The notes beneath the pieces are model-generated. The model had not been told where the DNA came from, did not search any database, and saw only the letters and a program-made list of their open reading frames with translations. A stretch of DNA of 61,657 nucleotides, counting the filler, from Pirum gemmata (lineage: Eukaryota): NCBI GenBank assembly GCA_002812295.1. It is 13 parts of 13 records of this genome, joined end to end, with 100 filler letters (N's around TTAATTAATTAA, not from the genome) between each part and the next. Parts side by side here need not be neighbours in the genome. Positions count along the whole stretch, not along the records: positions 18,314 to 25,651 come from PDIN01001403.1; 12 more parts are not named here. The stretch is one strand, 5' to 3'. Positions 1 to 61,657 of this stretch are shown here, piece after piece. Both the position numbers and the translations under genes were made by a program. Positions within the stretch are counted from its first letter, which is position 1; each line of letters opens with the position of its first letter.

Positions 1-770
1 ATAATAATAATAATAATAATAATAAATTACTATTATTAAAGGCGAAAGTGAACTTGATTTCAAACCAAAATTACTAAAATGTAATTTCAAAGGGTTCTTA
101 GCAATCATACTTAAAACTTTTAGAATTAATAAGTAAAGTTTAGCAACAACAAAATTGAATGAATAACAGAAATATAGATAATATTGATATACATATATTA
201 AATATATATTAAATATAATAATAATAATAATGTAATTAAATAATATAATAATAATCTATGCATATAATTTAATAATAATAATTGATGTCAATCGTCTAAT
301 GACTACTACATTGACGTCATCCCACCTCTTTTATGATAATTAGTCAACCAATAAGCGGAGGCATAACTGGAGGCAGTGTTTTTTTTTATTATGCATACCT
401 GGGGGTATATACTATAATATATATATCCAAGGACTTCAAAAAAAGAACTTTTTTTTGAAGTCCTTGATACTTCCTTGATATATCATAAAAAAATATAACA
501 TAATAATGTGTCAAGAACTTTGAACTTTGTTTGAAGTCCTTGAATACCTTGGTATATAATATTATGATATCATAATATTATATTATCATAATATTATTAT
601 TATGACATTATCTTTTGATATCTCTAGTAGCTAGTAGACCGAGGGGGTCTATTGATAATATATAAATATCGATAATAATGAAATATTAGACTAATCCATA
701 TCCCACACGTTCATTCATTTACTGTATATCAGTTTTATTTATATTTTTTATTCAACCAAAATAATAAAAA

Positions 771-1645
771 ATGATTATATTTTTGTTCTTTTCAAGTTCT
801 ACAACCACTAATAATAATGATACTCCTGCACAATCCATTTCTTCCATTTTAGATTCTACTTTATCATCTGATATTAATAATCCTAAACCTCATACTTCTC
901 AATCCTCTTCTCCTAGTCCTTCTCATAATAATAATTTATCCTTCAATACTAGTTCACTTGACCAATCTTTACACCACAATGCTTTACATGAAAATATTAG
1001 AGAAGCTACCATTTTTATTTCACAAGTTAAAAATATATATCATAATCGTTTTTCTACTTTATATGATACAATACGAAACCAAAATAATAATTTTCGTAAT
1101 GCCACAGAATTAAATTTTTTGTGTAAACTAATGGATCAAATGGATCAAATGATGGATATTTATGGTACTGATCTAGATCTTCAACCACTTTTTCATTTTA
1201 CAATGCGACGTTTTATATCTGTTCGTGTCTGTGATAAAGATAAAAGTTGGGCTGCTAGTTTCAATTATTGAACAGAAACATGATGATTATTAACATTATT
1301 ATCATAATTATTATTAGTAAAAACGACCATTATTACGATTAAAAGTACGATTACTATTATTAAATGAACTATTAATATTTGAACGAGAATTTTTTATAGT
1401 TTGAAGTTGTATGGAACCTAAAGAGGGATCATGGTCGTGTCTGTGATAAAGATAAAAGTTCGGCTGCTAGTTCAATTATTGAACAGAACCATGATCCCTC
1501 TTTAGGTTCCATACAACTTCAAACTTCCGTTCAAAAGCAACTGAATATTACTATAAAAAATTCTCGTTCAAATATTAATAGTTCATTTAATAATAGTAAT
1601 CGTACTTTTAATAGTCTTTTAATCGTAATATGGTCGTTTTACTAA
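771..1645 (+). pseudogene. Unknown Ser/Asn-rich ORF interrupted by a local inverted duplication
   Basis: ORF 771-1271 ends RVCDKDKSWAASFNY*. A second copy of that segment at 1435 reads RVCDKDKSSAASSIIEQNHDPSLGSIQLQTSVQKQ... open to about 1644, suggesting one original frame. No family recognised. Confidence 0.35.
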
Positions 1646-1680
1646 TAATAATTATGATGATAATGTTAATAATCATCATG
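1279..1680. repeat. Long inverted repeat (arms 1279-1435 and 1488-1680) whose loop is a direct copy of 1223-1278
   Basis: Left arm ...TTTGAAGTTGTATGGAACCTAAAGAGGGATCATGGT is the reverse complement of ACCATGATCCCTCTTTAGGTTCCATACAACTTCAAA...; complementarity continues to CATGATGATTATTAACATT / AATGTTAATAATCATCATG with two deletions in the left arm. Confidence 0.92.
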
Positions 1681-4302
1681 GCTATTTTTGACTGATGGGG
1701 TTTATTATTATTATTATTATTATTATATTATTATTTAATTATTGTTTTTTACTCGAACATGGTGATAAAAAGTATCGATAGACTAAAATTTATTCATATT
1801 ATATTATACTGTAGACTATAGATAACTGTATTTAGACTATGATTTTTATAAAAATAAAAAAAATAAATCAAACTCGGTAATTATTATCAAACTATTATCA
1901 ATTTATCAATATCTAATAATTATCATAATAATTATTATAATATTATGATATTTATTATCTGTTTATTAAGTCGATAAAAGGTTATTTTTTATTATATTGT
2001 TTATAGAACTGTTCATAGAGCTGTGGTTTACATAGAGCTGTTTTTATAGTATATCGAGTTATAGACCGGTCTAACCGTCTAACTATGATAGTTAGTTAGT
2101 TACTAGTGATAGCTCATAATTATTATTATTTATTATGATTCACTATGAGCCTATAAAAACTTCTGAGCAATTAAAAAAAAAATTTTTTTATTTTATCTAT
2201 TTTTTTTTACTATGATATGAATAATAATAGTCTACCTCTACGAATGACTAGCTAGTAGCTCCAGTAGCTAGCTAGCTAGCTGCCACTTCGGACTAAAGTT
2301 AGCTTTTAAAAAAAAAGTTCCTGTTTTCCTCTCTACTAGCTAGCTAGCTAGCTAGAGCTAGTGGTGTTTTCCTTTAGAGAGTTAGGTCTAGTAGCTAGCT
2401 AGCTAGCTAACTAGTTAGGGAAGGAGGCTGGGGGAAGGAGGAGCAGTAAGTTATGATACTGTAAGTATCATAGGTTACAGTTATAGACTAACTCTAGCTA
2501 GCTAGTAGACTAACAGTATAATATATTTGCTGATTTGCTTCATTTGATTGTCACTTGGTTTTGACCTGTTGTACTTTTCATAATGACACCATAATATATA
2601 GTCTATGATAGGCAATTGTATTGTTCTTTTGTCGTAGAAATATTGGTTTTTAAACTTTGTTCCTAGTATTGCGTTGCTGTTGTCGTTGTGGATATTGTTG
2701 GAGTTGTCAACTTGCCGTTGTGGATATTGTTGGAGTTGTCTATATTCGGATTTATCGATATAGAGTCTAGACAGTGTCTGGACAGTGTCTAGACTATGTA
2801 ATATTTTTTTGATGTAGGTCGGGCTGGTTCGACCGTTCGAGTCTGGTTTAATTACAGGGTTTAATTAATAGCCATCTAGCTAGCTAGCTAGCTAGTCTTA
2901 TAAACAGGTTTGTCTATGTTCAAATAATTTTTCTTGAACTCCTTGCTACTAGCTAGAGTAGCTAGCTACTAAGCTCTAGCTAGTGAGCTATGATAGTACT
3001 ATGATATATGATAGTCCAGTATGATAGTCAAACTTCAAAGAGTGTTCAAAGATTTTTAGTTTGACTTGTGGAAATTCTTTGGAACAGAGTAGACTAGTCT
3101 AGTCTATTACCATACTACTATTGTGCTTTTCATTTATTTTGTCACCCCTGCATTTTTGTTTGGTAGGTTATAACCTTTAACTATATTTTTAAATTAATAA
3201 ATAGAAAATTAAATTAAATGGATTTATATTGTATTAATTTGGTACTCTTTATTGTATGACAAAACAACTGAAAAGTACTATACTAGTCTAGCTACTGTCT
3301 AGCTACTAGAAAATAGCTATCGATATGATATGATAGGCCTGATATGATATAGTAGTTTACAGCTAGAGTTTTAAAATAGTAGCTAGTATCAATAGTGACT
3401 CCGATTAGTGAGTCTTTGTATCATAGTGTCTTTGTCATGACAGAACCTCATGAGCTGGAATGAGCAACCTCATGTATTCTCATGTGTAAAAAAAGCAAGT
3501 GTGGCAGTAATTTTTCCTATAGTCCTTGACTCCTTGTAGCTAGCTTAGTATATAGGTGATAGCTATTTATAAACCGAACCATATAGTCTATTGATCGAGT
3601 CTGTGCTCGAATCAAACACAGTTCTTTTTATTTAACAAACACCCTGACTGTTACGTCACTATGAGCATACTACTCACTGGTATCGTAGACTTGTAGTAAG
3701 TCCCGAGTAGCCGAGTCGAGTAGCCGAGTCGAGTAGACACTACTCGAGACACTACTCGCTACTCTAGCTAGCTAGCTAGCTAGCTAAGTTATCCAGAATG
3801 CTCTACAGACTACGGTAGCTAGCTAGTAGCTAGCTAGATCCCCATCTAAAATTCTAAATAGAGGCTGGATTCCACTCTAACTAGCTAGCTAGTATCTAGC
3901 TAGAGGGATTCCACTTTTTCTCCTGTGAAAAATAGCCAAATTAAAATGACGTTATAAATATCACTCAGATAATCGTCAGATTCACTTCCTTTTTATTTTG
4001 AATCCCTTTTTAGAGACAAATTCCTATACTAGCTAGCTACTAGCTAGTAGCTACTCTACAGTCTCCATTGCTAGCTAGCTAGCTATCATAGGTCTCTATG
4101 ATACTCTATTGATAGTAGTGTTGTCCAAACCCGCTTGCGTGGGTCGCCCATTGACCCACGGGCGAGTATTGATCCCGGGCATATATTATATCTACGCAAA
4201 TANNNNNNNNNNNNNNNNNNNNNNNNNNNNNNNNNNNNNNNNNNNNTTAATTAATTAANNNNNNNNNNNNNNNNNNNNNNNNNNNNNNNNNNNNNNNNNN
4301 NN

Positions 4303-4322
4303 ACAACATTAACAACAACATT

Positions 4323-4367
<45 letters not shown>

Positions 4368-5894
4368 AATAATAATAATAATAGCGGCGAAGAAGAAGTA
4401 GAAAACGAAGACGAAGACGAAGGAGAAGGAGAAGAAGAAAGATTAAAATCCAACTTCAAAAAGAACATGATTTTGCTATGTTTGTTTGGATTTTTTCGAT
4501 CATTTAAACCTTCTGAACCTTTCCTTCACAATATTCTCGTTGAAGGAAAAGGTTTTTCTAATAATGATATTAACAACAATGTTTATCCTTTTTTTACTTA
4601 CTCTAATTTAGTGTTTTTGTTTTTAGTCAGCTTTTTTGCCGAATTTGCCTCCTATCGTGTGATCATTGTTTTAGAAGCATTGACCCAAGTGGTTACGAGA
4701 TGCATTTTGTTATGGGGCCAAGAATTATGGTTATTACAATTAATGCAAGTTACATTTGGTTTTGCCGAGGCTTGTAATGTGATCTTTATTGTTTATGGTT
4801 ACAAGTTAGTTGCTCAATCTCATTTTCAAAGTGTTTCCAGTTATGCTCGTGCTGCAGAATTCGGAGGACACGTGTTGAGTGGGTTGTTGGGACAATTTTT
4901 GGTTACTTATTGTCACGTGGCACCCATGAATCTTCTTTATATTTCTTTTGTTTCTATTTTAATAGCGACGCTAATTTCTCCGTTTCTACCGTCCCCACCC
5001 AAGGCTAAACAGAACCAGCAAGAACTAGTGTCTTCTAGCTTAGCAACCAGTGACGAAACGGATAGTTTAAGTTAGTATTATTTTGTTTATTGTTTTTTTT
5101 TATTCTTATATTATTATTATTTGTTATTGTTGTTTATTAGTGTTGTTTATTATTGTTGTTTGTTATTGGTGTTTATTATTGTTGTTTATTATCGTTGTTT
5201 ATTATTGCTGTTTATTATTGTTATTTATTATTGTTTATTATTTTTAGTGTTTATTGTTGTTGTTTATCATTGTTGTGTATTGCTGTTGTTTATTATTGTT
5301 TAATCGTTATTTTTATTTGCTATTATGTATTATTATTATTCACTATTCACTATTTAGTATTTAGTATTTAGTATTAGTATTTAGTATTATTAATTGTTAT
5401 TTATTTTGATTAATATTTTAATTATTGTAATTCTTTATTATTAATATTTATTATTATTACTACTACTACTACTATTACTATTACTACTACTACTACCACT
5501 ACCACCATCACCACCACCACCACGACCACCACTACTACTACTTCTACTTTTACTACTACTAATACATTTTTATTGTTTAATTTTCTTTACCAGTTTATCA
5601 AAGCAATGTAACAAATTATAATTCCTTCTCAGAAACGGAAAGGCGGCAAAATTCGGCTACCGCTCGCTCACACGTGGATGCCGAGAGACTAATTGAAATT
5701 TTTAGTGTTCAAAATAATACTAATTTCGAGTATAATACGAATAATAATACGGAATGCGAAAAAAGTGATGAGAGTGACAATGATACTACCAGTTTATTAA
5801 AACAGGACAGTTTTATTACCACTCTTACGCAACACCGAAAAAAAGTGCGGAAACGAAATTTATTAAATAGAACACTAGACCGAATTCATAATAT
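4303..5894 (+). CDS. SLC19-family (reduced folate/thiamine carrier) transporter, partial: exon <4303-5070 and exon 5594-5894
   Basis: LCLFGFFRSFKPSEPFL, YPFFTYSNL, LQLMQVTFGFAEA and SGLLGQFLV match SLC19/Folate_carrier motifs. Frame is open upstream of Met 4467 (poly-N, SGEEEVENEDE) to the contig edge. Intron 5071-5593 (GTTAGT...TACCAG) joins in frame to IYQSNVTNY...RIHN, donor GTAAGT at 5895. C-terminal half not found. Confidence 0.88.
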
Positions 5895-6009
5895 GTAAGT
5901 GTTTGTTTTGTTTGTTTGTTTATTAATTAATTCCTTGGTTGGTTTGGTTTGGTTTGGTTCGGTTTAGTTATTTGGTTATTTGATTGTTGGGTTTTTGGGT
6001 TATTATTAA

Positions 6010-6050
<41 letters not shown>

Positions 6051-6354
6051 GTAACAATATTAATAACAATAGCAATAACAAGAGCAAAAACAACAACAAT
6101 AACAACAAAAATAATAAAAATATCAATATAAATATAAATATCAATATCAACAAACATCAATAGCAATAACAATGATAACAATAATAACAGTAATAACAAC
6201 AATATCAATATCAATATCAATATCAATATCATTAGCAATAACAATAACATTAAACAATAAACAATAACAATAACAATGACAAATAGCAATAACAAATAAC
6301 AAATAACAAATAACAAATAACAAACAACAACAAACAACAACAAACAACAACATT

Positions 6355-6430
<76 letters not shown>

Positions 6431-6748
6431 CAACAATAACAATAACAATAACAATAACAATAACAATAACAATAACAAATANGCAACAATAACAACAACA
6501 ATAATAATAACAATAACAATAACAATAACAATAACAAATAACAAATAACAAATAACAAATAACAATAACAATAACAACTTACCTAATTGCCCACATTAAT
6601 AATAATAATAATAACAAGAACAAAACAACAGTAACAATAACAATATTAATAACAATGTCAAATATTTAAATAACAAATAACAATAACAATAACAATAACA
6701 ATAACAATAACAATAACATGTACAATATCAATAATAATAACAACTTAC

Positions 6749-8465
6749 CTAATCGCCCACATTCCATTCAAAGTCTTTGGAAATACACCTGGTTTTTGTT
6801 CTTCAATAAAGTTAGATGAAGTTTCAAAACCTATTAATTAAAAAATAATAAATAATTATTAATTGTAATTATTTTATTTTCAAGTTTTACTTTTGGGGTC
6901 ATTAATTAGGGTTAAGGTTAGGGTTAAGATTAGGGTTAAGTTTAAGGTTAAGGTTGGGATTGTGATTGTGATTAGAGTTAGAGTTAGGGTTAAGGGTAGG
7001 TTAAGCTTAAGGTTGAGATTGGGATTGGGATTAGGGTTGGGGTTAGGGTTGGGGTTAAGGAATAGGGTTAGGAATAAGGTTAGGGTTAGGGTTAGGGTTA
7101 GGAATTAGGGTTAGGAATTAGGGTTAGGGTTAGGAATTAGGGTTAGGAATTAGGGTTAGGAATTAGGGTTAGGAATTAGGGTTAAGAATTGGGGTTAGGA
7201 ATTGGGGTTAGGGTTAGGAATTAGGGTTAGGAATTAGGGTTAGGAATTAGGGTTAAGAATTAGGGCTAGGAAATAGGGTTAGGGTTAGGGTTAGGGTTAG
7301 GGTTAGGGTTAGGGTTAGGGTTAGGGTTAGGGTAGTTTCGAATCCTATTAGAAAATCATAAATATTGAGTAATTGTCATTATTTTATTCTCGATTTTTAT
7401 TTTTGGAGGTGAAATTTGGATATGGCTAATTAGAATTTAGGTTAGGGTTAAGATTAGGGTTAAGATTAGGGTTAAGTTTGGGATTGTGATTGTGATTAAG
7501 TATAGAGTTAGAGTTAGAGTTTGGGTTAGGGTGAGGGTTAGGGTTAGGGCAAAGATTAAGTTAAGGTTAAGGTTAGGGTTTGGATTAGGATTAGGATTAG
7601 GGTTAGGATTAGGGTTAGGGTTAGGGATTAGGGATTAGGGATTAGGGATTAGGGATTAGGGATTAGGGATTAGGGATTAGGGATTAGGGATTAGGGATTA
7701 GGGATTAATTAGGGTTGGGGATTGGGGTTAGAAGTTAGGGTTAGGGTAGTTACGAATCCTATTACAAAATCATAGATAATGATTAAGTGTAATTATTTTA
7801 TTTTCGATTTTTATTTTTGGGGGTGAAAGTTGGATATCGCAAATTAGGGTTAAGGTTAGGTTTAAGGTTACAGTTAAGGTTAAGGTTTTAAGGTTAGGGT
7901 TAAGTTTAGAGTTGGGATTAGGATTAAGATTAGGATTGGGATTAGGATTAGCATTAGGATTAGCATTAGCATTAGCATTAGCATTAGCATTAGCATTGGC
8001 ATTAGCATTAGCATTAGGATTAAGGTTAGGGTTAGGGTTAGGGTTGGGATTAGGATTAGGATTGGGGTTAGGGTTGGGGTTAGGGTTAAGGTTAAGGTTA
8101 GGGTTAGGATTAGGGTTAGGATTAGGGTTAGGGCAAGGGTTAGAACTAGGGTTAGGATTAGGGTTATAATTAGGATTAGGGTTAGGGTTATGGTTATGGT
8201 TATGGTTAGGGTTATGGTTAGGGTTAGGGTTATGGTTAGGGTTATGGTTAGGGTTATGGTTAGGGTTATGGTTAGGGTTATGGTTAGGGTATACCAGTGA
8301 CTCCAAGCATAGCTGCAGCACAGCCGAAAAATATAGAATAAGCAGCAGAATTGGGGTTTGGGTGATGATAAGTGTTGTGTATGTTATTCCAATCAGTTCT
8401 AAATCCAACATAAATCGCTACAATTATCATTATCGTTGAGGTTGTAATATGCAAGAGAAAAATAC
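6749..8465 (-). CDS. APC-superfamily amino-acid permease, two internal exons (8465-8295 and 6830-6749)
   Basis: Splicing intron 8294-6831 (GTATAC...TAATAG, phase 1) gives [40 protein letters not shown], matching the APC TM6-loop motif G-x-E-x-x-x-N-x-x-E-E-x-K-x-P. Second exon ends at a GTAAGT donor. Confidence 0.85.
6905..8290 (+). repeat. Interstitial telomere-like array (TTAGGG with TTAGGAA, TTAGGGA, TTAGCA, TTATGG variants) in three blocks inside the permease intron
   Basis: Directly visible; blocks are separated by related ~95-bp non-telomeric spacers at 7334-7430 and 7748-7845. Confidence 0.95.
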
Positions 8466-8663
8466 CTTTATATAATAATATATACATATACATATGGGTT
8501 AGGGTTAGGGTAATAATAATAATAATAATAATAANNNNNNNNNNNNNNNNNNNNNNNNNNNNNNNNNNNNNNNNNNNNTTAATTAATTAANNNNNNNNNN
8601 NNNNNNNNNNNNNNNNNNNNNNNNNNNNNNNNNNATAATAATAATAATAATTACTATTCCATA

Positions 8664-10862
8664 ATGTGTTATGGAGTTACTGAACAGGGATTGTTTTCCT
8701 GTAACAATGCAAGTTTGCTTGCAAACAAAAAACTAAGAGAACAAGAGCTAAATAGAATTAAAAAAATTAATATAATTACCACCGGTACCCCCAATACCAC
8801 CACCACCACCAATACAACAGATGACGAAGAAGACATCTCGTCTATCTTACCTTCTCAAGAAAATACTCCAACAAACAATAATGACAACGTTAATAAAGGA
8901 CCATGTTGTTGTTCTGATACAAAAACAATTCATATAACAGCGAAAAATGGTACTAGCGAGTACGCTTTAAATCGTTTAAAACACGGTATAACTTCTCATA
9001 CTCAAAACTCACACAACGTCAGCTCAGTGTCTCTAGTAAATAATAGTCTTTATAGCCTTCCTATAGAAATATACAAACTCCAATGTTTAACACGAATCAA
9101 CATTTCTCGCAATGCCTTTTCATTTTTCCCGATTGTTATATGTACTCTTGTTAATATAAAGTCTATCAATATAAGTGATAATTATATTCCGAAAATACCA
9201 AAAGAAATTAAAAACTTAACCAACTTGGAATATTTCCATTGTAATGAAAATCGTATTCAGGAGATACCCGAGAGTTTATGTTGTTGTACAAATCTGAAAG
9301 GCTTGTATATGGGCTCCTTTTCCGGGGGCAATTTATTAAAAACTTTACCAGAGTCCATTCGTAAACTTCAAAATCTTGAAGAATTAGATTGCTCGTACAA
9401 TCGCATTACTCATTTACCTTCTAGTATAGGTGATTTAAAAAGTTTACGAATTCTTAATTTGGAACGAAATGAGATACACCATTTACCTTGTACTGTTGGG
9501 AAACTATCAAATATTGGTACTATTAACGCGCAACATAACCAATTAGTTTCTTTACCCGAATCATTGAGTGCGTGTAGGAATTTGCGAATGCTAAATGTTA
9601 CATTTAATTTGTTGAAGCACATTCCTGGCGAACTTTGTTGGTTAGCTAGTCATGCCATTGTTCTGTTAGGTGGCAATCCCCTTCATAGTAATAGTATTGC
9701 TATCCGTAACCGTAATTTTGAAAGTTTAAATGACCTTCTTAGTGATGCTATTATTGGTGTTGGTATTAATCACCATCATAATAACAATAATATTAGCAAT
9801 GAAAATCATAATAATCATAACAATACTAGTAATAATAACAATAACAATAACAACAATATTGTAAATGGAGAAGATGGGCATTTAATAGCAGTTCGTTTAC
9901 CAGCTGTGGAACGAATAAGGCGCCCTTCCATACATGCTTACAATCAGCAACAAGAATTAGAAGAGCAACAGCAGCTTGAAACTAACCATTATATTGTACA
10001 CAAACTTCTTCGTATTCATGCTAAAAGAGTGAAAACTTTAAGAAAGAAACAGGCAAGACAACAAAAAATACAAGCAAAATTAGAAAAAAAGACTCGTAAA
10101 AGAAAACACATGATGAATAACAATAACGGAGCCTTTAATAACTCGTATAGTGAAATGGAGATGGATGATATCGAGGAAGAGGACTTTGGTATGAATGATG
10201 ATATTTATAATGATGATGATAACGAAGAAGAATTTGACTCTGACGAAGAACAAGAAGAAAATTACGAACAAAAAAATATCATTGAGTCCCCTTATTTCCA
10301 ACATGTTTCTGATATTTTCAATGGATCATTTGAATATACGGTTTTACCAGCGCGGGTGCATACTCACACGAACACGGTGATGGTAGTAGACAACGAAGAC
10401 GATTTTACGTTTTCAGATAGCTTACCCACCCCACCACTTATCCCAATAGCATCGCAACAACAATCATACAGAATTAATGCAATAGAAAAAGGCCAAAAAC
10501 AATGCTTAAACAAAATTCCTTCGTTGCGCGAATTAAGCGGAACTGTAGTATTACGATCATTGGCGACTGCAGCGAAGGATTTTCCCGTTTGTTCAGAGTT
10601 ATGGTGTAAGTTTGCTCAATCGGTTGTTAAAGTTTTAAATGCTGATCAACACAGAGAGTATATACCTGCAGATGTAGTCTCATTCTTAGAAACAGCTAAT
10701 GGCTGTTCTGGATGCAGATTACCTTGTTTCCATGTGTCTTGGAAAAAAGTAAAGACTGAAAGTTTTGGACACCCTAATGTATCTAATCTACATAGATTAT
10801 GCGCGTTTTGTTATTCTAGTATTAGCTCAGTTCAACCACAATCACAACCACAACTGTCGTAA
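8664..10862 (+). CDS. Intronless leucine-rich-repeat protein (about 9-10 LRRs) with Asn/acidic linker and LRRC58-like C-terminal BC-box and Cys-rich motif
   Basis: 732-aa ORF with repeated LxxLxxLxLxxNxLxxLPxxI units, cap LGGNPL, then IPSLRELSGTVV ... LETANGCSGCRLPCF ... RLCAFC. Confidence 0.9.
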   Translation: MCYGVTEQGLFSCNNASLLANKKLREQELNRIKKINIITTGTPNTTTTTNTTDDEEDISSILPSQENTPTNNNDNVNKGPCCCSDTKTIHITAKNGTSEYALNRLKHGITSHTQNSHNVSSVSLVNNSLYSLPIEIYKLQCLTRINISRNAFSFFPIVICTLVNIKSINISDNYIPKIPKEIKNLTNLEYFHCNENRIQEIPESLCCCTNLKGLYMGSFSGGNLLKTLPESIRKLQNLEELDCSYNRITHLPSSIGDLKSLRILNLERNEIHHLPCTVGKLSNIGTINAQHNQLVSLPESLSACRNLRMLNVTFNLLKHIPGELCWLASHAIVLLGGNPLHSNSIAIRNRNFESLNDLLSDAIIGVGINHHHNNNNISNENHNNHNNTSNNNNNNNNNIVNGEDGHLIAVRLPAVERIRRPSIHAYNQQQELEEQQQLETNHYIVHKLLRIHAKRVKTLRKKQARQQKIQAKLEKKTRKRKHMMNNNNGAFNNSYSEMEMDDIEEEDFGMNDDIYNDDDNEEEFDSDEEQEENYEQKNIIESPYFQHVSDIFNGSFEYTVLPARVHTHTNTVMVVDNEDDFTFSDSLPTPPLIPIASQQQSYRINAIEKGQKQCLNKIPSLRELSGTVVLRSLATAAKDFPVCSELWCKFAQSVVKVLNADQHREYIPADVVSFLETANGCSGCRLPCFHVSWKKVKTESFGHPNVSNLHRLCAFCYSSISSVQPQSQPQLS

Positions 10863-12767
10863 TGTAGCTAATTAATTATAAGCTTTATTACGGAAGATTA
10901 TTCAATCAAATTGACAATTATTTTTAAACTAAAAAAATAAAAATGAATTTGAAAACTCACATTTAAAAACTTACGTAAATTAAAACGGGGTTCGGGGTTA
11001 GGGGTTCGGGGTTAGGGGTTCGGGGTTAGGGTCAGGGGTTAGGGTTAGGGTTAGGGAGAAAATATAATTTCTGCGACTGGATCGGGATCTCTGCTATCGT
11101 GATTGGTATCTATCTCCCCTTGTAGTATATATTATTATTTACAGCAAAATGACTCTCTTATTATATATAATCGGATTTACAATAAAATAAATAACTGAAT
11201 AACAATGTCAGGTTTTGTTTGATTAATTTTATAAAAATCAGTCTTTTATAATGTTAGAAATCGTATGACTGGGTCCTCATTTTCTTGATATAGAAAATGA
11301 CACCGGAGAACAATCTCTACAATGTTAATATTAATCCTTTCATTCTGTAAAATCGTATTTAAGTTTTCTTTTAATTAATCTAAGACATGTATACGTACAA
11401 TCTGAAATTGAACATGAGTTAAATTTATTTATACACCCACATTGCTTTAGTACAAATTTCACAATCAAATGAATAAATTTCACTAGTACTTATTCGGGTA
11501 TCTGGACACATAATACATATAAAAGTGATGAACGTTTTTTACGAGGGGTGACACCTATAAGAGTCCTATAAGTAAATGTCCCCTTAAATTGGCACTGATT
11601 CCGCAACCCGCAGCCATTTACGGATTCCCAATTAAGTAAATTATAAATAGTAAAATAATTTAGCTTTTTTGGTATAGTAACTTAAATTACTTTAAATAGT
11701 TTATTTTTTACTATAAGTAGTAAGCCGCAGCCGCAGCGGAAAATGAAACCATTAAGGAATATTAATTTTTTTCACACTACAAACACAAACCATAACGACA
11801 ACATAAACTACCAATACCAACACTATTACAATAATCACAAACGGAATAAATTCAGTCTGATAATTTATTTTTATAATAATAATAATAAACAAACAAGTTT
11901 CCACTACCCCAAAACATTTCATGTTTATGCACATAATAAATCATTAACAATATTTTTATTAATATATTATAATATTAATATAAACTACAAAAATACCCTA
12001 CAGTTTTAGAAAAATAATAGAAAAAAACATATATAATAATATTTTTTTTTTAAAAGAGAAAATTAATTACTATTTTTGATTTATTTCAAGTTATATAATA
12101 TCCAATAATAATAATAATGGAAATGTATTATCCAATAATAATAATAATAGAAAAAAAAAACCCTACAAATTTAGTAAAATCTCAATAAAGATTTATTTTT
12201 AAAAATAATTACTATTTTTTTAAAGATTTTAAACTCCAAATTTAATTAAAATTACCAAAATTATAATTTATTACTTAATTTGGAAAACATATCTACATAT
12301 TTGTAAATATTCCTACAGATGTAAAAAAAAACCCCAATAAAATTTTAAAAAAATTAATAATATATATTTTAGAAAAAACCCTATATTTCTCAATTTAATT
12401 ACTATTTTTATGAAATAAATTACCAAATTTGATTGAAAAAACCAAAATTATATAATTGATTACTTACAGCACGCAGGATCCTCATATATTATATATAATT
12501 AACAATTTTTTTATTTTCATTAGTTTTATAATTATGACACTAAAAAATAATCCTAACCCCACATTTTGAATTTAAAACAAATATTTAAATTCCTCAGATG
12601 TCTTAAGCGGTTTTCTTTGTTATTTTTTAGTCAGTAGTAGTAGTTGTAGTAGTAGAGTAGTAGTATTAGTAGTATTAGTAGTGGTGGTGATAGTAGTAGT
12701 AGCAGTAGTAGTAGTATTAGTAGTAGTAGTAGCAGCAGCAGCGGTAGTTGTAGTAGTAGTAGCTATG

Positions 12768-12800
<33 letters not shown>

Positions 12801-12943
12801 ATANNNNNNNNNNNNNNNNNNNNNNNNNNNNNNNNNNNNNNNNNNNNTTAATTAATTAANNNNNNNNNNNNNNNNNNNNNNNNNNNNNNNNNNNNNNNNN
12901 NNNTATTATTGTATTATTGTATTATTGTATTATTGTTAGAACC

Positions 12944-15900
12944 ATGAATAAATTGAGGTGGTCTATTGTTTGCACAGCCTTGGCTTTTGCAGTGTGTGCT
13001 TGTGGAATCGTGACAGCAATCACTAAGAATGGTAAATAGTAATACCTATAACAATAACTATAACAATAAAAATAACTATATATTAATAACAATAACAATA
13101 ACTATAAATAACAATAACTATAAATAACAATAAAAATAACTATAAATAACAATAACTATAAACAAATAACAAATAACAAAATTTAATAACAAATAACAAA
13201 TAACAAATAACAAATAACAAGATTTTAATAACAAATAACAAAATTTAATAACATATAATAAATAACAAAATTTAATAGTAACAAATAATAACAAATAATA
13301 ACAAATAATAACAAATAATAACAAATATATATAACAAATAATAGATAACAAATAACAAATAACAAATAACATATAACATATAACATATTATAACATATAA
13401 CATAATATAACATATTATAACAAATAACAAAATTTAATAACAAATAACAAATAACAAATAACAAATAACAAATAACAAATAACAAATAACAAATAACAAA
13501 TAACAAATTACAAATTACAAATAACAAATAACAAAATTTAATAACAAATAACAAATAACAAATAACTTTAATAACAAATAAATAACAAAATTAATAACAA
13601 ATAATGAATAACAAAATTTATTAATTAACAAATAACAAATAACAAATAACAAAATTAATAACAAATAACAAATAACCAAATAACAAATAACAAATAACCA
13701 AATAACAAATAACAAATAACAAATATTTAACATTTAATAACAAAAATTTAAAAAATGACAAATATTTAACAAAATTTAATAACAAATATATTAATTTTAA
13801 CAAATAACAAAATTTAATACTAAACAAATTTAAATAATAAATAACAAATAACAACAAATAACAAAATTTAATAACAAATAACAAATAATAAATAACTAAT
13901 ATTTAACAAATAACAAATATTTAACAAATAACAAATATTTAACAAATAACAAATATTTAACAAAAAACAAATATTTGTTAAACAGCAATTAAAAATTAAA
14001 AATTAAAAAATAACAAATAACAAATAACAAATAACAAATAACAAATAACAAAATTTAATAACAAATAGCAAATAACAAAATTAATAGCAAATAACAAATA
14101 ACAAATAACAAATAACAAAATTTAATAGCAAATAACAAATAGCAAATAACAAATAGCAAATAGCAAATAGCAAATAACAAATAGCAAATAGCAAATAACA
14201 AATAGCAAATAACAAATAATAACAAATAACATAATTATAATAATAACAAATAACAAAATTAATAGCAAATAACAAATAACATATTATAATAATAACAAAT
14301 AATAAATAGTAAATAACAATAAATAACAAATAACAAATAACAAATAACAAATAATAAAAAATAAAAAATAGAAGAAATAATAAATAACAAATAGCAAATA
14401 TTAACATTTAATAACACATAGCAAATAACAAATAACAAATATTAACAAATAACAAATAACAAATAACAAATTAATAACAAATAACAAAATTAATAACAAA
14501 TAACAAATAACAAATAACAAATAACAAATAACAAAATTTAATAATAAATAACAAATAACAAATAACAACTATATATAACAAATAACAAATAACAAATAAC
14601 AAATAACAAATAACAAATAACAAATAACAAATAACAAATAACAAATAACAAATAACAAATAACTTTAATAACAAATAACAAATAACAAAATTATAACAAA
14701 TAAACAAATAACAAATAACAAACAAAAGGAACGGAAATGTTTGTTGGAATTTACCTGCTTATTGTTGGATGCTATGGGTTGATAATGGAATTCCCATTTC
14801 ATAAAAAGCAAATAGCTTCGAAGATTAGCTTGGTACACAATCAAGCGCGAGGTAAACCAAAATGTGTTGATGCTTACTATTATAATTATTATGTTACTAC
14901 TACTACCAATTCTTCTACTATTATTACTGTAATTATTTATATATTGCTAATACTACATTAATGAATACTATTACTGTTAATACTTTCAAAAATACCCTGA
15001 AATCATGCTTACTTACTTCATTTTATATATTATACTAAAACAGGTCTTGTTTATTTTGTATTGTGGATTCCTGCAGTAATAGTCATTGAAATGACAACAA
15101 TTCTGGTCATATGTAAGTCTAAAACACTAACCCTAATCCACACCCTAATCCCTAATTACTGTTACAATTACTATTATTATTACTATTACTATTACTATTA
15201 CTATTTCTATTACTATTACTATTACTATTACTATTACTATTACTATTACTATTACTATTTTACTATTACTATTACCATTACTATTACTATTACTATTAAT
15301 TACTATTGCTATTACCATATTCTTACCATTACTATTATATATAATATTATTTGATATTGATTATAGGTATTTTGTCAGTTCTAGGATTGGGTTATGTTGT
15401 ATTGCCATGCTTTAAATCCAAAGACGATTCCCCTAAGTCAGTTTCTTTTTATTTTTGTATTAATGTAATTATCATATCATATCATATTATTAATAATAGT
15501 ATTATTATTAGTATTAGTATTAGTATTGGTATTAGTATTAGTATTAGTATTAATTGTGTACTTTCAGGTAAATTTTTATATTTAATATTTATAATGCGTA
15601 TACTTTCATTCACAGGTCATCAAAAGCATCGTTCATGTTTTTAACATTATTATGTGTTTTAGCTTATTGTGGCTCTTGCATCTTTTTGATTATTTATAGT
15701 TTTGTTAACAGTGATAATTGTAAGTATTAATTTCACCTAACCCCAACCTAACCCCACTCTAACCTAACCCCAACTATAACCTAACCCCAACTCTAACCTT
15801 ACCCCAACTCTAACCTAACCCCAAAACTGACCCCAACCTTAACACAACCTTAACACAACCTTAACCCCAACCCCAAACCCTTGATCCTAACCCCAATCCC

Positions 15901-16353
15901 AACCCCGACCTTGGTTCTCATCCCAATCCCAACCCCAACCCCAACCCCAACCTTGATTGTAATCCCAATCCCAACCCCAACCTTGATTCTAATCCCAATC
16001 CCAACCCCAACCTTGATTCTAATCCCGATCCCAACCCCAACCTTGATTCTAATCCCAACCCCAACCCCGACCTTGACCCAGCTTTGATCCTTACCCCAAT
16101 CCTAACCTAACCCTAACCCTAAGTATAATATTATCATAGCTAATGATTTAATTATCATTTTGCGTAAATAGATAAGATTAAAGGTTGGCAATATGGTGAA
16201 CAAATAAATAAAACAATATATATTTGTTGTGCGCTCCTAGTAGTTAAAGTTCTAGTTTCTATTGTGAAATGTAAGTTACATATATATGTATAATATATAG
16301 TGGAAATAGTTATGGTAATACTAACAATAAATAATAATAATAACATGATCATC

Positions 16354-16411
<58 letters not shown>

Positions 16412-16692
16412 TAGTAGGTTACGAAAAATCAAGAAGTCAAGACACAACTCATTATTGTGTGTACAGTATCTATTATGACCTAATGCTACTGGTATTAGGC
16501 AGTGGTTTTACGCTTTTCGTGGTCGGATTACCAGGATGTATTTTAATAGTTGTAAACCAAATTTACAATTTTGCTGTCGCTGTGCTTATGCTCTTGTTCT
16601 TTTTCCTTTTCAATTGTGTACGTGATTCTCCGGTAACTGCAAATTCACATTTAAGCGTAAACGAAAATGTACCGCTTATAAATAAACCATAA
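12944..16692 (+). CDS. p22phox (cytochrome b-245 alpha)/NoxD-like membrane protein with extended hydrophobic C-terminus; exons 12944-13031, 14729-14851, 15044-15112, 15367-15436, 15616-15719, 16418-16692 (242 aa)
   Basis: All five introns are GT-AG and phase-compatible. Product MNKLRWSIVCTALAFAVCACGIVTAITKNGTEMFVGIYLLIVGCYGLIMEFPFHKK...HNQARGLVYFVLWIPAVIVIEMTTILVICILSVLGLGYVVL parallels recalled p22phox (MGQIEW; FGAYSIVAGVFVCLLEYP; NYYVRAVLHLLLSVPA; ATILG). Gene structure is more certain than the family call. Confidence 0.75.
13040..14727 (+). repeat. ~1.7-kb degenerate (AAATAAC)n satellite filling intron 1 of the p22phox-like gene
   Basis: Directly visible; source of the spurious LLFVICY-repeat ORFs on the minus strand. 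Confidence 0.95.
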
Positions 16693-17080
16693 TTCAACAG
16701 GCTAATCGGTTACCACCAAATACGCTTTTCGTAACCAGACTATCCGGAATGCTTCTTAACAGTCGTAAACCAGATTTACAATTTTGCTGCCGCTTTGTTT
16801 ATGCTATTGTTTTTTTTTTTGTTTTTTGATGTAATAGTAATAATAATAATAATANNNNNNNNNNNNNNNNNNNNNNNNNNNNNNNNNNNNNNNNNNNNNN
16901 NNNNNNNNNNNNNNNNNNNNNNNTATTGTATTGTATTGTATTGTATTGTATTGTAATATATTATATATTAATATTATATATTATATTATATAATATTGGT
17001 TTATGTATTATTATTGTTATTATATTATAGTACTATTATTATGATATTAAATTTTATTGAATTAACCAAATACAAGCTCT

Positions 17081-17967
17081 CTATTCTTCAGGAAATAAAT
17101 CAGTAATGCTGTTAATTACAAGTCTGTTCATGTAATTCGTTAAACCAAAACAAACTTGAACAACTATATCATAATAATTTAACAAAGGTATTGGTACTTC
17201 ATCAGTCATGATTTTGAATACCTTTGCTTTTCGAATTACTCTTTCTACGTGGATCCTTGTTGATGCCACTTCTTTGGTCACTAACTTTTCGTCTTGTGAA
17301 AACTGTTGATCTTTTTTTAGAAAAGCAGGTAAATCAACTTGATTCTCTAAACCAAGATTAGCGCCATTTGTAAACCCCTTGTCTGCCATAACACGAGGCC
17401 ATAGTTTTTCAAATATACAAGTGCATTCAGCTGTTTGGACTTTGGCGGTGTGATGATTATTGTAATATGAAAAAAGCATTCTTTGTAATGCTTCTGTGGC
17501 ATCGATTATTAAGGCCGTGTGCTTGTATAGAGGGTGTTGCTTGATGCAAGGGAGCATATGTTCTTCTATCCATTCCTTTTTTAGTTTATTTAACATAGTC
17601 AAGTCTTCATGCATGATAAATGTGTGCGTAAGCCTGTTTGAAAATACCGTGATGCTGTTTGACTTGAAATATTGAATAAGTATTAATAACCTAAGTGGTA
17701 AAAATAAAAATTTTGCTTCAATTTCATGAATGTCAATAACATACCGTCTTCAAAATCTAGTTTCTTTCTTTCCTTTTTTTCTACGTGTCATTGCTCTTTT
17801 AAATCTACTAGTACTTTTACAAGTAGTTCCACGATACTACATGGTGTCCATATACCTTTTGTAAACCTCCTTATTTCAGTTGTTTTCTCTCGCACACGAC
17901 AGACATTCGGTAATCTTTTACCCTTAGCGTTGCTTTCATTACAATTTACATGTAAACAACCCCCCAT
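17081..17967 (-). mobile_element. Decayed ISL2EU/Harbinger-group DNA transposase (THAP-like + HTH_Tnp_4 + DDE_Tnp_4)
   Basis: ATG at 17967 gives MGGCLHVNCNESNAKGKRL...WTP (THAP-like start), then KLDFEDGMLLTFMKLKQN...FNISSQTASRYF (HTH) with in-frame stops, then LIIDATE, YYNNHHTAK, VMADKGF, LPAFL, ASTRIHVERVI. Spacing implies internal deletions. Confidence 0.85.
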
Positions 17968-20138
17968 TTTGGTTTTGTTATTTTGTTATTAATTTTTTAT
18001 TTATTTATTTATTTATTTATTTACTTCTATTAAATTTATTTATTTATTTATTCATTTATTTATTTATTTATTATCGTTATTATTATATACTTTATTACTT
18101 TTATTATTATTATTATTGTTTGATTTTGTTATTTTGTTATTAAATTTTTATTTATTTATTTATTTATTTACTTCTATTAATTAAATTTATTTATTTATTT
18201 ATTTATTTATTTANNNNNNNNNNNNNNNNNNNNNNNNNNNNNNNNNNNNNNNNNNNNTTAATTAATTAANNNNNNNNNNNNNNNNNNNNNNNNNNNNNNN
18301 NNNNNNNNNNNNNAGGTGTCGAATTAACTAATTAAAACTAATAAACTTATCTTTTTTTACAAAAAAGGAAATTTATTATATAATGTATGAAATATCAGTA
18401 CGAAATATGATAAAACTTTACCGCCTCTTCGTTAAAAAAGTACCAACGTTATTACTATCATCGATAAGTTCATTTTTTTGTTAGGCTAGTCTAGCTAGTC
18501 AGGGTCAGGGTTAGGGAGTTTTAGAGGGTTAGGGCTTGCTAGGTAGTTATTGCTAGGTCTAGGTAAGTTTTATAGTTGGATTTTTTTTTAACTACCAAAC
18601 CGGATAAAAATTGCCATATGAGCTCAAAAATCAAAAAAATCTCAAAATGATCCAATTTTCAAACAAAATACTACCAAATTTTGAGAAATGGTCTAACTAA
18701 TTAAACCCTATTATGAACCAATGCCCAGTTTTGAAGAATAATTTGGTTATCGTAGGTAGAAAAAAAAATTTTTTCTAGTTTTATCCGGCTTGGTTGTTAA
18801 AAAAAAATAAAAATTTAAAAAAAAAAAATTAGTTGGGTGGTTTTAAAAGCCATGCACACCATGTTTATTTTCTAATCGTATCACAGTAAAAAAAATTTTA
18901 AAAAAAAAAAAAACGAATTATTAACATTGCATTTATTTTTCTCGTAGTACCGTTGTGCCATTGGCTGGTCATATACATTACACAATTGCTATTAACATAT
19001 CAATAGTTGGTGTCAGTTACCATTATCAGCTCTTATTTATTAACATCCAACTTTCTCAGTTATTGCAAATTGAAACACAAATAAGTAAACTACAAATACC
19101 AGTAGTTAGTTATTTTTTTTCAACCAGAAATGCGGGAAAACCCATCGAATCGAAGACTAGAATTTCGAAACTTTTCGATCTAATTGACTCACCAAAAAAA
19201 TTCTTTACAATTTCATAGAAAAAAGTTGAAACTCGAAAAAAAAAGAATATCATTTCAAAATTGTCACTATTTAATGATTACGATCGATCATGTTTTGTGC
19301 TAGTATAATAACTACTTCTACGTCTAATATTACTTGTCCACATACTTTACTACTATAAAAACTACTACTCTATAACAACTACAACTACTATGATACTTGA
19401 TTCTAAATTTACCAGTAACATTTTTTTAGAACGTCAAATTTTTGATGGAAAATTTTTCTTTCTATTTTTTTTTTTTTTTTTTTTTTTTTTTCCTGCACTT
19501 TACCCCGCTCATCTCCTACTCCTGCACTATTATCACTACCCATGCGTTTTTTTTTTTAAAAAACCCGAAAATTTTGTTTTCGAAAATACAGACTAGTTTT
19601 TCTACAGCTAACTCCACAAGTTCTGCTGCTTTGAAAAACAGTACCAGACTTTTAATTTTAAATTTGTTAATCAATTCGGCACTCGAAAGTTAGTAAAAGA
19701 AAAAGGAAAAAAATAAATATTACCAATTTTTCTAATTTTTTATTAGTTTTTGTATTTTTTCACAATTAAGCTTATTAAAATACTTTTGTAATATTTTGAT
19801 ATTTAGTTATTAGGAAGTGCAATATTTTATTAACGCGCACATCACTTAATTCGTGCCCACCGTATTGTAACCAGAATAAATTGTTTGGGTCCATTAGTCC
19901 ATTAGTGTCCATTCATAATAATATATAATAATATTAGCCATAATAGACACTTTTTAATTCCTTTAATTAATTGTACCCCAAAATTGTCAATGGTCGAAAT
20001 GGAATTGTCAAATGGTAATTAAATTTTGTATAATATATTTTGAATGCATTTTAATTAATTAACGATTTTTATTTTACTTTTTTAATCAAATAAAAATTTT
20101 ATTCCTATTCATAATAAAAATTTAATTTATTGAAATAA

Positions 20139-21179
20139 TTAATAAACCATCGTTTCAATAGATTGAATCATACCAGATTGAATAAACTCTCCATAACATT
20201 CCATGGATTCTGTTTTAAATTTAAGAGCACCATTCATATTTTTCTGAAACAAAATATACGAAACATCCTGACTTGCTACCTTGATTGATTTCACATTCAT
20301 TTGACCAACTAGTTGTAATAATTTTTCGGTGGGGTAACGTCCAGCAGTCAATTCTATTTTACTTCCTTTAAAATAACAATCACTATATAAAGTCAAAGCA
20401 GGTAAGTTTTTGGCATTTTCGACAATAGTAGCGGCGGTTGCCTCTGCTTCAGCAATAAGCAAAGCAGCTTCAATTTCGGCAGATTTAATGATTTCTTCCG
20501 CATCAGCGGATGCAATGTCATCTTTTTTAATAGTATCTTCTATAGGTGTACTAGGAGCCTTGTCTAAAGCGGCAAACCCAGGACCTTCTCCGATTAGTGC
20601 CACTTTGTTTTCGTAATATTGTGCATCTTTGTTATCACCGTTGGCGTTATTAATCCCGATGGTTAACCAATAGAACTCTAAAGTACAACCATCACTACCA
20701 CAATCTTCGGGTAAAGTTGGTAATGGTATATCAGATTCACAATTACTGTGACCACAAAACTTTCTTACACAATCATCTTCATGAAAGATTTTTTTACTTT
20801 GTCCTTGTTTATTAACAACGTAAAAAGCACAAGGACCTTGATGATCGATAATCCAGCTGTTAAAATGTGCTTTACGTGGGGCCCTTTGTGGACTATTATT
20901 AGTGCGGTCATTGAGGGCACCTCTGTTGATAGCTTTGTAAGTATACAATTCTTTTAAATCTGTATTACCGAAATCTCTTTTAAATGCATTCATGTCGGTA
21001 TTAGGGTAGCTGCCGTAATAATCTCTCAAGCCAGGGTTCACATATCTCAATGACTCGACAAAAAGCGGATCTCTGGCATGACCGGGTCCATTTAGATTAG
21101 GTACAGTAAGTACACCATGACCGTGTGTAGAAGATATAGCCAAAGATAAAGTAAGTACTAAAGTATTTATGGCAAACAT
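20139..21179 (-). CDS. Secreted lytic polysaccharide monooxygenase, AA17-like, with helical linker and C-terminal beta/gamma-crystallin-like domain
   Basis: Intronless 346 aa. Signal peptide ending STHG exposes His1 (HGVLTVP). DHQGPCAFY, IFHEDDC, C-x4-CTLEFYWL and Q-Y-Y match the recalled AA17 pattern HxGPC...F..DDC...C.F.FYWLA...QxY. LTLYSDCYFKGSKIELTAGRY...VKSIKV matches microbial beta/gamma-crystallin Greek-key motifs. Confidence 0.85.
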   Translation of the reverse strand: MFAINTLVLTLSLAISSTHGHGVLTVPNLNGPGHARDPLFVESLRYVNPGLRDYYGSYPNTDMNAFKRDFGNTDLKELYTYKAINRGALNDRTNNSPQRAPRKAHFNSWIIDHQGPCAFYVVNKQGQSKKIFHEDDCVRKFCGHSNCESDIPLPTLPEDCGSDGCTLEFYWLTIGINNANGDNKDAQYYENKVALIGEGPGFAALDKAPSTPIEDTIKKDDIASADAEEIIKSAEIEAALLIAEAEATAATIVENAKNLPALTLYSDCYFKGSKIELTAGRYPTEKLLQLVGQMNVKSIKVASQDVSYILFQKNMNGALKFKTESMECYGEFIQSGMIQSIETMVY

Positions 21180-22039
21180 TTTTAGGTTGGTTGTAGTTGT
21201 TTCTATTTTTTAATTTTTATTTTCAGTTTCTTTGTTTGTTTAAAAAAATTAATAATACAATTATAATTTTTTTTTTTGGTCTGTTTTTTGGTTTGAAATT
21301 TTTAATTTTATTTGCTTTTTTTTATTAGAAGTCTATTTATAGTTTGTTTTGTTCAGTTACAAAATATTTTTCAATTGTTTTTTGCCCGTTTTTTGTATTT
21401 TTTATTAGTTAGTTGATANTTTTTTTTTTTTTTTTTTTTTTTGGTCTGTTTTTTGGTTTGAAATTTTTCATTTTGTTTGCTTTTTTTCATTAGAGGTCTA
21501 TTTATAGTTTTTTTTGTTCAGTTACAAAATATTTTTCAAAATTTATTGTTTTTTTTGTTAGTTGAAATAATATTATCATTATAACTACTAGAATATAAAT
21601 TATTATATTCCAAATCCGGATTTGGTTGTAAGATTATTTAAGCTTTATTTACCAATTAAAATACAGTTGTTCTTTTAAAAAAAGGAGTTTACAAATAATT
21701 ACAAATCCTTTTTTTTTTTTTTTTTTAAGGGGGGAAGCTAAATTAGGGGGGGGGTTTCTTGTGTGGTTGTTTGGTTAGCTAAGTTTGGTTAGTCGGTTTA
21801 ATAAATTAGCTATAATAAATAGCTAATAATAAATAGCTAGTTATGAAGATAACTTCTATCATAGGTTGAATTGTGAGCTTTTCACCTAGGAATTTTTGAT
21901 TGGACTAGAATAAAAAAGTAATGAAAGTGAAATGACGTCATTCCCTCTTGATCGTAAACTTTTTTAAAAAAAAGAAAATAATCAATTTTAAAATGCAATA
22001 ATTCTGTATTCATAAAGTATTCATAATTAAAATCTACAG

Positions 22040-22935
22040 CATTGTCTTCAAAAACCACTGATAATTTCTTTGTTCATTTTATCTTTTATTTTTGTTAAAC
22101 AAACAAACAAATAAAGTAGCAAAAAAAGAAACAAAGAAACAAAGAAACAAAGAAACAAAGAAACAAAGAAACAAAGAAACAAAGAACGAAACGAAACAAA
22201 CAAGCGGTTTTCAAAAACCACTGATAATTCCTTTGTTTATTTTATCTTTTATTTTTGTTAAGCAAACAAACAAAGAAAGTAGCAAAAAAAGAAACAAACA
22301 AAGAAACAAACAAAGAAACAAAGAAACAAAGCAACAAAGAAACAAAGCAACAAAGAACGAAACGAACAAATAAGCAAACAAATAAACAAACATGCAAAAT
22401 AAATAAACAAGTAAAATATTATATATATTCCAGTTAAATTAGCAGCTCCAGAAATATCGAGGAAAATTAGACATCTCGTATTCTTAATTAATAGAAATTA
22501 ATATAAAACAAAGGAAGTAACAAAAAAAGAAACAAAGAAAGAATATTTAGTTGGTTATATAAACATATTGTTTTCAAAAACCACTGATAATTCCTTTGCT
22601 TATTTTATCTTTTATTTTTGTTAAACAAACAAACAAAGAAAGTAGCAAAAAAAGAAACAAAGAAAGAAAGAAACAAACAAACAAAGAAACAAAGAACGAA
22701 ACGAAACAAACAACCAAACAAATAAACACACATGTAAAATAAATAAACAAGTAAATTATTATATTATATTTTCCAGTTAAATTAGCAGCTCCTGAAATAT
22801 CGAGGAAAATTAGACATCTCGTATTCTTAATTAATAGAAATTAATATAAATATAAGTTAAATTAGCAGCTCCAGAAATATCGAGGAAAATTAGACATCTC
22901 GTATTCTTAATTAATAGAAATTAATATAAATATAA
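22040..22935 (+). repeat. Local tandem duplication (~525-bp period) with a ~76-bp unit present three times
   Basis: TTCAAAAACCACTGATAATT begins near 22047, 22210 and 22573; AGTTAAATTAGCAGCTCCwGAAATATCGAGGAAAATTAGACATCTCG begins near 22431, 22775 and 22855. Confidence 0.9.
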
Positions 22936-50700: not shown

Positions 50701-51423
50701 CTATCTACTAGCTAGCTTTCAATCTTTAATTTGGTATTTTTTAAGTTTATAATTGATGTTGTTTATAAAATGAAATATTATATAAAACTTACCAAATTAA
50801 TTAAAACATGCCCGATAGTTTAACCATAATAATAATTTGGTATGTTTTATTTCAGTTTTTGAACTAGAGAGAGAGAGTCTATGATTTCCTAGCTAGTCTA
50901 GTAGACTAGCTAGCTAGGCGCCATCTCAAAAAAAAAAAAAAAAAAAAAACTAGTCTAGACCCTCTCGTAGTCTAATAATAATAATAAAAAGACAGAATTT
51001 GAAAAGTATGACGTCATTAATCAGGAAAATAGTTAGTTAGGTCTGTTAGGGTTTTTGAAAAAGGAGTACCGTGTTAGTAGTTGGTGTTAGGGTTAGGGTT
51101 AGTAGGGTTAGTCTATGATTAGTCTAGGGTTAGGGTTAGGGTCAGGGTTAGGGTTAGGGTCAGGGGTTAGGGTCAGGGTTAGGGTTAGGGTTAGGGTAAC
51201 AGTCATAATATTTTTAATATATAGTGCTTTTCAGTTATTTTGTCGTCATAAAAATTTAATATACAATAAATAGTACCATATTAATACAATATAAATCCAC
51301 TTAGTTTAATTAGGTATATTTTATTATTTATTTATTGATTTAAAAATGTCAATTTAAAGATTATAACCCTCCAAATAAATATTCCGAGTGAAAAAATAAA
51401 TGAAAAGCACGATAACAACAATA

Positions 51424-52911
51424 ATATAGCAGCTGCAGGTACATAACAACTAACAATAATACTAACTGCTACCAAAACAAAACCAACAATAAGTAACTGT
51501 AATTTTTTCAAAGAAAACAAATTTGAATACTTTTTTTTAAATTAATTAATTGAACAACAAGAACATGTAATATAACATCCATATCAATGGCAGCAACAAT
51601 GTTAAAATTAACAAAATTTATTAGACTGCCAATACTTCAAGAAAACAACAAACAAAATAAAAAACAGTATATGTTTATAAACAATTATAATAGAAAGTAA
51701 CTAAAACTATATATAACAGCAAATTTAACACTAAACAAACAAACAACAAACAACAAACAAAAAACAAACAAACAAACAAACAAACAAACAAACAAACAAA
51801 CAAACAAACAAACAAACAAACAAACAAACAACAAACAACAAGCAAACAACAGCAACAGCAACGAACACGCAAGAGCAACAAACAACAAACAACAAACAAC
51901 AAACAACAAATAACAAACAACAAACAACAAACAACAATTCTCATGATTGACTGCAAAAACGAAGTTTCGAATATTAAAATTCGATACTGAAAGCTGCATA
52001 ATAAAGTATAATATTGTGCTTTTCATTTATTTTGTCACTCCGAATATTTATTTGGTTGGTTATAATATTTAAGCTGACATCTTTAAATGAATAAATANAT
52101 TATTACTTATTATTATTATTATTATTATTTATCATTATCATTATTATATTATATAATAATACCTGTAGTACTGCCAGGATATGAGTAGGAAAGACGGGTG
52201 AACTAGAAAAAAAAATTGTATACAACGCCATAATAAATTTGACTGGCAAAAATGTAAAACAATACAAAAGCCCATCTAGAAACGAAAGAACTCCCATCCA
52301 AATAAATAATTCCATTTTTATAGGTGCACGAATAACTTGGAGCAATTTCCAAGGAGGTTCCATGTATAGAACCTAGCATCATTGTTGAGCAACTATGTTA
52401 GCCAGGTATTTTTACTAACCCTAACCCTAACCCTAACCCTACCCCTAACCCTAACCCTAACCCTAACCCTGTATTATGCCTATTTATTATTATTATCATT
52501 ATTTAAACTTTTATCTACATGCTTTATATAGAAAGCAGTGTAGGAAGGTAAAACTGAAATTAAAGAATATCTATTATTGTATTATTACAAATATTATTTT
52601 GTATATATTATGATGTTATTGATAAAGTTAAAAAATTAATAACTAACAATAAAGTTAAAAATTACAAGACGGTGATAAAGACAAATTTCATCAGGTAAGT
52701 GAATTAAATGCTGTTGACGATTGACACTTTATTATAAGGACTAATTATATTTTGAAAATTAAAAATAATAAATAATGTTATCATCGTAACTAAATTAATC
52801 TTTATATACCTGAGGTAACTCTTCACTCCATTCCCAACTTAGCTTGGGATTAGCGTTATCTAAAATTGAGAAACTATCTTTTTTTTTTATATTGCCTGTA
52901 GCTGGTGACAT
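51424..52911 (-). CDS. TAPT1: TAPT1/EMP65-family membrane protein, 5' part: exons 52911-52810, 52372-52163, 51496-~51424; remainder not found
   Basis: APIKMELFIWMGVLSFLDGLLYCFTFLPVKFIMAL matches recalled TAPT1 PRELEKLMVFGIFLCLDAFLYVFTLLPLRVFLAL. Phase-0 GT-AG introns; GCTAAC branch-site candidate before the 52372 acceptor. Confidence 0.8.
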
Positions 52912-53277
52912 TATTTACTTATTTTGTTGTTTTGTTGTTTTTGTTGTTTTTAAAAAGGATGTTGTGTATTAAGGCTGTTGTTGTAAATTTTGTTGTTGTA
53001 AATTTTGTTGAGGTATAGTAGTTGAAATTTATTGTCATTATTAATAATAATAATAATAATAATAATATTGTTATTATTTACTATTGGTATTATTATTATT
53101 ATTATTTATTATTAGNNNNNNNNNNNNNNNNNNNNNNNNNNNNNNNNNNNNNNNNNNNNTTAATTAATTAANNNNNNNNNNNNNNNNNNNNNNNNNNNNN
53201 NNNNNNNNNNNNNNNTAATAATAAAAGTAAATAAATAAGTAAATAAATAAATCATTTAATTTTATTATTAATTAAAT

Positions 53278-55960
53278 ATGTCTTCTACAAGTTTACTGCT
53301 TTCTGCTACAAAAAATGTACCAAGCCAAACCTTACTTAAAAGCTTTAATCAGTTAAAATGCTTGTCTCGAAAATATTTCAAAGCTGTGTTGAGAAACATA
53401 TTTGAGTTCTTCTCTCTCGGTGATGTAAGTTGTTACTATACTAAACCGTCTGTATATTATGTTAATTTAATATTGTATTGGTCACTATTCTTTTTATTTT
53501 ATTAGTCAAATTCAACAAATAAATTGTAAATATTAATAATGTTAATAGTATTAATTATGATGATGATTATGATGGTTGAGTGGCTGGTTGGTTAGGTGGT
53601 TGGTCGACTGGTTGGTTGGTTGGCTAAAAAGATTAAATTAAGATAAAGGCATGAAAATAGGGAATATGAATTGAAAAAGGGTATAATAAGTATAAAAACT
53701 AAAGACCTTCAAAATTGTTTAATGTAGAAAGACACATTCAACGAAAATTTGAAATTGATCATTTCAGACTCAAGTGGTGAAATTGAGTCTGACGCGCTCG
53801 AAAAACTTTGCTCTGGAGTTATGTCTTATTTCATGGCAGCGTTTAAGCACTTCTTGGTAACTTCCGAAATAGAGTCTGACTTAAAACGACTAGGTATGTC
53901 CTATGAATCATTTCATATTTTTGCCTTGTGTATTTTTTTTATTGCCTGTTTTTATATAATGCTGTTATTACGGTTGTCGAAATCGTTGGTTCAGTTTGTT
54001 TATGAATATGATTATGGATATGTATGATAATTACTTCTATCACACATATAACCGAGTCCTTATGGCCATTGGTATGTACTCTTATGCTTTTATGGTTACG
54101 GTTATGGGAATATTTCCATCTTCATGTTGGTTTTGTTATTGTCTAGTAGCTGTTTTCGTTTCGTTTGTTAAAATACTCGATTTTTTTTTTTTTGTTGGCT
54201 TTATTATTCGGAATTTACCACCACTTTCTAACATCATTGTAACATTTTTTTACATAGGACTGAAAGATGATCAAATTAAGGATATCAGTGTCTTTGTGAG
54301 TTTATTATTAATTAGTGTTGAAGAAAAATGTTTTATATTGTTCCTTGTATCATTGCTGTGTTGTCTATTTTGCAATTTCTTTTTTAGTATTAGCATTATC
54401 ATTGTAGTTACAATCAACAAGTTTTATTTTTATTTATAATTGCACTTGATTCATTTGTTTTGGTTAGTATTCTGTTATAAATAGAGTTGTTGTTACTTAA
54501 TACATTCTGAATCATTGGAAATTCGATTGATATCTTCATTCTTTTTTAATATTTTTAATATTTTTATTCTTCCTCATTTTTTTTGAAACAATACAGCTAG
54601 AGAGTGATCAATTGAAATTAAAAAGTTGCACACAAATTTCCAATTTAGATGTTAACAAATTGGTTGATTTGGATTGGAAATTTGGGAGTAAGTATATTTA
54701 TTGCTTATTTTCTTTTCTAAGAGTTTTTATGATTTTCATTATTCCTGTTATTGCTGTTGCTTTTACGGCAATTGTTGTGTCTGTTGTTTTTATTACTGAT
54801 TCTGTTACTAATATTGTTACCAATGTGGGTTACTGGTGTGGTTACTGATTATGGTTACTGGTTATGGTTACTGGCATTGTGGTTGCTAGTGTGGTTACTG
54901 GTTTGGTACTGTGTGTCGTTACCGGGGTTTACTACGTGGTGGTGGTGGTTATGTTGTTATTATGTTGTTATGTTGTTGTTATGTTGTTATGTTGTTGTTA
55001 TGTTGTTGTTATGTTGTTGTTATGTTGTTGTTATGTTGTTGTTATGTTGTTGTTGTGTTGTTGTTATGTTGTTGTTATGTTGTTGTTATGTTGTTGTTAT
55101 GTTGTTGTTATTGTTATGTTATTGCTATGTTATTGTTATGTTATTGTTTTGTTATTGTTCTTGTTCTTGTTCTTGTTCTTGTTCTTGTTCTTGTTCTTGT
55201 TCTTGTTCTTGTTCTTGTTGTTAATCAATGTATTTATAATTTTATTATTTTATTGTTATTATTACTGTTCTTATTATTGATAATTTTGTTTCTGTTAGTT
55301 CCGAAAGACTTTCTTTTTAAAAATTTCATCTTTTTATGTAAGTTATTCTACTTAACTTCTTGAACTAAATTTAAAACCCCAATCCTCCATTTCTACATAT
55401 TGATAATAATCTCGTGAATTTTTAGTTTTAAATTTCATTTTTGTTCATTTTTATTCTTGTTTTTCTTATTTTTAACTTTCAAGTTACAACTGGAACAAGC
55501 GAAAAGCGTACTTCAGACCAAACATTTATTCAACTCAAGTTGCGAATAGACAGAGGCAATAATAGAATTGAACCAGAACATTTTGGTAAATCTGATTTTT
55601 TACATACTTTAATAAAAGATACTTCATTGCTTCCTTTTTTTGTTTTAGTTTTTTTGTTACATTACACTATTAATCTTTCGTTTTTCATAATTATTTCTTA
55701 AACAAAACCAAAAAAAAATGTGTTAAAATGGAAAAGTATACAATATTCAATATTCAATGAAGATCATATTTTTATCCAGCAAGTTTTACTAACCTTTAAT
55801 ATTTTTAGAATCATCTCTTACGATAATTTTATTCTTTCTTTTATGGTTATCCAATAAGTTTTACTAACTTTTCATATTTATAGAATTAACTCTACGACAA
55901 TTTTATTCTTTCCTGCATGAAATGGAGAGGGTGCAGTCTACTTTACAAAGTCATTATTGA
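53278..55960 (+). CDS. COMMD7: COMM domain-containing protein 7; exons 53278-53424, 53728-53893, 54258-54295, 54597-54687, 55484-55585, 55884-55960
   Basis: Phase-compatible GT-AG introns; product includes NKLVDLDWKFGITTGTSE...FIQLKLRIDRG...ELTLRQFYSFLHEMERV, close to the recalled COMMD7 COMM domain (WKFGVT; ELTLPQFYSFLHEMERV). TACTAAC precedes the last acceptor. Confidence 0.93.
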
Positions 55961-56638
55961 GCACAGCAGAAACGGATCAATACATAATTTAGCGGTGTTT
56001 CCAGGTTGATCCAGTAGAAACGGTCAATACATGATTTATCAGTGTTTCCAATTCGATGACAAAAGTACCCATCAAATATCCGATATAACTTAATTATTCG
56101 ACAATAACTTTTTACCGATGTTGGCCAACTTAGCTCGCTATTGACGACATTGACAGGGTATTATTTTCGAACTCACTAGTGATTTCAATCTTTTTATCCA
56201 AGGACCAAAGGAAAGGAAGGAGGACACCAGGTAGTAATGAATGGAAATATATAGAAACCCGATCATTTTTTTACTATACGGCATCCATTTCCAAATTAAA
56301 TTTCGTTCTTGTATTTTTACTCTCCCCCCCTCCCACCATCCACTTATAGACTATGCAGCAAAAGGAGAAAACGGGTATGTAACACATTTGTGATATACTT
56401 AGTAATTCTTTAGTGATCAGCCAGGAAATAATAATAATAGTAAGCAATCTAAAATTTGAAAATATACAGTGAGGCAGGGTAGAAATTACAAACTAAATGG
56501 TAGAAATTACAAACTAAATTAACCGCTTTGGTACTTCCTACGTAAATTAGACGTGGTATTTAATAACCAAACAAAAAGAAGAAGACTGTATTTGCTTACA
56601 ACCTTAACATACTATTGCCCGGTGCCCGATGAATGGTA

Positions 56639-57199
56639 CTATTCACTGCTGGACATGCAAGATTCTACACATTTCTGTGCTGCCCTTCTTCCATATGGAA
56701 TAAAACTAAGCATATACCATAGCATTGCTAACATTTCTATGATAACAAACACTAGTACTATGACTGGGATTTTCCACTGTAAAAACGAATATATATATAT
56801 AAGAAAAAGAGGAAAGATTTTTTTAAAAAAAGTTGTCATTATATTGTACCCATGCCACAGTTGTACTTAATTAATATTGTACATTGTGCTGTTTAATAAT
56901 GTATTATAATCTATAGAGCATACGGCTAGATACTTAAATTAGATAGGAATAGGATATTACAATGCCATAAACTGAAAAGGTATGGTAGTGTACTACATAT
57001 TGTATGTAAACAAAGCAAAAGAAAACTTTGCAAATACACAAGTTCGCAAATTAATTTATATGATGAAGGAGTAGATTATTGTAAATGACGCATTCAATAA
57101 TTATAAATGTAAAATTAAAAATTACCCAAAATGCAGCCATGAGCGTTAAAGCTATTGAGCAAATAGCAATGGTAGCTGCGATCCATCTTGTTTCGCTGA
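56639..57199 (-). CDS. SFT2: SFT2/Got1-family vesicle transport protein, last two exons (57199-57126, 56776-56639); 5' part beyond contig end
   Basis: Spliced SETRWIAATIAICSIALTLMAAFW|WKIPVIVLVFVIIEMLAMLWYMLSFIPYGRRAAQKC matches SFT2D motifs (TRLIAT; ALTLCSAFWW; WYSLSFIP). Confidence 0.9.
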
Positions 57200-57737
57200 C
57201 TATTGAATAGAATTACAATTTATCATTAATATGTGAAGTGAAAAAAAAGCATTAACAAAAGTTTTTTGTATTATCAAATTATATATATCTGAGGGTTTAA
57301 AAAAAAATCGGAAACAATAAGAATGCGTGCGTGTGTGCGTGCGTGTGCGTGTGAGTGTTTTATTTGTGTGTTTGTGTGTTTGTGTGTTTGTGTGTGTGTG
57401 TGTGTGTGTNNNNNNNNNNNNNNNNNNNNNNNNNNNNNNNNNNNNNNNNNNNNTTAATTAATTAANNNNNNNNNNNNNNNNNNNNNNNNNNNNNNNNNNN
57501 NNNNNNNNNAACCCTAACCCTAACCCTAACCCTAATCCTAACCCTAATCCTAACGCTAGCGCCTATGCACTCCCTATGAAATTCCTATGCTATAACGCTA
57601 TTTTATTTGTTTCAGCAATTTGAAATTCTTATTTTGATTTTTATTTTATAAAACCAACTTTATAAAGTAGGGGTGAGATATCTACTGTAACTTTTTTCGA
57701 ACAGATGCTTATCGAGCCAACCTTAGTTCCGCGTTCC

Positions 57738-60700
57738 TTACTAATAATAGCAGTTAAATAGCTTTAAATAGTAAATCTTATTATAGTAGATACCAAATAA
57801 AGTAATAATATTAACATTAATAGTAATAAAAACCATAAAATTCGGAAAAGTTCCGGCAGCTGTTTGGTAATAATAAAATGACGTCATCTCACCCCTACTC
57901 TTTGTAACTAATTTAGTCGGTCAAATTATATGAAAGCTTTTTTTAAAATACTAAGGGAAAATTTTTTTTCATAATAAAAGACGTATTCATCACTTATTCT
58001 TTGATAAAAGGCATTGTTTGAAAGTGTGACTTAAACTGTTGTTGGCAGTAATTAATTATTAAAATCAACTTTAAAATCATGACCAAAAGTGTTTTGGACA
58101 AAGAGGCATAGGTAAGATTAGGTGGTCCTTTATGGACGATTCCTAAGTGTAGAACTACAATAATATTATTTTTATCGTGCTTTTCATTTTTTTTGTCGTC
58201 ATAAAGTATACAATAAATGATACCAAATTGAAACAATATAAATCCATTTTATTTAATTAGGTATATTTTATTATATATTTATTTATTTAAAAGTATCAAT
58301 TAAAATATTATAAACTACCAAATAAATATTCGGAGTGAAAAAAAAATGAAAAGCACAATATGCCTGAGGTTAGAAATAATATATATTATTATGACGTCAT
58401 CCGTGCTAGCTTTAATGCAGTTTTAATGCCTATAGAGAAATATTCAATCTTAATTTTTTAAAAGCTTTAAATTTGCATAAGTACTAAATCATTATAATGT
58501 ATCGATTTCAAGTAATAAATCCAATGCTATTTTTATTTGCAATAAAAAACACCAATTTACTTCTTTTTGAAAAATAAATAAATAAATATGCATTAATACT
58601 AAGCCTTACAATTGTAATGAACCATATTATGAAAAGTTGTCTTTTCCATCTAAAAGAATGTGGTTTTAATTACAAACTTACAAACTTACAAACTTAAAAA
58701 CTTACAAACTTCATGAAGATACTTTACAACATTGTGAACATTTGGCCTCTACAACTTCATTTTACAACATTATAATATAATGGTTTTAATAACAATAACA
58801 ATAACAATAACAATAACAATAACAATAACAATAACAATAACAATAACAATAACAACAACAATAACACTAACAATAACAATAACAATAACACTAACACTAA
58901 CACTAATCACCAATATTGTAAACAGTATTTGTTTAGTAGTCTCTTATTATGTTTTGTATACTAGACTATCGTTCTTTTCATTTATTATGACAAAATAACT
59001 GAAAAGTATTAATACTAGTTCTATACATTTTGTTTTATTTCGTTGTCCAGTTCAAAAACTGAATTATGATAGGAGGGATGAAATGACGTCATAATACTAA
59101 TACCAACCTAGGGTACGGCAAAAATTGAAAATTTGACTTAAATTACTATAAACCGTTAACTTATAACTATTAATAGTAACATTTAATATAGTAAACTACT
59201 ATTTTTATATAGTTAAATACTATTTTAAGGATATAAATATCTATTTTAAGTAATAATTTTTTGCCATCTCAATTCCTTTTGTAACCTATCTCCAAATTTC
59301 TGCCAAAGGGGATGTCATCCCTCCTATTATGATCAAACATAGTTTCAAACATGTTTTTGTGCTTTTCAGTTATTTTGTCGTCATAAAATAAAAAATAAAT
59401 AGTACCAAATTATTATAATATAAATCCATTTTATTTAATTTGATACATTTTATTATATATTTTATATATTTAAAAAGTATCAATTTTAATATTATAAATA
59501 ACCAAATAAATATTCGGATTGACAAAGATGACGTCATTTTACTAATTGAAGGCTCTGGTACCAAAAGTTCGCCAAAATGAAATTTTTGTGATTAAAATAA
59601 CTTTAAATAGTATAATAGCTTCTATTAATAGAAGCTTCTAAAAAGAGTAGCTACTATTTATAGTTATATAAATACTATTTATGGTAACTGCGAAGTGGCG
59701 AATAGCCTTCCACTNNNNNNNNNNNNNNNNNNNNNNNNNNNNNNNNNNNNNNNNNNNNNNNNNNNNNNNNNNNNNNNNNTTTCCGGTCAAGTACAGCTTC
59801 AAATACCCCTACCTACCTACCCCTTGACGTTAATTTCCGGTCAAATACCACCTACCTACCTACCCCTTGACGTGACGTATTATTTGAATGTAGTTAGACC
59901 TAGTTAGACCTATTGATTGGTCGATTTTTTTAGCACACCATTACCACAGGGAGATACAGGAAAACATAATCGAATCAAACAGCTCGATATTAATTATTTT
60001 TTAAAAAAAAATAATAACACTTATTATTAGATCGAAAAATTTCGAAAGTTTCGAACTATTCTTGATTCGATAGTTTTTTCAAGAGTCTAGCTAGAATCTA
60101 AGATAACAATTAAAAAACGTTTAAATTTTGGGTTTCACCTGAATTTTCAGTTTTCGACCATAAGTAATTTAATAAGTTCGAACATTTCAAACATGTAAAA
60201 AAAAAAGGTGAGAAAAAAAAACTGTAAACTAATTAAAAATAATACATATATAGAAATCCTCTTCGCCAGAAAATATAGCACACCAATAAAAAATACTGTA
60301 GGCAAAAATAACAATATGATAAATATATAAATAAAGACATGTAATCTAACGTTAACCTCAATGAGGACTTCCAACATCCATTATCATTTTATGATTATCA
60401 TATCATGATCATGATCATTATCATTATCATTATCATTATCATTAACATTGACATTAACATTAACATTAACGTTATCATTATCATTATTAATATCATACAT
60501 AATAATTATCATTATCATTATTAATTAATTAACAGTATTATTTGCATTATCATTATCATTATCATTATCATTATTTTATTAACATTATCATTAACATTGA
60601 TTGTAACATTAACATTAATATTAACATTATCATTAATATTATCATTATCATTATCATTATCATTAACAGTATTGTTAACATTATCATTATCATTATCATT

Positions 60701-61303
60701 ATCATTAATTAAATTTTTTAACATTTTCATTATCATTATCATTACCATTATAATTATCGTTCAATTGTACTACATATCTACATTAGTATATTAATATATA
60801 GTCTAGTGCTTTTCAGTTAGTTGTTTTGTCAATACAAAATATACAATAAATACAATATAAATCCATCTATTTATTGATTTAAAAATATCAATTTAAATAT
60901 TATAACCATCCAAATAAATATTCAGAGTGATAAAATAAATGAAAAGCACGATATTATTAGATAGTATTAGACTATATCCTAAGGAACATCGCCCTTGTTA
61001 TAAATAACAACTAGTATCATATAATAAATAATAATAATAATAATTCTATTGATAAACTAGATAAATTATAAATAATAATAATTATTAGCTTTTTTAATTA
61101 TTATGAGTCTTATGAGTGGATTTTCACAATCCAAGTAAGTTCTTTACTAATAATAGCAGTTAAATAGCTTAAAATAGTAAATCTAATTATAGTAGATACC
61201 AATTACAGTAATAATATTAACATTAATAGTAATAAAATCATAAAATCAGAAAAGTTCCGGCAGCTGTTCGGTAATAATGAAATGACGTCATCTCACCCCT
61301 ACT
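57738..61303 (+). repeat. Pair of ~160-bp direct repeats (57738-57899 and 61145-61303)
   Basis: Both read TTACTAATAATAGCAGTTAAATAGCT...AAAAGTTCCGGCAGCTGTTyGGTAATAATrAAATGACGTCATCTCACCCCTACT. Confidence 0.9.
59069..59327. mobile_element. MITE-like element with 13-bp TIR ATAGGAGGGATGA ... TCATCCCTCCTAT
   Basis: Perfect 13-bp inverted termini with TATG on both flanks; follows the start of the TTGTCCAGTTCAAAAACTGAA repeat family, suggesting a nested insertion. Confidence 0.7.
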
Positions 61304-61585
61304 AGTTTTATTGGGATTCCAAAATTTAATGTTGATAATATTATTACATAATAAAACAACTAAAACTTTTAAAGGCAAATATCAATGGTAGCTAATAAAA
61401 TTGATCAAGAATGCTTACATTGTAAGAAAGGTTACCATCTTTTATAAATAAATTAGGATTGGTTAGATTTTAAGGTTCCGGTTTAGTTTTTAAAAGGTTT
61501 AGGTTAACGTTTAGGGTTAGACTTCTATGCATAGGCTTAGGCTTAGGAGCTGCTTAAAAACAGTTTAAAAACTTAGGCTTAGGCT

Positions 61586-61657
61586 TATATTACGCTTATA
61601 TTACGCTTATGTTACGCTTATGTTACGCTTATGTTACGCTTATGTTACGCTTATGTT
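61586..61657 (+). repeat. 11-bp minisatellite (TTATGTTACGC)n preceded by TTAGGC units
   Basis: Directly visible; runs to the window end. Confidence 0.9.

What the first reader, a model, noticed from the sequence alone, without database searches (positions are those of the whole stretch)
6831..52470. Intronic telomeric arrays read CCCTAA on the sense strand in 7 of 8 cases
Seen: C-rich on the transcript strand in both permease introns (6905-8290, 8496-8511; minus-strand gene), p22phox-like introns 3 and 5 (15126-15155, 15735-16122), oxidase introns 1 and 3 (35744-35920, 37180-37345) and after the 38495 candidate exon; the exception is TAPT1 intron 1 (52415-52470). Inference: sense UUAGGG would add a UAG|G decoy acceptor every 6 nt and G-quadruplex potential, whereas CCCUAA has no AG and tiles CUAAC, the branch-site core seen in other introns here (TACTAAC, GCTAAC). 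Selection, biased insertion or co-option as branch sites are all possible. Sample is small and non-independent.
Basis: partly seen in the sequence, partly recalled or inferred. Interest (0 to 1): 0.72.

Follow-up and report, generated by a model that had tools for sequence, protein, structure and literature searches.

The report
Telomere repeats building a new intron
Telomere-type repeats lie in several predicted introns of this AT-rich eukaryote, mostly C-rich on the coding strand but too few to prove a bias, and one predicted intron holds only such repeats plus a copy of the next exon's start, so it likely arose when a repaired DNA break became spliceable.

Summary
The eight arrays exist with the stated polarity, and four of the five gene models give open spliced frames. 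But 7 of 8 is only 4 of 5 genes (two-sided p=0.38; p=0.07 by array), and 9 of 17 arrays in the window were not counted. No genome or RNA was available, so the bias is unproven here. AG-rich repeats are tolerated in introns, which weakens the decoy idea.

The stronger result is oxidase intron 1 (35722-35929): a 28-nt copy of the next exon's start (25 of 28 identical, spanning AG|GT) plus a CCCTAA array ending 16 nt before the acceptor. It is likely a new intron made by telomere-repeat insertion with target-site duplication, with its branch site inside the array.

GC-rich marine algal contigs show the same build: 19 of 63 arrays have flanking duplications (null 3 of 3812), and 19 of 22 arrays in Pfam-oriented genes end C-rich. 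A naive donor-anchored count there ran the other way (55 G, 31 C). The scan noted this intron type before on other DNA (e1-7377132, e1-9720091); ten paper searches found no description.

The parts
35722..35929 (+). Oxidase intron 1 (208 nt, GTCAGT...CAG): duplicated exon start plus telomere-type array; candidate newly born intron
   Evidence: Open spliced frame; of 84 donor/acceptor pairs 20 stay open and this is the one that restores a single copy exactly; no RNA
35720..35746 (+). 5' copy of the duplication: last 2 exon bases plus first 25 intron bases; its last 3 bases are in register with the repeat
   Evidence: 25 of 28 columns identical to 35928-35955
35928..35955 (+). 3' copy of the duplication: acceptor AG plus start of exon 2
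   Evidence: 16 nt exact in register; 4 or fewer in the other 17 introns
35744..35920 (+). CCCTAA array (12 exact units) ending 16 nt before the acceptor; holds every branch-site candidate of the intron
34550..37409 (+). Multicopper oxidase gene, 4 exons (34550-35721, 35930-36556, 37159-37171, 37374-37409)
   Evidence: PF07732, PF07731; spliced frame; homologs
37172..37373 (+). Oxidase intron 3 (202 nt), almost all CCCTAA array (21 units, from 11 nt after the donor to 28 nt before the acceptor); no flanking duplication
6831..8294 (-). Permease intron (1464 nt): 77 units C-rich on sense, starting 5 nt after the donor; contains two internal copies (about 90-100 nt) of its own 3' splice site plus exon start, each joined to the array at the exon's CTAAC
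8496..8511 (-). Two-unit array in the truncated upstream permease intron, ending 33 nt before the acceptor at 8466
15113..15366 (+). Intron 3 of the 7-exon membrane-protein gene; 3 units near the donor, 211 nt from the acceptor
15720..16171 (+). Intron 5 of the same gene; decayed C-rich array ending 49 nt before the acceptor
52373..52809 (-). TAPT1 intron 1, the exception: 7 units G-rich on sense ending 46 nt before the acceptor, upstream of a GCTAAC site at -26
38596..39176 (.). CCCTAA array (+ strand) running into a gap, after an unsupported candidate exon; cannot be oriented

Best explanation
The arrays are interstitial telomere-type repeats that were likely inserted at repaired DNA breaks, and one of them, flanked by a 28-nt duplication of coding sequence that spans an AG|GT site, is predicted to have created oxidase intron 1. 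Shown: the duplication, the array between the copies, and an open frame once 35722-35929 is removed. Inferred steps: (1) a staggered break in the exon; (2) TTAGGG repeats added to the antisense strand, likely by telomerase; (3) rejoining at a 3-nt match upstream and fill-in, which duplicates the target; (4) the two AG|GT copies give donor and acceptor, and the C-rich sense strand supplies CUAAC branch sites with no AG before the acceptor, so the insert is spliced out and survives. The C-rich excess would then be a survival filter acting on insertions in exons and near 3' splice sites, and be weak deeper in introns, which fits the TAPT1 exception. Later slippage and local duplication likely expanded the arrays, as in the permease intron.
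For: Duplication 25 of 28 nt; 16 nt exact in register against 4 or fewer in the other 17 introns and at most 9 in 306 mismatched donor/acceptor pairs. The intron holds nothing but the copy and the array, and exon 1 reads in frame into the first copy. All branch candidates within 60 nt are in the array. Telomeric insertion with direct target duplication is documented in horse, 3 of 66 loci (PMC7215372, passages); duplicated AGGT gives splice sites (PMC3443670, passages). Same build elsewhere: in 39 GC-rich marine loci (40 less one duplicate) 19 of 63 arrays, in 10 of 33 loci, have flanking direct repeats scoring 12 or more, against 3 of 3812 null pairs. In 11 loci whose strand was fixed by Pfam the sense strand has 135 CCCTAA against 36 TTAGGG, 10 of 11 loci C-rich (p=0.012), and 19 of 22 arrays end C-rich. 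CAGG follows 13 of 45 C-rich arrays within 16 nt, against CTGG 3 of 45 and 4 of 48 for G-rich arrays. Removing such inserts restores conserved reading in IleRS, PIF1 (Walker A), PGK and light-harvesting genes.
Against: No RNA shows splicing: run X2 spans intron 2 of the 7-exon gene unspliced and so behaves as DNA. No empty ortholog, telomerase gene or chromosome end could be examined. Only 1 of the 7 array introns has a duplication across both splice sites. Duplications of splice-site segments also occur here with no telomere repeat (55776-55850 against 55851-55920; the permease donor copy near 6582). The intronic copy reads LQPG, closer to the PG of 5 of 8 homologs than the exon copy LPSG, which needs two amino-acid changes in the kept copy; 19 other donor/acceptor pairs are also in frame. 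The shared 3 nt lie at the rejoining side, not at the end telomerase would prime. The donor-anchored marine count ran against the bias: 55 G, 31 C, 24 other of 110, and 35 G against 19 C among interstitial cases. The CAGG signal is absent in low-GC loci (0 of 41). The marine loci were picked by a motif, may come from few species and say nothing direct about this organism.
Confidence: 0.6

Rival explanations
1. The orientation is chance. CCCTAA/TTAGGG is just one of many microsatellites that fill introns in this genome, and 7 of 8 reflects four or five genes.
For: By gene 4/5, two-sided p=0.375. 195 tandem-repeat rows in 62 kb. G/C skew of non-array introns goes both ways, -0.78 to +0.51 among complete ones. 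9 of 17 arrays are unoriented, and 57512 could be a second exception if it lies in the Got1/Sft2 gene across a gap.
Against: Does not explain the 28-nt duplication around oxidase intron 1, nor the strong 3' C-rich polarity in Pfam-oriented marine loci.
Confidence: 0.3
2. Oxidase intron 1 arose by plain tandem duplication (template switching or microhomology-mediated repair). The array was copied from another interstitial array or grew by slippage from the exon's own CTA bases, with no telomerase involved.
For: Splice-site duplications without telomere repeats exist in the window. Arrays are very common in this genome: 779 contigs of run X1 lay on a 2-kb stretch, mostly on its repeats, so templates abound. 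The permease intron shows duplications joined to an existing array at a CTAAC match.
Against: A bare 27-nt duplication is probably too short to splice (inference from general knowledge), so array and duplication likely came together. Insert plus direct repeat is the documented short-ITS signature (PMC7215372).
Confidence: 0.3
3. One reading: genome-wide selection against sense UUAGGG anywhere in introns, because of decoy UAG|G acceptors or G-quadruplexes.
For: 6 of 7 modelled arrays are C-rich; no G-rich array lies between a branch-like site and an acceptor in the window.
Against: TAPT1 intron 1 and two TTAG-rich introns tolerate many AGs. In marine loci G-rich blocks are common in the 5' part of introns (5 G-then-C and 3 all-G of 22).
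Confidence: 0.15
4. The duplication is an assembly artefact at a repeat.
For: The scaffold is fragmented with gaps at repeats.
Against: The two copies differ at 3 of 28 columns, no N lies within 1.4 kb, and the same build recurs in independent assemblies.
Confidence: 0.05

Closest known systems
Short interstitial telomeric sequences inserted during double-strand-break repair (PMC7215372, passages; PMC2246262, search listing only)
   Same: [quoted passage not shown]
   Different: In human none lay in exons and 31% in introns, consistent with random insertion; the authors leave the effect on splicing open. Here the insert appears to have landed in an exon and become the intron.
Intron gain by tandem duplication of AGGT and by double-strand-break repair (PMC3443670, passages)
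   Same: Duplicated AG|GT gives donor and acceptor; direct repeats flank the new intron.
   Different: The filler is a telomere-type array that also offers the branch site; the word stem 'telomer' occurs 0 times in that review's main text.
Introner transposons (recalled; mentioned in 10.64898/2026.07.09.736142, passages)
   Same: Insertion with a target duplication that supplies splice sites; potentially recurrent.
   Different: No element body or terminal inverted repeats; duplication length varies (about 10-30 nt in the marine loci).
Pervasive interstitial telomeric tracts in the haptophyte Calcidiscus leptoporus (PMC13518057, passages) and telomere-like repeats in Eimeria and Plasmodium knowlesi (10.1101/2021.12.01.470736, passages)
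   Same: Genomes littered with internal telomere-type repeats.
   Different: The passages seen give no strand bias, no link to splice sites and no intron origin.
(AC)m-(GT)n structured introns of fish (PMC4691745, passages)
   Same: Simple repeats with a fixed polarity next to splice sites that affect splicing.
   Different: They need complementary repeats at both ends; window introns carry one polarity only. Some marine introns (G then C) could fold back.

Membership tests
Short interstitial telomeric insertion | Tandem telomere-type hexamers at an internal site | tested here: met
   oxidase array is 1.4 kb and 2.5 kb from the nearest gaps
Short interstitial telomeric insertion | [quoted passage not shown] | tested here: met
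   oxidase intron 1 only, 25 of 28 nt; not in the other six array introns
Short interstitial telomeric insertion | Bases in register with the repeat at the primed 3' end | tested here: inconclusive
   3 shared bases lie at the rejoining junction; the other junction is decayed
Short interstitial telomeric insertion | Empty orthologous site in a relative or allele | not testable with these tools
   no genome held; nearest oxidase homologs 27-39% identical
Short interstitial telomeric insertion | Organism has TTAGGG telomeres and telomerase | not testable with these tools
   no genome; TTAGGG is widespread and likely ancestral in several groups (PMC3622300, passages)
Intron gain by AGGT tandem duplication | Duplicated exonic AG|GT gives donor and acceptor with the frame kept | tested here: met
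Intron gain by AGGT tandem duplication | Intron consists only of the duplicated segment | tested here: not met
   about 180 of 208 nt are repeat array
Intron gain by AGGT tandem duplication | Removal seen in RNA | not testable with these tools
   no RNA run of this organism was served
Introner transposon | Shared element body with terminal inverted repeats | tested here: not met
   by reading the sequence: intron is copy plus single-polarity array; no dedicated inverted-repeat search was run
Fold-back repeat intron, fish type | Complementary repeats at the two intron ends | tested here: not met
   each window intron has one polarity only

The most novel reading that the evidence does not exclude
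Telomere-repeat healing of breaks inside exons is a recurrent, transposon-free intron factory in unrelated microbial eukaryotes: the target duplication supplies the splice sites, the C-rich strand supplies the branch point, and so only one polarity survives at 3' splice sites. This AT-rich organism shows one such birth, and GC-rich marine algae, probably haptophytes, show it many times per gene.
Probability: 0.45. Interest if true: 0.82.

Novelty: new variant of a known kind. Interest (0 to 1): 0.6.

Why it matters
Most recent intron gains have no identified source (PMC3443670, passages). A filler that the cell makes itself, that needs no mobile element and that already carries a branch-site motif on one strand would be a simple general route to new introns. 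It gives sharp tests: polarity should depend on distance to the acceptor, duplications should flank young cases, and empty alleles should exist. It would also answer the open question in PMC7215372 of whether intronic telomeric repeats affect splicing. The 7-of-8 count alone is of little weight.

Tried and rejected
Genome-wide orientation test: no assembly is held.

RNA check: one run search and two layings. On the oxidase stretch X1 and X2 gave one short contig each and X5 and X8 none. On 14725-16760 X2 crossed an intron unspliced and no intron-removing joint appeared. Small-share marine runs were not used as evidence.

Lineage: two homolog searches gave distant hits only and two Atlas searches nothing usable, so the lineage is not established.

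p22phox label: no hit in Pfam, the Atlas or PDB. The COMMD model gave no open frame, and the Got1/Sft2 intron bounds are approximate, so 6 of the 18 background introns are provisional. The mismatched-pair control had a local-score maximum of 64, above the real case (39); I read this as physically overlapping windows around tiny exons but did not check it, so only the in-register exact count is used. The first duplication count was inflated by repeat-to-repeat matches and was redone with masking.

The donor-anchored metagenome count is not a clean test: about 16 loci by eye belong to one repeat family, and GTAAGT often is a decayed G-repeat. True telomere ends were rejected for 23233 and 38599 (wrong polarity for a right end); 57512 could be one.

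Ten paper searches found no description of telomere-repeat intron birth or of intronic strand bias. Most subscription journals are not covered. No supplements were read; Fig. S5 and Table S2 of PMC13518057 may bear on the haptophyte side.

Full report
Setting. The window is 27% GC and a gapped scaffold: 18 N-gaps, most with a stop-codon spacer, and 5 single-N joins. Tandem Repeats Finder gives 195 rows; introns and spacers are full of simple repeats. No genome is held. The lineage is not established: homolog searches gave only distant hits. An earlier scan note calls the genome a probable single-celled relative of animals (e1-9893649); I could not test that.

The observation. The eight arrays are present with the stated polarity. 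Spliced models built from coordinates are open for the permease (minus), the 7-exon membrane gene (plus, 275 aa), the multicopper oxidase (plus) and TAPT1 (minus). Pfam supports the oxidase strongly and the permease weakly but collinearly. 4 of 10 scanned homologs of TAPT1 exon 2 carry PF05346. The p22phox label and the 38495 exon are unsupported. 7 of 8 gives two-sided p=0.070, 6 of 7 gives 0.125, and 4 of 5 genes gives 0.375. Nine further clusters of 17 cannot be oriented. No RNA was available: X2 behaves as DNA and the RNA run X5 laid nothing. In X1, 779 contigs lay on a 2-kb stretch, mostly on its repeats, so such arrays are common genome-wide; the tool warns that summed depth is not a copy number.

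Array ends lie 16, 28, 33, 46 (the exception), 49, 75 and 211 nt from the acceptor. Branch-site use is forced in oxidase intron 1 if the intron is spliced, plausible in two more, and unnecessary in the rest. Only 3 of 11 non-array introns have a CTRAY motif 8-60 nt from the acceptor, so the consensus is loose here. AG-bearing repeats are tolerated on the sense strand, and the TAPT1 array sits upstream of its own branch-like site. This fits AG exclusion only between branch point and acceptor (established knowledge, recalled), not a general ban.

What is really there. Oxidase intron 1 (35722-35929) begins with a copy of the start of exon 2. The two copies, each starting with AG|GT, match at 25 of 28 columns: 16 nt exact in register, against 4 or fewer in the other 17 introns and at most 9 in 306 mismatched pairs (6 of those introns are provisional). 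Between the copies there is only the array. Exon 1 reads in frame into the first copy, so the simplest history is an uninterrupted exon that received an insert with a target duplication. Of 84 donor/acceptor pairs 20 keep the frame open; only 35722/35930 restores exactly one copy, with the same donor hexamer as intron 4 of the 7-exon gene. The intronic copy has the PG found in 5 of 8 homologs and the exon copy does not. One of the two changes removes a CAG 16 nt past the acceptor, which may have been selected, but this is a guess and the mismatch also leaves the exact junction open. The permease intron shows a related scar: two internal copies of its 3' splice site plus exon start, each joined to the array at the exon's CTAAC. 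Similar splice-site duplications occur without telomere repeats at 55776-55920 and near 6582, which is the main rival.

Evidence from elsewhere. One metagenome scan for a donor motif near an array of either polarity returned 110 loci of about 730. It is confounded by one repeat family and by the motif being a decayed G-repeat. In the 40 loci of 55% GC or more, C-rich arrays are followed by CAGG in 13 of 45 cases, against 3 of 45 for a control word and 4 of 48 for G-rich arrays; in low-GC loci 0 of 41. After masking repeats and dropping one duplicate locus, 19 of 63 arrays in 10 of 33 loci have flanking direct repeats, against 3 of 3812 null pairs. I scanned 262 of 358 open frames against Pfam; 12 loci hit, 11 after dropping the duplicate, one of them weakly. 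On their sense strands CCCTAA outnumbers TTAGGG 135 to 36, in 10 of 11 loci. Of 22 blocks, 14 are C throughout, 5 run G then C, 3 are G and none runs C then G. Removing the inserts restores conserved reading in IleRS, PIF1, PGK and a light-harvesting protein (for two inserts, in L030 and L095, the top-scoring site pair was not the best reading). The first named hit of the light-harvesting gene is assigned to Phaeocystis at 57% identity, with diatom and Prymnesium hits close behind, so 'haptophyte' is likely, not shown. These loci were chosen by a motif, may represent few species and have no RNA.

Mechanism. Shown: arrays, polarity, duplication, open frames. Inferred: staggered break, addition of TTAGGG repeats to the antisense strand, rejoining at a 3-nt match, and survival because the duplicate gives splice sites and the C-rich strand gives CUAAC without AG. 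Telomerase is the likely source by analogy with mammalian short-ITS, but copying from existing arrays is not excluded.

Known and new. Telomeric insertion with target duplication is known (3 of 66 horse loci; none in human exons; PMC7215372, passages). Intron gain by duplicated AGGT or break repair is known (PMC3443670, passages). Pervasive internal telomeric tracts are reported in a haptophyte (PMC13518057, passages) and apicomplexans (10.1101/2021.12.01.470736, passages). Passages of PMC3022908, PMC11347835, PMC12480563, PMC5560861, PMC3622300, PMC4691745 and 10.64898/2026.07.09.736142 did not describe the combination, nor did the listings of ten searches. The scan itself noted the same intron type twice on other DNA; I saw those notes after forming this reading, and they are not independent support.

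Verdict. The strand count is real but not significant in this window. The window holds one well-formed candidate of an intron born from a telomere-repeat insertion, and other marine eukaryotes show the same build with a strong C-rich 3' polarity. New variant of a known kind; interest 0.6.

Noticed in passing
L002, L017, L022, L027, L030, L031, L036, L044, L047, L060, L086, L095: GC-rich marine algal genes with several telomere-array inserts each, many flanked by 10-30 nt exon duplications and ending in CAG; some run G-rich then C-rich and could fold back. One splits the Walker A motif of a PIF1 helicase, two interrupt a piggyBac-like transposase.
   Followed up: partly
P0010-P0013: Database proteins end in Pro-Asn repeats from reading through such arrays; P0013 has an array with a duplicated peptide at a place where L019 is uninterrupted, hinting at presence/absence between close relatives.
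   Followed up: no
window 55776-55920: Tandem copy of branch site, acceptor and exon start in the COMM-domain-like gene, with no telomere repeat.
   Followed up: partly
window 6560-6600 and 6720-6765: Copy of the permease exon end plus donor, separated by TTGTTA-type repeats.
   Followed up: partly
window 25200-25400: Possible exons on either strand around the 25269 array; on the plus strand the array would abut an acceptor-like site, on the minus strand it would be a second exception.
   Followed up: no
window 38283-38377: Seven-base variant of the repeat (plant-type unit) next to hexamer arrays.
   Followed up: no
window 20142-21179 (minus): Intronless 346-aa secreted-looking protein with an N-terminal His motif recalled as resembling lytic polysaccharide monooxygenases; no such Pfam hit.
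   Followed up: no
window 37159-37171: 13-nt micro-exon inside the last copper-binding motif of the oxidase.
   Followed up: partly
window 44775-47484 (minus) and 17084-17749 (minus): Decayed copia-like retrotransposon (recognised by eye) and a DDE transposase remnant (PF13359).
   Followed up: no
window 15561-15748 and 16421-16760: Runs X1 and X2 hold diverged second copies of parts of the 7-exon gene, and exon 7 is followed by a local duplication.
   Followed up: no

What the first reader, a model, noticed from the sequence alone, without database searches (positions are those of the whole stretch)
20139..21179. AA17-like copper LPMO fused to a beta/gamma-crystallin domain in an apparently non-oomycete genome
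Seen: signal peptide, His at the predicted mature N-terminus (residue 21), second His in DHQGPC, Q-x-Y motif, a helical Ala/Glu linker and a crystallin-like C-terminal domain; no introns. Established: the HxGPC...DDC...FYWL...QxY pattern typifies AA17, described as pectin-cleaving virulence LPMOs of oomycetes, whose genomes are GC-balanced with TTTAGGG-type telomeres. Inference: this AT-rich TTAGGG genome is a different lineage, so this may be a horizontally acquired or deeply diverged AA17 subfamily with an unusual partner domain (Ca2+ or carbohydrate binding) and possibly another substrate. The recalled YxxC Cys is Lys here (YENK) and no upstream CG is seen, hinting at loss of one disulfide.
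Basis: partly seen in the sequence, partly recalled or inferred. Interest (0 to 1): 0.88.

Follow-up and report, generated by a model that had tools for sequence, protein, structure and literature searches.

The report
AA17-like copper enzyme in animal relative
This intact gene, likely from a single-celled marine relative of animals (Pirum or close kin), encodes a predicted secreted copper enzyme whose nearest relatives are the pectin-cutting enzymes described so far only from water moulds, joined to a lens-crystallin-type domain that likely binds a sugar polymer rather than calcium.

Summary
The ORF is real: 346 aa, minus strand, no introns, host-like codon use. His21, His113 (HxGPC), Gln187 and Tyr189 align with positions invariant in 41 oomycete AA17 proteins. 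Sequence, profile and fold searches all put AA17 first (VIA Z 13.8 against 8.6 for the next LPMO). The C-terminal domain has a beta/gamma-crystallin fold, but both Ca2+ motifs are degenerate. The closest relatives are six full-length Pirum gemmata (Ichthyosporea) proteins and one unnamed metagenome protein; four of these six also end in a crystallin domain. The genome is therefore probably Pirum or close kin, not an oomycete contaminant. The group forms its own long-branched clade (100/99), shares only 16-29% identity with oomycete AA17, and lacks one Cys pair that is near-invariant in AA17 (8 of 8). I file it as an AA17-related sister clade, not a member. Copper binding, cleavage site, activity and substrate are untested. 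Horizontal transfer is plausible, but the tree is unrooted and gives no direction. No report of AA17 outside oomycetes turned up in my searches of an incomplete library.

The parts
20139..21179 (-). Whole ORF, 346 aa, no introns; only plausible protein-coding ORF found on its 7.3 kb contig (18314-25651)
   Evidence: contigs of DNA run X1 tile it with 0-1 differences each
21120..21179 (-). Predicted signal peptide, residues 1-20, ending T-H-G
   Evidence: hydropathy and a matrix from 48 homolog leaders rank cleavage before His21 best, modestly; SignalP not available
20589..21119 (-). AA17-related LPMO-type domain, residues 21-197
21117..21119 (-). His21, predicted N-terminal copper ligand
   Evidence: His in 41 of 41 oomycete-type and 8 of 8 Pirum-type domains (rows were picked as starting with HG, so this column is conserved by construction)
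20841..20843 (-). His113 in HxGPC, predicted second copper ligand
   Evidence: 41 of 41 and 8 of 8
20613..20621 (-). Gln187-Tyr188-Tyr189, predicted second-sphere Gln and axial Tyr
   Evidence: Gln and Tyr each 41 of 41 and 8 of 8 (rows were picked with a Q-x-Y/W motif); roles from PMC11137697 passages
20412..20588 (-). Linker: low-confidence Pro/Ser/Thr stretch, then a predicted 32-residue Ala/Glu helix (residues 225-256)
   Evidence: AlphaFold2 model
20142..20402 (-). Single beta/gamma-crystallin-fold domain, residues 260-346, with YxxxYFxG and GxY signatures, Cys268 and Cys328, and degenerate Ca2+ motifs
   Evidence: Foldseek to clostrillin, Protein S, flavollin and hahellin, TM 0.63-0.67 over the target; alignment; Pfam PF00030 only 14 bits against a cut-off of 25
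20126..20131 (-). AATAAA starting 8 bases after the stop codon, a possible polyadenylation signal (weak, AT-rich context)

Best explanation
The gene encodes a predicted secreted copper enzyme of the lytic polysaccharide monooxygenase (LPMO) type, from an AA17-related clade in a genome that is likely the ichthyosporean Pirum or close kin, and it likely cuts a sugar polymer outside the cell. Shown: the ORF, the motif residues, AA17 as best sequence and fold match, the crystallin fold, the paralog family. Inferred: cleavage after Gly20 exposes His21; His21 and His113 bind one Cu with Tyr189 axial and Gln187 in the second sphere; after reduction the Cu uses H2O2 or O2 to oxidise a glycosidic carbon and break the chain, as in characterised LPMOs. 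Also inferred: the helical stalk holds the crystallin domain away as a Ca2+-independent glycan-binding or anchoring module. My best guess for the substrate is food or host glycan met in an invertebrate gut or marine detritus (about 0.45 within this reading), ahead of the organism's own wall (about 0.35); land-plant pectin is not specially favoured. The shared ancestry with oomycete AA17 most likely reflects an old transfer between stramenopile and ichthyosporean osmotrophs (about 0.65), direction unknown.
For: The top three PDB sequence hits of the single protein are the three AA17 structures, E 2.5e-4 to 1.3e-3 (identities of 8S71, 8S6S and 6Z5Y from PMC11992081). A profile of five Pirum-type sequences with no oomycete row finds the same three at E 2.2-4.3e-7 and no other LPMO among 6 hits at E up to 10. 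Profile-profile probability 99.5%, 162 columns from His1. Fold: 8S71 Z 13.8, rmsd 3.2 over 163 residues, next LPMOs Z 8.6, of 48,161 chains; Foldseek top four all AA17. His113, GPC, Cys137, Cys160, Gln187 and Tyr189 are 41 of 41 and 8 of 8, Cys165 40 of 41 and 8 of 8. Host: of the 6 catalytic-domain hits with E under 1e-9, 5 are P. gemmata and 1 is unnamed; a paralog variant in DNA run X1 carries 5 of 6 in-range amino-acid changes equal to P. gemmata P0002; GC3 is 0.26 against 0.27-0.31 in four other ORFs of the window. Crystallin tails occur on P0005, P0008, P0012 and P0033 and PAN domains on P0006, P0008 and P0012, as PAN and CBM1 do on Saprolegniales AA17. A crystallin-like stretch also lies at the C-terminus of a GH29 fucosidase, 4NI3 (E 0.008). 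The Pirum plus Abeoforma clade received 21 of 26 Labyrinthulea-to-Teretosporea transfers, and 11 Pseudofungi-to-Teretosporea transfers are reported (PMC13345962).
Against: No activity or copper binding was tested. The model's N-terminus has pLDDT under 50, so the brace is not shown. Both models were built on alignments containing oomycete AA17 rows (41 of 49; 13 of 22), which biases the fold match. Identity to oomycete AA17 is 18.5-27%, and the oomycete profile scores it 45.5 bits against at least 193 for its own members. Several AA17 invariants are changed: a Cys pair, Trp before Gln187, Lys after Tyr189, Glu after GPC. The cleavage-site score is modest and His19 competes. The exact protein is not in the 15-billion collection, so the species is inferred, and no housekeeping gene was checked. 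The ESM Atlas ranked an unnamed Zoopagomycota cluster and two LPMO_10 Ascomycota clusters first (0.85-0.86, lead level). Net charge gives no substrate clue: -2 here, +5 to +7 in four relatives, -9 and -13 in two Phytophthora proteins.
Confidence: 0.7

Rival explanations
1. Same enzyme, but its job is remodelling the organism's own thick wall during coenocyte growth and spore release, with the crystallin domain anchoring it to the wall.
For: P. gemmata has a thick cell wall (PMC11286789). Saprolegniales AA17s (about eight copies) are proposed to remodel their own cellulose (PMC8393829), and the Pirum-only profile scores Saprolegniales, Pythium and one unnamed row highest, 62-73 bits, against 25-50 for Peronosporales-type rows.
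Against: No relative from another walled ichthyosporean was among the 31 hits or the 120 of 294 listed; a core wall function would be expected more widely. These searches were limited. Varied accessory domains and recent duplicates with diverging crystallin parts fit varied outside targets.
Confidence: 0.25
2. A His-brace copper protein that does not cut polysaccharide: a copper carrier like X325/Bim1, or an H2O2-producing oxidase that helps other enzymes.
For: His-brace proteins without LPMO activity exist (PMC10952591 passages). An AA16 study calls its enzymes oxidoreductases that boost AA9 LPMOs (PMC10088020, search listing only). Several AA17 invariants near the active site are changed.
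Against: Gln and axial Tyr are kept in 8 of 8; X325 scores Z 6.3 against 13.8 for AA17; no hydrophobic C-terminal anchor is seen; PAN-type accessory domains suit a polymer substrate.
Confidence: 0.15
3. The AA17-like family is ancient in eukaryotes and was kept vertically in oomycetes and some ichthyosporeans, with many losses or undetected members; no transfer is needed.
For: The branch between the two groups is long (about 2.7 changes per column) and neither nests in the other in the sample. AA15 LPMOs are widespread in eukaryotes including Ichthyosporea (PMC5823890). An unnamed Zoopagomycota cluster is the top Atlas feature hit.
Against: Named relatives came only from oomycetes and P. gemmata. 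The Pirum lineage is a reported sink for stramenopile genes. P0006 has the same LPMO plus PAN_4 layout as Saprolegnia P0139.
Confidence: 0.3
4. The contig is contamination from an oomycete or other stramenopile.
For: The contig is short (7.3 kb) and carries no other gene.
Against: Host-like GC3; repeats shared with 7 of 12 other contigs, two of them in the same ungapped stretch as the gene; six full-length relatives among P. gemmata proteins; only 18.5-27% identity to oomycete AA17.
Confidence: 0.03

Closest known systems
CAZy AA17 LPMOs: P. infestans 6Z5Y, P. sojae PsAA17A (8S6S) and PsAA17B (8S71)
   Same: Signal peptide then His-Gly, HxGPC, DxC, C-x4-C, FYW, Q-x-Y; best sequence and fold match; helices in the N-terminal insert.
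   Different: Non-oomycete host; 18.5-27% identity; CG/YKNC Cys pair lost; W-Q-x-Y-K becomes A-Q-Y-Y-E; extra Cys142/Cys147; folded crystallin tail in place of a disordered Ser/Pro/Thr tail; activity on pectin (C4 oxidation) untested.
Saprolegniales and Pythium AA17 with CBM1 or PAN_4 (e.g. Saprolegnia diclina P0139, Achlya hypogyna P0122)
   Same: Highest-scoring oomycete subgroup for the Pirum-only profile; modular layout with PAN domains as in P0006, P0008, P0012.
   Different: They keep the third Cys pair and carry no crystallin domain by Pfam in the rows scanned; their function is proposed, not shown.
Microbial beta/gamma-crystallins: clostrillin 3I9H, flavollin 3HZB, Protein S 1NPS, hahellin 2KP5
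   Same: Fold and Greek-key signatures.
   Different: One domain, fused to an LPMO-type domain; both Ca2+ motifs degenerate in all 5 Pirum-type domains aligned.
AA15 LPMOs, the family already reported in Ichthyosporea
   Same: His brace and beta-sandwich; present in the same lineage.
   Different: Z 8.2, rmsd 5.4 to 5MSZ; no LPMO_10 Pfam hit at E up to 1; motifs match AA17.

Membership tests
AA17 LPMO | His at the mature N-terminus after a signal peptide | tested here: inconclusive
   His21 aligns with His1 of 8S71; home-made cleavage matrix ranks it first but modestly, His19 lies nearby; SignalP not available
AA17 LPMO | Second brace His in HxGPC | tested here: met
   His113; 41 of 41 and 8 of 8
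AA17 LPMO | Second-sphere Gln and axial Tyr (Q-x-Y) | tested here: met
   Gln187, Tyr189
AA17 LPMO | Ig-like beta-sandwich closest to AA17 structures | tested here: met
   Z 13.8, rmsd 3.2, 163 aligned to 8S71; next LPMO 8.6; Foldseek E 2.7e-7; model built with AA17 rows in its alignment
AA17 LPMO | Long helix at about residues 35-51, said to be unique to AA17 (PMC10195143) | tested here: inconclusive
   model has shorter helices at mature residues 43-50, 55-60 and 67-72; this protein has a 4-residue gap there against its paralogs
AA17 LPMO | Cu His-brace geometry | tested here: inconclusive
AA17 LPMO | Family-level sequence similarity (30% threshold as stated in PMC10195143) | tested here: not met
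   18.5-27.1% identity to 41 oomycete-type domains; 45.5 bits against at least 193.5 for members
AA17 LPMO | Conserved CG ... YKNC cysteine pair | tested here: not met
   present in 41 and 40 of 41 oomycete-type rows, absent in 8 of 8 Pirum-type rows
AA17 LPMO | Oomycete origin (tables in PMC10195143 and PMC10952591 list Oomycota only) | tested here: not met
   nearest named relatives are P. gemmata; GC3 0.26
AA17 LPMO | Hit to the dbCAN/CAZy AA17 model above its cut-off | not testable with these tools
   no dbCAN library; Pfam gives no model even for true AA17 rows P0022, P0026, P0133
AA17 LPMO | Cu-dependent C4 oxidation of demethylated pectin | not testable with these tools
   needs an assay
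AA10/AA15/AA16 (LPMO_10-type) | Match to Pfam PF03067 | tested here: not met
   no hit at E up to 1; Z 8.6, 8.2 and 6.5 for the best AA10, AA15 and AA16 chains; Atlas features resemble LPMO_10 clusters at 0.85, lead level
beta/gamma-crystallin | Greek-key fold with Y/FxxxxY/FxG and GxY signatures | tested here: met
   Foldseek TM 0.63-0.67 over target; YSDCYFKG and GRY; phmmer hits to multi-crystallin proteins to E 2.5e-15
beta/gamma-crystallin | Pfam PF00030 above gathering score | tested here: not met
   14 bits here and 17.8 for P0002, cut-off 25
Ca2+-binding beta/gamma-crystallin | Two N/D-N/D-x-x-S/T-S motifs (PMC3551895) | tested here: not met
   QMNVKS and SGMIQS; degenerate in 5 of 5 Pirum-type domains, intact or near-intact in 3 of 3 comparison domains

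The most novel reading that the evidence does not exclude
An undescribed LPMO family, sister to AA17, in a unicellular relative of animals. It was gained by eukaryote-to-eukaryote transfer and expanded to about ten copies. It oxidises a marine or host glycan that no known LPMO attacks (alginate, ulvan, mucus glycan or an ichthyosporean wall polymer), and is aimed at it by a Ca2+-free beta/gamma-crystallin domain that acts as a new kind of carbohydrate-binding module.
Probability: 0.25. Interest if true: 0.85.

Novelty: new variant of a known kind. Interest (0 to 1): 0.62.

Why it matters
AA17 is the only LPMO family with pectin activity and is tabulated as oomycete-only. A diverged sister clade in a marine, gut-derived opisthokont shows the fold is not tied to plant infection. 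It gives an outgroup for the origin of these virulence enzymes and a set of small secreted proteins that can be assayed for new LPMO substrates. The repeated crystallin fusion offers a direct test of whether beta/gamma-crystallin domains without Ca2+ sites act as glycan-binding modules.

Tried and rejected
No whole genome is held, so copy number and synteny could not be read directly. Pfam and NCBIfam give no family for the catalytic domain; weak DivIVA and ATP-synthase hits fall on the Ala/Glu helix and were rejected. The word-seeded protein search found 0 hits among 2,223 candidates for the protein alone and 1 among 6,436 for the Pirum-type alignment although the paralogs are in that collection, so its blanks say little about range. 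Pattern scans found no confirmed locus in metagenome contigs (0 of 119 and 0 of 42 stretches), viral contigs (0 of 95, 0 of 3) or prokaryote genomes (0 of 74); no plasmid match; no viral structure at E up to 0.001. These detect close relatives only. The origin of P0006 could not be found. No RNA holder was listed; run X2 is only guessed to be RNA, so its short matching contigs are not used as evidence of expression. Net charge was tried as a substrate clue and rejected. An intron reading of the joint in run X3 was rejected: its ends are not GT-AG and the contig is about 15% diverged. Earlier findings of the scan: nothing in three look-ups. The original AA17 paper (Sabbadin 2021) and the Fusarium fucosidase structure paper are not held, so AA17's published range in the original paper and its supplements, and any function claimed for the 4NI3 domain, were not seen. 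Two VIA second-look jobs were not run because the machine was busy. No AU test or rooted tree was made: no alignable outgroup was fetched.

Full report
Observation. The window is 13 small contigs joined by spacers; the gene lies on contig 5 (18314-25651), and no other plausible protein-coding ORF was found there. It reads on the minus strand, 20139-21179, as one open frame of 346 aa starting at the first Met of its frame. Contigs of DNA run X1 tile the gene with 0-1 differences each. The window is 27.5% GC. The gene's GC3 is 0.26, against 0.27, 0.27, 0.31 and 0.30 for the LRR, multicopper oxidase, folate carrier and DDE transposase ORFs (two further ORFs gave 0.14 and 0.34).

The N-terminal domain. 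Pfam has no model for it. The single sequence finds 11 PDB sequences at E up to 10, and the top three are 8S71, 8S6S and 6Z5Y (E 2.5e-4 to 1.3e-3), which PMC11992081 identifies as P. sojae AA17B and AA17A and P. infestans AA17 (passages). A profile of the window domain plus P0003-P0006, with no oomycete row, finds the same three at E 2.2-4.3e-7 and no other LPMO among its 6 hits. In reverse, a profile of 41 oomycete or oomycete-like domains scores the 8 Pirum-type proteins at 28.5-51.5 bits (this one 45.5), against at most 7.0 for 800 shuffles and at least 193.5 for its own members; the two profiles align from His1 over 162 columns with probability 99.5%. The AlphaFold2 model of the domain (49 rows, mean pLDDT 77, pTM 0.79) matches AA17 first by Foldseek (E 2.7e-7, TM 0.63; AA9 and AA16 next at 4.4e-4) and by VIA-align over 48,161 chains (8S71 Z 13.8, rmsd 3.2, 163 aligned; next LPMOs 8.6; X325 6.3). 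The model was built with oomycete rows, so the fold match is not independent of the sequence match. Mature residues 1-4 and 7-16 have pLDDT under 50, so the brace itself is not shown.

Residues. In 49 domains (8 Pirum-type and 41 oomycete-type, picked by hand for diversity from 129 complete domains among 164 stored proteins), His113, Gly115, Pro116, Cys117, Cys137, Cys160, Gln187 and Tyr189 are invariant, and Cys165 and Trp171 nearly so. His21-Gly22 and the Q-x-Y motif were used to pick the rows, so their counts are partly by construction. Gln with axial Tyr is a standard LPMO second sphere (PMC11137697 passages). The Trp before Gln187 (41 of 41) is also missing in 8 of 8, and the Lys after Tyr189 (41 of 41) in 7 of 8. 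Identity of the window domain is 27-50% to Pirum-type rows and 18.5-27% to oomycete-type rows. A matrix built from 48 homolog leaders ranks cleavage before His21 best of 12 sites (6.4; before Thr18 4.5; before His19 -5.1), but 6.4 lies below the lower quartile (8.4) of true sites left out in turn.

The C-terminal part. The full-length model (pLDDT 71) has a 32-residue helix and then a domain that Foldseek matches to clostrillin, Protein S, flavollin and hahellin (TM 0.63-0.67 over the target). Pfam PF00030 scores only 14 bits. The Ca2+ motif of this fold is N/D-N/D-x-x-S/T-S (PMC3551895 passages); here the two positions read QMNVKS and SGMIQS, and all 5 Pirum-type crystallin domains aligned are degenerate, while 3 comparison domains keep it or nearly so. 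Ca2+ binding is therefore unlikely. A glycan-binding role is an inference from position: relatives carry PAN or CBM1 domains there, PDB names flavollin's parent a carbohydrate binding protein, and a GH29 fucosidase (4NI3) has a weakly matching C-terminal stretch (E 0.008). I could not read the paper on 4NI3.

Host. phmmer over 1.84 billion representatives gave 31 hits. Of the 6 catalytic-domain hits under E 1e-9, five are Pirum gemmata proteins from EukProt and one (P0006) is an unnamed JGI protein; a cluster member adds a sixth Pirum protein, P0033; the best hit overall, P0002, is a P. gemmata fragment 76% identical to residues 240-344. Run X1 holds two diverged variants of the crystallin region (25 and 22 differences over 183 and 172 bases). 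I translated the effect of 14 of the 40 listed differences (23 more were not shown): of 6 amino-acid changes within P0002's range, 5 equal P0002. The genome is thus probably P. gemmata or very close kin, although this exact protein is not in the collection and no housekeeping gene was tested. The depths of the three crystallin-region contigs in X1 (308, 388, 299) sum to about the depth of the one contig over the catalytic region (1,032), which hints at three copies with near-identical catalytic domains; the tool warns that depth is no copy number. Contamination is unlikely: contig 5 shares repeats with 7 of 12 other contigs. P. gemmata was cultured from an invertebrate digestive tract (reference title) and has a thick wall (PMC11286789 passages).

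Family and origin. Four of the six full-length Pirum proteins (P0005, P0008, P0012, P0033) end in a crystallin-like domain, as does the fragment P0002; P0008, P0012 and P0006 carry PAN domains. A search with a mixed alignment gave 294 hits among 1,451 candidates; of the 120 listed, all named ones are oomycetes. In the careful tree (49 rows, 181 columns) the 8 Pirum-type rows are one side of a branch with support 100/99 and length about 2.7; there is no outgroup, the root is not inferred, and several Pirum-type branches are long. The Pirum-only profile scores Saprolegniales, Pythium and one unnamed row at 62-73 bits, P0026 at 54, and Peronosporales-type rows at 25-50, which may only reflect slower evolution of the former. 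P0006 has the LPMO plus PAN_4 layout of Saprolegnia P0139. PMC13345962 (passages, and parts 6 and 7 of 49 of one supplementary spreadsheet plus two term searches in it) reports the Pirum plus Abeoforma clade as recipient of 21 of 26 Labyrinthulea-to-Teretosporea transfers, and 11 Pseudofungi-to-Teretosporea transfers; neither its main text nor that spreadsheet names AA17, and the rows I saw name no LPMO. Its large supplement could not be read and unannotated clusters could hide this family. Transfer is plausible, not shown.

Mechanism. Shown: anatomy, conserved residues, best matches. Inferred from established LPMO chemistry: secretion, exposure of His21, a Cu brace with His113, reduction, and H2O2- or O2-driven oxidation of a glycosidic carbon. 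The substrate is open. Characterised AA17s oxidise demethylated pectin at C4, while Saprolegniales AA17s are proposed to remodel their own cellulose (PMC8393829 passage). For a marine gut osmotroph I favour an outside glycan, on the basis of varied accessory domains and no hit so far in other walled ichthyosporeans; wall remodelling is close behind, and a non-lytic copper protein is a lesser rival (PMC10952591 passages).

Novelty. Tables in PMC10195143 and PMC10952591 list AA17 for Oomycota only. AA15 is the LPMO family reported from Ichthyosporea (PMC5823890 passages). Searches for AA17 with LPMO (55 papers, 40 listed), AA17 with oomycete and pectin (29 of 29), LPMO with ichthyosporea (2 of 2), AA17 or lineage names (329, 40 listed, none with AA17) and LPMO, crystallin domain, AA17, protist (130, 25 listed, none with both LPMO and crystallin domain) showed no report of AA17 outside oomycetes or of an LPMO-crystallin fusion. 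These were seen as listings. Further passages were read in PMC8615602, PMC4739763, PMC10154630 and bioRxiv 2025.06.05.658061 and add nothing on this point. The original AA17 paper, the CAZy and dbCAN pages and most subscription papers were out of reach. It works like an AA17 LPMO by every sequence and fold test, but fails family-level identity, the third Cys pair and the taxon, so I call it an AA17-related sister clade: a new variant of a known kind.

Noticed in passing
window, 12 spacers (first at 4203-4302, last at 57410-57509): The window is 13 separate 4-7 kb contigs joined by 44 N, TTAATTAATTAA, 44 N, so neighbouring ORFs are not linked.
   Followed up: yes
window 20244-21099, run X1: Two diverged variants of the crystallin region and about threefold depth over the catalytic region hint at three recent copies whose crystallin parts diverge faster than their catalytic parts.
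   Followed up: partly
window 20572-21183, run X3 record 21: A 927-base contig about 15% diverged matches both ends of the catalytic domain but has 66 bases where the window has 354; the 288-base shortfall keeps the frame and would remove His113. A deleted paralog or an assembly artefact.
   Followed up: no
P0003, P0004, P0005, P0006, P0033: These relatives have five Cys in the catalytic domain, with an extra one near the N-terminus, so one may be unpaired; the window protein instead has an extra pair, Cys142 and Cys147.
   Followed up: no
P0006: Unnamed metagenome protein with a Pirum-type catalytic domain and a PAN_4 domain laid out as in Saprolegnia AA17 P0139; its organism could decide the direction of transfer.
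   Followed up: partly
ESM Atlas: Top feature hit is an unnamed 55-member cluster, mostly Zoopagomycota, score 0.86: a lead to a possible further LPMO-like group in early-diverging fungi.
   Followed up: no
window 34550-36992: Multicopper oxidase gene in at least two exons. PMC13345962 lists a multicopper oxidase cluster, OG15616, with a Teretosporea-Pseudofungi transfer topology; not tested whether this is the same family.
   Followed up: no
window 4467-5075, 8664-10862, 17081-17614: Reduced folate carrier exon, LRR protein with poly-Asn runs, and DDE_Tnp_4 transposase fragment.
   Followed up: no
window 44772-47087: Broken ORFs that look like reverse transcriptase, RNase H and integrase of a copia-type retrotransposon (recognised from recalled motifs, not scanned).
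   Followed up: no
window 6906-8290, 23215-23325, 30492-30595, 37180-37345, 38596-39176: Many interstitial TTAGGG-type arrays, often degenerate, on at least half of the contigs; a (TAAACCC)n array at 38283-38377.
   Followed up: no
window 23830-24040, 18612-18828, 19120-19295: Three dispersed repeats of about 200 bases shared with other contigs; the first recurs in 5 other contigs. Terminal inverted repeats were not shown.
   Followed up: partly
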